From an uncultured Alphaproteobacteria bacterium (GTDB taxonomy: Bacteria; Pseudomonadota; Alphaproteobacteria; RF32; CAG-239), in the NCBI GenBank assembly GCA_944390895.1, contig CALXRQ010000004.1, positions 8,069 to 72,068 of the forward strand: a DNA stretch of 64,000 nucleotides. The letters are read 5' to 3'. The notes under the pieces are model-generated. The model did not search any database. It was given only the letters and a program-made list of their open reading frames with translations, and had not been told where the DNA came from. Positions 1 through 64,000 of this stretch are shown piece after piece. Within the stretch, counting starts at the first letter, position 1, and every line of letters begins with the position of its first letter. The position numbers and the translations under genes are program-made.

Positions 1-5
1 ATCCG

Positions 6-356
6 ATGCCGAGAAGCAGCGGCTATAATCTGGAGATGCACGTTATTCGCGCCGATAAAGACGGAAAGTTTCACCGCAGCGAACAAATCCGCTATGATTT
101 TTATGACGACATGAACTTCAAAGAGCTTCAGGACGACGCAATCATTCTGTATTGCGACGACAACCCCAGACAGGATATCCGCCGCCGGCTGAAACCGCTG
201 CCTAAAGAACTGACAATGAATGCCGACGAACTGGAAAAAGCCCGCGCGAACGAGGCCAAAGCCGAAAAAATCAGAGAAGCGCGCCGTAAACACTATCAAC
301 AGACACTGGGCAGCACATTCGTTTCCTGGTCAAAAGCAGGACAAGAAATCTCATAA
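6..356 (+). CDS. hypothetical protein (may continue upstream of the window edge)
   Basis: 116-aa ORF with an open frame to position 3; acidic N-terminus and Lys/Ala/Glu-rich helical C-terminus; followed by a hairpin terminator. No family recognised. Confidence 0.4.
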   Translation: MPRSSGYNLEMHVIRADKDGKFHRSEQIRYDFYDDMNFKELQDDAIILYCDDNPRQDIRRRLKPLPKELTMNADELEKARANEAKAEKIREARRKHYQQTLGSTFVSWSKAGQEIS

Positions 357-386
357 AAAAGCTCCGCCTTGCAACGGAGCTTTTTC
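355..386. terminator. bidirectional intrinsic terminator
   Basis: GCTCCG/CGGAGC stem (361-366 / 375-380) flanked by an A-run and a T-run; lies between convergent ORFs. Confidence 0.6.
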
Positions 387-391
387 TCCGC

Positions 392-1090
392 TTATTTGCG
401 GACGTCAAAAATGTTAAAAGACGATTGGAGATACCTCAGCAAGTCCGTGTCTTCAAAAAACTTGTCACACTCGCCGTCAGGCGTATCATCGCCGTCAATC
501 TGACGATATTTTTGCAGATAATATTCCTTTACACCTTTGGCTTTGAGCTCATCGGCAATCGTATAAATGTCACTGATGCTCAAAATCCGAGGATCGCAAG
601 TGGTACGGCATTCAAAATGCAGACCGGAATCAATAATCATATTCAGGCTCTCCGTAACCTGACGGAAATGATTTACGCCGCCGACGGCTTTCTTATAATG
701 CTCTTCGTTCAACGGCGCCTTAATGTCAAACCCGATCCAATCGACCAACGGCAGCACTTTGGCCAGCGCCTCCGGCCGGTAACCGCCGGTGTGCAAACCG
801 ATCTTGTAGCCGAGCTCTTTAACCTCGCGAACATAATCGGCCAGTTCGTCCTGCACCAGAGGTTCTCCGCCGCTGAAAACGACGGCATCCAAAATTCCTT
901 TGCGCCCTTTCAGAAAGTCAACAAATTTTTCCCAGATAAAGTTCGTTTCCGCACCAATTTTCTGTAAAGAGGCATTATGGCAGAAAGGGCAGCGCCACGG
1001 ACAGCCCTGCATAAACACAACAGCGGCCATCTGATTTGGAAAATCGACGGTGCTGAATGTCTCAACACCGCCGATTTTAATGTGTTTCAT
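392..1090 (-). CDS. nrdG: anaerobic ribonucleoside-triphosphate reductase activating protein (radical SAM)
   Basis: N-terminal CPWRCPFCHN (CxxxCxxC) radical-SAM cluster motif; last gene of the nrdD operon. Confidence 0.85.
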   Translation of the reverse strand: MKHIKIGGVETFSTVDFPNQMAAVVFMQGCPWRCPFCHNASLQKIGAETNFIWEKFVDFLKGRKGILDAVVFSGGEPLVQDELADYVREVKELGYKIGLHTGGYRPEALAKVLPLVDWIGFDIKAPLNEEHYKKAVGGVNHFRQVTESLNMIIDSGLHFECRTTCDPRILSISDIYTIADELKAKGVKEYYLQKYRQIDGDDTPDGECDKFFEDTDLLRYLQSSFNIFDVRK

Positions 1091-1117
1091 CGTATTTGGC
1101 AGAATACTATATGAATC

Positions 1118-1330
1118 TTACTCAGCCGCAACAGCCATTGCTTCTTCGCGGCTTTCCATTCCGGCCAGAGCCTTGCTTTCAGAGAAGCATACTCTTGAAT
1201 AAAATTCAGATTTTTTACCTTTATTGAATTCTGATACCGGACGCAGGTAACCCATAACTCTGGTCCAAACTTCGCAAGGTTGTCTTTCTTCGTCACTCAG
1301 TTTAATATCTTCAAAATTAATTGTGGTCAT
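1118..1330 (-). CDS. stand-alone glycyl-radical domain protein of class III RNR (NrdD C-terminal piece)
   Basis: Contains RVMGYLRPV, the glycyl-radical signature. Same frame as nrdD, directly behind its TAA. GGAG lies 6 nt upstream of the ATG at 1330; the ORF-track start at 1363 is a TTG. Confidence 0.6.
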   Translation of the reverse strand: MTTINFEDIKLSDEERQPCEVWTRVMGYLRPVSEFNKGKKSEFYSRVCFSESKALAGMESREEAMAVAAE

Positions 1331-1363
1331 TTTTTTCTCCATATTTTTTCTAAATTTATTCAA

Positions 1364-3424
1364 TTAAGCAACTTCTTTACTAGAGGCTGCGGCTCTTCTT
1401 TTTTCTGCCTTTTTCTCCTCATCGCAGATTGGGCAGAATTTGTGCTCTCCGGAGATATAACCGTGTTTCGGACACACAGAGAAAGTCGGAGTTATGGTAA
1501 TGTATGGTAAACGGTAATTGGTCAAAACCTTTTTGACCAGTTCGCGGCAGACTTTGGCCGAGGACAGTTTCTGCCCCATGTAGAGGTGCAAAACCGTACC
1601 GCCGGTATACTTGGTCTGCAGACGGGACTGCAAATCCAAAGCTTCAAACGGATCATCCGTAAAACCTACCGGCAACTGCGAAGAGTTGGTGTAATACGGA
1701 TTTTCCTTGGTTCCGGCCTGAATGATGTTCGGAAAACGTTTTTTGTCTTCGCGGGCAAAACGGTAGGTGGCCGATTCAGCCGGAGTCGCTTCAAGATTAT
1801 ACATATGTCCGGTTTCTTCCTGGATTTTTACCAGTCTGTCACGGATGTAATCCAAAAACTTCTCGGCAAAATTCTGTCCCCACGGCGTTGAGATGTTTTC
1901 TTTGCCGTCGGTATAGTTCAAAATCATCTCGTTGATGCCGTTGACGCCGATGGTCGAAAAGTGATTGCGCAGCGTGCCGAGATAACGTTTGGTGTATGGA
2001 TACAAGCCGTTGTCGATTAAACGCTGGATGACCTTGCGTTTGATTTCCAATGAAGTGCGGGCAATGTTCATCAGTTCATCAACGCGGGCAAACAGACCGG
2101 CTTCGTTGTTTTTATAAACATAGCCGAGACGCGCGCAGTTAAAGGTAACGACACCGATGGACCCCGTCTGCTCGGCAGAACCGAACAAACCGTTGCCGCG
2201 AGCCAAAAGTTCGCGCAGGTCAAGCTGCAGGCGGCAGCACATAGAACGAATCTGTCCCGGTTTCAAGACCGAATTGATAAAGTTTTGGAAATAAGGCAAG
2301 CCGTATTTAGCTGTCATTTCAAACAGCAGTTCGGTATTTTCGTCTTCCCAGGGGAAATCCGGCGTCATATTATAAGTCGGAATCGGGAAGGTAAACGGAC
2401 GGCCTTTGATATCGCCTTTCATCATAACGTTGATGTAGGCTTTGTTAATCATATGCATTTCTTCTTTAAGGTCACCATAGGTGAAATCCTGTTCGACACC
2501 GGCAATAATCGGGTGTTTGTCACGCAGGTCGTCCGGGCAGACCCAGTCAAAGGTGAAGTTGGTAAACGGTGTCTGAGAACCCCAGCGCGAAGGAACGTTC
2601 AAATTGTAAATCAGTTCCTGAAAGGCCTGTTCGACCTGTTCATAGTTCAGCTTGTCCACGCGGACATACGGCGCCAAATAGGTGTCTACCGAGGAGAAAG
2701 CCTGCGCGCCCGCCCATTCGTTTTGCAGAGTGCCCATGAAGTTTACCATCTGTCCGACAGCGGCGGAAAGATGTTTGGCCGGACCGGCTTCGGCCTTGCC
2801 CGGAACGCCGTTAAAACCTTCGTGCAGCAGATTTTTCAGAGACCAGCCGGCACAGTAAGCGGCCAGCATGTCCAAATCGTGAATGTGAATATCACCGTTG
2901 CGGTGAGCCTCGCCGACAACCGCCGGATACACGTGGCTCAGCCAGTAGTTGGCCGTGACCTTGCCGGAAACGTTTAAGATAAGGCCGCCGTTGGAATAGC
3001 CCTGATTGGCATTGGCATTAACGCGCCAGTCCAATTTTTCCAGATATTCGTTGATGGAACTCTCGACATCAACCATCACCTTTTTATCAGAACGCATACG
3101 GTTGCGCTGGTCGCGGTATAAGATATAGGCTTTGGCGGTGGCAAAATAGTTTGCAGAAATCAGAACCTGCTCGACAATATCCTGAATCTGCTCAATGGAA
3201 GGCAGAGACTCTGCAAATTTGTGTTTCAATACCTTCAAGACCTGAGCAGTCAACAGCCAGCTCTCTTCTTCTCCAAACTCGCCGGTATTTTGTCCGGCTT
3301 TGTTAATAGCATTAAAAATTTTGGAGCTATCAAACGGGGCTAATGTACCATCTCTTTTGGTTACGTTTTCAATCGGGGCTTTTTCCATTTCGATTGGAGA
3401 TGTTTTGTATTCAGTCTCTGACAT
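1364..3424 (-). CDS. nrdD: anaerobic ribonucleoside-triphosphate reductase large piece (lacks the glycyl-radical motif)
   Basis: 686 aa. N-terminal ATP-cone-like region (VTKRDGTLAPFDSSKI), conserved NrdD core, and a C-terminal Zn-ribbon (CPKHG...CPIC) just before the stop. Confidence 0.85.
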   Translation of the reverse strand: MSETEYKTSPIEMEKAPIENVTKRDGTLAPFDSSKIFNAINKAGQNTGEFGEEESWLLTAQVLKVLKHKFAESLPSIEQIQDIVEQVLISANYFATAKAYILYRDQRNRMRSDKKVMVDVESSINEYLEKLDWRVNANANQGYSNGGLILNVSGKVTANYWLSHVYPAVVGEAHRNGDIHIHDLDMLAAYCAGWSLKNLLHEGFNGVPGKAEAGPAKHLSAAVGQMVNFMGTLQNEWAGAQAFSSVDTYLAPYVRVDKLNYEQVEQAFQELIYNLNVPSRWGSQTPFTNFTFDWVCPDDLRDKHPIIAGVEQDFTYGDLKEEMHMINKAYINVMMKGDIKGRPFTFPIPTYNMTPDFPWEDENTELLFEMTAKYGLPYFQNFINSVLKPGQIRSMCCRLQLDLRELLARGNGLFGSAEQTGSIGVVTFNCARLGYVYKNNEAGLFARVDELMNIARTSLEIKRKVIQRLIDNGLYPYTKRYLGTLRNHFSTIGVNGINEMILNYTDGKENISTPWGQNFAEKFLDYIRDRLVKIQEETGHMYNLEATPAESATYRFAREDKKRFPNIIQAGTKENPYYTNSSQLPVGFTDDPFEALDLQSRLQTKYTGGTVLHLYMGQKLSSAKVCRELVKKVLTNYRLPYITITPTFSVCPKHGYISGEHKFCPICDEEKKAEKRRAAASSKEVA

Positions 3425-3495
3425 TTCGCTTAAACGACCCTTCTTATTTAGTGTTATTCAGACAATTTGTTTGCTTATATCGTTTAGATATATTC

Positions 3496-3573
3496 ATACC
3501 ATATATAGTATTAACAAAATGTAAATATTCTATATGTGGTATATACACATCTTTTTATCACAATATATATCTT
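3496..3573. promoter_or_regulatory. three candidate NrdR boxes phased 31 bp apart upstream of nrdD
   Basis: ATACCATATATAGTAT (3496), ATTCTATATGTGGTAT (3527) and TCACAATATATATCTT (3558) match 13, 11 and 12 of 16 positions of the NrdR palindrome as I recall it (acaCwAtATaTwGtgt). Spacing is exactly 31 bp. Confidence 0.45.
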
Positions 3574-3867
3574 GGTAAATTTTAAGGATTTTGCTTACGC
3601 TGACCTCAAGACAATATTGCGTTATATGACCTCTCAGGACAAGCACTTTAAAGTTAATTTTAGGGGGGATTGTTCCTATCCTATTATATTTGTTAGATAA
3701 AAAAAATTTATGCTTGTTCATAACATTCTTAATAAAATTTATTATCGGCAAATAAGGCAAAAAATACGTCAAAATACGCAAAGATTAACGTTTCGGATTC
3801 CCCCAAAACAAGTGTAAAACAAAAACTATTTTTTGACGGATTCGAGCGGGAGAATCTGCAATGCCGA

Positions 3868-3896
3868 AATAAAAAACAGGCCCCGAACGGGGCCTG
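3868..3896 (-). terminator. intrinsic terminator of the TolC-like gene
   Basis: AGGCCCC/GGGGCCT stem (3878-3884 / 3889-3895) followed by a T-run on the minus strand. Confidence 0.7.
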
Positions 3897-3899
3897 GCT

Positions 3900-5792
3900 T
3901 CATTTTTTCGGTGCAGTCACCACTTCTTCGCCGATGACGCTTTCTTCAATGTATTCGTCCGTACACTGAGGTCCGATGCAACGTTTGAGCACCGTTGCCC
4001 TGCGGCCGTCGGTCAGCCCCATGACCCGCATAGAGGGAACGTAAACATCGACAATCTTAATTTTGAAAGTAAGATAAGCCACGTTGCCCTCTTCGTCGGA
4101 AACATATACCTTGACCTTATATTCGCCCAAATCCGAAGGCATGGCCACGCCGGTAAAGAGATGGTTGTTCTCATCATATTTCAACCACTTGGGCAGCGGC
4201 GAATCGTCATGCAGCCCGGCCTTGGTCGTCAACTTGCCGGTAAAGTCAACCTTATCGAAAACACTGTCGGGAATCTTGACGTTAATCTGCTGTCCGGTCT
4301 CCAGCGTGATATCCGGCAGCAGACTCGGCGACGACAGGTTTACCGGCGGGCGTTTGGCCGGAATGTTCAACAGATAAGGACGGTTATCGGGAATGAACTC
4401 GCCATGGCGCCACTTGTCGAGAATATTGCGCAGGTAAACCGCAATTTTGGACGGCTTTTCGTTCAGCATATAATAAGGAACGGCATCCAATCCCAGCGAA
4501 GCGTATAAATTGCCGAGCGAATCCTGAAGTTCGATATAGGCGGCATAAGCGCGAACCTCATCTTCAATTGCCTGTGCGGCTTCCAACTGGCTTTTTTCGG
4601 CCTTGCTGCCGGAGGCGATGGTCGTGTCCTCGGCAATATTTTCGGAAACATCGGCAATTTCCTGATTAATCCGATAATCTTCATAAGCGGACTGATAGCG
4701 CGCCCAGGCAACATAAACCTGGCTCATGACCAGATTGGTCATCCGCTCGCGGCGCAGAGCCTCAAGATCTTTTTCGTTCGGAGCTTTCAGGTCTTCAAAA
4801 ATATGAATGGCAATATCCTGTCCTTTTTTGGCCAGACGGCGGTTATAATAAGCCGGATTGTTCTTATATTTCTGCTCGTCGGGCAACTGATAGCTCTTCA
4901 GGTAAATTTTGAGTTCGTCAGGCGTGGTAACCAAATCGCGGATACGAAGCTCCGGACGGCTGGTAAGCGCAATCCACTCCATATCGGCCAAATCGGTCTT
5001 GATTTCCGGCAGAGCGAAATTGCCGTATTCGGGACCGACCAGCTTATATTCGGTCGAGGGATGCATACCCATTAAAGTTGCCAGACGCACTTCGGCGGTT
5101 TCAAACTCGCGCTTCAGGCTGGAAAGACGTTTAACCGCTTCCATATATTTTCTTTTTTTGACCATGTCGTCCATGGAAAGGCTTTGGCCGTTCTGCGCCA
5201 GTTCTTTTGAACGGGCGTTAATCTCGTCCACTTCCAGCGTCATATATTCAATCATTTCATTGACCGTCGGCAGCAGCTTTTGCGCCGTCAGCGTCTTCCA
5301 GTACAGCAGGCGCGTTTCCTGCAAAACGTTGTGAATGACCTTGCGGCTCTGTTCAAAGGCGATATTGCCGCGGTATTTTTCATCCATGGTCTGATAGTAA
5401 ACCGTGCTGACGTCCAGAATGTTCCAGGCCAGCTTTAAATCAGGGCTGACGTCCGCGGCTCCGGGATCATTGACATAACCGGCGGCGGCAAAAACTTCCG
5501 GCAGCTTGTTAACCGGGGACTTGCCGGCCTTGACCACGTTTTCCTCATAGGCGACGACACGCCGGGTATAGTTATATTTCAGGGCAAGAGCCATTGCCAT
5601 ATACATATCGATCGGCTTTTCGATTTTCCGGGGCGTGGCGGCATACATATTTTGCATATCCACATCGACGCGAATTGCCCGATCCCAATCGGTATAAGAT
5701 ACCGGCGCCGGCACCGACTCTTTTTGACGCACTTCGGTACAGGCAACCAGCATAATCATTCCGACCAATGACAGCAACAGCAACTTTTTCAT
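3900..5792 (-). CDS. outer-membrane efflux (TolC/NodT-like) lipoprotein with a C-terminal Ig-like (He_PIG/cadherin-like) domain
   Basis: Lipoprotein signal MKKLLLLSLVGMIMLVAC. Long coiled-coil OEP-like repeats. C-terminal LPKWLKYDENNHLFTGVAMPSDLGEYKVKVYVSDEEGN fits the putative-Ig-domain pattern. Confidence 0.6.
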   Translation of the reverse strand: MKKLLLLSLVGMIMLVACTEVRQKESVPAPVSYTDWDRAIRVDVDMQNMYAATPRKIEKPIDMYMAMALALKYNYTRRVVAYEENVVKAGKSPVNKLPEVFAAAGYVNDPGAADVSPDLKLAWNILDVSTVYYQTMDEKYRGNIAFEQSRKVIHNVLQETRLLYWKTLTAQKLLPTVNEMIEYMTLEVDEINARSKELAQNGQSLSMDDMVKKRKYMEAVKRLSSLKREFETAEVRLATLMGMHPSTEYKLVGPEYGNFALPEIKTDLADMEWIALTSRPELRIRDLVTTPDELKIYLKSYQLPDEQKYKNNPAYYNRRLAKKGQDIAIHIFEDLKAPNEKDLEALRRERMTNLVMSQVYVAWARYQSAYEDYRINQEIADVSENIAEDTTIASGSKAEKSQLEAAQAIEDEVRAYAAYIELQDSLGNLYASLGLDAVPYYMLNEKPSKIAVYLRNILDKWRHGEFIPDNRPYLLNIPAKRPPVNLSSPSLLPDITLETGQQINVKIPDSVFDKVDFTGKLTTKAGLHDDSPLPKWLKYDENNHLFTGVAMPSDLGEYKVKVYVSDEEGNVAYLTFKIKIVDVYVPSMRVMGLTDGRRATVLKRCIGPQCTDEYIEESVIGEEVVTAPKK

Positions 5793-5962
5793 AGTCTAAA
5801 ATCCTTTGTATACAAATCTATATTGGCTAAGTTATATCAAAAAAAACGACATTAACAGTATTTATTTGCTTTTATTCAACTTTCATATATAAAATATTAA
5901 AGGTTCGCCGGTAAAATGAAATACAACAAAGCGCAACAGACTTAAAATTTACGGTTCGGGTT

Positions 5963-6736
5963 ATGTTTGACATATTTAACACCATATTCAAATACCGCGA
6001 GAAAGAAAGCCCCGACAAGCTCGGGCTTTATCCGGAAAGCGTGCATGTCAACGCCATGCCGGAACGACGCTATCTGTGGACGTCCAGAATCCTGGTGGTT
6101 CTCTCCTGTCTCAGCATCAGTTTTAACATGATGCTGGCCAGCGTCATTTACGTTTTGTTGCCGCAGCGGACGGTTTATCCGCGAATTTTGCGCATTAACG
6201 ACTATTTCAGCCAGCTGGAACAGATTCAGCCGATGGAACGTTATGTTTCCGCCGCCGACCTGGTGGCCGAGCAGATGATTTACAAATATATCCAGCTGCG
6301 GCACGAAATTCCCAGAGACTATGACGAAATAACCAAACGCTGGGGGCACTACGAAACGCTTTACTGGATGTCTTCTCAGGAAGTGTATACCAAATTCGAA
6401 AACACCGAAGCCAAATACAATATTCAGCAATTTCAGATGAAAGGACTGCGGCGCGAAGTGGAAATCGAATGGGTAAAAATTCTGGCACCCGGATTATGGC
6501 AGGCTCAATTTTTGTTCCACGACTATGTCAACGGCAGCACCAAGCCCCATACAACCATCTGGCGTTCAATTATGAGAATCGGTTATCGGAAAATTCCTTT
6601 CCGCAACCGCAGCGATCTGGCTAAAAATCCTTTCGGCTTTTTAATGATCAACTATTCCCTCGGTTATCTCGGCACACCCGAAACCTCGGCTCACTATCTG
6701 GAAACGGCCAAAGAAGCCTCTCAAAAAATATTCTGA
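5963..6736 (+). CDS. VirB8-like type IV secretion component (orphan)
   Basis: Single N-terminal TM helix followed by a periplasmic domain of VirB8 length. The C-terminal NPFGFLMINYS resembles the VirB8 NPLGFxVxxY motif. Confidence 0.5.
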   Translation: MFDIFNTIFKYREKESPDKLGLYPESVHVNAMPERRYLWTSRILVVLSCLSISFNMMLASVIYVLLPQRTVYPRILRINDYFSQLEQIQPMERYVSAADLVAEQMIYKYIQLRHEIPRDYDEITKRWGHYETLYWMSSQEVYTKFENTEAKYNIQQFQMKGLRREVEIEWVKILAPGLWQAQFLFHDYVNGSTKPHTTIWRSIMRIGYRKIPFRNRSDLAKNPFGFLMINYSLGYLGTPETSAHYLETAKEASQKIF

Positions 6737-6737
6737 A

Positions 6738-6771
6738 AAAAGCCCCGGAAAATTCCGGGGCGTTCTTTTTT
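6738..6771. terminator. bidirectional intrinsic terminator
   Basis: GCCCCGGA/TCCGGGGC stem (6742-6761) with flanking A- and T-runs between convergent genes. Confidence 0.7.
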
Positions 6772-8554
6772 ATAATCCGAGTTTCTTATCCAGACGCTCC
6801 AACTCGTCAATATAGCCGGAAATAAGGCTCAGCCCCTTATTCCAAAACGCCGTGTCCGACGGATTCAATCCAAACGGAGCCAGCAGTTCATCATATTCGG
6901 TAATTGCCGTTTTGGAAAGCATATCCAGATACTGAGCCGGAAAGTTTTCCACCCGGTTTTCCTGCGAAACCTGATACAGAGAATTGACCAGACAATCGGC
7001 AAAAGAATAAGCGTAGACATAAAACGGCAGAAAGAAGAAATGTCCGACCTGAGACCAAATATAGGCCGAGTTTTCGTCCACGACGACCGCGGGGCCCAGA
7101 ACGTCTTTCTGAACTTCGACCCAAATCTCGGCCAGACGCTGCTCTGAAAGCTCGCCCTGTTTGCGTTCGTCATGCGCTTTGCTCTCGAAAAAGTGAAAAG
7201 CAATCTGGCGAAACGCGGTATTGATCATATCGTTCACCTTGGAAGCAATCAGACAAAGCCGGTCCTTGTCATCGTTCAGCGAGCGCAGCATCGACTGGAA
7301 GGTAATCATTTCGCCGAACACGGAAGCGACTTCTTCCGAGGTCATGCGCGAAGTCTCGTTCAAATCGCCGTTTTTCTGACGCAGACGCATATGGCAGCCG
7401 TGCCCAAGCTCGTGCGCAAGGGTCAGAACGTCATTCTGCTTGCCGACAAAGTTCAGAAACAGATACGGGTGTCTGGTTGAGGTGGTGCCGGCGGCAAAAG
7501 CGCCGCTGCGTTTTCCGTCCCGCGGCGGAACGTCAATCCAGTTGTTTTCAAAAAACGGCAGGGCTGTTTTATACAAGTCTTCGGAAAACTCCCTGTAAGC
7601 ATTCAGCACCAGCTTAACGGCCTCGTCCCAGTCATAGTGCACATCCGAAGAGAACGGCAGCGGAGCATTGCGATCCCAATACTGCATTTTATCGACGCCG
7701 AGCCATTTTGCTTTCAACTTATAAAAGCGGTGGCTGATATGCTGATAATTGCGTTTAACGGTTTCGGCCAGCGCATCGACGACCCCGTCTTTGACGTTTT
7801 CGTGCATATTTCGTTCGGAAACCGGGCGTTCATAGCCGCGTTTTTCGTCTTCTATGGCCTTATCTTTGATAATCATATTATAGATGAAAGAAAACAAGGG
7901 CGCATTTTCTTTGCCGACGCGGTTCAGCTCTTTGCCCGCCTTCTCGCGGATTTTTGGATCTTGATCCTGCAAAAGCTTAGAGATTTCGGCATCGTTATAT
8001 TCTTTTCCGTCAATGACATACTTCAAACGGGAAGAATGTTCTTCATACAAACGAACCCAGGCGGAAGACGAGGTTACGGACTTTTCCAGCAAAACTTCCT
8101 CGACCGCTTCGCTCAACTCGTGTTTTTTAAAGCGGCGGACACGTTCCAACCAGTGTTTATAAAAGGCTACCTTTTCGTTTTTAAGCCAGTTTTGCAACGT
8201 CGTTTCCGGCAGCTGGTTGATTTCCAGCGTGAAGAAAACCGTCGGTTTGGCATATTCGGTCAGTTTTTCGCTGATGTTCTGATAAAAGGCCATTGCCTCG
8301 CCGTTTTTCATTTGGGTACACATATTTAAATAGGCAAATTCGCCCAGAATATCACCGACAACCGATATCTCTTCATATGTTTTCAACGCGGCGGCAAAAT
8401 CTTCCGCATTCAGAGAGGCCAGTTTTCCCTTATAGTCGCGGGCAAAGCTTTCTGCCATATTCTTACAGCGGCTGAGATCGGCTTCAATCTTCGGATCGTT
8501 TATACCTTTGTACAAATCTGACAAGTCCCAGGCGGGAAGATTATTTTCCGTCAT
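6770..8554 (-). CDS. pepF: oligoendopeptidase F (M3B family)
   Basis: 594 aa; zinc motif HELGHGCH; typical PepF length and layout. Confidence 0.8.
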   Translation of the reverse strand: MTENNLPAWDLSDLYKGINDPKIEADLSRCKNMAESFARDYKGKLASLNAEDFAAALKTYEEISVVGDILGEFAYLNMCTQMKNGEAMAFYQNISEKLTEYAKPTVFFTLEINQLPETTLQNWLKNEKVAFYKHWLERVRRFKKHELSEAVEEVLLEKSVTSSSAWVRLYEEHSSRLKYVIDGKEYNDAEISKLLQDQDPKIREKAGKELNRVGKENAPLFSFIYNMIIKDKAIEDEKRGYERPVSERNMHENVKDGVVDALAETVKRNYQHISHRFYKLKAKWLGVDKMQYWDRNAPLPFSSDVHYDWDEAVKLVLNAYREFSEDLYKTALPFFENNWIDVPPRDGKRSGAFAAGTTSTRHPYLFLNFVGKQNDVLTLAHELGHGCHMRLRQKNGDLNETSRMTSEEVASVFGEMITFQSMLRSLNDDKDRLCLIASKVNDMINTAFRQIAFHFFESKAHDERKQGELSEQRLAEIWVEVQKDVLGPAVVVDENSAYIWSQVGHFFFLPFYVYAYSFADCLVNSLYQVSQENRVENFPAQYLDMLSKTAITEYDELLAPFGLNPSDTAFWNKGLSLISGYIDELERLDKKLGL

Positions 8555-8999
8555 TTTTACTTTCCTCTTTCTTCAGTTTTTCATCAAGCTCACGGCTTAA
8601 ATTGTTTAACTTGTGCAAATCAAATTCCATATCCGGATTATTGTCGTAGAATTCCTGAAGAATTTCGTCATCGGGATATTCATCAACCTGCAATTCCGGT
8701 TCAAAAATATAATTGGCCCACGGCGTTTTCTGTTTTCCGTCAAACCAGAGGCTGACACCGCGCCCGATGACTTTGGCGTCGCACCAGCTGTTTTGCAGGA
8801 TATGACCGAACAAGCACGTGTAATATCCGTCTTTCGGGCAGGACAAAATTCCTTCGGCCATGGCTTCCGTGCAGGGGATAAAGCCCCGTTTCCGAATATC
8901 CTGGCGCGGAGAAAGCAGCACCAGCACAAACAGAAAAAAACCGCACGCCAAAATCAGCGAGCTCAGAAAACCAAACCAATATTGTCTGACAAAGGCCAT
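8541..8999 (-). CDS. hypothetical membrane-anchored protein
   Basis: 152 aa with an N-terminal TM helix. Its start overlaps the upstream stop (TAATG) and its stop overlaps the pepF start by 14 nt. Confidence 0.5.
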   Translation of the reverse strand: MAFVRQYWFGFLSSLILACGFFLFVLVLLSPRQDIRKRGFIPCTEAMAEGILSCPKDGYYTCLFGHILQNSWCDAKVIGRGVSLWFDGKQKTPWANYIFEPELQVDEYPDDEILQEFYDNNPDMEFDLHKLNNLSRELDEKLKKEESKNDGK

Positions 9000-9733
9000 T
9001 AATTTTTTCCGTTTCTTTCTTTCAGCAGTTCTTCCAGCATTGCCAATTCTTCTCTGGTATTGGCGGCGGCAGCCTCATTCACGGGGCATTCGACGGCGCT
9101 GCATTTCAGACCGCGGCTCAGAGCAATGGCTACCGCATCGGTAAGATAATATTCGCCGGCGGCATTTTCATCGGAAAGTTCATCCAAAATGTCAAACATT
9201 TTTCCGCCGTCGAAACACATCATGCCGGAATTGCAGAATTTGACCGCGCGTTCTTCTTCGTTTGCGTCTTTATATTCGACAATGCGCTGCAGTTCTCCGT
9301 CTTTCATAATCAGGCGGCCGTAGCGGGCCGCATCTTCCGGAACAAAACCGAGACAGACGATGCTGTATCCTTCGCGGCGCTTGTTTAATATCTTTTCAAT
9401 GGTGTCTTTGGTATAAAGCGGCTGATCGCCGAAAATGACCAGAACGTCGCCGTCAAAGCCCTTGAGCGCTTCGCGTGCGCATTTGACGGCGTGTCCGGTA
9501 CCCAACTGTTTGTCCTGTACGCAGGTTTTGTACGGCGCCACTTCCTTTTTGACAATATCTCCGTCCGGCGCAATGACGGTTACGATTTCATCAACCTTAA
9601 TCTGTTCCAGCGTGTCTATGATATGGCGGATCATCGGCTTGCCGCAGACCGGCATCATCACCTTGGGCAGGTCTGACTTCATGCGGGTTCCCTTGCCGGC
9701 TCCCAAAATGACGGCGGCTACTTTATTATTCAT
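8999..9733 (-). CDS. GlmU-like nucleotidyltransferase (N-terminal uridylyltransferase domain only)
   Basis: AAVILGAGKGTRMKSDLPKVMMPVCGKPMI and LGTGHAV match the GlmU N-domain. No left-handed beta-helix acetyltransferase half is present. ATG 9733 is preferred for its GGAG spacing. Confidence 0.65.
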   Translation of the reverse strand: MNNKVAAVILGAGKGTRMKSDLPKVMMPVCGKPMIRHIIDTLEQIKVDEIVTVIAPDGDIVKKEVAPYKTCVQDKQLGTGHAVKCAREALKGFDGDVLVIFGDQPLYTKDTIEKILNKRREGYSIVCLGFVPEDAARYGRLIMKDGELQRIVEYKDANEEERAVKFCNSGMMCFDGGKMFDILDELSDENAAGEYYLTDAVAIALSRGLKCSAVECPVNEAAAANTREELAMLEELLKERNGKN

Positions 9734-9811
9734 GAACATATCTCCTTTTCATAATCTTTTCTTAATGAATCTGAGTTTATATTAACAGATATATAATTTT
9801 TGTTAACAGTG

Positions 9812-11959
9812 ATGAGTCTTTTCATGGGAAAACTTTTTTTTGCCGTTTGTTTCTTTTTTTCCGGATACCTTTCCTTTGAGGCGGCCGCGGCCATCCGTTC
9901 GGTTGCCGATGCCAACGCCGCGCTTGAAAGCAGCCGGAATCCCATTGCCGAAAGCGCTGAAATCAACCAAGCCCGGCAACAGCTTCAGAGCATGGGTTCC
10001 GAGGAGATGGAAACATATCTCAAAGAAAGGCTGAAAAAAGTGGTTAAAACCACCTTGGACAAAGGCGACGGTCTCGGCGGCGACGGCGCCATCAACGCGC
10101 AGAAAAGCCTTGAACAAATCGAGAAAGAAAACGAAGCGAAAAAATCCACCTTCGAGCGGATTTACGACAATGCCATGAACAAGCTCATCAGCCCCAAAGA
10201 TCCGCAGCCGACGGCCAAGCTTTATACGCCCGAAGACGCCGCCCGAAGACAGGCCAACCTTGAAGAACAAAAGCGGCGGATGCTGGCAGCCCAGCACGAG
10301 GCTTGGAAAAAAGCCAATATTGACGTTATTGAAGCTGCTCTGCCCCCGGCCGGAGCCAAAACCCTGATTCCGGCGCAGGAACATATTCCTTACCTGTTTT
10401 CGCGAATCGAGCTTACACCCGACGGACTGACCAACATCAGCGACACCATCGTGATTGTCGCCAACGGCGAGAATCTGAAAAAGGGCGTGACCAGAGCTTT
10501 TCCCAAACATGTTCTGACCCGCGAAGGCAAGCGTCAGAAAATTGACTTTCAACTGTTGGGTGTCAACGTTAACGGTCAGGAGATTCCTTATAAAACCGTT
10601 GAAAGAGGAAATTATATTTTCCTTGAGCCCCGAAACGACGACGACCTGCGCCCCGGCGTTTATACCTATCAATTCAACTATCTGATTGACAATCAGATTT
10701 TCAGATATAACGAATTTGACGAATTTTACTGGGACATTACCGGCAGTGTCTGGAATCTGGTCATTGCCCGGGCCGGCGCAGCACTGATTATGCCGCCCAA
10801 CACCAAGCCGCTGGGGCAGACCGCCGTGTCCGGATATTCGGGCTTATGGGATGAAAACGCCGTCATCATCAGCAAAGAGGCCGACAATGTTCTGGGGTTC
10901 GTCACTCCGTATCCGCTGTTTATCGGCCAGGGTATGCAGATTATCGTTTCCATTCCCAAAGGCGCCATTTCCAACCTTACGCTGACCAAACGCTTTCTGC
11001 TGTTCATGAACGAGTTCGGCGACATTGTCTTTTCGGCTCTCGGACTGGCTGCCATCCTGCTGTCTTATTTTCTCTCCTGGCGCTATATCCGCAAAAACAA
11101 AAGCTACAAGGTTTTGAGCGCACACAAAGACGGTCCGATCCTGCGCTACTTGAGGAAAGGACTGGTCGACCGGAAGTCCTTCGGCGCTTTTCTGCTCGAT
11201 TTATACCGCAAAAACATCATTGATATTGAGGAAAACGACGGCAATATTCTGCTGGTGAAAAAAACCGACAACGTCAAGTCGCTTTCAAAATATGAGAAAA
11301 AAGCCGTCAACAACCTGTTTACCGGCAGCGAGGCGGTTCTCAATGTCAACTCCTATTCCCTGCTCAAAATCAAACGTGCCCTGGACAACATTACCAAAGG
11401 CGTCCGCCAGCAGATTAAGCTCATCAGCCTGAAACTTAACATAGGTTATATTCTGTTCAGCGTCGGAATGCTGGTTTTTGCCGAGCTCGGCATTGCGGCT
11501 CTGGCCATCGACACCGCCTATACCGCCGCGTTTATGCTGACCTGTACCGCCGCCATGGCTTTCAACATATTTTTAATCAGAAAAAAATATGCAAAAAAAT
11601 GGCTGGGAATTGCCGTTAAAATACTGGCCGGAATCTTTCTTGCCTTTGAATGGTTTTTGCTGTGTTCCGTGGTTCATCCGGCAACGGCGCTGATCTTTCC
11701 GGCGATTATTTACATCATCATGGAATACAGCAAGCTTTATGCCCAGCGCGGCGGGCTGCTCAGCGCCTCGGTCAATGACGCCAAGGAATATAACGATCTG
11801 CTGGTGCGTAAGGCCGCAGACATCGGTCTGGGGAAAGAGTTTGTCATGAATCAGGCCGCCATTTTTGCCATGGATGCCGAAGAATATTACTCACCCAATA
11901 ACAGCAACAAAAATTATTACAAACTTGACATCATTAACGAACTTATCCAGAAAATATGA
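9812..11959 (+). CDS. DUF2207-like membrane protein
   Basis: Signal peptide; YTYQFNYLIDNQIFRYNEFDEFYWDITGSVWNLVI fits the DUF2207 core as I recall it; several C-terminal TM helices. Confidence 0.55.
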   Translation: MSLFMGKLFFAVCFFFSGYLSFEAAAAIRSVADANAALESSRNPIAESAEINQARQQLQSMGSEEMETYLKERLKKVVKTTLDKGDGLGGDGAINAQKSLEQIEKENEAKKSTFERIYDNAMNKLISPKDPQPTAKLYTPEDAARRQANLEEQKRRMLAAQHEAWKKANIDVIEAALPPAGAKTLIPAQEHIPYLFSRIELTPDGLTNISDTIVIVANGENLKKGVTRAFPKHVLTREGKRQKIDFQLLGVNVNGQEIPYKTVERGNYIFLEPRNDDDLRPGVYTYQFNYLIDNQIFRYNEFDEFYWDITGSVWNLVIARAGAALIMPPNTKPLGQTAVSGYSGLWDENAVIISKEADNVLGFVTPYPLFIGQGMQIIVSIPKGAISNLTLTKRFLLFMNEFGDIVFSALGLAAILLSYFLSWRYIRKNKSYKVLSAHKDGPILRYLRKGLVDRKSFGAFLLDLYRKNIIDIEENDGNILLVKKTDNVKSLSKYEKKAVNNLFTGSEAVLNVNSYSLLKIKRALDNITKGVRQQIKLISLKLNIGYILFSVGMLVFAELGIAALAIDTAYTAAFMLTCTAAMAFNIFLIRKKYAKKWLGIAVKILAGIFLAFEWFLLCSVVHPATALIFPAIIYIIMEYSKLYAQRGGLLSASVNDAKEYNDLLVRKAADIGLGKEFVMNQAAIFAMDAEEYYSPNNSNKNYYKLDIINELIQKI

Positions 11960-11989
11960 AAAGAGCCCGGAAACAACCGGGCGCTTTTC
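11960..11989. terminator. bidirectional intrinsic terminator
   Basis: GCCCGG/CCGGGC stem (11965-11982) followed by a T-run; lies between convergent genes. Confidence 0.6.
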
Positions 11990-11991
11990 AT

Positions 11992-12792
11992 TTAAGCCTT
12001 CTCAGGTTTTGAATCCCTTCGGTAAAAATACATAAAATATTGATAAAGATGCGAGAAATATGAGGCTTTCAGCAGCGTGTCAACAAAAGAAACCGCTATC
12101 ATCAACGCGGAAAAACAGAGTTTCAGCATATAATTGTCGCTGCCCAAGGCGCGATAGGTCACGGACAAAAGCAGCAAGACGATAAAAACCGGAAGCATCA
12201 TCAAAACCTGTCCCCAGAATATCTTATTTGCATTGCCTTTGGTTATTTCCCATGATTTCCGAAAGGTTATTTCCTGCTGGTTGTCTACCGCCACAGCCGG
12301 AAAAACCAAATAAAAACGCGCGCTTAAAATAACCAGCACAGTTATCGCACACAAAAACAACAGCGATATGCCGGCCGGAACGGCTCTGCCGTTATATTCG
12401 GCAGCGGCTGTCAGGATACCCAGACAGAAAGCCGGCAGAAAAACGATCAGGCCGTAAAGCAGGCTGCAAAACAGATACCGCAGTTCGCGGCGACCGAAAT
12501 GCAGATTCCAGTAACCCGGATATTCCTGATGCAGAATAATGCCGCGGCAAAAGGCGGTAATAACAGAAATGCCGGCCAGAGAAAGCAAAACGACCGAAAG
12601 ATTCTGCAGCAGGCCTCCGCTGCAGGTATCGGCATTGAGACTGCACAAGACGGGAAAACCCGCCGCCATTTCAAAGACCAGCAACACCGACCAGGCCGCA
12701 CAGATTCTGAAAGCGGTCTGTCCGTGCAGAAACACATAGATAAAACTGCGACGCACGGTTTCGAAAAAAGGCAGGTTAATCTTGTTTTCCAT
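11992..12792 (-). CDS. polytopic membrane protein (paralogue of the gene upstream)
   Basis: GGAGG lies 6 nt upstream of ATG 12792; the ORF-track start at 12909 would overlap the neighbour by 134 nt. Multi-TM protein that shares NLPFF / RFYLVFPAV blocks with the adjacent gene. Confidence 0.55.
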   Translation of the reverse strand: MENKINLPFFETVRRSFIYVFLHGQTAFRICAAWSVLLVFEMAAGFPVLCSLNADTCSGGLLQNLSVVLLSLAGISVITAFCRGIILHQEYPGYWNLHFGRRELRYLFCSLLYGLIVFLPAFCLGILTAAAEYNGRAVPAGISLLFLCAITVLVILSARFYLVFPAVAVDNQQEITFRKSWEITKGNANKIFWGQVLMMLPVFIVLLLLSVTYRALGSDNYMLKLCFSALMIAVSFVDTLLKASYFSHLYQYFMYFYRRDSKPEKA

Positions 12793-13678
12793 CTTTTTCC
12801 TCCGCATCATCTTCCGGATAAAGGATTTGCCTTTCCACAAGGCAGTGGCCGACGAACAGAGCCATACCCAACAAAAAGACCAAGTTATAAATAAACTCCG
12901 ACACGACATTCAGATACAAACCGGACGAAAGAGCCACCGGCTGAAAATTGCGGTACAGGCTGCCGAAAATGAAAAACAGCAATATGAATATGAGAAAAAG
13001 ACCGGCCAAAAGATTCATCAGGTTGCCGGAATTTTTAAGCCAGATTTCTTTTAGCGGCGGAACCTTGCAGCCACAAAGCACGAAAGCAATTACGGCATAA
13101 AAACGAACGGCCAGAAACGGAATGACGTATCCGACGGAAACCAGCGCAAAAAACAAAATTTCAATCCGCCAATCCGGATTGGGTACCCGGACATAAAGAA
13201 TCATGGTGGAAATCATCGGCAGAAAGTTGATAAAAACCGTCAGCAGAAAAAGCCCCAAAAGCTTAAAGCAACGGCGGTCCACGGAAAAAAGCTTCCGCAG
13301 CGTCAGCGGCTCACCCTGCAGGCCGGCCTGATACCACTTAAGCGCAAACAGCGTCACCAAAAACAATTTCAACAGGCTGTAGACAACATACATTACCGCG
13401 GAATCGGAGCAATATCCGCCGGACGAATAGATACACATATAGCCAAAGCCGCAAAGAAGCGCGAACAGAGTTATCAGCGCGGCATAAGGCAGCGCCGTCA
13501 GAAAAAAAGCACGGCCGTTGTCCAACAACAGCGAAAACGGCCGAAAGCATATTTTAAAAAACGGCACCCTAACTCTTTTTACCGCGGTTTCGTCAACTTC
13601 CGGGCACAAACACCCGCCTTTCTGAAAACAGGGACAGGAAGAAAATTTTTCTCTGAGAAAAGCTAAAAGTTTATCCAT
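12776..13678 (-). CDS. polytopic membrane protein with a Cys-rich N-terminus
   Basis: 300 aa, multi-TM; N-terminal SCPCFQKGGCLCP. The start lies 2 nt after the dnaE stop. Confidence 0.55.
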   Translation of the reverse strand: MDKLLAFLREKFSSCPCFQKGGCLCPEVDETAVKRVRVPFFKICFRPFSLLLDNGRAFFLTALPYAALITLFALLCGFGYMCIYSSGGYCSDSAVMYVVYSLLKLFLVTLFALKWYQAGLQGEPLTLRKLFSVDRRCFKLLGLFLLTVFINFLPMISTMILYVRVPNPDWRIEILFFALVSVGYVIPFLAVRFYAVIAFVLCGCKVPPLKEIWLKNSGNLMNLLAGLFLIFILLFFIFGSLYRNFQPVALSSGLYLNVVSEFIYNLVFLLGMALFVGHCLVERQILYPEDDAEEKDGKQD

Positions 13679-13680
13679 GG

Positions 13681-16600
13681 TCAGATTTCCTTTATGGTTG
13701 TAACGCCGGTGACCGCCCTTATTTTGGTGATAATATCGTTAATGAAGGCAAAGCCGCCCGGCAGCTCGATTCTCACATCCCATTCGGGGTGCTCCGGTTT
13801 TATATATATCTTATTGGTTCCGTTTCTATCGTGACTTAAAATTTCCTTGATGCTTTTGACCGCGGAAACGTTATTGACATAAATCACCATGCCGTTGGCC
13901 ACGTCCGCAATCGCCTTGTCCAGCGTTTCGACGCTGTTGATCATCACGCGGGGACTGGCTTCTTCGTTTTCTTTGGTAATGACAATGCTCACCAGCAGAG
14001 GAACGCCGGAATTGATGACATCTTCATATTTGGCCAGCCCTTCCGAAAACAGCAGGCCTTCAAAATTGCTGGTACCGTCGGAAAGCTCCAGAAAAGCATA
14101 TTTGTTGCCGGATTTGCTGATGCGTTTTTGAAAAGAGTTGACGCAGCCGGCCAGTTTGGCACGAATAGTGTCCCCCACCTTAATGCCGCCGAAAACTTCC
14201 GCCGCGCTTTTGACGCCCAGACGCTCCATACCGCGGCCGTAGCTGTCCAACGGATGCGCCGAAAGATAAAAACCGATGGCTTCCGCCTCCAGTTTCAATT
14301 TTTCCAGCTCCGGCCAGTCCGGCTTATCGGCCAGCTTGACCTTGGTGTGCAGTTCTTCGGTGCCGAACAGAGACGCCTGAGAACTGGTTTTTAATTCCGT
14401 GGCCGAAGAAATATGCTGCATTATGGTTTCAATATTGGCAAAGATTTTGCCGCGATTGGCCTCTATAGAATCAAAAGCGCCGGCTTTGGTCAGCTGCTCC
14501 AACTGACGGCGGTTGATTTGCCTGATGTCGGTACGATGGATAAAATCGGACAAATCCTTATAGGGACCATGCTTGCGGCGCTCTTCCACAATGCTTTGCA
14601 TATTGGCGGCGCCGACGCCTTTTATGGCGCCCAAGGCATAACGTATATTGCCGTTTTCCACGGCAAAATCTGCATCGGAATGGTTGATATCGGGCGGCAG
14701 AACCCGGAAACCCATTTTTTTGCACTCTTCCTTATAAATCAGAAGTTTGTCAACGTTGGTCATATCAAGTGACATAACCGCGCACATAAACTCAACCGGA
14801 TAATGCGCCTTCAGATAAGCAGTTTGATAAGAAACCAGAGAATAGGCTGCCGCGTGCGACTTGTTGAAGCCGTAAGACGCAAATTTTTCCATCTGGTCAA
14901 AAATGGCGGCGGCAGTGGCTTCGGGAATGCCTTTTTTTACGGCACCCTCGGTAAACATGGCACGCTGTTTGGGAATCTCGTCGCGCATTTTTTTACCCAT
15001 AACCTTACGCAGCTTGTCGGCGCCGCCCAGCGTATAGCCGCCCAAGACCTGGGCAATTTTCATAACCTGTTCCTGATAGACCATAATGCCGTAAGTTTCG
15101 CCCAGAATCGGCGCCAAATCAGGATGCAGATAAGTAATCTCCTCTTCGCCGTGCTTGCGTTTGATATAGGTCGGAATATTGTCCATCGGCCCCGGACGGT
15201 ACAAGGACACAATAGCGATCAGGTCTTCAAATCGGTCAGGTTTGATTTGTTTGTGCACGTCTTTCATGCCGGGGGATTCAAACTGGAAAACCGCCGAGGT
15301 GTCTCCTCTGGCCAGCATTTCATAAGTCGCCTTGTCATCCAACGGCACTTTTTCGATATCAAGACCGACATTGTGAATTTTATTTACCCAGTCAACCGCA
15401 CGTTTGATAACGGTAAGGGTTTTCAAGCCCAAAAAGTCAAACTTTATCAGACCGGTTTCTTCCACGAACTTCATATCATACTGGGTCACCGGCATATCGG
15501 CCTTGGGATCTTTATACAGCGGCACCAGCTGGTCCAAAGGACGGTCGCCGATAACGACGCCGGCCGCATGCATACCGGACTGGCGGTACAACCCTTCCAG
15601 TTTCATGCCGATGTCAAACAACTTGTTAATCTGCGGATCGTTTTGGCGCATTTCTTCCAGTTCGGGCACCTGATCCAAAGATTCCTGCAGGGTCGGGTTT
15701 TTGCCCTGGACGCCGGGCGGAATCATTTTAGAAATCTTATCGGCCTGAGAATACGGCATTTGCAAAACACGCGCCACATCGCGAATCACGTTTTTGGCCT
15801 GGAGCTTGCCATAGGTAATAATCTGCGCCACATGGTCAAAACCATATTTATTTTGCACGTATTCAATGGTTTTGTAGCGGTTTTCCTGGCAGAAGTCGAC
15901 GTCAAAGTCGGGCATATTAACACGCTCGGGATTTAGGAAACGCTCAAACAGCAGATCCAGCTTCAACGGATCCAAATCGGTAATCTTTAAAGACCAGGCC
16001 ACAATTGAACCCGCGCCGGAACCACGTCCGGGACCGACCGGCACGCCGTGAGTCTTTGACCACTGGATAAAGTCCGACACGATAAGAAAGTAACCGGGGA
16101 AGCCCATTTTTTTGATAACGCTCAGTTCATATTCCAGTCTGGCATAATAGCGTTCGTCGATTTCCTTTTTCTGCTCTGCGGTCATATTCTCAAAGTAGAC
16201 GTGAGCCTCCATGCGTTCCTTTAAGCCTTTGTAAGCCTGCTCGGTAATGTATTCGTCCTGCGTTCTGCCGCCGGGACATTCAAAAATCGGCAGCAAAGGC
16301 TGAACCTTGGAAGAGAGATAATTGCAGCGCATGGCTATTCTGACTGTATTTTCAACGGCTTCCGGCAGATCGGCAAAAAGTTCCACCATTTCCGTTTCGC
16401 TGCGCAGACGGTTGTTCGGCGAAAAACGGCGGCGGTTTTCATTGGCGATATATTCGCCCTCGGCAATGCAAATCAGAGCGTCGTGCGCCTCATACATATC
16501 CGCATCAAAGAAAAAGGCCTCATTAGTCGCCACCAGCGGAATGTCATATTGATAGGCCCAGTCGATAAAGATGTCCTCCGTCTTGCGTTCACTTTCCAGA

Positions 16601-17151
16601 CCGATGCGCGAAATTTCCATATAAAGGCGGTCGCCGAAAATCTGCCGCAGTTTTAAAAGCGTCTGTTCGGCCTCATCTTTCCGGTTTTCCAGCAGAAGTC
16701 GGCCGACCGGCCCTTCCACGCCGGCAGTCAGGGCTATCAGTCCGTCGTTTAACTCTTCCAGATCAGACATTTTAAGCTGCGCGCGCTCACCCTGCCCCGG
16801 ATTGTCCAGATAGGAACGCTTCATGAGCTTCATTATGTTCATATAGCCGGCTTCGTTCATAACCAGCAACACTATTTTGTCCGGTTCGACAATGCGGCCC
16901 TTGGATTTTAAGACATCATCGGCATCAGGATTGCGCAAAAAGAACTGACAGCCGAGAATCGGCTTAATTCCTTCGTCCGCGGCATATTTGGAGATGGCCT
17001 TGCCGCCGAACATATTGGCGGTGTCGGTCATGGCGATGGCCGAAACGCCCTGGTCATGAAGCTTATGGATCAGCTTCGGCACCAGCATGGCGCCTTCGGA
17101 CAGGGAATAAGCGGTATGAACGCGCAGATGAACAAACTTTGGCTCAGACAT
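13681..17151 (-). CDS. dnaE: DNA polymerase III alpha subunit
   Basis: 1156 aa; PHP domain start (FVHLRVHTAYSLSEGA); conserved polymerase core and OB-fold region. Confidence 0.95.
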   Translation of the reverse strand: MSEPKFVHLRVHTAYSLSEGAMLVPKLIHKLHDQGVSAIAMTDTANMFGGKAISKYAADEGIKPILGCQFFLRNPDADDVLKSKGRIVEPDKIVLLVMNEAGYMNIMKLMKRSYLDNPGQGERAQLKMSDLEELNDGLIALTAGVEGPVGRLLLENRKDEAEQTLLKLRQIFGDRLYMEISRIGLESERKTEDIFIDWAYQYDIPLVATNEAFFFDADMYEAHDALICIAEGEYIANENRRRFSPNNRLRSETEMVELFADLPEAVENTVRIAMRCNYLSSKVQPLLPIFECPGGRTQDEYITEQAYKGLKERMEAHVYFENMTAEQKKEIDERYYARLEYELSVIKKMGFPGYFLIVSDFIQWSKTHGVPVGPGRGSGAGSIVAWSLKITDLDPLKLDLLFERFLNPERVNMPDFDVDFCQENRYKTIEYVQNKYGFDHVAQIITYGKLQAKNVIRDVARVLQMPYSQADKISKMIPPGVQGKNPTLQESLDQVPELEEMRQNDPQINKLFDIGMKLEGLYRQSGMHAAGVVIGDRPLDQLVPLYKDPKADMPVTQYDMKFVEETGLIKFDFLGLKTLTVIKRAVDWVNKIHNVGLDIEKVPLDDKATYEMLARGDTSAVFQFESPGMKDVHKQIKPDRFEDLIAIVSLYRPGPMDNIPTYIKRKHGEEEITYLHPDLAPILGETYGIMVYQEQVMKIAQVLGGYTLGGADKLRKVMGKKMRDEIPKQRAMFTEGAVKKGIPEATAAAIFDQMEKFASYGFNKSHAAAYSLVSYQTAYLKAHYPVEFMCAVMSLDMTNVDKLLIYKEECKKMGFRVLPPDINHSDADFAVENGNIRYALGAIKGVGAANMQSIVEERRKHGPYKDLSDFIHRTDIRQINRRQLEQLTKAGAFDSIEANRGKIFANIETIMQHISSATELKTSSQASLFGTEELHTKVKLADKPDWPELEKLKLEAEAIGFYLSAHPLDSYGRGMERLGVKSAAEVFGGIKVGDTIRAKLAGCVNSFQKRISKSGNKYAFLELSDGTSNFEGLLFSEGLAKYEDVINSGVPLLVSIVITKENEEASPRVMINSVETLDKAIADVANGMVIYVNNVSAVKSIKEILSHDRNGTNKIYIKPEHPEWDVRIELPGGFAFINDIITKIRAVTGVTTIKEI

Positions 17152-17235
17152 CTAAAAACCTTTGCTTATGATTCTGCGGCGATTATATCTGTCTTTGGCC
17201 GTGTGTACAACTCAAAAATCGCAGATATCAGACCA

Positions 17236-17266
17236 CAAAAAAAGCGGCTTAACACCGCTTTTTTTA
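17236..17266 (-). terminator. intrinsic terminator after prfA
   Basis: AGCGG/CCGCT stem (17243-17259) with a T-run on the minus strand. Confidence 0.55.
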
Positions 17267-18337
17267 ATCCAATTCGGAAAGCTTCTGCGCCTGATCTTCG
17301 GTTATCAGTGCGTCAATAATTTCACCCAGAGCATCGCCGGAGACGACTTCGTCCAGCTTGTATAAGGTCAGGTTAATGCGATGGTCGGTCACGCGGCCCT
17401 GCGGATAGTTATAGGTGCGAATGCGCTCGGAACGATCGCCGGAACCGACTTGCAGCTTGCGTTTTTCGGAATAAGCGGCATCTTTGGCCTGACGCTGCGC
17501 GTCATAGAGACGGGTACGCAGCTTGCGCATGGCATTATCGCGGTTTTTGAACTGCGAGCGCTCTTCCTGAGATTCAACCACAATACCGCTCGGAATGTGC
17601 ACAATGCGCACGGCCGAGTTGGTTTTGTTAACTTTCTGACCGCCGGCGCCGGAAGAACGATAGGCCTCAAACTTCAAATCGGCCGGATTAATCTGAATAT
17701 CCACTTCCTCGGCCTCGGGCAAAACCGCCACCGTAGCAGCAGAAGTATGGACGCGGCCCTGAGACTCGGTTACCGGCACACGCTGTACGCGGTGAGCGCC
17801 GGATTCAAACTTGAGTTTGGAGAAAACGTCTTTGCCGGTGATGCTGGCCGAAGCCTCCTTATAGCCGCCGAGCTCGTTTTCGTTGGCATCCATAATTTCA
17901 AATTTCCAACCCTGCAACTGCGCATAGCGCTGATACATTTCAAACAAAACCGCCGCAAACAATGCCGCTTCATCACCGCCGGTACCGGCCCGGACTTCAA
18001 GAATGGCATTTTTTTCGTCATCTTCTTCTTTGGGCAGCAGCAAAATCTTGACCTGTTTTTCCAGCTCCGGCTGCCGTTCTTTCAGTTCATAATATTCGGC
18101 CTCGGCCATCTCCCGCATTTCCTTGTCGAGAGAAGAATCTTCCATCATCGCCTTATCGTCCGCCATATTCTGCTCCAGACGGCGCAACTCCTGCACGGCC
18201 TCGACAACCGGGGTCAGCGCGGCCAGTTCCTTGTTGAGCTTGACGAGTTCGTCGGCGCTGATATCCGGATTGGAAAGCAGGGCCTGAACTTCATCGTGGC
18301 GGTTGACAACATTACTCAGTTTTTCAGCAAACGACAT
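17264..18337 (-). CDS. prfA: peptide chain release factor 1
   Basis: GGQ motif ([23 protein letters not shown]) and a PVT tripeptide in the position of the RF1 PxT motif. Confidence 0.9.
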
Positions 18338-19573
18338 TTATTTTATTTCCTCAATTATCTTCTCAACGGCAACGTTTTTCTGCCCGCCGCTGTCTAAATC
18401 CTTTACGGTTACTTCATTTCTGGCCAATTCGTCCGAACCGACGATTACCGCCTTACAGGCGTTGACCTTGTTGGCTTTCATCATTCGTTTTTTCAAATTT
18501 CCGCCATAACTCTGTTCAACGCGGAAACCGGCCTTGCGCAGCATATAGGCAATCTCCATGGCCTTGGTGTTGGTATCTTCTCCCACCGGAATCACAGCTA
18601 CCGGACGCGGAAGCGAAACATCTGCCTCCAAAAGCATGGACAACCGCTCGACGCCGCAAGCCCAGCCGATGCCGGCAACGGCACCGCCGCCCATTTGCTC
18701 GACCAGACCGTCATAACGGCCGCCGGCCAAAACCGTTCCCTGCGCGCCAAGCTTGTCGGTAACCAGCTCAAAAACGGTATGGGAATAATAGTCCAGCCCG
18801 CGAACCAGACGATTGTTGATCCGATATTTGATGCCCAAAGCGTCAAGTCCATGCAAAACTTCATCAAAGAACTTTTTGGACGCCTCGTTCAGGCTGTCGC
18901 AGTACAGAGGCGCATTGGCAACCACTTCTTTATCACATTCTTCTTTAGAATCAAGTACCCGCAGCGGATTTTTTTCCAAACGTTCTTTGGAATCCCCGGA
19001 CAATTCGTCCAGGTGCCCGCGCAGATATTCAACCAGCTTTGCCCGATAAGCGTCGCGGCTTTCCTTGTCGCCCAGAGAATTGATTTCGACCACGACATTG
19101 CCCTCCAGGCCGAGTTTCTCGACAAATTCGTAAGCCATAGCGATAACTTCAACGTCGGCCTGCGGGGTTTCTACGCCCAGCAGTTCGCAACCGAACTGCG
19201 TGAACTGGCGCTGCCGCCCCTTTTGCGGACGTTCATAGCGAAACATCGGTCCGGCATAATATAACTTGACCGGCAGATTTTGCTGCATTCCTTCCGAAAC
19301 GAAAGAACGGACAACACCGGCCGTGCCTTCCGGCCGCAGGGTCAGACTTTCACCGCCGCGGTCCTGAAAACAATACATTTCCTTGGTTACGACGTCGGAG
19401 GTTTCGCCCAGATTGCGGGAAAAGACTTCGGTAAACTCGAAAATCGGCGTTTCAATTTCTTCAAAACCATATTTTTCGACCACATCCGAACCGGTAGCCA
19501 CTACTTTTTTCATTTTTCTTTTGGTTTCGCCGTATACATCATAAGTACCGCGAACATTTTGTATTTTTGCCAT
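18338..19573 (-). CDS. hisS: histidine--tRNA ligase
   Basis: 411 aa; class II aaRS motifs (FRYERPQKGRQRQF, GGGRYD-like GGRYDGL). Confidence 0.9.
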   Translation of the reverse strand: MAKIQNVRGTYDVYGETKRKMKKVVATGSDVVEKYGFEEIETPIFEFTEVFSRNLGETSDVVTKEMYCFQDRGGESLTLRPEGTAGVVRSFVSEGMQQNLPVKLYYAGPMFRYERPQKGRQRQFTQFGCELLGVETPQADVEVIAMAYEFVEKLGLEGNVVVEINSLGDKESRDAYRAKLVEYLRGHLDELSGDSKERLEKNPLRVLDSKEECDKEVVANAPLYCDSLNEASKKFFDEVLHGLDALGIKYRINNRLVRGLDYYSHTVFELVTDKLGAQGTVLAGGRYDGLVEQMGGGAVAGIGWACGVERLSMLLEADVSLPRPVAVIPVGEDTNTKAMEIAYMLRKAGFRVEQSYGGNLKKRMMKANKVNACKAVIVGSDELARNEVTVKDLDSGGQKNVAVEKIIEEIK

Positions 19574-19577
19574 TTTT

Positions 19578-20651
19578 TTATCCTATTTTTACTTTTTCTT
19601 CCACAAGACGAACCAGTTCGTCGACAATATTTTCGTTTTTAACCTTATGATCGGGCCGGCCGCCGACATAAATCATATTTTCATCGCCCTTACCGCCGCA
19701 AACGCCGAAATCCGTATGTCCGGCTTCTCCGGGACCGTTGACCACACAGCCCATAACCGCCAGCGACAACGGCCGGGAAATATGCGCCAGACGCTCTTCC
19801 AGCGCCTTGATGGTTTTCTCAACGTCATAACCGCGACGGGCGCAGGTCGGGCAGGAAATAATCCGAACACCGCGGTGCCGCAGATCCAAAGCTTTCAAAA
19901 TTTCGTAACCGGCTTTGACTTCCTCTGCCACATCGGCCGTTAAAGAAACGCGCAAGGTGTCTCCGATGCCGTTCATCAGAAGAGAACCGATGCCGATGGC
20001 TGATTTTACGGTTCCGCTGCGCAGGCCGCCCGCCTCGGTAACGCCCAAATGCAACGGATAATCACAGGCAGCCGCAAGTTTCTTATAAGCATCTATCATC
20101 ATCAGCGTATTTGACGATTTGACGCTGATTTTGAATTCAAAAAAATCATTGTCTTCAAGCATTTTGGCCTGTTCCAGCGCACTTTCCACCAAAGCGTCGG
20201 CACAGGGTTCGCCATATTTTTCCAACAGTTTTTTATCAAGCGAGCCGCCGTTGACGCCGATACGGACGGAGCAGCCGTAATCTTTGGCGGCTTGAACAAC
20301 GGCCTTGACCCGATCCTGTCCGCCGATGTTGCCGGGATTGATACGCAGGCAGGCGGCGCCGTTTTCCGCCGCCAGAATGCCCAGACGATAGTCAAAATGG
20401 ATATCGGCGACCACGGGTATTGAAACTTCCCGGGTGATGATTTTCAGCGCTTTGGCCGAATCTTCATCGGGACAGGAGCAGCGCGTTATATCGCAGCCGA
20501 CGGCTTCCTGCCGCCGGATTTGTTCGATGGTGGCTTTGGCATCCGCTGTCGGCGTATTGGTCATCGACTGAACGCTGATCGGCGCGTCTCCGCCGACGGC
20601 AACCGGTCCGACCATAATTTTGCGGCTGTGGCGTCTTATAATTTTTTCCAT
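19578..20651 (-). CDS. ispG: 4-hydroxy-3-methylbut-2-en-1-yl diphosphate synthase
   Basis: 357 aa; GcpE family hallmarks ([17 protein letters not shown]). Confidence 0.9.
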
Positions 20652-20676
20652 TTTTTTAATCCTTATATAACAAAAG

Positions 20677-20704
20677 AAAATAGCAGAGTTGAACTGCTAT
20701 TTTC
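20677..20704 (-). terminator. possible intrinsic terminator between rodZ and ispG
   Basis: ATAGCAG/CTGCTAT stem followed by a T-rich tract on the minus strand. Confidence 0.35.
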
Positions 20705-20722
20705 TTGTTAATCCGCATACGG

Positions 20723-21787
20723 CTAATGATTAGCCTGAGCCAAAATTTCATCAACCGAAAGATTCATTTTCCGGTTGGGTGCAATGGTGTAGATAATCTG
20801 ACCGTTATAGGTCACGTCGACACCGTCCGCCTTGCCAACGGAAAGCTTAAGGTTTTCCGCACGCGGAACAGTATAAGACTCTCCAGGCATCAATACCTTG
20901 CTCAGATACAGCTTTTCGTCGTTTTTGACCTCAATCCAGGTATCTTTTTTAACCTTAATGACCAGCCCTTTCTCTTCTCTGGCCGGCTTTACTTCTGCCG
21001 TCTGCTCTTCCGCAGCGGACGGAACCGCTTCCGTTTTCACTTCGGCTTTAGCCGGCGTTTCTACTTTGACTTCCGGCTTGGCCGGTTCGGCAACAAAACT
21101 TGTTTCCTTGACGATAATCTGCGGATTGTTCTCTTCTGCGTCGGTCGCATCAATCACCGGCAGTTCCTCTTCGACAGAAACGGCTTCGTTGGTTGAAAAG
21201 TCTTCCACTTTCAGCGGATAGTCAGCTGCGCTTTCACCGCTGCTTTCGCTTTCCCGAGCCATCGTTTCTTCAATGACCTCTTCATCAACCGTTTCGTTGC
21301 TCATACGGTTATACATCGACCAGGCAAAATAAACGGCAAAAACGGCTATCAGGCTGATCATCAGATATTTTTTGCCGGGAACAGTCGCCTCAACCTGCGG
21401 TTCCATGACAAAATACGGATTGTTCTTGCGCAGATTGGCTTCCGCTTCTTCCTTATACATCTGAACAATGTTAACGCCGTCCAGTCCCAAATAGTCAGCA
21501 TAAGAACGAATGAAGCCGATACCGTAGGGATATTCGGGAATCTTGTCATAGTCGCTGTCTTCAATTGCGCTCAGGTAAACCTTGCGAATGCAGAGTTCCT
21601 GAGAAATTTCGGCAACGCTCTTGCCCTGTTTCTGACGAACCTCTTTCAGAAGCAGACCGACTTTTCCCTCTTTGTCGTCCGCCTTGTTTTCAGGAGCCGA
21701 AACCGGAACTTGTTCTTCGGCCGCGGCAGCGGACGGATTTTCGGCAATTTCTTCCTGAGCTTTGGAATTCTTAGTTTCTTTTTTCAC
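20723..21787 (-). CDS. rodZ: RodZ-like cytoskeleton protein (HTH + TM + C-terminal domain)
   Basis: XRE-type HTH (LLLKEVRQKQGKSVAEISQELCIRKVYLSAIE), a single TM helix and a Pro/Glu/Ala-rich linker. The rodZ-ispG-hisS order matches the E. coli arrangement. Confidence 0.7.
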   Translation of the reverse strand: MKKETKNSKAQEEIAENPSAAAAEEQVPVSAPENKADDKEGKVGLLLKEVRQKQGKSVAEISQELCIRKVYLSAIEDSDYDKIPEYPYGIGFIRSYADYLGLDGVNIVQMYKEEAEANLRKNNPYFVMEPQVEATVPGKKYLMISLIAVFAVYFAWSMYNRMSNETVDEEVIEETMARESESSGESAADYPLKVEDFSTNEAVSVEEELPVIDATDAEENNPQIIVKETSFVAEPAKPEVKVETPAKAEVKTEAVPSAAEEQTAEVKPAREEKGLVIKVKKDTWIEVKNDEKLYLSKVLMPGESYTVPRAENLKLSVGKADGVDVTYNGQIIYTIAPNRKMNLSVDEILAQANH

Positions 21788-21835
21788 AGTTACTTCCTTT
21801 TAATATTAAAATTTTTTGTAATTGTTGCACAGTTT

Positions 21836-24100
21836 TTAATAGATTTCAATACCATGGTCATAGGCATAGGATATTAATTGCGGGCGCAGAGTTCTTTTTT
21901 GAGACTTCAGCAGCGTATGAACATAGTCTTCGACATCTTCGGCGTTCATGGTTCTGACCATGCTTTTCACACGGCCGAAAGAAGAACCCGACATTGAGAG
22001 GTTGCGGTATCCCAGGCCAATTAACGCCAAAGCCTCAATCGGATTGGAAGCCATTTCACCGCAGACCGAACAATAAACCCCGGCGGCATTGGCCTTGCTT
22101 ACAATTTCACCCATCATGGACAGAAAAGGCGCCGACAGAACGTCATAACGTTCGGTCAAACGCGGATTGCCGCGGTCGCAGGCAAAGATAAACTGCGCCA
22201 GATCGTTGGTACCGATAGAAATGAAATCGGCCTGCTTCAAAATGGCATCAAGCTGAAAAATTACCGAGGGCACCTCAATCATAAGCCCGACATTGACTTT
22301 GGAAGGCACATTTTCTCCGCGGCGTTTTTCGCGCTCCAGCTCAATCAACAGCGTTTCTCTGGCTTCTTCAAATTCGGAAAGGTTGGCAACCATCGGAAAC
22401 ATGACGTTCAATTCTTTGCCGGCAGCCGCACGCAGGAAAGCCCGCACCTGTTTGCGCAGGATGGCGCGGCGGTCAAGCGTTATGCGAATCGAACGCCAGC
22501 CGATAGCGGGATTTTCTTCGCCGACATTTCCCCAATAAGGCAGCAGCTTGTCGGAACCGACATCCAGGCTGCGGAAAATGACTTTCTTATCGCCGGCCTT
22601 GTCCATCAGTTCCTTATAATAGCCCATCTGACGTTCGACATCGGGCATAACATCCGAAGCCATAAACGGAATCTCGGTGCGATACAGACCGATGCCGTCG
22701 CAGTTGGTGGTTTCAATATAATCCAAATCAAAAGCCAGTCCGACATTGAGATAAAGGTTGATCTTTACGCCGTCCTTAGTCTGCGCGGGAAGTTCCTTCA
22801 GTTCGGCCAGTCTGGCCTGCAAGCGGTCTTTTTCAGCAATTTTGGCTCTAAACTTTTCCTGAACGACGGCAGAAGGGCGCATATAGACATAGCCGTCGGT
22901 ACCGTCAACAGCAATCAGCTCTCCGGTTTTGGCCTCTTCGAAGATACCGCGGATTTTGGCAACGACCGGAATGTTCAGCGCTTTGGCAACGATGGCAACG
23001 TGCATGGTCGGCGTGCCGTCTTCAATAATCAGACCGCGAATTTTGGAATAGTCATAATCCATCAGGTCGGCCGGCCCCATTGTCTGAGCCACGACAATCA
23101 GATCATCGGCATTAACCCCCTTGATGGAACCGTAATCTCCGCTCAAGTAAGACTGCAGGCGGTCGGCAACGTCCCGCAGGTCATGCAGACGTTCTTTAAG
23201 GTAGCTGTCGGAGGTGCCGGACAGGCGGTTCCACATATCCTCGTAAGCGCGCTCGACCGCCGCTTCGGCCGTCAGACCGCTGTGAATGTTGTCGGCAATT
23301 TTTTTATACCAGCCCTTGTCGCGGGCAAACATCCGATAGGCATCCAAAATTTCGACATGCTCGCCGATACCGAGTTTGGTCGAGGCAAATTTTTCATCCA
23401 AATCGGCATTCATCTGGCCGTAAGCCAGTTCCAGACGGTGCAGTTCCTTTTCCTTGTCTTCGGCAAAAATTTTGGTAACAGCCTGACGGCGGCGGTGAAC
23501 AATACAAGTGCCCAAACCGTAGCCTTTGCTGAGACTGATGCCTTTCAGCTTTTCCCGCTCGTTGAGATTATTTCCCTTGGAAAGCCCCTTTTTGAGCTCG
23601 GCCATTTCATCTGACGAAACGATCTCACTCAAAACCATGGCCACGGTTTCCAGAATCTCAACATCCAGAGAAGAAAACTCGCGGATTTCGCGGGTTTGAA
23701 CCGACAACACGCCGATTGAGCGGCTCCAGCGAATCAGCGGCACACCCAAAAAAGATTTATATTGTTCTTCGCCAAGCTCGGGCTTATGGGCAAACTTCGG
23801 ATGAGACCAGGCATCGGCAACATTCAGCGTGCGGTTGTTTTGCGCTACTTCTCCGGTCAACCCCTCGCCGAAACGGAACGAAACCCGATGCTGAGCTTCA
23901 GGATTGAGACCGTAAGCGGCAAACAGCTCCAGCCGGCTGCCATCTACCGCAATATAAAACGAAGCGGCGTCGGCGCTCATCTGTTCGGCAATCAATCTGA
24001 CAATATTTTCCAGTTTGACCGGAAGCGTATCCTGGCCTTCGGTTATTGTCCGCAGCTGCCGCAGAATGTCCATTGCCTTATTTATTGCCGGGGACTGCAT
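21836..24100 (-). CDS. ptsP: phosphoenolpyruvate-protein phosphotransferase, GAF-domain form (EI-Ntr)
   Basis: 754 aa; N-terminal GAF domain followed by Enzyme I domains (GGxTxHVAIVAKAL-like, GTNDLAQF). Confidence 0.85.
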   Translation of the reverse strand: MQSPAINKAMDILRQLRTITEGQDTLPVKLENIVRLIAEQMSADAASFYIAVDGSRLELFAAYGLNPEAQHRVSFRFGEGLTGEVAQNNRTLNVADAWSHPKFAHKPELGEEQYKSFLGVPLIRWSRSIGVLSVQTREIREFSSLDVEILETVAMVLSEIVSSDEMAELKKGLSKGNNLNEREKLKGISLSKGYGLGTCIVHRRRQAVTKIFAEDKEKELHRLELAYGQMNADLDEKFASTKLGIGEHVEILDAYRMFARDKGWYKKIADNIHSGLTAEAAVERAYEDMWNRLSGTSDSYLKERLHDLRDVADRLQSYLSGDYGSIKGVNADDLIVVAQTMGPADLMDYDYSKIRGLIIEDGTPTMHVAIVAKALNIPVVAKIRGIFEEAKTGELIAVDGTDGYVYMRPSAVVQEKFRAKIAEKDRLQARLAELKELPAQTKDGVKINLYLNVGLAFDLDYIETTNCDGIGLYRTEIPFMASDVMPDVERQMGYYKELMDKAGDKKVIFRSLDVGSDKLLPYWGNVGEENPAIGWRSIRITLDRRAILRKQVRAFLRAAAGKELNVMFPMVANLSEFEEARETLLIELEREKRRGENVPSKVNVGLMIEVPSVIFQLDAILKQADFISIGTNDLAQFIFACDRGNPRLTERYDVLSAPFLSMMGEIVSKANAAGVYCSVCGEMASNPIEALALIGLGYRNLSMSGSSFGRVKSMVRTMNAEDVEDYVHTLLKSQKRTLRPQLISYAYDHGIEIY

Positions 24101-24194
24101 TAATTTCCCACCTTTGAAAATTTTTATTGTGCTTTTCTTTATATTATCTATATTGGCTTACATCAAGAACATTTTAGAAAAAAAGGATAAATAA

Positions 24195-24560
24195 ATGGCT
24201 AATAATTACAAAAGGGGCGACAAGGATACCCGCCCGTGGGGAACCTGGGAAGTTTTAGACGCGGGAGACGGTTTCTGCGTTAAGAGAATCTGCGTTACGC
24301 CGGGGAATATCCTGTCTTTGCAGCTGCATCACTTTCGTTCCGAACACTGGATTATCGTCAGGGGCGAAGCCGTGGTTACACTCGGCGAAGAAAAACTGAC
24401 CAAAAAAGCAAACGAATCCGTTTACATTCCGGCCGAAACCAAACACCGCATTCAGAACAACACGAACGAGAACATGGAGTTCATCGAAATTCAGACCGGC
24501 GAAAACCTGGATGAAAACGACATCGTGCGGCTGGAAGACAGCTACGGACGCGTCAAATAA
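24195..24560 (+). CDS. cupin-domain protein (type II phosphomannose isomerase C-terminal-like)
   Basis: RPWGTWEVL ... LSLQLHHFRSEHWIIVRGEA ... IPAETKHRIQN matches the ManC C-terminal cupin pattern. Confidence 0.7.
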   Translation: MANNYKRGDKDTRPWGTWEVLDAGDGFCVKRICVTPGNILSLQLHHFRSEHWIIVRGEAVVTLGEEKLTKKANESVYIPAETKHRIQNNTNENMEFIEIQTGENLDENDIVRLEDSYGRVK

Positions 24561-24578
24561 AAAAACAAGACATAAAAA

Positions 24579-24612
24579 ATCCCCTTCCGCAACCGGCGGC
24601 AGGGGATTTTTT
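24579..24612 (+). terminator. intrinsic terminator after the cupin gene
   Basis: TCCCCT...AGGGGA stem with a T-run at 24607-24612. Confidence 0.6.
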
Positions 24613-24627
24613 ATAAGATCGAAAGGC

Positions 24628-24876
24628 CTAAATTCTGGCAACGAGCAAACTGTCAATCAATCGGCAGCGACAGGTAACATCAAGGCCGCGCCGGCGGAGA
24701 ATTACACTCTGCTCCCATTGTTCGCCCATTCCTTTTTGAATATTAACAAAATGTCTGATCTCGGGAATATCTTCAGCCGGGCAAAGGTCCAGAAGCGCGG
24801 ATATTTCACGTTCATTCACCGTGGAAGGCCGCCAGATCAAAGCATCCAAACGGCTGATAAAATCTTTTCTTTCCAT
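24628..24876 (-). CDS. hypothetical small protein (weak call)
   Basis: 82-aa ORF from an internal ATG. No convincing RBS and no family recognised. Confidence 0.25.
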   Translation of the reverse strand: MERKDFISRLDALIWRPSTVNEREISALLDLCPAEDIPEIRHFVNIQKGMGEQWEQSVILRRRGLDVTCRCRLIDSLLVARI

Positions 24877-24957
24877 AATGATAACAAAATTAAAAAATAC
24901 ATAATCTCTTGTTTTGTACAAAAGATGTATCACCGCGGCGTTCATTTGTCCAGACAA

Positions 24958-24987
24958 ATAAAAAAGGCCGCCAAACGGCCTTTTTTA
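24958..24987. terminator. bidirectional intrinsic terminator
   Basis: GGCCG/CGGCC stem (24966-24980) with A- and T-runs; lies 3' of the isochorismatase-family gene. Confidence 0.6.
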
Positions 24988-24996
24988 CGACTGTTC

Positions 24997-25542
24997 TTAA
25001 CTGCGCCTGCTCCACACTTCCCGAAACTCGGGCGAGCGGGAGTTTTCAAGCCATTCGAAAATTGCCATTTCAACCGTGGCAACATCAACATTATTGCGCA
25101 GCAGACGCTGAATTCCCAGCGCACTCTGCATCCCGTTGCGGGAAGAACAGGCATCGGCGACAACAAAAACCTCATAACCGGCCCGGTGCAAGTCAAGCGC
25201 AGTCTGCAAAACACAAAGATGCGTTTCCAAACCGGCAATAACAATTTGCCTTTTACCGGAATTTTCTATGGTTTTACGTATCTCTTCATTTTTAAAACAA
25301 GAAAAGGTGTCTTTTTCCAAATATTGCATTTCATCGCCGAGAATGATGCGCAGGTCTATCATGGTCGGACCGAAGCTGGCGTGATTTTGTTCGGCAACAA
25401 TATAAGGAATGTTTAGTTTTTTGGCTATATCAAGAAGGGCGGCACAACCGTTAATCACGTCTCGCGGACTTTCCTGAGCAGGCGCCAAATGTTCCTGGAC
25501 ATCAATGATCAGCAATAAGGAATCGTTTTTGTTCATCAACAT
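24997..25542 (-). CDS. isochorismatase-family hydrolase
   Basis: LLLIIDVQEHL, K in EKDTFSCF and VVADACSS fit the D-K-C triad layout. AAGGAG lies 7 nt upstream of ATG 25542; the ORF-track start at 25713 is implausible. Confidence 0.75.
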   Translation of the reverse strand: MLMNKNDSLLLIIDVQEHLAPAQESPRDVINGCAALLDIAKKLNIPYIVAEQNHASFGPTMIDLRIILGDEMQYLEKDTFSCFKNEEIRKTIENSGKRQIVIAGLETHLCVLQTALDLHRAGYEVFVVADACSSRNGMQSALGIQRLLRNNVDVATVEMAIFEWLENSRSPEFREVWSRRS

Positions 25543-25637
25543 TTCGCTACTCCTTAAAAATACGTTATTGACTATCGCTGTAAAATAAATGATACTCCAT
25601 TTAATATTAATAAACCAGAAAAAACAGAAGAAATAAG

Positions 25638-26498
25638 ATGAATTTTTTAGATTTAGGATTAAGCGAAAAAACAATTCAGGCGATTGAGGAGTTCGGCATC
25701 TCCGAACCGACAACCGTACAAAACGACGTTATTCCCTCCATTCTGCAGGGCCGCGACGTGTTTACCATTGCTCCGCAGGGATGCGGCAAGACCATGTCTT
25801 ACGTTTTTCCGCTGGTGGACATTATCAGCAACAAGGCCGGACAAAATATTTTAATCATTACCCCGGCTTCGGAGCAGTCGGTTCAGGTTTCCGACCGTCT
25901 GTCGATTTTTAACAAGTATCACGAAATCAACGAAGCGACCGTCAAAGACAAAGACGAAGACATTGACATGGAAGCCAACGTTGTCATCGGTTCGCCTGAC
26001 CTGCTGGTCGATTTGGTGGAAAACAGCAAGTTCGACTTTTCCAAAACCAATATTCTGGTGGTTGACGACATAAATTTAATCAAGAAAAACAAACAATTGG
26101 AAAATCTTGAGAAAATACTGGCCATTTTGCCGGCCGACAAACAAAACGTCGTTTATACCAACCGCCGCTCAAAAGAAACGCAGTCGGTTCTGGAAAAGAT
26201 TCTGAAAGCGCCGGAAGAAATCAAGGTCGACAAAACTAAAGAACAGGAAGCAGCCAAAGCCGTACAACAGCTTCCGGCCGCAAAACCGCAGAGCGGCAGA
26301 AACCAAAATGCCAGAACACGCGGCACCCGCAGCAGCCAAACGCCGCAGCGGGACAAAGAAGCCGTCGAACTGGCCAAGAAATTCAATTCGTTTAACGGAC
26401 ACGCGCCGGAATTTATTTTAAACAAAGGTATTCTGGCCGAGGACAGCGGTTCTACCGCCTGCAATATCGATAACGACAAGATATCCGCCGCTTATTAA
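25638..26498 (+). CDS. degenerate, half-length DEAD-box-helicase-like protein
   Basis: Q-motif-like FGISEPTTVQ; Walker A variant APQGCGKT; VVDD in place of DEAD. No RecA2 domain; basic Arg/Gln-rich tail. Confidence 0.6.
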   Translation: MNFLDLGLSEKTIQAIEEFGISEPTTVQNDVIPSILQGRDVFTIAPQGCGKTMSYVFPLVDIISNKAGQNILIITPASEQSVQVSDRLSIFNKYHEINEATVKDKDEDIDMEANVVIGSPDLLVDLVENSKFDFSKTNILVVDDINLIKKNKQLENLEKILAILPADKQNVVYTNRRSKETQSVLEKILKAPEEIKVDKTKEQEAAKAVQQLPAAKPQSGRNQNARTRGTRSSQTPQRDKEAVELAKKFNSFNGHAPEFILNKGILAEDSGSTACNIDNDKISAAY

Positions 26499-26524
26499 AA
26501 AACGGCCGAGATTTCAGTTCTCAA

Positions 26525-26555
26525 TAAAAAATCCCCGAAAACGGGGATTTTTTAT
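26525..26555. terminator. bidirectional intrinsic terminator
   Basis: ATCCCC/GGGGAT stem (26531-26548) with A- and T-runs between convergent genes. Confidence 0.65.
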
Positions 26556-26567
26556 TGTCGGACAAAC

Positions 26568-26720
26568 TCACCAGGGTATGCCGTGAACGCATCTGGAAGG
26601 ATCTCGTTCGCAAATATCATTGCCCATATTATAGAGTTTTTCGCGCTTGGGCTCTAACTTACCGACTTCACAGGCGGCCAGCAACAGCAGAAGCATTAAC
26701 ACAACGGTTTTTTTCATCAT
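26568..26720 (-). CDS. small lipoprotein (50 aa; absent from the ORF track)
   Basis: My translation: MMKKTVVLMLLLLLAACEVGKLEPKREKLYNMGNDICERDPSRCVHGIPW. Lipobox LLAAC; AGGA upstream; a terminator lies immediately 3'. Confidence 0.55.
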   Translation of the reverse strand: MMKKTVVLMLLLLLAACEVGKLEPKREKLYNMGNDICERDPSRCVHGIPW

Positions 26721-26726
26721 CTTTTC

Positions 26727-27095
26727 CTAAAAAACAGAAATCATACTGACGGCAACCAAGACGAACATCAGAATGCGGGTCAGCTGCTTCAACAAATTGC
26801 TGCGTTCAAAAGAGGCGGAGCTTCTCCAGGTTCCGAGCATTACCGCAATGCAGTAATACAGAAAAAAGACCGTGGTCGAAACATAACACAGCGTCCACAA
26901 AATTGCCAGAATATCGGGTTTAACCGGATTGAAGTAATGAAAGAAATAGTCAACAATGCGGCGGTTGGCAATCTGGCGGTCCAGCAGTATCTCAAACAGT
27001 TTGGAAACAAAACGGAAGAAAATCACTCCCAAGATGCCGAATTTCCAAAAAGTCTCGCTGAGACTGAATTCTCCATCAAGAAGTTTTTTTAACAT
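26727..27095 (-). CDS. hypothetical membrane protein
   Basis: 122 aa with 3-4 predicted TM helices; GAGGA RBS upstream of the ATG. Confidence 0.5.
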   Translation of the reverse strand: MLKKLLDGEFSLSETFWKFGILGVIFFRFVSKLFEILLDRQIANRRIVDYFFHYFNPVKPDILAILWTLCYVSTTVFFLYYCIAVMLGTWRSSASFERSNLLKQLTRILMFVLVAVSMISVF

Positions 27096-27181
27096 TAGCT
27101 TTCCTCTTGTTGTTATGACATAAACAGATACTGCGGCATTTTAGGCCGCAGCGCAAGAAAAAAATAGCGGTTATGCCATAA

Positions 27182-28564
27182 TCAGCAGTTGGCGACGTTA
27201 ACGGCCAGACCGCCCAAAGAGGTTTCTTTATATTTGTTGTTCATATCGCGGCCGGTGTCAAACATGGTCTTAATCACGCTGTCCAGCGACACAATATGCT
27301 CTCCGTTGCCTTTCATGGCAATGCGCGCCGAATTGACGGCCTTGACCGCGCCCATGGCATTGCGCTCGATACAGGGAACCTGAACCAGGCCGGCCAGAGG
27401 ATCGCAAGTCAGTCCCAGGTTATGCTCCATGGCAATTTCGGCGGCATTTTCAATTTGTTTTAAATTTCCGCCCATGGCGGCGGCCAATCCGGCAGCAGCC
27501 ATTGAACAGGCCACGCCGACCTCGCCCTGACAACCGACCTCGGCGCCGGAAATGGAAGCGTTGGTACGGTAAAGGCTGCAGATGGCCGACGCAGTGAGCA
27601 AAAACTTCAGAATTCCGTCTTCAATGCCATTGCAGGATTTATGAACGGCAAAACGCTCAAAGTAGCGCAAAACGGAAGGAATCACGCCGGCCGAACCCAT
27701 GGTCGGCGCAGTGACAATCTGGCCGCCGGAAGCGTTTTCTTCGGCAACGGCGAATCCCCACAAGTTAATCCAGTCTATCATCAGCAGCGGATCGTAATCG
27801 TTATTGCGGAATTTTTCCTCCAAACGCTGATAAATTTCATTGGCGCGGCGGCGGATATTCAGTCCGCCCGGCAAAATGCCGCGCGCATTCATGCCGCGGT
27901 CAACGGAATTTTGCATAATACGATGGATTTTCATAATGCCGCTCATAACGTCTTCCTTACCGCGAAGCGCGCATTCGTTGGCCATGACCAAATCGGCAAT
28001 GCTCATTTTTTCCTGCTCGCAGAGTGCAATCAACTGGTCACAGGTATCAAAATTATACGGCACATTGTATGGTTCGCGCTCAATACGTTTGGCAATTTCG
28101 TCCCGGCGGGCAATGGTTCCGCCGCCGACCGAAAAATAGGTTTCTTCAAACAAAAGGCCGCCCGCCTCGTCGTAAGCCTTAAAGGTCATCCCGTTGGAGT
28201 GTTCGGGCAAAAACGTTTCCTTTTCAAAAACGATGTCCTTATCCAAGTCAAAGGCAATGACTTTTTCATGATCGGCCTGCAGAATCTTGTCGCGCTCAAT
28301 AGCCAGCATATAGGCCTTTTCGGGATCAATTTCCTCGGCCTCCAGTCCCATAAGCCCATAGGCTATGGCCTTTACGGTGCCATGACCGACGCCGGTCAGC
28401 GCCAAAGAACCGTAAAGCGTGGTTTCGACCCGTGCCAGCCGGTCAAAAAAACCGGCTTTTTTCAGGTTTTTGATATATCTTTTAGCGGCGCGCATCGGTC
28501 CGACCGTATGCGAACTTGACGGTCCGATACCGATTGAAAAAATCTCGAAAAAACTGTAGTACAT
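27182..28564 (-). CDS. sdaA: L-serine ammonia-lyase, single-chain Fe-S type
   Basis: 460 aa; N-terminal [19 protein letters not shown] and the conserved C-terminal alpha domain. Confidence 0.9.
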
Positions 28565-30277
28565 TTAGAAGTAAGTCCTTATCTCAATATATGGTTTGAT
28601 GCCGATTTTGCGCAGCGTTTCGGCAATATACCGGTGAATATCGCCCCAAGTTGAATATTTATCAATAAAAGATTTTGCTTTTTCAGGAGATTTTGACAAC
28701 TGGACGGCAATTGTTTCCTCCAAAATCCGGTTCATAACCTCCGGCATTTTATTAAAATCTATCTCCAGCTTGCTGTCGGCGTTAAAACGGATAGCACCGT
28801 GTTCAAGCAGGTAGTTGAAATGAATCAGATCGCCGACGCGATGCGGTTGAATCAGCTGCGGTCTGGCTTTGAGAAACATTCGGACAATCCAGGTGGTGTA
28901 AACCTCTTTCAAGGTTTTTTCATCAATGATTCCGGCTTTGACATATTCCGGCATCATGGCAACGGAAACGACATCGGCCTTATTTTCTTCAATGGTGTGT
29001 TTATATAGACCCAACGAATTTTTAAAACTGCTGTCCGGTCCCAGAGAATGACCGTTTTCGTGCCCGATGACAAAAATGTGGTCGGCCTCGGGATTGTAAT
29101 ATCGGTGAAGTTCGGGCGCAACCAATGCATTGAGTTTTTTCTTTACCGCGTCCATATCCTGACTCATGCGAACCTGGCGATGATAGACGTTTCGGCGGCC
29201 GCCGCCGGTTTTGATGGAAAGCTTGTCGTCGTTCGGCAGGTTTTGGGCTGTGGTTATAGCGCCGCGGCACTGGGCATAATCGCCGGTCAGGGCAACCAAA
29301 TCGACATCAACCATTGTCTGTTTCAGTTCATCGCCGCCGGCAACGTTTTGCGCATAGCGGTCGGCATAGGGCATCAGCCGGGCCAGATGTTTCATCTGAT
29401 CCTTAAAGGTCAGAAGCAGATCCGTGCCTTTTTTATTGACAATGCCGACGCGAATGCCCAGCATATCTTTGGAATTGACCTCTATCCCCAGATTATCCAG
29501 CATTGATTTCAATTCAGGATTTTCGCAAATCGTCGGCGTCATTTCATCATCGTAGTTTTCACGGCCGATAGTAAATTCAAGCGGAGAATCCTGCAAGACC
29601 GCCCAATGCTTGTCGGCCAGCATATCCATATCCTCATTGTTCTGAATCAGAGCCTGGGCCTGCCAGCCGAGATAATCCTTAAAGGCTTCGTCCGCCGTGT
29701 AATGCGCGGCAACTTCCAACTCATTGGCAACGGCAGAAAATTCTTTGGCAAAATATTCGGTATAGTCGACGGCTTTCAACTCATCGTTAAAACGCCGAAC
29801 CATGGTGCGGGCACTGAGGATTTTCCTCACTTCTTCAACCTTACCGGTTTCCAGCATCTTTTTGATGATTTTATGAAATTCTTCAACGCTTAAATCCGCC
29901 GGATAGAAATTGCGACCCGGATAAATTTTAACGCCTTTAAAAATTTCGATCGGATCCGGATCCAGTCCGTTAAGGCCGGCAACGCCGTTAAAACTGTTGA
30001 ACAACCGCAAAGCCTTGGCCGCGTGAGAGCTGGTTCGCGCCGCCTCTTCCAGCCCTTTTTTCAAGCTCAGGTTCAGCGGATGATCCTGCTCCAAGGAAAC
30101 GTCATTCATTATGCGGGCCGCCTTAACCAGATGAGGCAAAACTTTCTTCTCCGTTTCAGGCAGTGACCGATAACCGGCAAAATCAGGCGAAATTAAATCA
30201 ATCTCCCGCAGCTTGTCATTCAGCATTTCATCCAATTGTTCTTCGCTTAAGTTCAGTTCATATCCGTTAATTTTCAT
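28565..30277 (-). CDS. putative zinc metallopeptidase (DPP III/M49-like)
   Basis: HENGH (HExxH) followed by EENKAD resembles the two M49 metal-binding motifs. The family call is tentative. Confidence 0.45.
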   Translation of the reverse strand: MKINGYELNLSEEQLDEMLNDKLREIDLISPDFAGYRSLPETEKKVLPHLVKAARIMNDVSLEQDHPLNLSLKKGLEEAARTSSHAAKALRLFNSFNGVAGLNGLDPDPIEIFKGVKIYPGRNFYPADLSVEEFHKIIKKMLETGKVEEVRKILSARTMVRRFNDELKAVDYTEYFAKEFSAVANELEVAAHYTADEAFKDYLGWQAQALIQNNEDMDMLADKHWAVLQDSPLEFTIGRENYDDEMTPTICENPELKSMLDNLGIEVNSKDMLGIRVGIVNKKGTDLLLTFKDQMKHLARLMPYADRYAQNVAGGDELKQTMVDVDLVALTGDYAQCRGAITTAQNLPNDDKLSIKTGGGRRNVYHRQVRMSQDMDAVKKKLNALVAPELHRYYNPEADHIFVIGHENGHSLGPDSSFKNSLGLYKHTIEENKADVVSVAMMPEYVKAGIIDEKTLKEVYTTWIVRMFLKARPQLIQPHRVGDLIHFNYLLEHGAIRFNADSKLEIDFNKMPEVMNRILEETIAVQLSKSPEKAKSFIDKYSTWGDIHRYIAETLRKIGIKPYIEIRTYF

Positions 30278-31859
30278 CTTTGCTAATCTCCACTACTCTG
30301 AAACGATAAACCTTAATCCGGTTTGACCAGTAAGACGGGCTCATACCGGCCTTTATTTTCAAATTGTTCAAAAATTCCGCCTTGTCGGGAAGCTGCTTCC
30401 AAACCGCCGGCAAAAAGACACCCTGGCGGTTGCCGTCGCGGATGACGATGCCGTCGACGCCTTGGATTATTTTGGAAAGCAAATCCGTTTCGTCTTTATA
30501 ATTAATCGCTTCAAAACCGCTTAACAACGAAATCGATACTTTTATATTTTTGAGTTCTTCCTCAGTCAGCGGAGCAAAGCGGCTGTCTTCCACGGCTGCT
30601 TTATACGCGTTGTCGGCAACATCGTCCGCAATGGCGCGACCGGGAAGCAGAGAACCGATGCAGCCGCGCAGTTCCCCGCCGGACTGCAAGGTGACAAAAG
30701 AGGCACCGCGGTTAAAGAGTTCGTTGGGATAGTCGCTTCTTGACGGTTTGTATTTTTTTCTGCCGACGGCTTCTTTCAGGCTTGCTCCGGCTATTTCAAG
30801 CAGGTCCTTGCCGTAAATTTCGGCGAAAGAGCGCAGACTTTCAACTTCTTGTTCCAGCGGCGGCAGCGCCGTTTCTTCCCGCGGCCTGTCCTCACGGTCA
30901 AAACTCCAGGCGCCGTAGCCGACGACGCCGGATTTGTCTCCGGTGACATCGCCTGAATTTACAATGTCCAAAAGCCGGGGCTGAAAGTTATATTTGCGCG
31001 CCAAAAGCACGGCCGCATTAATTCCCAGCGAACCGCAGGACATATGTTCCTCAACCTGCGGCAACCGGCCGGCCACCAGTTCTTCGGTCCGGGAATCAAT
31101 ATAGCGGGCCTGGTCATAGGTATAATAATGCGACAAATCGGCCGAAAAAATAATCAACGTATCCGGACGATCCATATAAGGCTGCAATGCGGCGGCCAAA
31201 ACCGCAGGATCAGCGTTTCCGTACACGACCGGCACAATTGAAAAACGTTTCAGCACTTTTTGCAAAAACGGGAGCTGGACTTCCAGCGAATGTTCTTTCA
31301 AGTGAGCGAGACTGTTATATTTGAAGTGGGGATTTTGCGCCAGTTCGGCATTGATTTCCTTGTTTACGGGCACCTGACCGAGCGGGGTTTTGAAATAGTC
31401 ATCTCCCGACAGGGCAAAACCGTCAACCGCAACATAATGCGACGGCCCGACCAAAATCACATTGCGAATGTTTTTGGCATAAGGACGCAAAAGCCCGTAT
31501 GCCTTGGCCGCCGTCGGCGCCGAATATCTGTAGCCGGCATGCGGCACAATCAGCATCTTGGGACGGCGGCTTGTCAGCGGCGTTACGTCAGATAAATATT
31601 TTCCGACCTGCGCATCCAGATTTTCCGTATCGGCCGGATAAAAAACACCAGCAACCGCCGGAGCGCGGAATTTATCCATATTATCGTCCTTCGCAACAAA
31701 ATGGTTAATGCGTTCGGGATTAGAAGAAATATGCCGGGTAAAATGGCAATAGTTAATCCACAGCAAAGAGGCCAACACAATACCGATCAGTATGAATTTT
31801 AAGACCCGGGGGCGGCCTAAATCGTCATCATCTTCATTATTCATGGCATATTTTCTCAA
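30267..31859 (-). CDS. Memo-like / AMMECR1 fusion protein (AmmeMemoRadiSam B-A fusion) with an N-terminal TM helix
   Basis: Memo hallmarks AGVFYPAD and LIVPHAGYRYSAP. C-terminal AMMECR1 motif ASFVTLQSGGELRGCIGSL. Confidence 0.75.
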   Translation of the reverse strand: MRKYAMNNEDDDDLGRPRVLKFILIGIVLASLLWINYCHFTRHISSNPERINHFVAKDDNMDKFRAPAVAGVFYPADTENLDAQVGKYLSDVTPLTSRRPKMLIVPHAGYRYSAPTAAKAYGLLRPYAKNIRNVILVGPSHYVAVDGFALSGDDYFKTPLGQVPVNKEINAELAQNPHFKYNSLAHLKEHSLEVQLPFLQKVLKRFSIVPVVYGNADPAVLAAALQPYMDRPDTLIIFSADLSHYYTYDQARYIDSRTEELVAGRLPQVEEHMSCGSLGINAAVLLARKYNFQPRLLDIVNSGDVTGDKSGVVGYGAWSFDREDRPREETALPPLEQEVESLRSFAEIYGKDLLEIAGASLKEAVGRKKYKPSRSDYPNELFNRGASFVTLQSGGELRGCIGSLLPGRAIADDVADNAYKAAVEDSRFAPLTEEELKNIKVSISLLSGFEAINYKDETDLLSKIIQGVDGIVIRDGNRQGVFLPAVWKQLPDKAEFLNNLKIKAGMSPSYWSNRIKVYRFRVVEISKDEN

Positions 31860-31912
31860 AAAACGTTTTTCCGAGAATCAGCATATTGCAGAATAACTTA
31901 AATTTTCACTAA

Positions 31913-32587
31913 TTAAATACCGTTTTCAAGGCTTTTTAAAAATTCCCGAAAATCATTAAAACGGATAATCCCGGGAGCCAAATCGTCGCCGTCATTCCAG
32001 ATCGGCCTGCCGATACGCACCCCGAGCGCATGAGCCGCCAATGCGCAACTGCTGTCCTGGCTGCTGTCGCCGACAATCCAGACCTTCCGCGGCGAAAAGT
32101 CTTCCGGTTTCAGCAGACCGCGGAGACTGTAGAACGCGTGCTCAGGATAGGGTTTGTCTCGCGGCGCCTCGTGTCCGGCAACGATGCGGGCAAAAAGCGC
32201 CGGCGCAAACAGCAGCGGCAACTCAAACTCCAAAAGACGCCGGTCCTTGTTCGTCATAATAATCATCGGAATCCCTCGGTCATGAAAGAAAGACAGCGTC
32301 TCCTTCACGCCGGGAAAAGTCGAAATCATTGACGGCACGTTTTGCAGATAAAGCTCCGCATAACGGCGGTAGGCTTCCGCGGCCTTCTCCGGACCAAAAA
32401 TATTGGGAAAATTGTCACGAAAGGAAAGATTGCGGTCCCGTTTTCGGGAAGAAACTTCCCATGACGGCAGACCGTATTCGCTCAAGACCTGATTGACGGT
32501 CGCTACCAGCGCCGTGCGGCTTTCGGCCAGAGTATTGTCCCAGTCAAACAGGACATACTGCAATTCCGTCAGATTCAGTTTTTCCAT
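31913..32587 (-). CDS. HAD-superfamily hydrolase (phosphoglycolate phosphatase-like)
   Basis: FDWDNTL (DxDxT) motif I and GDSSQD motif IV. GGAGG RBS upstream of ATG 32587. Confidence 0.7.
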   Translation of the reverse strand: MEKLNLTELQYVLFDWDNTLAESRTALVATVNQVLSEYGLPSWEVSSRKRDRNLSFRDNFPNIFGPEKAAEAYRRYAELYLQNVPSMISTFPGVKETLSFFHDRGIPMIIMTNKDRRLLEFELPLLFAPALFARIVAGHEAPRDKPYPEHAFYSLRGLLKPEDFSPRKVWIVGDSSQDSSCALAAHALGVRIGRPIWNDGDDLAPGIIRFNDFREFLKSLENGI

Positions 32588-32680
32588 TTTTCCTCCGCTT
32601 TTTTTTAATTTAAGCAGTCCAAAGGCAAAAGACAACAGATTCAATAAAAACTCCCGGAAATCCGGGAGTTTTTAAAAAAA

Positions 32681-33967
32681 TCATGCGGCTTTGCCGATTT
32701 TGGTTTTGCCACCCATATAAGGCTGCAGTTTTACCGGGATATTGACCGTACCGTCCGGGTTCTGGTGGTTTTCGATGAACGGAACCAGCGCCCGCGGCGT
32801 GGCAATGCCGGTATTGTTCAGGGTATGGACATACTTGACCTTGCCGTCGGCATTATCGCGGTAGCGCAAATTGGTGCGGCGGGCCTGCCACTCGGTAATG
32901 TTGGAACAGGAATGGGTCTCGCGGTAGCAATTCTGCGACGGAACCCAGGCTTCCAAATCATACTGGCGGTACTTGGGCGCGCCCATATCGCCGGTGCAAA
33001 CCTCCAGAACCTGATAAGGCAGCTCCAGATCCTGCAAAACCTCTTCCGAAATGGCCAGCAGTTTCTGATGCCACTTTTCGCTTTCGGCAATGTCATTTTT
33101 GCAAATGACAAACTGTTCGGTTTTCATAAACTGGTGAACGCGAACCAAACCGCGGGTATCCTTACCGGCGGCACCGGCTTCGCGGCGGAAGCAGGGTGAA
33201 AAGCCGGCATAAAGAATCGGCAGCTGGTTTTCGGTCAGTATCTCGTCGGCGTGCAACGAATTCAGAATCAGTTCCGCGGTGCCGGAAAGATAAATGTCAT
33301 CTGCCGGCATATAATAGATTTCATCGCGGGAAAACGGCAGATATCCCTGTCCGTACAACGGCTTTTCCTTGGAAATGGACGGTACGGTGATAACCGTAAA
33401 GCCATGGCTGCGCAACTTGTCCAGAACCAGCATATGAATTGCCAGTTCCAGCTTTGCCAGATCATTTTTAATGGCATAAGTGCGCGAACCGGAAACCTTG
33501 GCAATGCGCTCCATTTCCGACCAGTCGTTCATCTCCATCAATTCGATATGATCTTTGGGCGTAAAGTCAAATTTGGTGGGTTCGCCTACCCGGCGGCGGA
33601 CGACATTGGCCGAATCATCCGGGCCGACGGGGCTTTCGGGAGAAGGCATATTCGGCATCCGCAGCATAACGTCGTTAAACTTGGCCAGTTCGGCATCCAG
33701 TTTTTCCTGCTCAACCTTGAGTTCTTCTCCCAGCGCCTTGCTTTTGGCAATGATGGCGGGGCGCTCTTCGGCCGAAGCGGATTTGATGGAATTGCTGAGT
33801 TTGTTCTTTTCTTCGGACAGAGCCTGGGATGAGGTTTTCAACTTATTGATATCCTTATACAGGGCAATCAGAGCGTCTACATCAATAACATCCTTGGAAT
33901 AGCCTTTTTTAGCCAGGCCATCCTTAATCACATCCGGATTTTCGGCAATATATTTAATATCCAACAT
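32681..33967 (-). CDS. serS: serine--tRNA ligase
   Basis: 428 aa; N-terminal coiled-coil arm followed by a class II core (FRREAGAAGKDTRGLVRVHQF). Confidence 0.9.
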   Translation of the reverse strand: MLDIKYIAENPDVIKDGLAKKGYSKDVIDVDALIALYKDINKLKTSSQALSEEKNKLSNSIKSASAEERPAIIAKSKALGEELKVEQEKLDAELAKFNDVMLRMPNMPSPESPVGPDDSANVVRRRVGEPTKFDFTPKDHIELMEMNDWSEMERIAKVSGSRTYAIKNDLAKLELAIHMLVLDKLRSHGFTVITVPSISKEKPLYGQGYLPFSRDEIYYMPADDIYLSGTAELILNSLHADEILTENQLPILYAGFSPCFRREAGAAGKDTRGLVRVHQFMKTEQFVICKNDIAESEKWHQKLLAISEEVLQDLELPYQVLEVCTGDMGAPKYRQYDLEAWVPSQNCYRETHSCSNITEWQARRTNLRYRDNADGKVKYVHTLNNTGIATPRALVPFIENHQNPDGTVNIPVKLQPYMGGKTKIGKAA

Positions 33968-34161
33968 TTTTATTCTGTCCTAAATTTATTTGAATCGTTT
34001 CCGTTGATTTTCAACAAATATGAAGAATAACAATTTTTAAAATAAAAACAACAGAAAATTAAGTCCGTCATTGAATGTTATCCAGATTTTCGGTTGATTT
34101 TACGCCGGCTTTATATTAGTTTTGTTAAAAATGATTATTGAAACCAAGGAATTATAACAAA

Positions 34162-35178
34162 ATGTATGAAGGAAAAACCATTTTAACCGGCGTCAAACCG
34201 ACCGGAAAGCCACATCTCGGCAACTATCTCGGCGCAATCAAACCTGCCATCAAACTCGGCCACGAAGCATTGAATCAAGGCGGCAAACACTATATGTTCA
34301 TTGCCGATTACCATGCCATCAATGCCGAAAAAGATCCGGCGGTGCTGAACCAGATGATGAAAGAAATCGCCTGCATTTATCTGGCAGGCGGTCTGGATCC
34401 GAACAAATCTTATTTTTACCGCCAGTCGGACATTCCGGAAATCCCCGAGATTACGACCATTCTATATGCCTATACGCCCAAAGGGTTTATGAACAAAGCG
34501 CATGCCTACAAAGCCCAGGTTGACAAGAACCGCGAAGCCGGCAAGCCTGACGACGACGGTATCAACATGGGACTGTATACCTATCCGACCCTGATGGCGG
34601 CCGATATTCTGGCTTATGATTCCGACATCGTACCGGTCGGCAAAGATCAGGTGCAACACGTGGAAATTGCCCGCGATATCGCCGGAGCCATCAACGCCCA
34701 CTACGGCAAAGAGCTGCTGCGCCTTCCGACTTACCGTTTTGACGAAAACGTGGCGGTGGTTCCCGGTATCGACGGACGGAAAATGAGCAAATCCTACGGC
34801 AACGTTATTCCTTTGTTTGAGGACGACAAAGCCATCAAAAAAGCCATTTTTTCAATCAAAACCGACTCTCGGCCGATGGAAGAACCCAAAAACCCCGATG
34901 AAATTCTGGTCTATGAAATTTACAAATCCATAGCCACGCCGGAACAGCTGCAAGAGATGGGCGACGGTCTGCGTCAGGGTAAGCTCGGCTACGGACATAT
35001 TAAAAATATGCTGCTTGACGCCGTCATTGCCGAGGTTAAGGAAACGAGAGAAAAATACAATTACTATATGGCGCATTTTGACGAAGTGGAGGAACTCCTG
35101 GCGCAAGGTGCCGCCAAAGCCAGACCGGCGGCACAGGCCACCCTCAAACGTCTGAAGGATGCCGTTTTCGGCAGGTAG
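34162..35178 (+). CDS. trpS: tryptophan--tRNA ligase
   Basis: GKPHLGNYLGA (HIGH-like) and KMSKS. The ATG at 34162 is preferred over the TTG at 34138. Confidence 0.9.
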   Translation: MYEGKTILTGVKPTGKPHLGNYLGAIKPAIKLGHEALNQGGKHYMFIADYHAINAEKDPAVLNQMMKEIACIYLAGGLDPNKSYFYRQSDIPEIPEITTILYAYTPKGFMNKAHAYKAQVDKNREAGKPDDDGINMGLYTYPTLMAADILAYDSDIVPVGKDQVQHVEIARDIAGAINAHYGKELLRLPTYRFDENVAVVPGIDGRKMSKSYGNVIPLFEDDKAIKKAIFSIKTDSRPMEEPKNPDEILVYEIYKSIATPEQLQEMGDGLRQGKLGYGHIKNMLLDAVIAEVKETREKYNYYMAHFDEVEELLAQGAAKARPAAQATLKRLKDAVFGR

Positions 35179-35179
35179 A

Positions 35180-35208
35180 AAAAAACACCGCTCAGCGGTG
35201 TTTTTTTA
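35180..35208. terminator. bidirectional intrinsic terminator shared by trpS and the ept-like gene
   Basis: CACCGC-TCA-GCGGTG hairpin (35186-35200) with A- and T-runs. The loop TCA is the minus-strand stop codon. Confidence 0.7.
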
Positions 35209-36814
35209 TGGGCGGACGCGTTACCCGGCCGACATCATATTCCGGAGCAAACAAATTAAGCTCCGGTTTTATGTCGGGATTATCAAGTCCCGAAAGGGTT
35301 GGCAGAGAATGAATCAGGTTCTGCGTGTTAAACAAGCGCCCGGCGTAATCCGGCAGGCGCTCGGCCAAAGCGGGATTAAGCCGTTTATAACGTTCGGACA
35401 GCCATAAGATAAACGGAATCTCAAACATATGCCGGGAAGCAATGTCTTCAGAATGGCAGAAGCAGCTGTCGTCCCGGTCATAAACGTCTTCCCCGTGGTC
35501 GCTGAAATACAAAAGATAGGCATATTGACCGGTTTTGCGCAACTGTTTGATAATTTTATTTAAAACATAGTCTGTATAGACAATTGAATTGTCATAGTGG
35601 CAAACCTTTTTCTGGCGGGCGGTTTCATAGTCGTAAAAACGGCGAAAATGTTTGGGATAGCGGTTTTCATAGCGTCCGTGACTGCCCATCAGATGCACAA
35701 AAATAATCTTGCGCTCAGCCTTATCCTGCAACGCCTTTTCCACCAGCGGCAGCAGGACTTCGTCATATTCGCTTTCCATTTCCTGCCAGTTCATGGTATT
35801 GGTGAACTCCACGCGTTTGGCATCTTCTCCGTAAACGGCAATGACATTGTCGTTGTCTCCCATAGAATACTGGTTGGAGAGCCAGAAGGTTTTGAAGCCG
35901 GCATCGTTGAAATAATTGATTATACTGCCGCGGTCATAAGCATCGGTCAGCTCTTCATCATGAGCAAAAGTTAAAACCTTGCGCAGCGAACTTAACGTAT
36001 GGCTGTGCGGCGAATAGACATTTCGGAAAATGTAAAGCTCATCGGCATAAGAAGTCAGCTTGGGCATGGTGTTGCGGTGATAGCCGTATAAATTGAGGTG
36101 CCCGCGGTCGACAGATTCACCGATAACCACAACATAAGTCTGAGGCTCATCCGCCGGCACGGAAGAAACGATATCTGCAAAAGGCTCAATGCTGCGGCTG
36201 TTCTTAATCTCGATAATGCGGCGCAGATCATTGCGGTAAGTCAGATATTCCGTAACTATTTTGACCGGCAGAATGCGGTATTTGGGCCGCAGAGCCTGAT
36301 AAAACATTATGACAAAAAACAGGGCGCAGACAATCAGCCCGATCAGACGGGCCCGGCGGTTCAACTCCAGCGGGGCGGCCTTTTTCAACAAGATATAAAG
36401 TCCCGGAACAAAGAGCAAAAGCGTTGCCAGCAGAATATCGACATTGAAGAAATTGCCGATGAAATCCAAAATTTCTGCCGGATTGGAGTCAAATACCGTC
36501 TGAAACGAAATGGAAGATAGGCTGCCGCCAAACAATATGCCGTGACAGATGTTTACCCAATAAAGCGGATAGAGCAGAAAAAATATCCACATATAACGTT
36601 TTGCCGCCTTAGGGAAAATAAACAGCGGCAACAGCAGCGCCGCCCAATCAACAAAAACGTTGGCAAACTTTTTCACAAGCTGGGAATGCTGCGTATAAAA
36701 AAAGTTTAACAGCAGCGGCAATAAAGTATAGATGCAAATCCACAAAAACGTTTTCTTTTTCAAATCATCACCTTTGTTTTTGCCTACTTCTAACATGTTA
36801 CCGATTTTTCTCAA
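35192..36814 (-). CDS. phosphoethanolamine transferase (sulfatase-domain, EptA/CptA-like)
   Basis: N-terminal multi-TM region followed by a sulfatase domain (VVVIGESVDRGHLNLYGYHRNTMPKL, HLMGSHGRYENRYP). Confidence 0.75.
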   Translation of the reverse strand: MRKIGNMLEVGKNKGDDLKKKTFLWICIYTLLPLLLNFFYTQHSQLVKKFANVFVDWAALLLPLFIFPKAAKRYMWIFFLLYPLYWVNICHGILFGGSLSSISFQTVFDSNPAEILDFIGNFFNVDILLATLLLFVPGLYILLKKAAPLELNRRARLIGLIVCALFFVIMFYQALRPKYRILPVKIVTEYLTYRNDLRRIIEIKNSRSIEPFADIVSSVPADEPQTYVVVIGESVDRGHLNLYGYHRNTMPKLTSYADELYIFRNVYSPHSHTLSSLRKVLTFAHDEELTDAYDRGSIINYFNDAGFKTFWLSNQYSMGDNDNVIAVYGEDAKRVEFTNTMNWQEMESEYDEVLLPLVEKALQDKAERKIIFVHLMGSHGRYENRYPKHFRRFYDYETARQKKVCHYDNSIVYTDYVLNKIIKQLRKTGQYAYLLYFSDHGEDVYDRDDSCFCHSEDIASRHMFEIPFILWLSERYKRLNPALAERLPDYAGRLFNTQNLIHSLPTLSGLDNPDIKPELNLFAPEYDVGRVTRPPIKKHR

Positions 36815-36836
36815 CTGCTATTGTTACTTTTGCCAC

Positions 36837-36872
36837 AAAAAAAGGCCCCGCTTTCCCGCGGGGCTTTTTTTC
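36837..36872. terminator. intrinsic terminator
   Basis: GCCCCGC/GCGGGGC stem (36845-36864) with flanking A- and T-runs. Confidence 0.65.
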
Positions 36873-36881
36873 TGCAAAAGA

Positions 36882-37271
36882 CTACTGAACCTGAGCTTTT
36901 CCGACCCGGTCAAACTGCAGCGTTTTGCCGTCATAAGTATAAAGACTTAAAGACGACGGCGTGGTTCTGAATTTGTTGACCTTTCTCAAATCCGAAAAAT
37001 AGGTATTTTCAATCGCAACATAGTCCTGATGAGGCACAACATTGGTTTTAGAGTTAATGCTCAGCGTAATGCTGTCATTGTTCAGCTGGTAAACGCCCGT
37101 AACACCGTTAATGGCATTGCTGTAAAATCTGCCGTCATTGTTAAAGCCGATGACAATACGGAAAAGTTCGTTATCCTGTTTCAACTCATATTCGCTGCCG
37201 ACGATGTTATCGGACCCGAAGCATCCGCCCAACAGAAAAAACGAAAAAGCTACTGCTAAAAATTTCTTCAT
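36882..37271 (-). CDS. small lipoprotein (possibly META/HslJ-like)
   Basis: Lipobox FLLGGC; beta-rich 110-aa mature part. The META assignment is only a resemblance. Confidence 0.45.
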   Translation of the reverse strand: MKKFLAVAFSFFLLGGCFGSDNIVGSEYELKQDNELFRIVIGFNNDGRFYSNAINGVTGVYQLNNDSITLSINSKTNVVPHQDYVAIENTYFSDLRKVNKFRTTPSSLSLYTYDGKTLQFDRVGKAQVQ

Positions 37272-37329
37272 AAATAACCTCTCTTAAAACTATTATTCAG
37301 CGGGAAATCCCCTGGATTGCAATTTTACA

Positions 37330-38202
37330 TTAAATTGATATAAATGCAACCCCAAAGGTTATGACAAAAAGCATAACTACCGCCAAGACCAAATCACGGA
37401 ACAAAGGGCGGTAGGAAACTTTCCGTCCGCGGCCCGCATCTTCTTTAAGACGGAGCATTTCAACCCGCATGGCGCGGAAATATACATAGCTGATTAAAAT
37501 CCACCATAAAATGACGCTGACCGCGGCGGAAGTCCGGGTGACCTCCGTCAGTTGGATCAGTTTTTCCAGAGACCACCAGATAATGGCTATGACATAAGAA
37601 GTCCGATAACTGCGATAAACCAGATATAAAATCGGCACAATGAATCCTAAGCCGAACAAAATGTCCGAATCGCCGCTGAGCCAGGCAAACAACAACGTCA
37701 TCAGCATGACGAACAACGTCAGGTAAAACGCCAGACCGCGATAGGTGCGGCGAAACGGCAGGGTATTATATTCCGCCACCTGTTTTTTCAACTTTTCGTC
37801 CGCAGCCTGAGGCTCGATTTCAGGAGTAAAAAGCTGTTCACCCATATTGACTTCGGGATAAGGCGTGGTAAAAACCGGCGCCGGCGAAACCGGTTTTCCG
37901 GCTTTGATATTTTTCTTCAACGCCTTTACGGCAACTTTTTTGACAGCAATTGCCGCTTTTTTCGTTTTGCCGGCGGCAGACTTCTTAACAACGGGCTTCT
38001 TTGACGCCGGCTCGGACTTCGGAGCTGCCTTCTTTTCCGGCTTTGCCTCAGCAGATACATTTGCTTTATCCGTTAAATCTGAAATAACAGCAGATGAAAG
38101 TTCCTTCTTTTTTGCCGAAACCGGACGTTTAACACTTCTGTTTTTGACAGCCGTTTTCTTTCCTGCCGCTTTTGCCGAAGTTTTGAGTGATTTTTCAGAC
38201 AT
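37330..38202 (-). CDS. membrane protein with a Lys/Ala-rich (histone H1-like) N-terminal region
   Basis: The first ~110 aa are a KKxAxKK-type low-complexity region; the C-terminal half has about 5 TM helices. Confidence 0.5.
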   Translation of the reverse strand: MSEKSLKTSAKAAGKKTAVKNRSVKRPVSAKKKELSSAVISDLTDKANVSAEAKPEKKAAPKSEPASKKPVVKKSAAGKTKKAAIAVKKVAVKALKKNIKAGKPVSPAPVFTTPYPEVNMGEQLFTPEIEPQAADEKLKKQVAEYNTLPFRRTYRGLAFYLTLFVMLMTLLFAWLSGDSDILFGLGFIVPILYLVYRSYRTSYVIAIIWWSLEKLIQLTEVTRTSAAVSVILWWILISYVYFRAMRVEMLRLKEDAGRGRKVSYRPLFRDLVLAVVMLFVITFGVAFISI

Positions 38203-38304
38203 GAATACATCCCCTGATCAAATTGATTCTGGTTAATATAATATACATTATTCGTCAGGATAAAAGTTTTTTATATAAAAATTAACAAATATCAAAAAAT
38301 ATGC

Positions 38305-38333
38305 TTGATTTTTATTTTAAGAATATGTATGTT
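38305..38333 (+). promoter_or_regulatory. candidate sigma70 promoter of tRNA-Thr
   Basis: TTGATT-17 nt-TATGTT, ending about 15 nt upstream of the tRNA 5' end. Confidence 0.4.
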
Positions 38334-38347
38334 CACTTTCAGTTGTC

Positions 38348-38422
38348 GCCGCTGTAGCTCAGTGGTAGAGCACGTCATTGGTAATGACGGGGTCGCAAGT
38401 CCGATTCTTGCCAGCGGCACCA
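38348..38422 (+). tRNA. tRNA-Thr (anticodon GGU), CCA encoded
   Basis: Manual cloverleaf: acceptor GCCGCTG/CAGCGGC, D arm GCTC-AGTGGTA-GAGC, anticodon arm CGTCA-TTGGTAA-TGACG, T arm GCAAG-TCCGATT-CTTGC, then ACCA. Confidence 0.85.
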
Positions 38423-38432
38423 TTTTTGAGAT

Positions 38433-38456
38433 AGCACCTTTCAAGGTGCTTTTTTG
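38433..38456 (+). terminator. intrinsic terminator after the tRNA
   Basis: AGCACC/GGTGCT stem plus a T-run. Confidence 0.65.
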
Positions 38457-38480
38457 TTATGTAAACCAAGGCTTTCCGCC

Positions 38481-38532
38481 AGTCCGATTTTGGTGGTTTT
38501 GGAAAAAGCATTTTTAAATGAATTATCGGACT
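38481..38532. repeat. 52-bp inverted-repeat element, copy 1
   Basis: AGTCCGATTTT...TGAATTATCGGACT. The termini are reverse complements and the interior is AT-rich. Confidence 0.6.
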
Positions 38533-38729
38533 TTTTAAGCAAGCGCCAAGAAAATCAAGCATTTCATTAAATAAAATCCCAGTCCGATAAAATTGTTGAA
38601 AATTTAATTAAAAAATATATTGGGTGTAGATAGAATTTTTCAATAATTATTGCTCGGACAAAAATTTATTGTATTTTATGATTAATCTAAGTATGCTTTA
38701 TTTCAAATTACCATTGTAAGGAGGTTATT

Positions 38730-39122
38730 GTGAGAAAATATACATTACTATTAGTTGGCTTTTTGATGGGGTGCACAATGAGCGTCTTTGCAAATAGCTA
38801 TTTAAATACAGACGACAGAAATTTATCTGTAGCGCAAGCTTATATTGTATTAAAAGGGAATCATAATACAGTAGAAGAAGCAAATAAATTTGCCTCTTTA
38901 GTTAATTTTATGTCAGGGATGAGAACATTTGCTCAATATCATAATATCTTAAAAAACAAAGGAGATAAACAAGATAAGATTGAAGTTTGTTTAGCTGGAA
39001 GAAACTTGTTAACATATCAGAACATAATTTTTAGAGAGTACGAAGAAGGAAAGACAAAAGGAGATGAAACTTTTTCTATAGAATTCTTTAGAGAACTAGA
39101 AAAATGTTTAAATATGGATTAA
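38730..39122 (+). CDS. small secreted protein or lipoprotein, unknown function
   Basis: AAGGAGG 6 nt upstream of GTG 38730. Signal peptide MRKYTLLLVGFLMGCTMSVFA. Confidence 0.6.
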   Translation: MRKYTLLLVGFLMGCTMSVFANSYLNTDDRNLSVAQAYIVLKGNHNTVEEANKFASLVNFMSGMRTFAQYHNILKNKGDKQDKIEVCLAGRNLLTYQNIIFREYEEGKTKGDETFSIEFFRELEKCLNMD

Positions 39123-39176
39123 CCTAATGAACAATATTACGAACCACTTAGTGAACCTAAAAAAAGAAAATAAAAA

Positions 39177-39788
39177 ATGGCAATCAGTGATTTTTCAGAT
39201 ATAATTACAGCCTTTTCAACAATTGCTATGGCTTTAATTGCAGGTTTCGCTTTGCATACATGGCGCAAAGAATTTATCGGAAAGAGAAAAATAGAACTTG
39301 CCTGTCAAATAATGAAAAGCGTATATGATGTGCAAGATGCCATACTATATGCAAGAATTGGACGCATCAACGAACTTGATATTAAAGAGGTGGAACAGTG
39401 GGTACATTCGGAAAAGCAACGTGATCCTGAACACATGGGAATTTTTCCAGAAAGATATTTTGCATGGGTTCCTCATCGTAGATTGGCGGAAAGACAAGAT
39501 AAAATAGAAAAACTGCAAAATTTTATGAATGATGCATGCTTGTATTGGGGATTGGAGTTAATGCAATTAATATATGAATTAACTGGATATACGCTTAAAA
39601 TCAGGACTGCGGCAAAAGACCTGTATTATAGTGATACACATCAAAATCCCACAATATTACAAAATATACTATTTTCCAATAATGCTAATGATGACATTAA
39701 CAAAAGGGTAAATGAAATTGTTGAAGAAATTAAAATAAATTTAGAGCCAATTTATAAGGATCAACACTTTAAATGGAAAAAATTATAA
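39177..39788 (+). CDS. N-terminally membrane-anchored helical protein, unknown function
   Basis: 203 aa; one TM helix (IITAFSTIAMALIAGFAL); the remainder is predicted helical. No family recognised. Confidence 0.55.
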   Translation: MAISDFSDIITAFSTIAMALIAGFALHTWRKEFIGKRKIELACQIMKSVYDVQDAILYARIGRINELDIKEVEQWVHSEKQRDPEHMGIFPERYFAWVPHRRLAERQDKIEKLQNFMNDACLYWGLELMQLIYELTGYTLKIRTAAKDLYYSDTHQNPTILQNILFSNNANDDINKRVNEIVEEIKINLEPIYKDQHFKWKKL

Positions 39789-39885
39789 TAAAATATGCTC
39801 TATATCTTTTATATTTGCCCCATTATTGATTACTCTCAAGTAATTCAATTTTCCTACCTAAGTCGCTGAAATCTTGCGTAAAATT

Positions 39886-39915
39886 AGTCCGATAACTGCA
39901 CAGCAGGCTGCACCA
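39886..39915 (+). repeat. tRNA-3'-end-like 30-mer, copy B
   Basis: AGTCCGATAACTGCACAGCAGGCTGCACCA. Begins a ~145-bp imperfect direct repeat of 38398-38540. Confidence 0.65.
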
Positions 39916-39926
39916 TTTTTGATTAT

Positions 39927-39949
39927 GCACCGTTAAAGGTGCTTTTTTT
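39927..39949 (+). terminator. intrinsic terminator following repeat B
   Basis: GCACC/GGTGC stem plus T7. Confidence 0.6.
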
Positions 39950-39973
39950 GTATATATTCCAAGACTTTCATAA

Positions 39974-40025
39974 AGTCCGATTTTTTACATTTTAAAATTG
40001 GCAATTTTTGATGAATTATCGGACT
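39974..40025. repeat. 52-bp inverted-repeat element, copy 2
   Basis: Same length and same termini as 38481-38532, with a diverged interior. Confidence 0.6.
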
Positions 40026-40029
40026 TTTA

Positions 40030-40671
40030 CTATATCCTTAATATTCCATGCAACATGATATATATTGGCAACATTAGGAAGAAAGATATTGCATAACTCA
40101 AAATATTAGCTCGTAAAATTCCTTTAGATAAAACATCGTTACTATATGTGTTTCGCAAATACTTTTTTGTTATAAATCTCTCGATAAAATATGAGAAAAA
40201 ACAAAAAAAGATATTATAAAAAAGCATAATAAAAATAAAGCCTATCGTAACTACGACAGAGTTTCGAGGAAGATATGCCAATATTCCATATAATGGTCCA
40301 AGTGTTAAATATCCAATGTGATGAGAATCAGAAACGAACATTACAGTATAAAAAGCAAGACATAAAATTATTCCGCCTAAAACCGTTGAAACAAAGTTTG
40401 AAACTGAAACAATTTCAATTATTTTTGCAGTATTTGTTGTTTTAAAATACTTTTTTTTCAAAAATAAAGTTTCACATAATATAATGAATACTAAACAAAT
40501 GAATGTAATTATAGAACTAGATAGTGGATATCCTAACCCTATGATTCCTGAAGTTGCCGCAACAGATTGGATTGTATTTATCCATAGGGGCAATCCTCCA
40601 TTAGCAAATGCTAAAGATGGAAATAAAAAACATGATAGAAATAACAAGCTTATTTTAATGTTTTTTATCAT
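40030..40671 (-). CDS. polytopic membrane protein, unknown function
   Basis: 213 aa; signal-like N-terminus followed by about 6 TM helices; AT-rich codon usage. Confidence 0.5.
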   Translation of the reverse strand: MIKNIKISLLFLSCFLFPSLAFANGGLPLWINTIQSVAATSGIIGLGYPLSSSIITFICLVFIILCETLFLKKKYFKTTNTAKIIEIVSVSNFVSTVLGGIILCLAFYTVMFVSDSHHIGYLTLGPLYGILAYLPRNSVVVTIGFIFIMLFYNIFFCFFSYFIERFITKKYLRNTYSNDVLSKGILRANILSYAISFFLMLPIYIMLHGILRI

Positions 40672-40789
40672 AATATAATATCCTTATTTAAGTACTCGGT
40701 TACATATAGTATCCAGCCATAAAGGTAAAAATATATTAAATAAAACATCTTAGGTTCTGGTTTAATTTTATAAAATCATCATAAAAATT

Positions 40790-40819
40790 AGTCCGATAAT
40801 TGCACAATATCGCGCACCA
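40790..40819 (+). repeat. tRNA-3'-end-like 30-mer, copy C
   Basis: AGTCCGATAATTGCACAATATCGCGCACCA. Confidence 0.6.
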
Positions 40820-40826
40820 TAAAAAA

Positions 40827-40851
40827 AGCCTCCTTAAAGGAGGCTTTTTTT
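40827..40851. terminator. bidirectional intrinsic terminator following repeat C
   Basis: AGCCTCC/GGAGGCT stem with A7 and T7 flanks. Confidence 0.65.
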
Positions 40852-40973
40852 ATGGTTGTCGTTAAAAGAACGGAGTTGCGAAGCAAGTCTGACGGAGCCG
40901 TCTGAAAATTGTCAACCGGCAGAGGACGAGGAGCAAAGCGACGAGGTCTTGAGCGACAGCGATTGATGATAAT

Positions 40974-41246
40974 GTGACAGATGAAAATAAACATCAGTAT
41001 ATGAGTTGTCTGGCCGGAAAAGGCGGAAAGTTGGAGGCAACAATTGGTTGGAGTGCGGGACTGATTAAAGAAGCTAAAGACTTAGCCCAAAAGATTCCAA
41101 ACACTGAGACCAGAAATCGTTATGGCGGAGTTGGCAATATTTTCAAAGATAGCGCTAAGGACATAACCAATAATTGGAAAGGTTTACACTATGGCTTGGA
41201 AAATAAAGGTAAATGTGTCAATTTGCTTGAAAGAAAACTTCCTTAA
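40974..41246 (+). CDS. small soluble protein with a weak serum-amyloid-A-like pattern (possibly a gene remnant)
   Basis: 90-aa ORF with a GTG start and no clear RBS. WSAGLIKEAKD and KDSAKDITNNWKG resemble the SAA blocks WAAEAISDARE and EDSLADQAANEWG. Confidence 0.35.
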   Translation: MTDENKHQYMSCLAGKGGKLEATIGWSAGLIKEAKDLAQKIPNTETRNRYGGVGNIFKDSAKDITNNWKGLHYGLENKGKCVNLLERKLP

Positions 41247-41313
41247 TTGACGATTTTATAAATTTGTGAGAATATCTCTCTCTGTATACTTATAATGCTT
41301 GGGGTATTCTCAC

Positions 41314-41619
41314 ATGAAATCTAAAGTTAAATCTTTATTGTTTTGGGCGTTCTTCTTTTTTCTGTTAATTTGCTTAATGTTTTGGGGGGTATTTTTCTTT
41401 ATAAATACTGGAAATTTCTATTATTTTATGGGACGTCTTGTGGAAATTTCGGGCTACTTATTCATTGCCGCGTATGTTGTTTTTACAATTCTTATCTTTA
41501 CCCATAAATTTCCGGAAAGAATAAAACGATTTGAAAAGTTTAGATATCTGGGGGTAATGGTTTTGTTAATTTTTATTGAAATCTTCGTGATTGTTTCCGC
41601 TCTTCCTGATTTAGATTGA
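41314..41619 (+). CDS. small membrane protein (3-4 TM), unknown function
   Basis: ATG at 41314 (MKSKVKSLLFWAFFFF...); very hydrophobic. Confidence 0.45.
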   Translation: MKSKVKSLLFWAFFFFLLICLMFWGVFFFINTGNFYYFMGRLVEISGYLFIAAYVVFTILIFTHKFPERIKRFEKFRYLGVMVLLIFIEIFVIVSALPDLD

Positions 41620-41677
41620 AGTTTTCTGCACCCACCTCCATTTTTTTTGTTAATTGCTTAAATTCTTCATAGTTTTC

Positions 41678-41707
41678 AGTCCGATAATCGCACAGTAACG
41701 CGCACCA
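41678..41707 (+). repeat. tRNA-3'-end-like 30-mer, copy D
   Basis: AGTCCGATAATCGCACAGTAACGCGCACCA. Confidence 0.6.
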
Positions 41708-41715
41708 TAAAAAAA

Positions 41716-41744
41716 GCACCGCTTGAAACAAGGCGGTGCTTTTT
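41716..41744. terminator. bidirectional intrinsic terminator following repeat D
   Basis: GCACCGC...GCGGTGC stem with A- and T-runs. Also lies 3' of the minus-strand 166-aa gene. Confidence 0.65.
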
Positions 41745-41762
41745 CTACATTAGGGCTTTTCT

Positions 41763-42263
41763 TTAAGATGCCAGAAAGGATTCCACCTTACGCAGATCTT
41801 CCTCGGCTTTAGCCTTTTTTTCAGCTTGGCGAATGGCGTTCCGGCGTTCCCTTTCAGCCTTTTCGGCTTCATCGAGAACTTTCTTAATCGCAGCCTCCTC
41901 CTCGCTAATTTCAGCTATGGTTTTAGCGCCATAGGCCCGCAGCAGTTTTTCCACGGCTTTACTGTGACGGCCAATGTCCAGCAAAGTTCTGGTTTCATAA
42001 TGTGAAAGGTCACAATACTCAGGCGGACTGCTCCAACTTTCATTCACCCAAACCTGAACTCTCGTGTTCGGATCCATACCTTTTTCAAGCAGCATAATCA
42101 ACTTATCGATATCCGCCTTTTCACAAGCCTCTATCAATTCGTCGGTTTCTTTTTTCCGTTGTTCAATTTCTTTTTTGGCTCTGTACTTTTTCCAGAAGCA
42201 AAACAAATACACCAACAGACCACCGGCAAAAAAACTCACGGCAAAATAAATAATTGTTTTCAT
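41763..42263 (-). CDS. membrane-anchored protein with an ankyrin-like segment and a charged coiled-coil tail
   Basis: N-terminal TM helix; ACEKADIDKLIMLLEKGMDPN resembles an ankyrin repeat; the C-terminus is rich in E, K, A and R. Confidence 0.45.
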   Translation of the reverse strand: MKTIIYFAVSFFAGGLLVYLFCFWKKYRAKKEIEQRKKETDELIEACEKADIDKLIMLLEKGMDPNTRVQVWVNESWSSPPEYCDLSHYETRTLLDIGRHSKAVEKLLRAYGAKTIAEISEEEAAIKKVLDEAEKAERERRNAIRQAEKKAKAEEDLRKVESFLAS

Positions 42264-42528
42264 AACTTTATATTTTTAAGTTAATTTTTTTCAAAAATAA
42301 AAAGCATATTATGAAACAAGCCCCGATCAGCTTAATAGTCGAACATAATAATGCTTTTGATAAAAGGGAATATATCATATTTCCATCGCCGACTCAAGCA
42401 CAAAATTTGACAAAAAAAATATCATATTTTATGCTTCAGTTTAATATTAAACAGTTTGTCCGTCACCAGATATTGCATTTTTTCAATTATCCGGTAGATT
42501 ATCAAAATAAGAAGCGAGGGAGACATAA

Positions 42529-43041
42529 ATGTTAGTTATCAGAGCGGAGCAGCAAACCGATTATGAAAAAATCCGCCATGTTGTAACCGAAGCATTCAAA
42601 ACGGCCGAACACAGCGACGGAAACGAGCAAAATCTGGTTGAGGCTTTGAGAAAAAGCCAATCGTTTATCCCAGAACTTTCGCTCGTGGCGGTTAAAGACG
42701 ATGAGCTTGTCGGACATATCATGTTTACAAAAGCATTTGTAAACGAGACCGAGGTTCTGGCTCTGGCACCGTTATCCGTTTTGCCGGCTTATCAGAAGCA
42801 AGGCATCGGTCTGGCTTTGATTAAACGCGGACATGAAATCGCCAAAAGCTCGGGCTATAAATTTTCCGTTGTTTTGGGACATGCACAATATTATCCCAAG
42901 GCCGGTTATGTCCCTGCAAGCAGATACGGCATAAAAGCTCCTTTTAAGGCGGCGGACGAAAACTTTATGGCAATTTGTCTCAACGACACCGGCTGCCGAT
43001 TAAACGGCACAATCCGATATGACGCCGCGTTTGGCATTTGA
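42529..43041 (+). CDS. GNAT-family N-acetyltransferase (YhbS-like)
   Basis: Acetyl-CoA motif YQKQGIGLALIKRG; GAGGGAG RBS. Confidence 0.75.
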   Translation: MLVIRAEQQTDYEKIRHVVTEAFKTAEHSDGNEQNLVEALRKSQSFIPELSLVAVKDDELVGHIMFTKAFVNETEVLALAPLSVLPAYQKQGIGLALIKRGHEIAKSSGYKFSVVLGHAQYYPKAGYVPASRYGIKAPFKAADENFMAICLNDTGCRLNGTIRYDAAFGI

Positions 43042-43182
43042 CCGGCTTTCAGACGACGTTTTTCAAGAACAGGAAGAAAACTTTCCGAAAGATTATAAAT
43101 TTATTACTTAAAATCTTATATCTTTTTTAAGAATAGTCAGATATACTGTGTTTATTCCCCAATAACTGATTAGGGAGGAGAG

Positions 43183-43326
43183 ATGACCGAAAGCCCTAAG
43201 AAAATTCAAAAAAAACGTTCGGAACTGCGTTTTGAACGTGAAGCAAAAGCCCTGCAAAAAAATCTGGAAAAGCGTAAAAAACAGCAAAAGGCCAGAGAAG
43301 AACTGAAAAAGTCTGAAGGAAAATAG
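43183..43326 (+). CDS. small highly basic protein (47 aa; absent from the ORF track)
   Basis: GGGAGGAG lies 4 nt upstream of the ATG. Translation: MTESPKKIQKKRSELRFEREAKALQKNLEKRKKQQKAREELKKSEGK. Confidence 0.5.
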   Translation: MTESPKKIQKKRSELRFEREAKALQKNLEKRKKQQKAREELKKSEGK

Positions 43327-43374
43327 CCCTCAGGCTTTTATTGTTTAGCAAGCAACCGCACAAGGAGAAAATTT

Positions 43375-44682
43375 ATGGATAAGATTAAAATCAAAGGCGG
43401 TCGACGCCTGGAAGGAAAAATCTATATCAGCGGCGCAAAAAATGCCGCTCTGCCCCTGATTTGCGCCAGCCTTTTAACCAAAGACACGGTTACGCTGACC
43501 AATATGCCGATGCTGTCCGACATTGCGTCGATGAACGCGCTGCTTCGGCAACTCGGGACTCAGATTGACGAATTTAACGACTTTGTCGACGGGCATCCGT
43601 CCAAGACCTATTCTTATCGGACGGCAGAGGCTTCTTCTCTGACCGCTCCTTATGACTATGTGCGAAAAATGCGCGCTTCATATTATGTTTTGGGTCCGCT
43701 GCTGGCGCGCTACGGCCATGTGGAGGTCTCGCTGCCCGGCGGATGTGCTATCGGTGCGCGGCCAATGGACATTCACCTTTCGGCTTTGGAACAGATGGGC
43801 GCCAAAATAGAGATTAAAAACGGCTATATCATCGCTGACGCTCCCGACAAACTTCAAGGCGCGCATATCGCCTTTCATACGGCTTCGGTCGGCGCCACCT
43901 GCAATATTATGATGGCCGCGGCTCTAGCCTGCGGAACCACGATTATCGAGAACGCCGCCAAAGAACCCGAGATTGCCGATTTGGCCGAGCTGCTGAACGC
44001 CATGGGCGCGCAAATTTCCGGACAGGGAACCTCAACCATCACCATTGAGGGCGTCAGCGCTTTGTCCGGCGCCAGACATAAGGTTATTCCCGACCGGATA
44101 GAGGCCGGTTCCTATGCCGTGGCGGCTGCGATCACGCGCGGAAAAATAGAGCTGATCAACGCGCAAATGCAAACGTTGCAAAACCCGATGCAAATTCTGC
44201 GGGACGCCGGGGTAAAAGTGAGCGAAACGCCAAACGGCATTTTGGTTGATGCCATTAACGCAAAACTCAGCGGACAGGATATTATGACTGATTATTATCC
44301 GGGATTTCCGACTGACCTGCAGGCTCAGTTTCTGGCTCTGATGCTGACGGCCGAAGGCGCGTCGATGGTCACCGAGACCATTTGGGAAAACCGTTTCATG
44401 CATGTTCCGGAACTGATGCGGATGGGTGCGAACATCAACGTCCACGGCCATGCTTCGGCCATTGTCCGCGGCGTGAAAAAACTTTCGGGCGCCCAAGTGA
44501 TGGCCACCGACCTCAGGGCTTCGTTCGCACTGGTTCTGGCGGGACTGGCCGCCGAAGGAGAAACCATCGTCAACCGCGTGTACCATCTTGACCGCGGCTA
44601 CGAAAAACTGGAAGAAAAGCTCAAAGGGGTCGGCGCCGACATTGAACGCATTAAAGAAGCGGACGAACTGGCTGCGGAATAA
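43375..44682 (+). CDS. murA: UDP-N-acetylglucosamine 1-carboxyvinyltransferase
   Basis: 435 aa; KISGAKNAALP and the active-site loop LPGGCAIGARPMD. Confidence 0.95.
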   Translation: MDKIKIKGGRRLEGKIYISGAKNAALPLICASLLTKDTVTLTNMPMLSDIASMNALLRQLGTQIDEFNDFVDGHPSKTYSYRTAEASSLTAPYDYVRKMRASYYVLGPLLARYGHVEVSLPGGCAIGARPMDIHLSALEQMGAKIEIKNGYIIADAPDKLQGAHIAFHTASVGATCNIMMAAALACGTTIIENAAKEPEIADLAELLNAMGAQISGQGTSTITIEGVSALSGARHKVIPDRIEAGSYAVAAAITRGKIELINAQMQTLQNPMQILRDAGVKVSETPNGILVDAINAKLSGQDIMTDYYPGFPTDLQAQFLALMLTAEGASMVTETIWENRFMHVPELMRMGANINVHGHASAIVRGVKKLSGAQVMATDLRASFALVLAGLAAEGETIVNRVYHLDRGYEKLEEKLKGVGADIERIKEADELAAE

Positions 44683-44684
44683 GC

Positions 44685-45404
44685 CTAAACAACCCGGGCC
44701 ACGGTCAGGGTATCCACCGAACGGGCTCCTGCCCGCTTTAGCGCCAGAGCGCATTCTTTCAGCGTGGAACCGGTGGTCATGACGTCGTCAATCAGGACAA
44801 CTCTTTTGCCTTTGATTTTTTCGGGATGTTTTACGCTGAAAGCGCCTTTAAGATTTTTAATCCGTTCATGACCGGAAAATTCCACCTGCGGACGGGTACG
44901 CCGATGTTTGACCAGTGACGTATAATCGGTCGGAACGCCATTCAGCTTATGCAGTTCTGCAGCCAGAAGCGCACATTGGTTATAGCGTCTTTTCAGCAGA
45001 CGCGTATAGTGCAGCGGCACCGGAAGCATCAGGTCGACACCGGCGGCCCAAATGTCGCGGCCGGCAAGGTTCAGCCAACGGGCAAGCGTGGCGGCGTTGT
45101 CGGTTTTATCCATAAATTTAAACGCCAGAATCAGGTTCTTTGACGCCTCGTCGTAATGAACCGCGGAACGGCTGAAACGGAAAGGCGTTTTGAGATTTTT
45201 CATGCAGCGCCCGCACAGCATTTTTCCTGCCGAAGGCGTAGTTTCAAACGGATGTCCGCACTTTTGGCAATAGGGCGCGGAGATAAAATTGATTTCGTTA
45301 AAACAGTCCGCGCACAAACCCGAATCGTCGGCAATGACGGCACCGCATTTAATGCAGCGCGGCGGCAGAATTGCATTGAGAAGATTATCGAAAAAAGCCC
45401 ACAT
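44685..45404 (-). CDS. ComF-family phosphoribosyltransferase-domain protein
   Basis: N-terminal paired CxxC zinc-finger motifs plus the PRTase motif VVLIDDVMTTGSTL. Confidence 0.75.
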   Translation of the reverse strand: MWAFFDNLLNAILPPRCIKCGAVIADDSGLCADCFNEINFISAPYCQKCGHPFETTPSAGKMLCGRCMKNLKTPFRFSRSAVHYDEASKNLILAFKFMDKTDNAATLARWLNLAGRDIWAAGVDLMLPVPLHYTRLLKRRYNQCALLAAELHKLNGVPTDYTSLVKHRRTRPQVEFSGHERIKNLKGAFSVKHPEKIKGKRVVLIDDVMTTGSTLKECALALKRAGARSVDTLTVARVV

Positions 45405-46301
45405 TCAGAGACGGCAGCAATTTTCGCAGCACTGAAAAATCTTTTCCAGCTCGCGGTGAATATGATTGATATTGTTCACAACGGTAATGCCGGCATCGAG
45501 CATTGCGTCTTTTTTGTCCTGCGCGGAAATGCGTCCCTTGGTAATAATGTCTCCGGCATAACCCATTTTATGCCCGAACGGCACGGCATCGCCGGCCACA
45601 AAACCGATGACCGGCTTCTTATGTTCCAGCGACTTGTAAAATCGGGCGCCGTCTTCTTCAAAGGTTCCGCCCAAGCGGCCGAGAACGATTACCGCTTCGG
45701 TTTCCGGGTCTTCATGAAAATATTTCAGCGTCTCGACAAAATCCATACCGATTATCATATCATCGCCCAAGCCGATTACCGTCGACTGGCCGAGACCGAC
45801 CCGGTTGGTTTCTATCACGGCCTCATAGGTCAGGGTCGACGAACGGGAAATGATGCCGATTTTTCCGCGGTGATGAATGTTTTCGGGAAAAATACCCAGC
45901 CGTGCCTCACCGGGCGTGATGATTCCCGGCGTGTTCGGCCCGATAAGCTTGGTTTTGGAGCCTTTCAGCATAGCCTTGATTTCCAGCATGTCTTTAATCG
46001 GCACGCCGTCGGCAATGCAGACCATCAGATCCAGTTCCGCTTCCACTGCCTCGCGGGCGGCTCCCTTGACGTACGGCGCCGGCACGAACATAACGCTGGC
46101 ATTGGCTCCGGTTTCCTTAACCGCTTCGGCGACCGTGTTAAAAACCGGCAACCCCAAATGCATGCTGCCCCCTTTGCCCGGCGTAACGCCGCTAACGACA
46201 TGGGTTCCGTAATCCAGCGAGCGCTGAATATGAAACGTTGCCTGCGTACCGGTAATGCCCTGACAAACCACTTTGGTGCTCTTATCTACCAGAATCGACA
46301 T
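45405..46301 (-). CDS. sucD: succinate--CoA ligase alpha subunit
   Basis: VVCQGITGTQATFH N-terminus and conserved SucD core; abuts sucC. Confidence 0.9.
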   Translation of the reverse strand: MSILVDKSTKVVCQGITGTQATFHIQRSLDYGTHVVSGVTPGKGGSMHLGLPVFNTVAEAVKETGANASVMFVPAPYVKGAAREAVEAELDLMVCIADGVPIKDMLEIKAMLKGSKTKLIGPNTPGIITPGEARLGIFPENIHHRGKIGIISRSSTLTYEAVIETNRVGLGQSTVIGLGDDMIIGMDFVETLKYFHEDPETEAVIVLGRLGGTFEEDGARFYKSLEHKKPVIGFVAGDAVPFGHKMGYAGDIITKGRISAQDKKDAMLDAGITVVNNINHIHRELEKIFQCCENCCRL

Positions 46302-47504
46302 CTAATCACTCTCCTCTATGGCCTTAATCAGCTTGTCGGCAGCCTCGTCCATTTCATCGGCAATGATAATCGGCAGTTTGGAATGAATAAGGATATCCTT
46401 GGCATCGTCTTTGTTGGTGCCTTCAAAATGGACGACCAGCGGAACGTTCAACCCAACTTCGGAGGCCGCCGCGACAATTCCTTCCGCAACCAGATTGCAA
46501 CGCAGAAAACCGCCGAGAATATTAATCAGAATCCCTTCCACGCGAGGATTGGTCATGATGATTTTAATGCCGGAAGCTATCTTGTCTTTGTCAACGCCGC
46601 CTTTAACGTTCAGATAGCAGGCCGCTCCGTAGCCTTTGGCGCGAAGCACGTCCATAACCGCCATGGCCAGACCGTCGCCGTTGACAATGCAGCCGATACT
46701 GCCGTCAAATTCGGAATAGCCGAACTTGTATTTAGCCGCCTGCAGCTCCCGGTCATCGGCTTCATAATCGTCCTGCAAAACCTTAATGTCCTTATGGCGA
46801 TAGAGCGCATTGTCGTCAAAAGATATTTTGGCATCAAGCGCGATAAGCGCTCCGTTGGCCAAAACGCCGACCGGATTGATTTCAATCATGGTCGCATCAT
46901 AGTCCAGAAAAGCCTGATGCATACCGTTGATGAGGGTTTCCAGACTTTTGGCGCTGCGCGGAGAAAGGCCGACAAACTCCAGCACCTGCTGAATCTGCTT
47001 CGGTTCCACACCGTCATTGAGCGGGAGTTCTATTTTCAAAATTTGTTCCGGCGTGCTGACCGCAATGTCACTGATATCCTGATCTTTGGTTTCGGCAATG
47101 AGCAACGTGACGGCAGACTTCATACGGTCGACAACCAAACCGGCGTAAAAAATTTTTTTGACTTTATTAAAGGCCTCGACATAAATGCGGCTGACCTGCT
47201 TGCCTTTGGGACCGGTTTGGAGCGTTACCAGAGTCGCCCCCAACATCTGCTCCGCATTTCTGACAATTTCGCGACGGCTTTTTATCTGACGGATGCCGCC
47301 TTTTTTGCCGGCTTTTTCTTCAAGAAAATATCCGCGATTGCGGGCGCCGGACTGGATTTGGGCTTTTAACATCCACGGACCGCGGAAAGAAATTTTGGAA
47401 GCGACCCTTTTCGCTTCGTTCGGGGTATAGGCGATACCGCCTTTGGGGATTGTAATCCCGTAGCGGTTCAAAATTTTTTTAGCCTGATACTCGTGAATAT
47501 TCAT
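46302..47504 (-). CDS. sucC: succinate--CoA ligase beta subunit
   Basis: MNIHEYQAKKIL N-terminus; ATP-grasp and ligase-CoA domains. Confidence 0.9.
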   Translation of the reverse strand: MNIHEYQAKKILNRYGITIPKGGIAYTPNEAKRVASKISFRGPWMLKAQIQSGARNRGYFLEEKAGKKGGIRQIKSRREIVRNAEQMLGATLVTLQTGPKGKQVSRIYVEAFNKVKKIFYAGLVVDRMKSAVTLLIAETKDQDISDIAVSTPEQILKIELPLNDGVEPKQIQQVLEFVGLSPRSAKSLETLINGMHQAFLDYDATMIEINPVGVLANGALIALDAKISFDDNALYRHKDIKVLQDDYEADDRELQAAKYKFGYSEFDGSIGCIVNGDGLAMAVMDVLRAKGYGAACYLNVKGGVDKDKIASGIKIIMTNPRVEGILINILGGFLRCNLVAEGIVAAASEVGLNVPLVVHFEGTNKDDAKDILIHSKLPIIIADEMDEAADKLIKAIEESD

Positions 47505-47515
47505 TTAAACAATCC

Positions 47516-47914
47516 TTACAGGATGGAAGCATAGTAACGGATCTTTTCGGTCATGGCCCCCAAACCGTTGCGGCGGCTGGGGCTCAGATGTTCCTCAAGC
47601 CCCAGCCGGCCGAACAGGGAATCGACGTCGACCTGTAAAATCTCCTCCGGCGTCTTACCGGAAAAAATCGTCAACACAACGGATATAATCCCTTTTACGA
47701 TGGCGGCATCGCTGTCCCCCTTAAAAAACAACCGGCCGTCCTTTTTTTCAGGCACCAGCCAGACCTGCGACTGGCAGCCGCGCACTTTCCACTCTTCGGT
47801 GCGGAAACGGTCTTCCAACGGCGGGAGTCCGGCTCCCAGATCTATGATATAGCGGTATTTGTCTTCCCAGTCGTCAAGGAGTTCAAAATTTTCAATTAAT
47901 TCATTAATATCCAT
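47516..47914 (-). CDS. sufE: cysteine desulfuration protein SufE
   Basis: KVRGCQSQVW active-site motif. ATG at 47914 (MDINELIENF...). Confidence 0.8.
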   Translation of the reverse strand: MDINELIENFELLDDWEDKYRYIIDLGAGLPPLEDRFRTEEWKVRGCQSQVWLVPEKKDGRLFFKGDSDAAIVKGIISVVLTIFSGKTPEEILQVDVDSLFGRLGLEEHLSPSRRNGLGAMTEKIRYYASIL

Positions 47915-48077
47915 TTTCACCGTCCCATAATAAATATGGCAAATTTTTAACACCTTAATCGGCGCCCGTCCAGCCTTTTTTGACGGTAATTATATGTAAA
48001 AATCGGATAAATTAATTTGACTCCCGATTATAAAATGGTATTTTGATGGCATTAATCCACAATAACAGAGAAAAAAG

Positions 48078-48842
48078 ATGAAAGTATCCATAACCATTCT
48101 TGACGGCAGCGAACAAAACCTCCGCCTTTTGGCCGAGGCATACCGCAACTCGTACAACAAACTGTCCGAAGCCTATAAATCTCCGGAAGAAATGGCTTTG
48201 TACACTTACGACTATTTTTACCAGAAAGTAAAACGCTTTGCCGCGGAAAACCAGCACAGCTCGACTTCCAGAACATTTATGGTCACGCTTGACGGGCAGC
48301 CGGTCGGTTTTGTCCGCTACAGCCGCATTCCGGAATATTACAAGACCAACGAAAACGGCCGTACGCAGGATTTGGAACACGGCATGCTGGACGGTTACGA
48401 ATACGCCTGGTACCGCAAGGTAAATTTTGTCAGCGACGTCAAGCTTGACGATACGACCATGATCTTAAACCAGATTTATTTGGATCCCTCCGTTCAGCGT
48501 CACGGCCTGGGGACCTACATTTTGGCACAGACACTGCCCAAAATGAAGGAAAAAGGCGTCAGAAACCTGATTTTGGAATATAACGTCGATAATAAAAACG
48601 GCGAGAAGTTTTATAATTCTTTCGGTTTTCAGCCGCTGGCGGACACCGAAGACCTTGACCACATCATCCGCAGGGGCGGCCAAACCCGTTTCTGTATCAG
48701 CAAAGTGAAAATGGTTCATGTCGACGTCGATACCGCTCTGGAAAAAGCCAATGCCAAAATGGAGCAGAAGAAACAGGCCAAGGCCCGTTCTATCGGCAAT
48801 ATTATCATCGGTTTGCTTAACAATGCCCAACGCCATAAATAA
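48078..48842 (+). CDS. GNAT-family acetyltransferase
   Basis: VQRHGLGTYIL (Q/RxxGxG/A-type motif) and a GNAT-fold-length C-terminal half. Confidence 0.6.
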   Translation: MKVSITILDGSEQNLRLLAEAYRNSYNKLSEAYKSPEEMALYTYDYFYQKVKRFAAENQHSSTSRTFMVTLDGQPVGFVRYSRIPEYYKTNENGRTQDLEHGMLDGYEYAWYRKVNFVSDVKLDDTTMILNQIYLDPSVQRHGLGTYILAQTLPKMKEKGVRNLILEYNVDNKNGEKFYNSFGFQPLADTEDLDHIIRRGGQTRFCISKVKMVHVDVDTALEKANAKMEQKKQAKARSIGNIIIGLLNNAQRHK

Positions 48843-49509
48843 AATAAGAACCGCCGTCAGCCCGCAAGGCCGGAAGATTGACTTTTTTGAACGGGTAAAC
48901 GACGTAAAACTGCCGGGAATTTTTTTTCTGGGCGTTTTTCACGGCGATGAAACCGAAGGAGAATACGCCATTGGCAGATTTATGCGGGAGCTGGTCGAAA
49001 ATCCGACGGTAAAATGTGATTACAACCTGTATTTTCTGCCCTGTCTGAACCCGGACGGAAAAGCCCTGAAGACGCGTTTTAACGCCAACAAGGTTGACCT
49101 GAACCGCAATTATCCGACGGCCAATTTTAAAAATGAAACGCAGACGTTGTCTTACGAAAAAGTCAAATGCGGCCGTCCGGCCTCCGAAACCGAGACCCGT
49201 TTTATGATGGAACTGGTCGAAACCTATAAACCTGCAATGATTATTTCCATTCACTCCGACCTGCATTTAATCGACTATGACGGACCGGCCGAAAAACTGG
49301 CTCAGATGTATGCGGAAAAAACCGGCTACAGACTGGTTGAAAACGTGGGTTACGAAACGCCCGGCTCTTTCGGCACCTGGGCGGGAATCGAAAAGAAAAT
49401 ACCGCTGATTACACTTGAAACCTGGCGCGGACGCACGGATGAGGAGAAAGAAAAAATCTGGCAGGAAATCCGCCCGGCATTTTATGAAACCCTGACGTTC
49501 AAACCATAA
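48823..49509 (+). CDS. M14-family zinc carboxypeptidase/amidase (MpaA-like)
   Basis: HGDETEG and DLNRNYP motifs. Internal ATG 48823 chosen, giving a 20-nt overlap with the upstream gene. Confidence 0.65.
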   Translation: MPNAINKIRTAVSPQGRKIDFFERVNDVKLPGIFFLGVFHGDETEGEYAIGRFMRELVENPTVKCDYNLYFLPCLNPDGKALKTRFNANKVDLNRNYPTANFKNETQTLSYEKVKCGRPASETETRFMMELVETYKPAMIISIHSDLHLIDYDGPAEKLAQMYAEKTGYRLVENVGYETPGSFGTWAGIEKKIPLITLETWRGRTDEEKEKIWQEIRPAFYETLTFKP

Positions 49510-49543
49510 AAAAAGCTGCCTTTATGCCGGGCAGCTTTTTTTA
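49508..49543. terminator. bidirectional intrinsic terminator
   Basis: AGCTGCC/GGCAGCT stem with A- and T-runs between convergent genes. Confidence 0.6.
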
Positions 49544-49554
49544 GAACTTTTGCA

Positions 49555-50274
49555 TCATCCGAAGAAAATGCCGACACCGCCGTTAGAGCGACTGTGTTCG
49601 TCCCGCAGCAGACGGCAACCGTCATACAGATAAGCGGAAAACGGCGATGACAGCGCCTGTTTTGCTGACGGAACGTCCGTGCAAACGCCGATTTGGTTTT
49701 CTTCGGCCACGAACAGGCTTCCGCTGTCAACATCGGCCAGCAGATAAAAGGTTTTCTGCGTATCGACCGTAACGAAAATCATATACCCGCACAACTTTAC
49801 CGGAAAATCATTAAATTTTATTTTCGCCAGCCGCAGTTTTGAAACATGCAGACCGTGCCTGTAGCGGACGAAAGTATCCATTACCGCTTCCGCTTTTTCA
49901 CGGTCCAGAACATCTTCGTCGGAACACATCCGCACCAGGGTTATCTGACCGTCGGCCGTACTTTTCGTCATCAGACAGCAGCTCATAATGATTTTGCAAT
50001 AACCTTCATGATTACGGATAAAAAAATCCATTCCTTCGGGAGGATAGCCGTTGGCAACAAAAAAATTAACGCCGGTACCGTAAACGAAACAACCTTCAAT
50101 CGTCATTCCCGCCAAAATAAAAGGCAGAGAATCCAATCCGTTTTTTTGCAAAAGGGCCGTCAGATCCGGACGATTGACAAAAGCGTCAAGCTTCGCTTCA
50201 AACTCGTCTTTACGATGTTCCACAACCGACGCTTTTTGCGCCAGAAGATCAAAAGTCTTTTTAAAATTTTCCAT
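49555..50274 (-). CDS. hypothetical soluble Cys-rich protein
   Basis: 239-aa ORF downstream of the suf genes. No family recognised. Confidence 0.5.
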   Translation of the reverse strand: MENFKKTFDLLAQKASVVEHRKDEFEAKLDAFVNRPDLTALLQKNGLDSLPFILAGMTIEGCFVYGTGVNFFVANGYPPEGMDFFIRNHEGYCKIIMSCCLMTKSTADGQITLVRMCSDEDVLDREKAEAVMDTFVRYRHGLHVSKLRLAKIKFNDFPVKLCGYMIFVTVDTQKTFYLLADVDSGSLFVAEENQIGVCTDVPSAKQALSSPFSAYLYDGCRLLRDEHSRSNGGVGIFFG

Positions 50275-50392
50275 ATTCCGAAAAATTAAGGGTAAATACT
50301 AATATAAAAAAAATTTGCATACTAAGAAAAATATAGTATGCAAACTAGCATCCTTCCTCTAAAAGTCAAACAGATTTTCGCCGGCAAACGGT

Positions 50393-50842
50393 TCAGAAAA
50401 GCTCAAACATCATCTTGGCTTCGTCGCTCATGCGTTCCGGCGTCCAAGCCGGTTCCCAGACGATTTTTACCTCAACTTCGCCGGTTCCCTCCACCAGAGA
50501 AACCGCGTCCGCCGCCTGCTGGGGCAGCACACCGGCAACCGGACAGGTCGGCGCGGTGACGGTCATGTCAATATGCACATTGCCGTTGTCTTTGTCGATA
50601 TCAATTTTATAGACCAGCCCCATATCATAGACATTGACCATAATCTCAGGATCCGACACGGTTTTCAATGCTTCTACGATATCCTGCTCGGAGGCGATTT
50701 TTTCTCCGGCCGGCAGCGGTTTTCCGGCGCGGGCGACATAGTTTTGCAGTTCCTGAGGCACGGGCGCTTCTTCGGCCAACCCCATGGCGCTCAGCAGCTG
50801 TTTTTCATTGGCATCCAAAATATCTTCGCTGTTTTCGGTCAT
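50393..50842 (-). CDS. DUF59/SufT-like Fe-S assembly protein
   Basis: VSDPEIMVNVYDMGLVY ... TAPTCPVAG matches the DUF59 hallmark. Confidence 0.8.
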   Translation of the reverse strand: MTENSEDILDANEKQLLSAMGLAEEAPVPQELQNYVARAGKPLPAGEKIASEQDIVEALKTVSDPEIMVNVYDMGLVYKIDIDKDNGNVHIDMTVTAPTCPVAGVLPQQAADAVSLVEGTGEVEVKIVWEPAWTPERMSDEAKMMFELF

Positions 50843-50902
50843 ATTCAGTATTTCCTCCGGTTTCGGAAAAGATTTATACGCTTTTGAGGCTAAAAGTCAA
50901 AC

Positions 50903-52117
50903 TCAAAAAAAAGTTCTGGCCTTGTTAAGAGCGGCGACCAGACGGTCGATGTCCTCTTTGGTTGAATACAAACCCAGAGTTGCACGGGCCACGCTCTCAT
51001 AGCCCATGCGATGCACCAGCGGCTCCGCACAGTGATGACCAACGCGAATCGCCACGCCCTCTTTGTTGAGGATAAAAGCCAGATCCTGCGGGTGAATACC
51101 GTCCATTACAAACGAGAAAACCCCGCCTTTGTCTTTGGCGGTGCCGATCAGCTTCAGTCCCGGAACACCGGAAAGCTTTTCCGAAGCATATTTTACCAGT
51201 TCCTGTTCATGAGCCGTGATGTTTTCCAGCCCCAGCGCCATCATATATTCCAGCGCCACGCCCAAGCCGATGGCCTCGACAATGGCCGGGGTGCCCGCTT
51301 CAAAACGCGCCGGCGGTTCCTCAAAGGTCGTATGTTCGTAAGTTACGCGGTCAACCATATCGCCGCCGGTCTGATACGGTGGCATCGAAGCCAAAATGTC
51401 ATATTTTCCGTACAAGACGCCGATGCCGGTCGGGCCATAGGTTTTATGTCCCGAAAAAGCCAGAAAATCACAGTCCAAATCCTGTACATCCACTTTATGG
51501 TGCACGGCAAACTGACAAGCGTCCGCCAGCAACAGGGCACCGTGCCGATGAGCGGCCGCGGCCATTTTTTTTATCGGAAAAACCGTGCCCAAAACATTTG
51601 ACATGGCCGTTACTGCAACCAGTTTGGTATTTGCGGTCAGATTTTCGGCAAACTCTTCCCAGACAAAACTGCCGTCATCGGCAATTTTAAATATTTTCAG
51701 GCTGAATCCGAGCTCGTCACGCAACATTTGCCACGGTACCAGATTGGCATGATGTTCGGCTTCCGAAATCAGAACCTCATCACCTTTTTTTAGATTTTTT
51801 CGTCCCCAGGCAGCCGCCACCAGATTAATCGACTCGGTGGCATTGCGCGTGAAAACAATCTCTTTTTCCGACTTGGCGTTGAGAAACTTCCTTACCGTCC
51901 GGCGGGCGGCTTCATAATCCCAGGTAATCTGCTCGGAGAGCAGATAAGAACCGCGATGGACGTTGGAATATTCGCGGGTATAAATATCGGACATCCGGCT
52001 GATGACGCATCGGGGTTTCTGCGCCGAAGCACCCGAATCCAAAAAAGTGTTAGGCTTGCCGTTTACCAATTCCTGCAAGACCGGAAAATCTTTTCTTATT
52101 TCATTGACATCATACAT
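50903..52117 (-). CDS. sufS: cysteine desulfurase, SufS type
   Basis: 404 aa; PLP lysine context FSGHKTYGPTGIG; C-terminal RVGHHCAEP active-site Cys. Confidence 0.9.
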   Translation of the reverse strand: MYDVNEIRKDFPVLQELVNGKPNTFLDSGASAQKPRCVISRMSDIYTREYSNVHRGSYLLSEQITWDYEAARRTVRKFLNAKSEKEIVFTRNATESINLVAAAWGRKNLKKGDEVLISEAEHHANLVPWQMLRDELGFSLKIFKIADDGSFVWEEFAENLTANTKLVAVTAMSNVLGTVFPIKKMAAAAHRHGALLLADACQFAVHHKVDVQDLDCDFLAFSGHKTYGPTGIGVLYGKYDILASMPPYQTGGDMVDRVTYEHTTFEEPPARFEAGTPAIVEAIGLGVALEYMMALGLENITAHEQELVKYASEKLSGVPGLKLIGTAKDKGGVFSFVMDGIHPQDLAFILNKEGVAIRVGHHCAEPLVHRMGYESVARATLGLYSTKEDIDRLVAALNKARTFF

Positions 52118-52173
52118 TTTTTATCCCTCTCTCTCCGTTTTTTTAATTTAACCCGGCAACGGAGTTATTCAAC

Positions 52174-52956
52174 TTAAACCTTGGTCTTAAGCCAGCGGTC
52201 AAGCGTTTCGCACAGATCTTTCCGGTTTTGGTCACTGTCAAAAGTATGCGGACAGTCTTTAATGACGACCAACTCTTTCGGCGCCGTGAGCGCCGCATAC
52301 ATCCGCTCATTGTTGTAAACCGTGGAAGACAAATCTTTTTCGCCGGTAACGAGCAGCGTCGCGGCTTTGATTTTTCCACCGTCAAAAACCATATCATAAT
52401 TTTGCAGATCGGTTACGAAATCAAACGAAACCCAGCCTTCGACACTTTTGTCATTTTGCTTGCGGCAATGACGGCGGCCGGTTTCGCGCCATTTTTCAAA
52501 GAATTCCCGGTTGTTGAGCATATAGGAGCGCAGATAATATTTGCCGCCGACCATGGCGCCCAGCGGAACCAACAGGCCGACCCTTTCCGGATGCCGCTCG
52601 GCATAATACAAGACGCTGCCGCCACCCAGCGAATGTCCGCACAAAGCGAAAGGTTCCGCGTAAAAATCCTGTGATTTTGCCCAGTCGATAACCGTTTCCA
52701 AATCTTCAACCGCCGCCGTCAGGGTCGAATCTCTCAAATTGCCGTCACTTTCGCCGAAAGAATAGCGCGAATCGAAAGTAACCACCGTATAGCCGTTGGC
52801 CAGAAAAGTTTCGGCCGCGCAACGGATGACGTAATATTCCTTAAAGCTGCTCAACCCGTGCTGAATGAAAACCAGACGTCCCGCCGCTCCCGTTTCCGGC
52901 TGCTCGACAACGACGCTCAGCTTTTGTCCTTCAGCATTGCGGATAAAGGTTTTCAT
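52174..52956 (-). CDS. alpha/beta-fold hydrolase
   Basis: Nucleophile elbow GHSLGG. Its ATG overlaps the sufD TGA (ATGA). Confidence 0.7.
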   Translation of the reverse strand: MKTFIRNAEGQKLSVVVEQPETGAAGRLVFIQHGLSSFKEYYVIRCAAETFLANGYTVVTFDSRYSFGESDGNLRDSTLTAAVEDLETVIDWAKSQDFYAEPFALCGHSLGGGSVLYYAERHPERVGLLVPLGAMVGGKYYLRSYMLNNREFFEKWRETGRRHCRKQNDKSVEGWVSFDFVTDLQNYDMVFDGGKIKAATLLVTGEKDLSSTVYNNERMYAALTAPKELVVIKDCPHTFDSDQNRKDLCETLDRWLKTKV

Positions 52957-54344
52957 TGCTCCTCGCTTTGCCGTACGAAACTTTTCATCCACGCGCGGAT
53001 TTGTTCGTTTTCAACTTTGGAAACAACGTCTTCCAGATAAGCGTCGATCAAAATCTGCCGCGCCTCTTCCAGACCGATACCGCGGGAACGCATATAAAAC
53101 AACTGCTGTTCATCCAGCTCGCCGCTGGCCGCACCGTGCGAACATTTGACGTCGTCGGCAAAGATTTCCAGCTCGGGCTTGACATCCACTTCCGCGGCGT
53201 CAGACAGCAACAGAGCCTTGTGCAGCTGCGTCCCTTCGGTTTTGACCGCATCGGGAGCTATGTGAATCTTTCCCTGAAAAACGCCGCGGGCATCGCCGCC
53301 GACCACGCCTTTGGCCAATTGGGAGGAATAAGTACAGGGAGACAGATGTTCAATATTGGTGGTCGTATCCAAAGTTGCCCATCCGGACATGATATAGGCG
53401 GTATCCACGCTGCAGCGGGCGTTTTCCGCCGCCAAACGAACTCTTATTTCGTTGCGACCGATGTTGGCACCCTTTTGCAGACAGAAGTTATTGTACTGCG
53501 AATCGGCTTTCTGTCTGACTACGCTCAAAGACACGTGGTTGGCTTTGAAAGCCTCGTCCTGAAGCTTGTTATGATTTAATTTGGCGCCTTTGCCCAAAAC
53601 GATTTCATTGACAATGTTGGCAAAATAACGCGACTTTTGCGGACCGGCATATTTGTACCATTCGACCAGTTCCGCCTCGGCTCCGCTTTCCAGCACAATC
53701 AGATTGCGCAGATTGAAAAACAAATTGCTTCCGCCGGCATCGGTATGGTTGACAATCATCAACGGCTTGTCCAGTTTGACGTCTTTGCCGACGCGAATGT
53801 AAACGCCTTCTTCCATATAGTGCGTATTCAGCGCCGCAAAAGGATGCTCGTCTAGATTGACCAGACGGCCGAGATGCTCTTTCGCCTCCTCAATCAGCAC
53901 CGCCTCCATCAGGGTGATGACCTCCACGCCGCGCGGCAGCGCAGGAAAAACGGGAATAAACTTGCCGTTTACAAAATGAATCTGATATGCGTCAAACGGA
54001 ACGCCGTAATCCAGATTCAATTCATGTTCACGGCAATGGCCGCCGCCGTGGCATTCACCGTCTTCATGATGGCAATGACATTCGCCCTCTTCGCCGCAGC
54101 CACAGTCCTCATGGTGGCAGCCGCAAGCATCTTCCGTTTCCGCCCGCAGTTCATCCAGAAAGTTTGACGGTTCGATAACGAAATCATCCGCGTTCAGATC
54201 ACGGGGCTTGGTATATTTCCAAGCCTCAGTCTTGGCGGTGGGAACGCCCTGTTTTTCAAACGCGGCCAACCCTTTTTCGCGCAGGCTCTGAAACCAGGGA
54301 ATATATTCTCCGAACAGCTTAATGTTTTGCAGTAACCCGGCCAT
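52953..54344 (-). CDS. sufD: Fe-S cluster assembly protein SufD with a Cys/His-rich insertion
   Basis: Conserved SufD beta-helix C-terminal half. Residues 74-107 read CGCHHEDCGCGEEGECHCHHEDGECHGGGHCREH. Confidence 0.85.
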   Translation of the reverse strand: MAGLLQNIKLFGEYIPWFQSLREKGLAAFEKQGVPTAKTEAWKYTKPRDLNADDFVIEPSNFLDELRAETEDACGCHHEDCGCGEEGECHCHHEDGECHGGGHCREHELNLDYGVPFDAYQIHFVNGKFIPVFPALPRGVEVITLMEAVLIEEAKEHLGRLVNLDEHPFAALNTHYMEEGVYIRVGKDVKLDKPLMIVNHTDAGGSNLFFNLRNLIVLESGAEAELVEWYKYAGPQKSRYFANIVNEIVLGKGAKLNHNKLQDEAFKANHVSLSVVRQKADSQYNNFCLQKGANIGRNEIRVRLAAENARCSVDTAYIMSGWATLDTTTNIEHLSPCTYSSQLAKGVVGGDARGVFQGKIHIAPDAVKTEGTQLHKALLLSDAAEVDVKPELEIFADDVKCSHGAASGELDEQQLFYMRSRGIGLEEARQILIDAYLEDVVSKVENEQIRAWMKSFVRQSEEQ

Positions 54345-54345
54345 T

Positions 54346-55107
54346 TTATTTTTCTTTCACAAATTCGGCATAGCCTTTTTCTTCCAGCTCCAGCGCCAGA
54401 CTTTTGTCACCGGACTTTACGATGCGCCCGTCGGCATATACGTGAACAAAATCAGGCACCACATAATTCAGCAGACGCTGATAATGCGTGATGACCAGCA
54501 TTGAGCGTTTGCCGTCACGCAGGGCGTTAACCCCGTCGGCAACGACTTTCAGAGCATCTATGTCCAGACCGGAATCCGCCTCGTCAAGAATAGACAGAGC
54601 CGGTTTGAGAATCGACATCTGCAAAGTTTCGAGACGTTTTTTCTCGCCGCCAGAAAATCCGACGTTCACCGGACGTTTGATCATCTCATTGTCAATGCCC
54701 AGTTTTTTTCCCTCTTCGCGCACCAGTTTGACAAACTCCATGGTATCAAGCTCCGGCAGCTCCTGATGTTTGCGAATGGCATTGACCGCGTGCTTCAAAA
54801 ACGTTGTAGTCGGCACGCCGGGTATCTCCACCGGATACTGCATACAGAGGAAAATTCCCTCGCGGGCGCGTTCTTCGGGCGACATGGCGGTCAAGTCTTT
54901 TCCCTTAAAGCGAATCGAACCCGAAGTGATTTCATATCCGGGCTTGCCGCAGATGATGTTCGACAAAGTCGACTTTCCGGCGCCGTTCGGCCCCATAATG
55001 GCATGAACCTCGCCTTCGTTGACGGTAAGGTTAAAGCCTTTAATAATTTCCCGGTCGCATACGCCGGCATGCAAATCTTCAATTTCTAACAACGGTGTTT
55101 TGGTCAT
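54346..55107 (-). CDS. sufC: Fe-S cluster assembly ATPase SufC
   Basis: Walker A GPNGAGKST, signature FSGGEKKR, Walker B ILDEADSGLD. Confidence 0.9.
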   Translation of the reverse strand: MTKTPLLEIEDLHAGVCDREIIKGFNLTVNEGEVHAIMGPNGAGKSTLSNIICGKPGYEITSGSIRFKGKDLTAMSPEERAREGIFLCMQYPVEIPGVPTTTFLKHAVNAIRKHQELPELDTMEFVKLVREEGKKLGIDNEMIKRPVNVGFSGGEKKRLETLQMSILKPALSILDEADSGLDIDALKVVADGVNALRDGKRSMLVITHYQRLLNYVVPDFVHVYADGRIVKSGDKSLALELEEKGYAEFVKEK

Positions 55108-55126
55108 TTTCTGCTCTTTCGTTACT

Positions 55127-55414
55127 TTATGCGGCATGGATCTTATCCCATTCGTTCAGACGCCGCTCAATCAGTTTGATTTTTTCAGCCTTATAAACAG
55201 CAACGCGATCGGCAATATGATAATTTTCCTTCAGCTGTTCCAGCATAATCTCCACATCCGCCGTTTCTTCCACAATCTGATCAACATTGTCTTTCCCGCG
55301 GTTGACGTTTTTTAAAATCTCCTTCATCAGCTCTGACATCTCTTCAACCACCATCAGCATCTGCGCTTCTTCGCCCCAGGTGTCCAAAGCCCGTTTCAAT
55401 ACCGGATTTACCAT
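55127..55414 (-). CDS. small MazG-like nucleotide pyrophosphohydrolase-domain protein
   Basis: 95 aa; VEEMSELMKE ... VEETADVEIML fits the EExxE...ExxD MazG pattern. Its ATG overlaps the sufB TAA (TAATG). Confidence 0.6.
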   Translation of the reverse strand: MVNPVLKRALDTWGEEAQMLMVVEEMSELMKEILKNVNRGKDNVDQIVEETADVEIMLEQLKENYHIADRVAVYKAEKIKLIERRLNEWDKIHAA

Positions 55415-56862
55415 TATCCCACGCTCCCTTCCAGACTGATGTTGATTAACTTGGCTGCCTCTATCGCAAATTCCATCGGCAGATGCTGCATCACTTCTTT
55501 GCAGAAACCGTTTACAATCAGACTGACGGCTTCTTCTTCGCCAATTCCTCTCTGCAAACAATAAAACAACTGTTCGTCGCTGATTTTGGAAGTGGTCGCC
55601 TCATGTTCAATAACTGCGGTTTTGTTGCGGTTTTCAACATAGGGCACCGTATGCGAACCGCAGTTTTGCCCGATCAAAAGGCTGTCGCACTGCGAATAGT
55701 TGCGGGCATTGGCGGCCTTGGGGCCGACACGCACCAAACCGCGGTAAGTCTGGTTGGAGAAACCGGCGGAAATGCCTTTGGAAATGATTTTTGAAGTTGT
55801 GTTTTTGCCGATATGAATCATTTTGGTGCCGGTATCGGCCTGCTGGCGGTTATTGGTAATGGCCACCGAATAAAACTCGCCGACCGAATTGTCGCCTTGC
55901 AGAACGCAGGACGGATATTTCCAGGTTACGGCCGAACCCGTCTCAACCTGTGTCCAGGAAATTTTGGCGTTTTCTCCGCGGCAGGCCGCGCGTTTGGTAA
56001 CAAAGTTATACACGCCGCCCTTGCCGTCCTTATCGCCCGGATACCAGTTCTGAACGGTGGAATATTTGACCTCGGCGTCTTTTTTCACCACAATTTCCAC
56101 GATGGCGGCATGGAGCTGGTTTTCGTCGCGCTGCGGCGCCGTACAGCCTTCCAGATAAGAAACGTAGCTTTCGTCGTCGGCAATAATCAGCGTGCGCTCA
56201 AACTGGCCGGTGTTTTTGGCGTTGATGCGGAAATAGGTGGAAAGCTCCATCGGACAGCGCACGCCTTTGGGAATATACACAAAAGACCCGTCGGTAAAGA
56301 CCGCGGAATTCAGACAGGCGAAAAAATTGTCGGTATAAGGCACAACAGATCCCAGATATTCCCGCACCAAATCGGGATGCTCCTTAACCGCTTCCGAAAT
56401 GGAACAGAAAATAATGCCCTGTTCGGCCAGTTTGGCACGATAGGTCGTAGCCACCGAAACGCTGTCAAACACCGCGTCAACAGCAACCACGCCGGCCAAG
56501 GCCTCCTGCTCTTTCAGCGGAATGCCCAGCTTGGCATAAGTCTCCAACAGTTCGGGATCAACCTCGGCCAGCGATTTGGGCGCCGCTTTTTGTTTGGGCG
56601 CGGAATAGTAGTACAAATCCTGATAATCTATTTTGTCATAGCTGAGCTTGGCCCAGGACGGCTCTTTCATCGTCTGCCAAAACTCAAAAGCTTTCAGACG
56701 GTAGTCCAGCAGCCACGTCGGCTCTCCCTTTTTCTCCGATATCAGCCGGATAATGTCAGGATTCAGGCCTTTGGGCGCCGTGTCGGCCTCAATGTCGGTG
56801 ACAAAGCCGTATTTATATTTATCGCCGCTTTCGTCTATGATTTCCGGTTTTGGATTTGACAT
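55414..56862 (-). CDS. sufB: Fe-S cluster assembly scaffold SufB
   Basis: 482 aa; highly conserved SufB sequence throughout. Confidence 0.95.
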
Positions 56863-56965
56863 CTCTTCTACTTATTCCCCGTGTTTCTTAAATCTTACCT
56901 CAAATTAGGGTTTTTAATCTTAAAATGCAACCTCTTATTTAAGGAAAAATTCAGTTTTTGCGCTT

Positions 56966-58054
56966 ATGATGAATGACATTGAACAACTATACCGAGGTTT
57001 GGACATGGAATATCTGCTGACAGGATGCGGCATTGTCATTATTGCTCTGGGCGTCAACATCCGGCTGATGCATCAGAAACTCAAAAATATGCAAAAACAG
57101 ATTAAAGAACTGATTAAGGAAAACGATATTCAGAAAGCCGTCAACGAAAAAAACAACGAAGACATAGGCTTTAAAACCGATAAAAACCTGATTATCACCA
57201 GCGCCAACGAAGCCTTGTGCCGGGAACTCGGCTTCAAGCCCGAGGATCTGACCGGAAAATCGATATTCGGCACGCTGCTTGAAGACAACGAGGCCATTGT
57301 CGGCAGCGTTAAAAGCTATACCGGAAAAATCATAAAAAACGCCCGTATCGTCAACAACGAACTGCTGATTAAAGACTCTGAAAACAAAACACATCTCATG
57401 GCCTGCCATCAGCGGCCGATTTTGAACGAAATTCTGGAATGCGAAGGCATCAGCTTCGTATGCAAAAACATCAGCGAAGCCAAAGAGCTCCGCGAAAAAC
57501 TGCAGGAAATCGACAGCCGCGACATCGTTACAGGCGCCTTAAACCAAGAAGCTTTCCTTACCCGGCTGGAACAGGACTTCAACCGCGCCAAACGCTATAA
57601 TCAGGACTTTTCGCTGATGGTGGTCGATGTTCGCGATTTGTGCGACTTCATCAACAAGGGAATCAGTTTCGAACGCGGCGACAAACTCTTAAAAACCATG
57701 GCCGACCTCTGTCAGGACAAGGTGAAGGACAAAGGCTTCGTCGGCAGATTTGAAAAAACCAAAATCGGAATGATTCTAAACGGATTTTCCAGGGAAAAAG
57801 CCGCAGCGCTGGCCAAAGACGTTTTCACATCGTCAAAACCCAAAATCAAAAAACTCGGCGTTGACGACTACAACGCCCAAATGCTGATTATCAGCTATAC
57901 CGAACGCAAGGGCTTCAACGATACGTTCGACAATATGCTGGAACGCACCAAACGCCATGTCAAAAATGCGGCGCGGCGGCGCGAATACGGCGTTACGACG
58001 TCCGATAACGACAGGAAAACCGCCGAGGTTCCGACAAAGTATGAGGACAGCTAA
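56966..58054 (+). CDS. TM + PAS + degenerate GGDEF-domain protein
   Basis: DIVTGALNQEAFL and RYNQDFSLMVVDVRDL match GGDEF-domain blocks, but the signature reads GRFEKTK instead of GGDEF. Confidence 0.6.
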   Translation: MMNDIEQLYRGLDMEYLLTGCGIVIIALGVNIRLMHQKLKNMQKQIKELIKENDIQKAVNEKNNEDIGFKTDKNLIITSANEALCRELGFKPEDLTGKSIFGTLLEDNEAIVGSVKSYTGKIIKNARIVNNELLIKDSENKTHLMACHQRPILNEILECEGISFVCKNISEAKELREKLQEIDSRDIVTGALNQEAFLTRLEQDFNRAKRYNQDFSLMVVDVRDLCDFINKGISFERGDKLLKTMADLCQDKVKDKGFVGRFEKTKIGMILNGFSREKAAALAKDVFTSSKPKIKKLGVDDYNAQMLIISYTERKGFNDTFDNMLERTKRHVKNAARRREYGVTTSDNDRKTAEVPTKYEDS

Positions 58055-58119
58055 CAAATTATTAAATTATTGCTGTTAGCCTGATGACATCACAACGTTG
58101 CAACATATGGCGCAGGATA

Positions 58120-59052
58120 ATGAAAAAGCGGCTGCTGGGACTAATTTTACCTTTATTGCTCTTGCTCGGCGGATGTTCGTCCAATTCGGGCATTCCGCTG
58201 CTGGGCTACAACTGGTGGGGCGGCACGCCGGAAACGGTAACCGTCCGGCGGGGAGACACGCTTTACAGCATATCCCGTCGCTATAACGTGCCGTTGCGCG
58301 AAATCATCGAAGCCAACAAAATGATTCCGCCCTACCGCGTCTACGTCGGACAGGTTCTCAGAATGCCCAGCGCCCGTTATCACGTGGTGGCCAAGGGCGA
58401 CACACTATACAACATATCCAAACGCTACAATGTGGACATGAGTTCTCTCAGCCGGGTCAATGATCTTGAAGAACCTTATGCCCTGAGTATCGGGCAAAGA
58501 CTGCTGCTGCCGGGCAGCGTGGTCGACAGCTCCGCGGCGGCCGCTTCCGCGCCAAAAGCAACCGCGGTCAGCAAACCCGCAGCCAAAAAAACTTCAACAT
58601 CAAGCTGGTGGGGCAGCCGCAAGAAAGAAACCGTCAAAAAGGCCAGCTATACGCCCCCGACGCCGGTAAAAAAGCGCAAAACCAAATTCATGTGGCCGGT
58701 CAAAGGCACGGTCATCTCCAACTTCGGCTCCATCGGCAAAGGCCGCAACAATGACGGCATCAATATCAAAGCGCCGCTCGGCACGGCGGTCAAATGTGCC
58801 GACGCAGGCACCGTGGCTTATGCCGGCAACGAACTTAAAGGTTTCGGCAACCTGATTTTGGTCAAACATAACGACGGCTGGATTACGGCCTATGCCCACA
58901 ACGACAAAATTCTGGTCAAAAAGGGGCAGAAAGTGCGCCGCGGAGAAAAAATCGCCACAGTCGGCAGCACCGGCGGCGTCAACTCCCCGCAGCTGCATTT
59001 TGAAATCAGGGCCGGCAAAAAAGCCGTCAACCCGCGCTCATATCTGCAATAG
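58120..59052 (+). CDS. LysM-domain M23 peptidase lipoprotein (NlpD-like)
   Basis: Lipobox LLLGGC; two LysM repeats (GDTLYSISRRYNV, GDTLYNISKRYNV); M23 motifs including PQLHFEIR. Confidence 0.85.
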   Translation: MKKRLLGLILPLLLLLGGCSSNSGIPLLGYNWWGGTPETVTVRRGDTLYSISRRYNVPLREIIEANKMIPPYRVYVGQVLRMPSARYHVVAKGDTLYNISKRYNVDMSSLSRVNDLEEPYALSIGQRLLLPGSVVDSSAAAASAPKATAVSKPAAKKTSTSSWWGSRKKETVKKASYTPPTPVKKRKTKFMWPVKGTVISNFGSIGKGRNNDGINIKAPLGTAVKCADAGTVAYAGNELKGFGNLILVKHNDGWITAYAHNDKILVKKGQKVRRGEKIATVGSTGGVNSPQLHFEIRAGKKAVNPRSYLQ

Positions 59053-59138
59053 CCGCGCCCAAAACATCAAGCGGAAAATCAGCCGGCGGCGCCAAAGATA
59101 CCTTTTGCAACAAAATACTTGTGAAATATTTGATTTTC

Positions 59139-59152
59139 TCCTATATATAGGA
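59139..59152. promoter_or_regulatory. perfect 14-bp palindrome upstream of yajC (possible operator)
   Basis: TCCTATATATAGGA, 48 nt upstream of the yajC ATG. Confidence 0.25.
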
Positions 59153-59199
59153 AAAATTTTGTTTTATACTCGCATGAGTTAATTTATTAGGAGAAAGAA

Positions 59200-59571
59200 A
59201 TGTTTATCAGTGAAGCTTTTGCTCAAAGCGCCGGCGCCGTGCCTGCCCAGGGTTCCATGACCGGGACTTTGATTCAGTTGGGCTTGATTTTCGTAATTTT
59301 CTACGTTCTGCTGATCCGTCCGCAGCAAAAGAAAATCAAACAGCACGAAGCGATGCTCAATTCCATTAAAAAAGGCGACGAAGTTATTACCGGCGGCGGC
59401 GTTTATGCCAAGGTCGTCGACGACAGCGACGCTTACGATCTGGTCGTCGAGATTGCCGAAGGCGTAAAAGTCAAAGTCAACCGCGCCACTATCAGAGAGC
59501 TTCTGACCGAGGAAGTCAAACTTCCCAAGGCTGATAACAAAAACAAGAAAAACACAAAAAAAACAAAATAA
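59200..59571 (+). CDS. yajC: preprotein translocase subunit YajC
   Basis: Single TM helix followed by RPQQKKIKQHEAMLNSIKKGDEVITGGG, matching the YajC core. Confidence 0.85.
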   Translation: MFISEAFAQSAGAVPAQGSMTGTLIQLGLIFVIFYVLLIRPQQKKIKQHEAMLNSIKKGDEVITGGGVYAKVVDDSDAYDLVVEIAEGVKVKVNRATIRELLTEEVKLPKADNKNKKNTKKTK

Positions 59572-59583
59572 GGGCTTGAGAAT

Positions 59584-61128
59584 ATGTATAAACTGTCAAA
59601 ATCCAGAATTCTCATCATTATCGCCATCTGTCTGCTCGGCGTCTTTTTTTCCATTCCGAATCTGATTCCGAACAAAGACGCCCTGCCGAAATGGTGGCAG
59701 CCGGTCAACCTCGGACTTGATCTGCAAGGCGGCTCCAACCTGCTGCTGGAAGTGAAAGTAGATGATGTGATCAAAGAAAGAATGGGATCGGTTGAAGATT
59801 CCGTCCGTCAGGCGCTGCGCGAAAACAAAATTCGCTATCAGAACCTGCGCGCCGGCGAAAAAGAGGTCTCGGTCAAAATCGAAAACCTCAACCAGCGCAG
59901 CAAAGCTGTCAGCGCCTTTCGCAAAATAGACAGCGATCTGTCGGTTGAAGAAGGCGACGACGGCGTCATCAAAATCACCTATACCGACGTTGCGCTGAAT
60001 CAGCTCAAGATCAAAATCGTCGAACAGTCGATTGAAATCGTCAGACGCCGCATTGACGAACTGGGGACCAAAGAACCGGTTATCCAGCGTCAGGGCAACG
60101 ACCGCATCGTCGTACAGTTGCCGGGTCTGCAAAATCCGGAATATGTCAAGACCCTGCTCGGCAAAACGGCAAAAATGTCTTTTCACTTGGTTGATTCTTC
60201 AACTTCGGCCATGGATGCGCGCCGCGGAAAGCTGTCTTCAGCCTCGCGCGTTGTTCCCGGCAGCGACGGCGGTTCTTATGTCATTAACCGCAAACCGGTT
60301 GTCGGCGGCGAAAATCTGATTGACGCCCAGCCGCAGTTTCAGGAAGGCGAACCGGTCGTCAGCTTCAAGTTCAACTCCATCGGCGGCAAAAAATTCGGCG
60401 AAGCAACCAAAAACAACGTCGGCGAGAGACTGGCCATTGTTTTGGATAACGAAGTCATTTCCGCTCCGACGATTCAGGGCGCCATTCTCGGCGGCAGCGG
60501 TGTCATTACCGGCAGCTTTACGGTAAAATCGGCCAATGATCTGGCTTTGCTGCTGCGTTCCGGCGCCTTGCCCGCTCCGCTGGAGGTTTTGGAAGAAAGA
60601 ACGGTCGGCGCGGGACTGGGAACAGACTCGATTAAGGCCGGCGCCATTGCCTGCGTCATCGGTCTGGCCGCCGTAATTATCTTTATGATTGCGGCCTATG
60701 GTTTGTTCGGCATCTTCACGACGGTTGCCGTCTTTATGAACCTGTTTCTGCTGCTCGGCATTTTGAGCCTGATGGGCGCAACCCTCACCCTGCCCGGTAT
60801 TGCCGGTGTTATTCTGACGGTCGGCATGGCAGTTGACGCCAACGTGCTGATTTTTGAACGTATGCGTGAAGAAGTCAAAGCCGGACGTTCTACCAAAGAC
60901 GCGGCCGAAGCCGGCTTCCGCGAAGCCTGGGCGACGATTTTGGACTCCAACCTCACGACGCTGGTTGCCGCATTTGTGCTGTTTTATTTCGGCACCGGCC
61001 CGGTAAGAGGATTTGCCGTAACCCTGACCATCGGTATCCTGACCTCAATGTTCACTTCGGTTACGGTTACGAGAGTTATTATCGCGACTTGGATTGCGCG
61101 TTACAAACCGACCAAACTGCCAATCTAA
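59584..61128 (+). CDS. secD: protein translocase subunit SecD
   Basis: 514 aa; LGLDLQGG motif, periplasmic domain and a 6-TM C-terminus. Confidence 0.9.
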   Translation: MYKLSKSRILIIIAICLLGVFFSIPNLIPNKDALPKWWQPVNLGLDLQGGSNLLLEVKVDDVIKERMGSVEDSVRQALRENKIRYQNLRAGEKEVSVKIENLNQRSKAVSAFRKIDSDLSVEEGDDGVIKITYTDVALNQLKIKIVEQSIEIVRRRIDELGTKEPVIQRQGNDRIVVQLPGLQNPEYVKTLLGKTAKMSFHLVDSSTSAMDARRGKLSSASRVVPGSDGGSYVINRKPVVGGENLIDAQPQFQEGEPVVSFKFNSIGGKKFGEATKNNVGERLAIVLDNEVISAPTIQGAILGGSGVITGSFTVKSANDLALLLRSGALPAPLEVLEERTVGAGLGTDSIKAGAIACVIGLAAVIIFMIAAYGLFGIFTTVAVFMNLFLLLGILSLMGATLTLPGIAGVILTVGMAVDANVLIFERMREEVKAGRSTKDAAEAGFREAWATILDSNLTTLVAAFVLFYFGTGPVRGFAVTLTIGILTSMFTSVTVTRVIIATWIARYKPTKLPI

Positions 61129-61146
61129 AATTAAGGAATAAAAACT

Positions 61147-62088
61147 ATGAAACTTTTTAGTTGGATTACAAAAGATACGAACATTAACTTTATGGGCGCC
61201 CGCAAATTTACGTATTTGATTTCCGGACTGAGCATTGTGCTGGCCATTGTCTGCATTGCCGTAAAGAGCTTTAACTACGGCATTGACTTTTCCGGCGGTA
61301 TTTTGATGGAAATCAAAGACGAGCAGGTAATTGATCTGGATAAGCTGAGATCGGAACTGGCTCATCTGGACATCGGCGAGATCAATATCCAGACCATCGG
61401 CGAAACCGGGCAAGAAGTCATGATCCGCGCACAGGCGCAGATGCTTGATGAAAAAGAGCAGATGAAGGCCGTAAACGAAATTAAGAAAATCTTGGGAAAC
61501 GACGTCGAAATCCGCAAAGTTGAGCTGGTCGGTCCTCAAGTCGGCGACGAGTTGAAAAGAGACGGCGTGCTGGCTTCGCTCATTGCGATTGTGGGCATTT
61601 CCCTTTATATCTGGTTCCGTTTTGAATGGCAGTTTGCAATCGGCGCCATGATCGGCCTGGTTCACGACATTCTGGTAACCGTCGGATTGCTGTCCCTGTT
61701 TCAGATCGACTTCAGCCTGACAACGGTTGCCGCCATTCTGACACTGGCCGGTTACTCGGTTAACGACACGGTGGTCACCTATGACCGTATTCGCGAGAAT
61801 TTGAGAAAATACAAAACGATGTCGCAGGTTGATTTGCTGAACAAAAGCATCAACGACATTTTCTCAAGAACATTGCTCACCGGTCTGACAACGCTTCTGG
61901 CTTCCATCGCTCTGCTGATATGGGGCGGCGACGCTTTGCGCAGTTTTTCGTTCACGCTGGTTTGGGGCATACTGATCGGAACATACTCTTCCATTTACGT
62001 TTCCACGGTTATCCTTGACTGGTTTGACCTGAGAAAAACGCAGGAAGAGAAAGAAAAAGACATCAACCCGTTCGGAAACGTCGGATAA
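61147..62088 (+). CDS. secF: protein translocase subunit SecF
   Basis: 313 aa; GIDFSGG motif and a conserved TM bundle; follows secD. Confidence 0.9.
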   Translation: MKLFSWITKDTNINFMGARKFTYLISGLSIVLAIVCIAVKSFNYGIDFSGGILMEIKDEQVIDLDKLRSELAHLDIGEINIQTIGETGQEVMIRAQAQMLDEKEQMKAVNEIKKILGNDVEIRKVELVGPQVGDELKRDGVLASLIAIVGISLYIWFRFEWQFAIGAMIGLVHDILVTVGLLSLFQIDFSLTTVAAILTLAGYSVNDTVVTYDRIRENLRKYKTMSQVDLLNKSINDIFSRTLLTGLTTLLASIALLIWGGDALRSFSFTLVWGILIGTYSSIYVSTVILDWFDLRKTQEEKEKDINPFGNVG

Positions 62089-62116
62089 AAAAAGAGCCGC
62101 AAGGCTCTTTTTTTTA
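62087..62116 (+). terminator. intrinsic terminator after secF
   Basis: AGAGCC/GGCTCT stem plus T8. Confidence 0.7.
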
Positions 62117-62259
62117 TGCCCGGCGTCAATATGCGCATTAACTCTCTCTTAATCCTTTTCTGCTAAGATTAACGACAGTTAAAAATTGCGTATTTGATAT
62201 TGCAAATTCCGAAATTGTATGTTACATAATTGTTACGGAATAAATATTGGGTTATATCG

Positions 62260-62619
62260 ATGATAATTGATAGTAACAATAAAAAGCAAAAAAGCATTTT
62301 GACCAATAAGTGCTTTTATCAAACTACAGCTCAAATAATGCGTGACTTTGAGGAAAAAGGTTATGCAAATTCCGCTGATGAGACAGCCAAGGTTATTTCG
62401 GCCTATCATCAGATTGTCAAAAAGAAAGTCAAAAACAATTTCAATTCCGACTATAACGCCGCATTTCGCCGCATTGACAGCGCGATTGACAATCTGGCGA
62501 ACAAAGTCTTTTATGACTGTGACAAAAAGAGTCATGATTACGCTTATCATTCTTTTGAAGAATTTGATCACATCAATGCCATTGTTACCCGTCAGCGCGT
62601 GAAGAAAGACGCATTGTAG
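62260..62619 (+). CDS. hypothetical protein
   Basis: 119 aa from ATG 62260; AT-rich with a weak RBS. No family recognised. Confidence 0.35.
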   Translation: MIIDSNNKKQKSILTNKCFYQTTAQIMRDFEEKGYANSADETAKVISAYHQIVKKKVKNNFNSDYNAAFRRIDSAIDNLANKVFYDCDKKSHDYAYHSFEEFDHINAIVTRQRVKKDAL

Positions 62620-62759
62620 ATTTTGTTTTTGCCGCTGCCGTTCCGGCGGTATTTTTTTATCCGTCCTAAACTGTTAAATCTTTATAAAACGAGATTGCAC
62701 TTCCGATACTTTTGAGATATTGCTAGATTATTACTGATAACTATACAAGGAAAACGTTG

Positions 62760-63743
62760 ATGAAGAGAATTTCATTAATCGGCTGCGGCCGCTGGGGAAC
62801 TTTTTTGGGCTGGTATGCCGCCAACTACTGCAAAGAAAATATCAGCGGCACTGATATGTATGACATTCCGACATCGCCGAACTTTATTGAACTCCGCGAT
62901 ACGCGCAAAAACCAGTATCTGTCCCTGAGCGACAATATGGTTTTGTTTGACAATATTGAAGAAGTTTTAAAAAACGATACCATAATCGTTTCCATCGGCT
63001 GTCAATATTTTCGCGGCTTGTGCCGGCAGCTTAACGGCTATGACCTCAAAGGCAAAACCTTTCTGCTGGCAATGAAAGGGTTGGAAGAACCCGGCGCGGC
63101 AATCATGCACGACATTATGAAAGAAGAAATCAAACAAGACATTCATATCGCGGTTCTGGCCGGCCCGGGTCATGTTCAGGACTATATGAAAGGCGTACCG
63201 TCCTGCGCCGTTGTCGACAGTTATGACGAGCAAACCAAAGATTATCTGATCAGGCTTTTGCAAAGCGACCTTATTCGTTTTTATTACGGTTCAGACTTGA
63301 TCGGCAACCAAATCGGCGCAGCGCTCAAAAACGTTATCGGACTGGCGGCCGGAATTTTGGACGGTTTGGAATGGTACGGCCTGAAAGGTGCTTTAATGGC
63401 TCGCGCACCGATTGAAGTCGGACGTTTTATCGCTCATTTTCACGGGAATCCGCATACGGCATATGGTTTGGCGCATCTCGGCGATTATGAGGCAACGTTG
63501 TTCTCCAAGCACAGCCATAACCGCACTTACGGCGAAATGTTTGCCCGCGGCGAAGCTTTCGGCAAACTGGCCGAGGGCGTTCCGACACTGAAAGCAGTCA
63601 AGCTTATTGCAGACAAGGAAGGAATTGATATGCCGATTTGCCAAGCATTATATAAGGTTATTTATGAGAAGGCGGACATCAAATCGACAATCAAGGCAAT
63701 GTTCAACCGCGATCTTAAACAAGAATTTGAGCATATCTGCTAA
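62760..63743 (+). CDS. NAD(P)H-dependent glycerol-3-phosphate dehydrogenase-like protein (divergent)
   Basis: Rossmann motif LIGCGRWGTFLG, AGPGHVQD and ALKNVIGLAAG blocks parallel GpsA. Confidence 0.65.
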   Translation: MKRISLIGCGRWGTFLGWYAANYCKENISGTDMYDIPTSPNFIELRDTRKNQYLSLSDNMVLFDNIEEVLKNDTIIVSIGCQYFRGLCRQLNGYDLKGKTFLLAMKGLEEPGAAIMHDIMKEEIKQDIHIAVLAGPGHVQDYMKGVPSCAVVDSYDEQTKDYLIRLLQSDLIRFYYGSDLIGNQIGAALKNVIGLAAGILDGLEWYGLKGALMARAPIEVGRFIAHFHGNPHTAYGLAHLGDYEATLFSKHSHNRTYGEMFARGEAFGKLAEGVPTLKAVKLIADKEGIDMPICQALYKVIYEKADIKSTIKAMFNRDLKQEFEHIC

Positions 63744-63811
63744 AATTATCCAAGAGCCGATTATTCTTAAATCGGCTCTTTTTATAATAACATTCAAAGG
63801 AGGAAACAGCA

Positions 63812-64000
63812 ATGTCCATTGATGCCGTTCGCGCCTATTTTCGGTCGTTGGGACTTGCGGACAAGATTATGGAGTTTCCGGTATCTTCGGCTACGGTTGA
63901 ACTGGCGGCACAGGCGCTTGGCTGCGCTCCGGCCAGAATTGCCAAAACACTGTCTTTCCGAACTGAAAACGACGTTGTTCTGATTGTCTGCGCCGGAGAC
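63812..64000 (+). CDS. YbaK/EbsC-like aminoacyl-tRNA deacylase domain protein (3' truncated by the window)
   Basis: AAGGAGGA RBS. My translation: MSIDAVRAYFRSLGLADKIMEFPVSSATVELAAQALGCAPARIAKTLSF... Confidence 0.55.
   Translation, partial: MSIDAVRAYFRSLGLADKIMEFPVSSATVELAAQALGCAPARIAKTLSFRTENDVVLIVCAGD

Follow-up and report, generated by a model that had tools for sequence, protein, structure and literature searches.

A tandem cassette array behind a tRNA-Thr gene in a gut alphaproteobacterium, probably built by large serine recombinases

Introduction

The layout in which mobile elements inserted by large serine recombinases (LSRs) line up behind a single gene is already known from other bacteria. 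The closest known systems to the locus described here are the ssrA islands of Dehalococcoides and the SCC cassettes of staphylococci. In the former, dsiB, an LSR gene, overlaps both attL and ssrA, and islands follow it in tandem (McMurdie et al. 2011, PMC3146451). In the case of SCC, mobilization of tandem cassettes lacking a recombinase by the Ccr serine recombinases was established experimentally (PMC11470126). In the tycheposons of Prochlorococcus, 910 of 937 elements use tyrosine recombinases (bioRxiv 10.1101/2020.12.28.424599). In the Listeria A118-family integrase, a distal 8–9-bp zinc-ribbon-domain motif ends the 25-bp attP half-site (Rutherford et al. 2013, PMC3783163), and in serine integrases this motif is shifted by 5 bp between attP, with its 25-bp half-site, and attB (PMC3783163).

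The locus comes from a 64-kb stretch of DNA (the window) of an uncultured gut alphaproteobacterium, in which an array lies 3' of tRNA-Thr in an AT-rich island. The array probably arose by serial site-specific LSR integration at the 3' end of tRNA-Thr(GGU), and its cassettes are stripped-down relatives of LSR-inserted mobile elements. Read at the level of sequence, the related loci, which are metagenome assemblies throughout, document the site geometry, LSRs or their relics at junctions, boundaries at GCACCA, relocation of units without an LSR gene and strain polymorphism.

Organization of the array

The only tRNA in the window is tRNA-Thr(GGT), at 38348–38422 (ARAGORN and Rfam, 70.9 bits). It is followed by three 30-mers that match the originally quoted letters and coordinates exactly, with repeat-to-repeat spacings of 1488, 904 and 888 bp. 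G+C content is 30–38% in the island and ~49% in the surroundings. The features are as follows.

38348–38422, + strand: tRNA-Thr(GGU); its last 25 nt (38398–38422, AGTCCGATTCTTGCCAGCGGCACCA) form the putative B-type half-site
38423–38600, + strand: W1 leader (linker), with terminator 38433–38456, 52-bp palindromic double motif 38481–38532 and a third AGTCCGAT at 38581–38588
38730–39788, + strand: W1 cargo, 130-aa and 203-aa proteins, from open reading frames and translations
39841–39915, + strand: R1, right end of W1, ~45 nt upstream stretch plus 30-mer 39886–39915
39916–40029, + strand: W2 leader, with terminator 39927–39949 and 52-bp double motif 39974–40025
40030–40671, – strand: W2 cargo, a 213-aa multi-pass membrane protein
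40745–40819, + strand: R2, right end of W2, conserved upstream stretch plus 30-mer 40790–40819
40820–40990, + strand: opening of basal unit B, bidirectional terminator 40821–40851 plus a degenerate G-element copy
40974–41619, + strand: B cargo, 90-aa (40974–41246) and 106-aa (41299–41619) proteins
41633–41707, + strand: R3, distal array end, conserved upstream stretch plus 30-mer 41678–41707
41708–41745, no strand: bidirectional terminator, shared with the convergent LapA-like gene and conserved in all strains
41763–42263, – strand: LapA-like gene, convergent to the array

The repeat exceeds 30 nt. About 45 conserved nucleotides lie 5' of each 30-mer, and the repeat extends ~180 nt past the tRNA and past the first 30-mer, an extension that contains the terminator and the 52-bp palindromic pair AGTCCGAT-N36-ATCGGACT. 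The upstream stretch of R1 is only partly conserved relative to the consensus of 124 R sites. The 8-mer AGTCCGAT has 11 copies in 64 kb against 1.2 expected, a count attained in 0 of 100 shuffles, and nine of the copies fall within 38398–41685. The original list of copies of the 12-mer AGTCCGATAAYT needs two corrections: the sequence at 38581, AGTCCGATAAAA, agrees over a 10-mer only, and an exact copy outside the island, at 37600 within a 290-aa gene, had been missed. The predicted terminator after each of the four segments was found, two by a terminator scan (38433–38450 and 39927–39942) and two, bidirectional with an A-tract/hairpin/T-tract structure, by direct reading of the sequence (40821–40851 and 41709–41745). 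The terminator before the LapA-like gene probably belonged to the tRNA gene originally.

No protein of W1, W2 or B has a Pfam or PADLOC match, in keeping with the earlier description of cargo without recognizable families. The 130-aa protein of W1 (38730–39122) is a putative lipoprotein, its 203-aa protein (39177–39788) has a hydrophobic segment at the N terminus, and the 106-aa protein of B has three hydrophobic segments. The claim that all are secreted or membrane proteins fails for the 90-aa protein of B, in which such segments are absent.

Basal unit B has no double motif. A GC-rich "G-element" lies behind tRNA-Thr in many relatives, and the window copy was matched to G-elements elsewhere by eye, with no computed alignment. 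The region 40820–40990 is common to all strains of the species and appears to be a former tRNA-proximal flank that has since been pushed distal. The cargo of B was found in all 10 other strain contigs (L002–L011).

Half-site geometry and crossover

The distance from AGTCCGAT to GCACCA is 11 nt in every tRNA copy (n = 49 and 39) and 16–17 nt in R (n = 151 and 149; 16 in the window 30-mers), the paired counts coming from two independent sets of loci. Across ~240 loci no other spacings were found. The spacing of the 52-bp double motif likewise recurs, in 101 + 140 occurrences. As far as can be judged from sequence, the shift between 11 and 16 nt follows the attP/attB rule published for serine integrases; the 30-mers fit the P half-site expected for an LSR, and the tRNA 3' end fits the B half-site. 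R1 would be a P-type half-site in an attR-type junction. The crossover appears to map to GCACCA, 38417–38422 (tRNA positions 71–76), and the tRNA would therefore remain intact.

The 30-mers were also considered as decayed tRNA ends, a reading that was rejected. Their inability to pair with the acceptor strand, pointed out in the original prediction, is explained together with the additional 5 nt by attP-type half-site geometry rather than by decay.

To the right of GCACCA no zinc-ribbon-type motif is visible; the motif occurs in left half-sites only, the right halves being similar in attP and attB, and the separate 52-bp palindromic pair lies ~60 nt from the site. Leaders also abut the GCACCA of tRNA-Leu(TAA), tRNA-Phe and tRNA-Thr(CGT), which lack the 8-mer and have little in common beyond GCACCA.

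Large serine recombinases in relatives

The 64-kb window encodes no recombinase, and the original prediction had likewise seen no integrase or excisionase in it; no recombination directionality factor was identified. A recombinase beside similar repeats, which that prediction had proposed looking for, occurs in related genomes at the same site, where an intact LSR gene of 514–548 aa lies directly behind tRNA-Thr on the opposite strand. Its reading frame terminates within the tRNA, and the tail of the protein, WCRWQESDLRPRHYQ, is the reverse translation of the tRNA. The 540-aa protein P0207, whose gene adjoins tRNA-Thr in locus L148, exceeds the Pfam cut-offs for Resolvase, Recombinase and Zn_ribbon_recom, and there are ~40 further LSR clusters (488–565 aa, mostly 514–548). 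P0352 is found in L149 and L150 and P0354 in L151 and L152, with the tRNA itself confirmed in L149. As in the window, aroA is retained on one side in L149 and L150, and META and SerRS on the other in L149–L152.

At GCACCA junctions, 18 genome loci and 20 metagenome loci contain LSR relics, which range from <60 to ~365 aa. One of them is in L003, which resembles the window's species because its contig has the same LapA-like protein and basal units. The flanks of L004 are 98–99% identical. Aligned in register, the W1 leader matches both the 3' coding end of the L149 LSR gene, which is intact, and the relic in L003. In the leaders, two 8-mers correspond to the LSR codons for KSPI(I/F) and LSDC, and the regions with reversed AGTCCGATAAYT copies align with the 3' end of the integrase gene. 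W1, W2 and B are best read as units that have lost the LSR gene, all three retaining their R end.

Mobility and strain variation

Cassettes W1 and W2 both recur elsewhere. W1 (38417–39918) is 97.5% identical to positions 2064–3564 of L111, where it sits after an R in an array behind tRNA-Leu(TAA); both proteins are 100% identical, and the homology begins at 38417 and stops at 39918. The W2 block 39906–40851 is 97.3% identical to 1502–2449 of L127, with a 213-aa protein that is 100% identical, and there it is the first cassette behind tRNA-Thr. The checks proposed in the original prediction show that cassette homologues in other genomes carry the same flanking repeats, that homology breaks at GCACCA, and that cassette content differs between strains of the same species: at least five cassette sets occupy the locus, all differing on the tRNA-proximal side. 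The 30-mer occurs in other genomes in the same array type (behind tRNA-Thr(GGT) in 48 of 118 8-kb loci), and the repeats are restricted to such arrays rather than spread genome-wide. Strain differences and recurring cassettes bear out the proposal that att-flanked cassettes without a recombinase accreted serially at a tRNA attB. Circular excision junctions, also suggested as a sign of mobility, were searched for and none was found.

Of 16 cassette pairs, 11 have leaders that are at least 86% identical, and in nine of these the 40-nt stretches left of GCACCA are unrelated. In the other five pairs the leader is just 66–77% identical despite cargo that is at least 93% identical, and identity begins at the right arm of the 52-bp site. 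A simple one-site model does not predict these five pairs.

Proposed mechanism

An autonomous element would consist of an opposite-strand LSR gene abutting the tRNA, then cargo, then an R with a P-type half-site. The tRNA would provide the B-type half-site, with the zinc-ribbon-domain motif AGTCCGAT (in the T-loop) 11 nt from GCACCA, and R would provide the P-type half-site, with the identical motif at 16 nt. The newest element would insert beside the tRNA, and earlier ones would move distally. W1 and W2 would have kept a ~110–180-nt leader, which aligns with the LSR 3' end and whose terminator could serve the tRNA or the upstream unit. Units lacking an LSR gene would be excised and integrated in trans by the intact LSR of another element. 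If attP and attB have equivalent right-hand half-sites, the tRNA junction may be reusable after every insertion. Canonical serine integrases do not recombine attL, and repeated use of the tRNA junction therefore requires an assumption.

Alternative explanations

The units could instead be dead remnants of independent, formerly autonomous LSR elements. In that case nothing would be mobile now, and the diversity would go back to earlier integrations and deletions and to homologous recombination between strains. Relics of many lengths at the junctions (38 against three intact genes, in loci selected by the R pattern alone), the lack of a recombinase in the window and the negative search for circular junctions all fit such an origin. 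This reading is nonetheless judged unlikely. W1, already without an LSR gene, occurs with its leader in two unrelated settings at 97.5% identity, as the first cassette behind tRNA-Thr and as the second behind tRNA-Leu. Conservation is perfect in R and in the leader's two 8-mers while the remaining leader drifts to ~70–80% identity, and the exact stretches common to flanking repeats are short, making them poor substrates for homologous exchange.

Serial LSR integration is also favored over three explanations that do not involve an LSR. It is very improbable that a tyrosine recombinase acting in trans built the array with AGTCCGAT as its arm-type sites, even though three 8-mer copies in the leader are reminiscent of such sites and a candidate exists: L042 and L137 have a 193-aa, catalytic-domain-only gene of the Phage_integrase family, 250–280 nt before a true 3' fragment of tRNA-Thr that a leader follows. 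Elsewhere this family occurs without R sites (beside a serine-recombinase island at tRNA-Gln, beside tRNA-Asp, beside prs, or ~6 kb from tRNA-Thr inside a defense island), its junctions are of the tRNA-identical rather than the 30-mer type, and the 5-bp spacing rule and the junction-crossing LSR frame favor a serine enzyme. Generic elements unrelated to mobility (REP-like repeats, uptake sequences, or tRNA-like signals for RNA processing or termination) would account for a terminator after every repeat and for repeats ending, like a tRNA, in CCA. Such an origin is more improbable still, given that nine of 11 8-mer copies lie in the island, that 30-mers elsewhere sit in the same array type, that the repeats match no Rfam family and the 30-mers do not pair with an acceptor strand, and that homology between genomes breaks at the repeats. 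Least credible of all is that metagenome assembly over short repeats created the variable cassette orders as artefacts. All relatives are metagenome-assembled genomes or metagenome contigs, and several contigs terminate at repeats; against this, >240 loci show the architecture and spacing, and they stem from many independent assemblies and assemblers; exact repeat stretches do not reach the length of typical final k-mers; and the repeats break contigs rather than join them.

Comparison with known systems

In the A118-family integrase the attB motif is 5 bp nearer the crossover, as AGTCCGAT is here (16 versus 11 nt), while the present motif is confined to left half-sites and accompanied by a separate 52-bp pair. 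Tycheposons are also cargo-bearing integrative elements at tRNA genes; reintegration drives older ones into the island, and degenerated elements are marked by partial tRNAs and integrase fragments. Many of them have replication modules, and their repeats are true partial tRNAs, whereas the repeats here appear to be attP-type half-sites with shifted spacing. Integron arrays likewise gather numerous small cassettes at one site, most of them poor in promoters and with diverse accessory functions, and have the recombinase outside the cassettes. The loose likeness to such an array suggested by the original prediction does not hold: there is no adjacent IntI tyrosine recombinase (no intI) and there are no attC hairpins, the enzyme family differs, and cassettes lie in both orientations, each opening with a terminator.

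Like the system proposed here, SCC and SCCmec composite islands use LSRs (CcrAB, CcrC) that integrate at the 3' end of a conserved gene and form tandem arrays with att repeats between units, and ccr-less cassettes, many with defense genes, are excised in trans by a neighbor's Ccr (PMC11470126). The SCC target is the protein gene rlmH rather than a tRNA, the recombinase reading frame does not extend into it, and the cassettes are tens of kilobases. Trans-mobilization is experimental in SCC and only inferred here.

The ssrA islands of Dehalococcoides are likewise tandem, 3' of a tRNA-like gene and bounded by repeats of its 3' end. The opposite-strand dsiB gene sits at the gene-proximal edge, overlaps attL and reaches a stop codon only within the target gene or the adjacent island; a conserved repeat-adjacent motif has no match to the target gene, and some units without an integration module were proposed to be cis-mobilizable (PMC3146451). 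The present target is tRNA-Thr, and also tRNA-Leu, tRNA-Phe and tRNA-Thr(CGT) via GCACCA, with the crossover apparently at the extreme 3' end rather than in the T-loop. A second, small serine recombinase like DsiA was not seen here. The units, in gut Alphaproteobacteria, are miniaturized to 0.9–1.5 kb, and they differ further in a conserved leader that contains the 52-bp double motif and aligns to the LSR 3' end.

The Array Behind tRNA-Thr

The array begins at the 3' end of tRNA-Thr(GGT), the sole tRNA gene in the window, and is made of three units called W1, W2, and B (basal), numbered outward from the tRNA. Each unit closes at its right end with a repeat (R1–R3), in which a 30-mer is preceded by ~45 conserved nt.

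Features of the array in the window

38348–38422: tRNA-Thr(GGT)
38481–38532: palindromic pair AGTCCGAT-N36-ATCGGACT, 52 bp, in the first leader
38581: third copy of the 8-mer AGTCCGAT in the first leader
39886: 30-mer at the right end of W1 (cargo: 130-aa and 203-aa genes)
39974–40025: 52-bp palindromic pair behind the first 30-mer
40790: 30-mer at the right end of W2 (cargo: 213-aa gene on the opposite strand)
40974–41619: 90-aa and 106-aa genes, the cargo of B
41678: 30-mer at the right end of B

The original prediction had described a tRNA gene followed by three 30-mers in an AT-rich island, with terminators after all four sites, and this description is correct, including its positions. The G+C content is 30–38% over 38.4–42 kb versus ~49% elsewhere in the window, and a terminator follows the tRNA end and each 30-mer; two of the four were found by a scan, and two are bidirectional A-tract/hairpin/T-tract structures read directly off the sequence. 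The 30-mer had been taken as the repeat unit. The 30-mers are real, but the repeat is larger, extending over the conserved stretch upstream and over ~180 nt of similarity past the tRNA and past the first 30-mer. This latter stretch, to the right of GCACCA at the start of a unit, is called the leader here, and it contains the terminator and the 52-bp palindromic pair.

The 8-mer AGTCCGAT occurs 11 times in the 64-kb window versus 1.2 expected copies, and 9 of the 11 fall within 38398–41685. The 30-mers of other genomes are likewise grouped into arrays that follow tRNA genes. This concentration in the island argues against uptake sequences and against genome-wide REP-like repeats, the latter being the finding by which the original prediction would have fallen. 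The ORFs of W1, W2, and B, flanked by the tRNA end and R1–R3, match no recombinase family. Searches of Pfam and PADLOC placed none of the five cassette proteins in a family, and Rfam detected only the tRNA in the island and six related loci.

The T-loop of the tRNA-Thr (38400–38406) reads TCCGATT, with C at position 55, and is conserved across species; to our knowledge U (pseudouridine) is nearly universal at this position. The loop coincides with the 8-mer that is predicted to bind the integrase, and the T-stem shows compensatory changes (GCAAG/CTTGC, GTAAG/CTTAC, and GTGAG/CTCAC). Upstream of the tRNA, a gene for a 290-aa membrane protein contains, at 37600–37613, 14 nt that match the start of the 30-mer (AGTCCGATAACTGC). 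The match is kept with one change in other strains and may be a chance match or a pseudo-site.

A Large Serine Recombinase That Reads into the tRNA

At four related loci from other genomes or metagenomes (L003, L064, L101, and L112), the sequence to the right of GCACCA is the end of a minus-strand ORF and not a terminator. This ORF encodes a zinc-ribbon CxxC motif as well as a coiled coil, reads ...KTPETDKW|C over the junction, and matches a full large serine recombinase (LSR, or serine integrase) with a blastp E value of 4e-12 and Pfam Zn_ribbon_recom with E = 6e-8. Judged by its sequence, it is the C-terminal half of an LSR. All 86 proteins found in a search with the fragment are truncated, internally deleted, or fused. 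An exhaustive HMMER search yielded an intact protein of 540 aa, P0207, which passes the Pfam thresholds for Resolvase, Recombinase, and Zn_ribbon_recom, and a further search gave ~40 clusters of intact length (488–565 aa, mostly 514–548 aa) with 65–85% identity.

On contig L148, the P0207 gene immediately follows tRNA-Thr and is encoded on the opposite strand. Its last 15 codons (WCRWQESDLRPRHYQ) are the tRNA reverse-translated, and its stop codon falls in the anticodon arm. Intact LSRs occupy the same tRNA-Thr site in a different species with core genes ~77% identical, namely P0352 (L149/L150) and P0354 (L151/L152); for these contigs the tRNA itself was confirmed in L149. The search for a recombinase beside similar repeats that the original prediction proposed has produced one, abutting tRNA-Thr. 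In L149/L150 the whole island is present between aroA and META/SerRS, matching the window, while L151/L152 keep the META/SerRS side alone. Cargo of ~7 kb, with GmrSD-like and AAA_15/21 genes among it, follows the LSR in L149, and the element closes with a typical R that is followed by a leader and older units.

Decayed genes are common at the same position. With tblastn, LSR relics of <60 to ~365 aa were found at the junctions of 18 genome loci and 20 metagenome loci among those listed, and three intact LSR genes are present among 120 listed metagenome loci that were chosen by the R pattern alone. In the window, tblastn recovers only the tRNA-encoded tail of the LSR.

Several further observations concern this enzyme group. 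In L149, the 8-mer is found again (9972–9979, minus strand) just before the ribosome-binding site of the intact LSR gene, 21 nt ahead of its start codon, a position that suggests possible binding of the LSR to its own leader. In another alphaproteobacterium (L133–L136, e.g., L133 12997–14648), a distantly related serine recombinase of 536 aa with 31% identity likewise ends within tRNA-Gln(TTG) on the opposite strand, and enzymes of this group seem generally to read into their target tRNA. The reverse complement of L148 carries at ~120–310, ~185 nt upstream of tRNA-Thr, a second copy of the promoter-proximal flank and first 20 nt of the tRNA (ATTATTATGCCGCTGTAGCTCAGTGGTA), with a near-copy of the anticodon arm further on; this looks like a disrupted copy of the 5' half of the tRNA.

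Proposed Half-Sites and the Spacing of the Motif

Leaders without an LSR align in register with the 3' coding end of the LSR, interrupted by two indels (12 and 9 nt) at the present position of the terminator. The two 8-mers of the leader correspond to the LSR codons LSDC and KSPI(I/F), and these motifs are perfectly conserved in leaders that otherwise drift.

In tRNA copies (n = 49 and 39), AGTCCGAT lies 11 nt from GCACCA, whereas the gap in R copies (n = 151 and 149) measures 16 or 17 nt. No other spacing is seen in two independent locus sets of 200 and 188 sites; the pattern used to find loci fixes 16 nt and so guarantees at least one such R per locus, with extra R copies and tRNA copies left free. 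The shift is seen in left half-sites only, and no motif of the zinc-ribbon type was seen to the right of GCACCA.

In the work of Rutherford et al. (PMC3783163), the attP half-site contacted by a serine integrase spans 25 bp, of which the distal 9 bp bind the zinc ribbon domain, and in attB the motif lies 5 bp nearer the crossover than in attP. By this 5-bp rule the 30-mer would be a P half-site and the tRNA 3' end, with its motif in the T-loop, a B half-site, so that tRNA plus leader would be attL-type and R plus the next unit attR-type. Identity as a P half-site would also account for the 30-mers being 5 nt longer than the tRNA end and unable to pair with the acceptor strand. At the sequence level, attP and attB look alike in their right half-sites. 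Since attL is not a substrate of canonical serine integrases, a second use of the tRNA junction would require these right halves to be equivalent. No recombination directionality factor was identified.

Strain Variation and Relocated Cassettes

A LapA-like protein encoded just distal to the array is identical on many metagenome contigs. Contig L004 (GCA_902473735.1) is 98–99% identical to the window in both flanks and is therefore assigned to the same species. Unit B and R3 are common to all contigs with the LapA-like gene; the variation is on the tRNA side, where the window has W1 and W2. A Bro-N-like gene (272/285 aa) takes the place of W1 and W2 in L002, L004, and L011, at least 5 kb of extra DNA with a type IIG restriction-modification gene is found in L003, and L005/L006 and L007 have yet other genes. 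The extra DNA of L003 terminates in a 30-mer, and from GCACCA on L003 is 99% identical to the post-tRNA sequence of L011.

The window cassettes themselves are found elsewhere. The segment 38417–39918, from the tRNA GCACCA through the leader and W1 to R1, is 97.5% identical to L111 2064–3564, where it is the second unit of a tRNA-Leu(TAA) array and is preceded by R, not by a tRNA. W2 (39906–40851) recurs in L127 at 97.3% identity, there as the first unit behind tRNA-Thr. Polymorphism between strains at the tRNA and cassette homologues with the same flanking repeats, both of which the original prediction had put forward as checks, are thus observed.

The boundaries of the mobile unit were examined in 16 cassette pairs from different loci with cargo at least 93% identical. 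The leader is at least 86% identical in 11 of them, and in 9 of these 11 the 40 nt to the left of GCACCA are unrelated. Because the leader travels with the cargo and the left flanks are unrelated, the unit is GCACCA / leader–cargo–R / GCACCA; homology breakpoints fall at GCACCA, a resolution coarser than the dinucleotide. The GCACCA ends of tRNA-Leu(TAA), tRNA-Phe(GAA), and tRNA-Thr(CGT) are also directly abutted by leaders, and these tRNAs have ordinary T-loops and little besides GCACCA in common with tRNA-Thr(GGT). A metagenome scan for the predicted circular junction of W1 (left part of R1 joined to the W1 leader) gave no match and is uninformative. The 90-aa and 106-aa genes of B occur twice in tandem, as diverged copies, in UMGS1686 (L069 1785–3763), and the two may work together.

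Proposed Mechanism and Alternative Readings

In the mechanism proposed here, an element circle in which R is joined to the leader (attP) would recombine with the tRNA end inside GCACCA, so that the tRNA sequence would be retained and the terminator of the element gained. Later elements would enter at the same point and displace older ones. The LSR genes would decay by deletion, with the last ~110–180 nt and the R end kept, and units with a leader and an R end could remain substrates for an intact LSR located elsewhere in the cell or in the population. Mobility in trans of units that lack an LSR is suggested by the relocation of W1, the conservation of the motifs, and the precedent of ccr-less SCC elements (PMC11470126). 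Serial accretion of att-flanked, recombinase-less units at a tRNA, as originally read from the sequence, is supported and made specific, with unit boundaries at GCACCA and no recombinase ORFs in the units.

An alternative within a serine-integrase scheme is a crossover at the center of the 52-bp pair. The pair has the size of a full attP (26 + 26) yet is ~60 nt from GCACCA, and in the remaining 5 of the 16 cassette pairs the leader is only 66–77% identical and near-identity of the cargo begins at the right arm of the pair. But leaders abut the GCACCA of four tRNAs, and the leader goes with the cargo in 11 of 16 pairs, so the main crossover is not placed there; the pair may instead serve as an operator or as an additional point of exchange. 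A more ambitious scheme, which we regard as speculative and rather unlikely, is an integron-like pool of LSR-less mini-cassettes run by a serine integrase, in which a few intact LSRs shuttle well over 100 cargo families (120 clusters among ORFs of at least 150 aa) among the GCACCA ends of several tRNA genes, with the 52-bp pair as a second active site that swaps cargo behind a resident leader in a natural two-site cassette exchange.

Other enzymes fit less well. A tyrosine integrase was sought by phmmer with lambda Int, XerC, and P4 Int in six-frame ORFs of 118 listed loci, with one partial match, in L042, which led to a family of 193-aa tyrosine recombinases; neither the queries nor this family gave anything in the window. 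That family was rejected as the array enzyme because five of its contexts showed no consistent link to R sites. The reverse complement of the 30-mer starts TGGTGCGC, which we took as a possible likeness to Xer/dif sites; the spacing is unfit, the likeness presumably stems from the tRNA end, and this reading was rejected. The supporting enzyme for single-strand transposition of the HUH/IS200 type was not found. The loose likeness to a cassette array does not extend to an integron: there is no intI and no attC, the junctions consist of R, GCACCA, and a terminator, and W2 is on the opposite strand of what should be co-oriented cassettes. The gene upstream of the tRNA, considered as an integron-style integrase, encodes a Lys/Ala-rich membrane protein that is unconserved in other species, and the terminators do not qualify as attC-like hairpins because their hairpin sequences are unconserved. 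An Islander-type island is disfavored because the window 30-mers differ from the tRNA end between the 8-mer and GCACCA; true tRNA-identical 3' fragments exist in other loci, with none in the window.

The 193–194-aa tyrosine recombinases are a large family (P0001–P0120) in AT-rich islands of the same bacteria, with a catalytic domain only (Pfam Phage_integrase E = 1.6e-18); examples are L042 7534–7998 (minus), L137 10001–10582, and L133–L147. Two of the genes lie 250–280 nt upstream of a true tRNA-Thr 3' fragment within an array, and others are at island edges by prs, by tRNA-Asp, and in a serine-recombinase island at tRNA-Gln.

Spread, Cargo, and an Associated GC-Rich Element

The pattern AGTCCGATAA..GC..A.......GCACCA, applied to one genome per species, gave at least 118 stretches, and a metagenome scan for the R pattern gave at least 120 loci. 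Among the listed stretches, nearly all are from uncultured gut or rumen Alphaproteobacteria, including 'Azospirillum sp. 51_20', Ca. Scatocola, and MAGs from humans, ruminants, chicken, and termite. A tRNA-Thr(GGT) is upstream and co-oriented in 48 of the 118 listed 8-kb loci, and some listed loci have at least five units. An IMG/VR scan with the 30-mer had no match, and there is thus no sign of a phage carrier.

Cargo ORFs of at least 150 aa in the listed loci number 188 and form 120 clusters. They include Fic, NERD, GNAT, Bro-N, HNH, APH, a C5-methylase with NgoFVII, N6-methylases, KAP NTPase, AbiEii-like AAA_21, DUF4143 ATPase, ankyrin, and MFS proteins, with no integrase among 30 representatives. 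Restriction-modification systems and numerous small proteins of unknown function are also part of the cargo. Large cargo genes encode a 1085-aa protein without a Pfam family (L076 730–3984), a 590-aa protein with six DUF4379 zinc-finger repeats (L090 1174–2943), and a 723-aa KAP NTPase (L046 2145–4313); this large-gene cargo resembles a defense island.

At many loci (L017 5225–5410, L113 2743–2952, L064 1378–1580, and ~29 others), the tRNA-Thr terminator is separated from the first leader by a GC-rich stretch of ~155–215 nt, the G-element, of which the window has a degenerate copy at 40852–40990. It ends in a 17–19-nt copy of the tRNA-Thr 3' end and is predicted to fold into several hairpins, with compensatory changes in 13 of 30 predicted pairs across nine sequences. 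It belongs to no Rfam family and is not called a tmRNA (ARAGORN found no tmRNA in the 118 listed loci). It may represent a structured RNA that has not been described, or a mini-element of a different type.

Significance and Relation to Known Systems

The system would explain how accessory genes gather and are exchanged at one tRNA in widespread uncultured gut and rumen Alphaproteobacteria. The ~390 natural sites obey the 5-bp attP/attB spacing rule, which was itself derived from one crystal structure. The LSR family has a short, well-defined target in the tRNA 3' end and natural minimal cassettes of ~1 kb, and it could interest builders of integrase tools. For annotation, tRNA-end-like repeats of this kind are to be read as serine-integrase half-sites and not as decayed tRNA fragments. 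No account of such a system in gut Alphaproteobacteria was found in the literature, although absence there is no proof, and the clade appears to be a new host for such arrays.

Among known systems, the ssrA islands of Dehalococcoides come closest; they are tandem islands behind a tRNA-like gene with a conserved motif beside the repeat that does not match ssrA (PMC3146451). There, the 3' end of the LSR gene dsiB invariably overlaps attL, the stop codon falls only in ssrA or the next island, and some units without an integration module were proposed to be cis-mobilizable (PMC3146451). SCC composite islands provide a functional precedent for trans-mobilized, defense-rich cassettes without a recombinase, experimental there (PMC11470126) and proposed here. 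Tycheposons have the tRNA-island logic in common, with mostly tyrosine recombinases (bioRxiv 10.1101/2020.12.28.424599). What sets the present arrays apart from these known systems, besides the host clade, is a target at the very 3' terminus of tRNA-Thr and of further tRNAs that end in GCACCA, units miniaturized to ~1 kb, and a leader that aligns with the 3' end of the LSR and bears the 52-bp double motif.

Follow-up and report, generated by a model that had tools for sequence, protein, structure and literature searches.

The 52-bp unit that ends each of two repeat modules behind a tRNA-Thr(GGT) gene is probably a cis-acting accessory site of integrative elements that have stacked at this gene, and it would be bound by their large serine recombinase (LSR). 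The window, the whole stretch of 64,000 nucleotides (64 kb) analysed here, comes from an uncultured alphaproteobacterium. In it and in related genomes we observe the anatomy of the unit, its spread through the family, its link to the LSR gene, the boundaries of insertion, a 5-bp offset of a shared motif and a co-variation of the unit ends with the targeted T-loop, and these observations support this reading. A contact between the unit and the zinc ribbon of the enzyme, and a role in synapsis, direction control or regulation, may be envisaged on these grounds.

The modules, about 140 bp each (38398-38535 and 39886-40028), flank cassette 1 and carry the unit at their end (Table 1). The imperfect direct repeat that had been proposed from the letters alone is confirmed: an ungapped comparison of 38414-38535 with 39907-40028 gives 75% identity over 122 nt, and counted onward from GCACCA the two copies agree at 90 of 119 positions. 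If one gap of 5 nt is allowed, they can be aligned as far back as AGTCCGAT in the T-loop of the tRNA. Both units are 52 bp long and their interiors have diverged, as claimed (23/36 interior positions identical, 39/52 for the whole unit). Their termini had been described as reverse complements of each other, which holds for the outer 8 nt (AGTCCGAT and ATCGGACT) and not for the longer strings quoted, where the left end continues ...GATTTT and the right end, read backwards, ...GATAAT. The window contains 11 copies of the octamer AGTCCGAT, where 1.2 would be expected, and nine of these lie within 38398-41685. The right copy had been called tRNA-end-like; it is not a tRNA fragment, since its octamer stands 16 nt from GCACCA, compared with 11 nt in the tRNA. 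Judged by its sequence, it is an element-side attP half-site within a coding relic. This half-site nature, the recombinase family and the predicted crossover at GCACCATT, outside the unit, are points beyond the original prediction.

Table 1. Parts of the array behind tRNA-Thr(GGT), with positions in the window.
Feature	Position	Strand	Evidence or remark
tRNA-Thr(GGT), integration target	38348..38422	+	ARAGORN; Rfam tRNA, 70.9 bits
T-loop octamer AGTCCGAT of tRNA-Thr(GGT)	38398-38405		11 nt ahead of GCACCA; B-type half-site
Predicted crossover core GCACCATT, junction 0	38417..38424	+	attL-like (tRNA half and right half of element); empty versus filled site, G010 versus G001
Predicted intrinsic terminator that the element provides to the tRNA transcript	38433..38450	+	Terminator scan; conserved in module alignment
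52-bp unit, copy A, AGTCCGAT-N36-ATCGGACT	38481..38532	+	Putative LSR-dimer site with attP geometry
Continuation of putative LSR 3' coding-end relic	38533..38588	+	Closes with a further AGTCCGATAA motif (38581-38588)
Cassette 1 cargo, two ORFs (130 aa, 203 aa)	38730..39788	+	
Element-side (P) block	39826..39909	-	Minus strand reads WCSLLCSYRTNFTQDFSDLGRKIELLESNQ and then a stop; putative relic of alternative LSR C-terminal tail
P half-site octamer in P block	39886-39893		16 nt ahead of GCACCA
Predicted crossover core GCACCATT, junction 1	39910..39917	+	
Predicted terminator, second module	39927..39942	+	Terminator scan
52-bp unit, copy B	39974..40025	+	Abuts stop codon of minus-strand ORF 40030-40671
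Junction 2	40790..40853	+	P half-site (octamer 40790-40797), core GCACCA (40814-40819), different terminator; unit absent
Junction 3	41678..41759	+	P half-site (octamer 41678-41685), core GCACCA (41702-41707), terminator; unit absent

The boundaries of insertion can be read from two relatives. In the empty site of G010 the tRNA gene ends in GCACCATT, followed directly by AAAACAC. In the filled site of G001 a 9.4-kb element lies in between, with GCACCATT followed by TATCAG on its left and AGTCCGATAATTGCATAGTATCTCGCACCATT followed by AAAACAC on its right, and the LSR encoded by this element, of 526 aa, combines Resolvase, Recombinase and zinc-ribbon domains. Identity of the window with the same cassette in another genus likewise begins at the junction 0 core, and the low-GC island has its distal end at junction 3. 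Cassette 1 has a 97.8% identical copy in another genus, at a tRNA-Leu gene, and proteins identical to its own are found on about 950 contigs, compared with 11 for MurA. From these sequence comparisons, cassette 1 evidently moves horizontally. Its two ORFs had no Pfam match; the cassettes of relatives carry restriction-modification and other defence-like genes.

The link to the recombinase is close. The tRNA-Thr(GGT) gene adjoins the LSR homologue at all 15 fetched loci where a tRNA accompanies a homologue with an identity of 67% or more, and at these loci the LSR ORF runs through the unit into the antisense strand of the tRNA gene (one further LSR locus, L124, lies outside the 15, with no tRNA in the fetched stretch). 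In autonomous elements, the unit is part of the sequence that codes for the C-terminal end of the LSR. The segment 38533..38588, which follows copy A, is common to copies of cassette X; similarity to a relative (G003) stops at the motif that closes it, the alignment with locus L034 ends at window position 38591, and the minus strand of the segment, compared by eye with the LSR gene, suggests a relic of LSR coding sequence. In relatives the cognate LSR is encoded nearby. The genome studied here gave no PF00239 or PF07508 match, and its sites are orphans because it encodes no serine recombinase; most likely it keeps the sites and has lost the enzyme. The island itself holds no integrase, and the only tyrosine recombinases of the genome are two proteins of 305 and 354 aa, which we presume from their sizes to be Xer-like. 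With just these two in the genome, a tyrosine integrase or Xer mover was rejected, as was a repeat of the tRNA-fragment kind left by tyrosine-integrase islands, because the right copy is 5 nt longer with a consensus of its own and the island is without an integrase. A true tyrosine-integrase tRNA island is present in a relative (G007), with a different repeat, CTTCTTGCCAGCGGCACCA.

The unit is rare in this genome and widespread in the family. Both of its copies in 1.68 Mb lie within this array, which rules out a dispersed repeat (REP, MITE or uptake sequence); the uptake-like GCCGTCTGAA is present once only, so that a Neisseria-type uptake sequence was likewise discarded. A family search with the spacer free between 22 and 52 nt found AGTCCGAT...ATCGGACT in 83 of 121 genomes, and nearly all of the matches listed are 52 bp, with a few of 53, 51 or 48 bp; the reversed pattern, used as control, gave one match. 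Further copies that keep length and termini, as the original prediction expected, therefore exist. Among 31 modules gathered by profile, independently of the 8-mer pattern, 24 units are 52 bp, and the mean fraction of the majority base is 0.97 and 0.96 in the 8-mers and 0.71 in the interior. In cassettes without an LSR gene, the interior drifts to this degree and neither the 8-mers nor the length change. Units lie at variable distances from the core, about 58 to 115 bp. We found no description of the 52-bp unit in the literature.

The geometry of the unit is of the LSR attP type. The octamer lies 16 nt from GCACCA in 23/23 distinct element-side junctions, and 11 nt from it in 25 of 26 tRNA-Thr genes. 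In LSR attP half-sites the zinc-ribbon motif is placed 5 bp farther out than in attB (PMC3783163). The layout of the unit, 8+17+2+17+8, corresponds to two attP half-sites, its 36-nt spacer being 2x17+2, and it shares with LSR attP sites a size of about 50 bp (8+36+8 = 52 bp), inverted outer motifs and the 5-bp offset. An attP is split into attL and attR by crossover; the unit is intact in all integrated elements, whose boundaries lie at GCACCATT. The unit was rejected as the real attP because no ATCGGACT is present in the attL 17 nt past the core and LSR genes are never split. Right of the core, the half-sites have no octamer at the expected place, and such a one-sided motif is unusual among LSR sites. 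That the unit is not the crossover site, that its distance from the core varies and that some junctions are without it speaks against a bound accessory site, and to our knowledge no accessory site exists for the characterised LSRs.

The ends of the unit follow the targeted T-loop. The 52-bp units of related LSRs at tRNA-Pro and tRNA-Glu have the form AGTTCGAA-N36-TTCGAACT, each matching its own T-loop, and arrays at tRNA-Gln have GGTTCGAAGATG...CATCTTCGAAC, which matches the T-loop of tRNA-Gln. Cassettes at tRNA-Leu and tRNA-Thr(CGT) retain AGTCCGAT, which shows that the neighbouring tRNA is not the source of the ends. The earlier suggestion of a protein-recognised site finds support: ends and spacing are kept across many genera with a drifting interior, the ends co-vary with the targeted T-loop and the spacing is that of two attP-type half-sites.

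We therefore favour the following scheme. Small integrative elements of one family would have the ~140-bp repeat as their attachment-site region, and an LSR would insert them successively at the 3' end of tRNA-Thr(GGT). Strands would be exchanged within the shared core GCACCATT, where the crossover dinucleotide predicted from the geometry is the CA of tRNA positions 72-73. The unit, some 60 bp into each element, offers two inverted octamers of the kind that the LSR would read in the T-loop, at the spacing of a symmetric attP, and a recombinase dimer could bind there. As the accessory part of a composite att site, the unit may have to be kept by cassettes without an LSR if they are to be mobilised in trans.

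Alternatively, the unit in the cassettes might be a functionless, decaying remnant of the deleted 3' coding end of the LSR gene, with ends that look conserved through repeated recent derivation. The units of the cassettes are indeed homologous to that in the LSR gene, in the same orientation and with about 34/52 positions matching by eye, and C-terminal LSR remnants form a graded series (residues 383-526, 415-526, 453-514 and 463-526). In addition, the unit is missing at junctions 2 and 3 of the window and at many junctions in relatives, and thus it is not required at every junction. However, in non-coding context many genera retain both 8-mers and the spacing of 36 nt, although the interior is strongly diverged. 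Moreover, the 8-mers are held at the DNA level even inside LSR genes, in different reading frames at different sites. There the unit encodes a conserved peptide, SPIISEKRDILKLILSD, with synonymous changes and a TCT/AGC switch of a serine codon around constant 8-mers; these variants were chosen by exact 8-mer match, so that the invariance of the 8-mers is partly a selection effect. Among LSR homologues found by protein similarity the 8-mers are kept down to 67% identity. A mere remnant is therefore unlikely. Repeated fresh derivation of cassettes out of LSR genes could still contribute in part to the conserved ends.

A further proposal, which we regard as speculative and put no higher than the remnant, is that the unit and the split LSR gene together form a direction switch without a separate excision factor, like an integron driven by a serine recombinase. 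Since the ORF crosses the att core, the circle would encode a tail WCAILC.YRT... and the integrated form a tail from the antisense strand of the tRNA; among public proteins, LSRs with the element-side tail and LSRs with the tRNA-antisense tail both occur. A second LSR dimer on the unit would lock or unlock the adjacent site through coiled-coil contacts, and LSR-less cassettes would keep unit and tail block since any of them can supply both in a multi-cassette circle.

It seems improbable that the unit acts as a nucleic-acid hairpin, either as an RNA stem-loop that stabilises or processes transcripts of the cassettes or of the LSR gene or as a folded single-stranded site like the attC of integrons. 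The terminal 8-bp stem does fold better than shuffled sequences (z = -2.5 to -4.6), and both partners of two of its pairs are changed in units of the Pro and Glu type, but the same double changes are expected of a palindromic protein site. Alignment folding of 18 diverse units yields only an 8-bp stem round a 36-nt loop with no conserved pairing of the interior, and single-stranded DNA folding of both strands gives the terminal stem alone. In an Rfam scan of 37000-44000 only tRNA scored above threshold, and a known RNA family was discarded on this result and the lone terminal stem. The structured RNA that had been offered as an alternative thus gains no more from folding than the terminal 8-bp stem. 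An integron attC was rejected because the interior does not pair and the length is fixed. A hairpin would also leave the match to the T-loop and the 5-bp offset rule unexplained, and the genome holds no tyrosine recombinases beyond the two presumed Xer-like ones.

We consider it highly improbable that the unit is a promoter or operator of the cassette genes, bound by another dimeric regulator: it is AT-rich with phased T tracts, and the plus-strand genes of cassette 1 lie downstream of it, but neither copy has a plus-strand sigma-70-like match (the promoter-like matches of the region number 22 against 17.2 in shuffled sequence, near expectation), copy B stands at the 3' end of a minus-strand gene, and in autonomous elements the unit is within the LSR coding region. 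Just as little weight falls on a second crossover site, at which cargo would be exchanged between cassettes near the centre of the unit. Left and right halves of the unit re-assort among cassettes, the window and another locus (L063) share both flanks and differ at 9/29 interior positions, and some pairs of modules share just the unit or half of it. However, LSRs normally do not recombine attP with attP, our search found a mosaic without a single breakpoint, in which the breaks are scattered over the whole module and not fixed at the centre, and no LSR gene interrupted at the unit was found.

An LSR-bound accessory site invites comparison with known systems. The unit resembles the attP and attB sites of large serine integrases of the A118/LI, Bxb1 and phiC31 type in its size of about 50 bp, its outer inverted motifs, its place beside or in the integrase gene and a motif that lies 5 bp nearer the centre in attB than in attP (PMC3783163). 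In contrast to these sites, strand exchange here would take place outside the unit, only the left half of the true crossover site carries the motif, and the target is a tRNA gene with the T-loop as motif. According to the Islander paper of 2014 (PMC4383910), no serine integrase was known with a tRNA gene as its target. The array is also similar to SCCmec and the Enterococcus cassette chromosome in its LSR insertion at the 3' end of a conserved gene and in tandem accumulation, although the LSR clade and the target differ. In those systems the Ccr LSRs insert at the 3' end of rlmH, elements lie in tandem and recombinase-less ones are moved in trans; we know of no T-loop mimic or 52-bp palindromic unit described for them. 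Integron arrays (attI/attC, IntI) likewise consist of small cassettes, most of which lack promoters and recombinases; they are added at a single, fixed head site and set apart by recombination sites with conserved inverted ends and variable interiors. Unlike in integrons, no IntI is evident here, the length of the unit is fixed, its interior is not self-complementary and the logic would be that of double-stranded serine recombination. Tycheposons and islands of the Islander class also have elements stacked behind a tRNA gene, remnants of earlier insertions and repeats that resemble the 3' end of the tRNA. Their repeats are true fragments of the tRNA, made almost always by tyrosine integrases, whereas the fragment seen here, longer by 5 nt, follows a consensus of its own and codes for the tail of a recombinase. 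In phage Mx8 (intP/intX), as cited in PMC4383910, the integrase ORF crosses attP and integration alters the C-terminus, as here. However, the Mx8 integrase is a tyrosine recombinase, and the element-side tail of our system is also kept in cassettes without a recombinase.

LSRs are prized in genome engineering because their sites are short and accessory DNA is not needed. A clade of LSRs that targets tRNA genes by reading the T-loop and whose gene contains an additional attP-shaped site would represent a new architecture of sites, and the matched pairs of recombinase and T-loop (Thr, Pro, Glu and Gln) would form a natural table for DNA reading by the zinc ribbon. For the organisms themselves, this system would account for the strain-variable arrays behind tRNA genes in small-genome gut Alphaproteobacteria, and for the tRNA-like repeats in genomes without an integrase.

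Directly past the tRNA-Thr(GGT) gene the window enters a low-GC island (26-35% GC vs ~50%) that extends to ~41760. The segments 38398-38540 and 39886-40033, which had been predicted to align along their length, do so: 38414-38535 and 39907-40028 share 75% identity in an ungapped alignment, and one 5-nt gap carries the alignment of this ~140-bp module back to the T-loop octamer AGTCCGAT. The fixed length of the unit, AGTCCGAT-N36-ATCGGACT, is confirmed at 52 bp in both copies, and 23/36 of their interior positions are identical. Its termini had been described as reverse complements of each other. This is correct for the outer 8 nt; beyond them the symmetry is lost, and the true inverted repeat is limited to these 8 nt. 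AGTCCGAT occurs 11 times in the window (1.2 expected), with the copies concentrated in the low-GC island. An extra AGTCCGATAA at 38581-38591, 49 nt past the first unit, is the exact end of an 11.4-kb similarity to a relative (G003) and looks like a leftover element-side half-site.

Features of the window and of related loci (L, loci fetched from relatives; P, public proteins)
Feature	Position or locus	Remark
tRNA-Thr(GGT)	window 38348-38422	sole tRNA gene of the window
52-bp unit	window 38481-38532 and 39974-40025	final part of each aligned segment
Two more junctions	window 40790 and 41678	tRNA-end-like part and terminator, without unit
Cassette 3	window 40974-41619	90-aa and 106-aa ORFs
Cassette 3 homologue	L061 4774-5430	95-aa and 101-aa pair, abundant gut species
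GC-rich non-coding filler	window 40860-40960; L031 12100-12290; L032 10620-10820; L043 8075-8275	130-200 nt
Insertion within a unit	L043 8360-8455	~95 nt, GC-rich
Duplication in tRNA-Thr 3' end	L037 8496-8600	15 nt, GATTCTTGCCAGCG twice
Tyrosine-integrase island	L039 3600-10950 (G007)	7 kb, same tRNA-Thr
tRNA-Thr large serine recombinase with two tail forms	L101:9636-11216 (G001); P0060, P0067, P0081, P0094	
Defence-like cassettes in relatives	L031/L033 7460-11900; L037 8919-10695; L038 11987-15224; L034 11450-14758	
Parallel arrays or recombinase elements with T-loop-matching units	L148, L149, L150; L152, L153; L128	tRNA-Gln; tRNA-Glu; tRNA-Pro

The whole 1.68-Mb genome contains only two units, which rules out a dispersed repeat. 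The module was found in 30 of 36 relatives sampled from the same family, frequently in several tandem copies behind tRNA-Thr(GGT) and in a few genomes behind tRNA-Leu(TAA) or tRNA-Thr(CGT) instead. An alignment of 31 modules gathered by profile gives the order GCACCA (the core), T-run and terminator, TATGTA..CCAAGGCTTTC, AGTCCGATTTT, ~30 variable AT-rich bases and TTATCGGACTTTT. The majority-base fraction is 0.97 in the core, 0.97 and 0.96 in the 8-mers and 0.71 in the unit interior; 24 of these modules have a unit of exactly 52 bp. The original prediction had depended on further copies with conserved length and termini, and these exist: a pattern search that allowed any spacer of 22 to 52 nt found both 8-mers in 83/121 family genomes, almost all listed matches were 52 bp long, and the reversed-pattern control gave one match.

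The cassettes are mobile. A cassette of another genus, second in an array behind tRNA-Leu, shares 97.8% identity with window 38417-39902. Both cassette 1 proteins occur in exact sequence on ~950 contigs, the neighbouring MurA on 11, and in an abundant human-gut species cassette 1 lies between tRNA-Thr and murA, at times behind an extra HNH cassette. The module itself is a mosaic, since the same cargo is paired with differing terminators and unit interiors among copies. The cargo of the window has no Pfam match; that of relatives includes a Pfam-confirmed C5 cytosine methyltransferase (L038). Several cassettes of relatives look defence-related, and ORFs of 653, 330 and 1102 aa resemble, by sequence, a methyltransferase partner set and a helicase. 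Cassette 3 has a homologous pair in an abundant gut species, and its first ORF in the window is apparently truncated at the 5' end by in-frame stops. The filler between some junctions terminates in CTTCTTGCCAGCGGCACCA and includes a T-arm-like repeat arranged tail to tail (ATCGGACTTGC..GCAAGTCTGAC); the window's copy is degenerate and includes the window's only GCCGTCTGAA. The insertion in the L043 unit, immediately past AGTCCGA, resembles a miniature insertion element.

On the element side the octamer lies 16 nt from GCACCA in 23/23 distinct junctions, whereas the spacing is 11 nt in 25 of 26 tRNA genes; the difference is the 5-nt gap of the module alignment. The sole odd spacing (26 nt) results from the 15-nt duplication in one relative. 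In attB, the target-side site of serine integrases, the motif for the zinc-ribbon domain is 5 bp nearer the centre than in attP, the element-side site (PMC3783163). By this rule the tRNA is the half-site of attB type, and the right-hand copy of the repeat is that of attP type. The block on the element side also codes for protein: its minus strand, translated in the frame set by the core, gives the conserved peptide WC[AES][IL]LC.YRT..Y[DE][DE]FK.L.RKIE... in 22/25 junctions. Public large serine recombinases (LSRs) carry either this tail, translated across an element junction (...KWCAILC.YRT...; 545-565 aa), or a tRNA-antisense tail (...KWCRWQESDLRPRHYQ; 526-546 aa). The LSR gene thus extends across attP, and integration exchanges the C-terminus of the enzyme. 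The same is known of phage Mx8 Int, a tyrosine enzyme (cited in PMC4383910).

A search of this genome found no serine recombinase and only two tyrosine recombinases (305 and 354 aa), which we read as Xer-like from their size. In one relative, G010, the site is empty, and tRNA...GCACCATT runs directly into AAAACAC. At this point G001 carries a 9.4-kb element, joined as GCACCATT to TATCAG on the left and as ...TTAGTCCGATAATTGCATAGTATCTCGCACCATT to AAAACAC on the right. Its tRNA-adjacent ORF is an LSR with Resolvase, Recombinase and zinc-ribbon domains. A tRNA and an LSR homologue (67% identity or more) are both present in 15 fetched loci; all 15 adjoin tRNA-Thr(GGT), the LSR gene is convergent with the tRNA gene, and its ORF crosses unit and core into the tRNA antisense strand. 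L124, with no tRNA in the fetched stretch, is outside this count. A separate island in G007 encodes a tyrosine integrase (DUF6538 and Phage_integrase), a small resolvase, an Mrr-type nuclease and a KAP NTPase, the latter two Pfam-confirmed; a plain repeat of a tRNA fragment, 19 nt long, flanks it. Hence two kinds of element use the tRNA-Thr locus. The modules bracketing cassette 1 belong to the LSR kind, not to the tyrosine-integrase kind.

In autonomous elements the unit lies within the LSR gene and codes for SPIISEKRDILKLILSD, presumably part of a conserved segment near the LSR C-terminus. Remoter LSRs that do not sit at tRNAs seem to have a similar C-terminal segment, encoded without the inverted 8-mers. 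Among the listed LSR-gene units the changes are conservative and synonymous, including a TCT/AGC serine switch, and the 8-mers are constant, although this constancy is partly built into a selection by exact 8-mer match. The 8-mers are also kept in homologues found by protein similarity, down to 67% identity. Since the octamer stands in different reading frames at its three places, it is conserved as DNA. Homology to the LSR-gene units, in the same orientation, is seen in cassette units (about 34/52 positions by eye), and C-terminal LSR remnants of graded extent occur in other genomes. The cassette units are relics of LSR 3' ends; in these non-coding copies the interior drifts, and ends and spacing persist.

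The strongest evidence on the unit is the co-variation of its ends with the target T-loop. Thr-type ends match the unusual T-loop GTCCGAT of tRNA-Thr(GGT). At tRNA-Pro(CGG), the unit of an LSR with 41% identity is AGTTCGAA-N36-TTCGAACT (52 bp); LSRs at tRNA-Glu(CTC) have a 52-bp unit AGTTCGAAAG...CTTTCGAACT and tRNA-Gln arrays a 51-bp unit GGTTCGAAGATG...CATCTTCGAAC, all of them in agreement with the T-loop of the respective target. Cassettes at the secondary sites, tRNA-Leu and tRNA-Thr(CGT), retain AGTCCGAT; unit ends therefore track the recombinase lineage, not the adjacent tRNA. The 36-nt spacing is 17+2+17; with CA of GCACCA as the crossover dinucleotide, this would be the spacing of a pair of attP-type half-sites. 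Co-variation and spacing support and sharpen the predicted protein-recognised recombination or binding site, and we read the unit as a candidate LSR-dimer binding site within a composite att region, where it may aid synapsis, set direction or regulate the enzyme. Neither a functionless relic, nor a hairpin formed by the inverted ends, nor a promoter or operator, nor a second crossover site accounts for the T-loop match plus the spacing rule. The unit is not where the crossover takes place: all integrated elements have it whole, and 17 nt right of the core attL has no octamer.

With the unit as an LSR-dimer site, recombinase-less cassettes would retain it because of a requirement in cis. Characterised LSRs are not known to have an accessory site, it is odd that the half-sites right of the core lack features, and a unit is absent from some junctions. 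The feature appears to be an LSR att architecture, and its tRNA target and extra attP-shaped site would be new relative to the known one. The parallel T-loop-matched arrays and LSR elements at tRNA-Gln, -Glu and -Pro argue that the phenomenon is general in this bacterial family.
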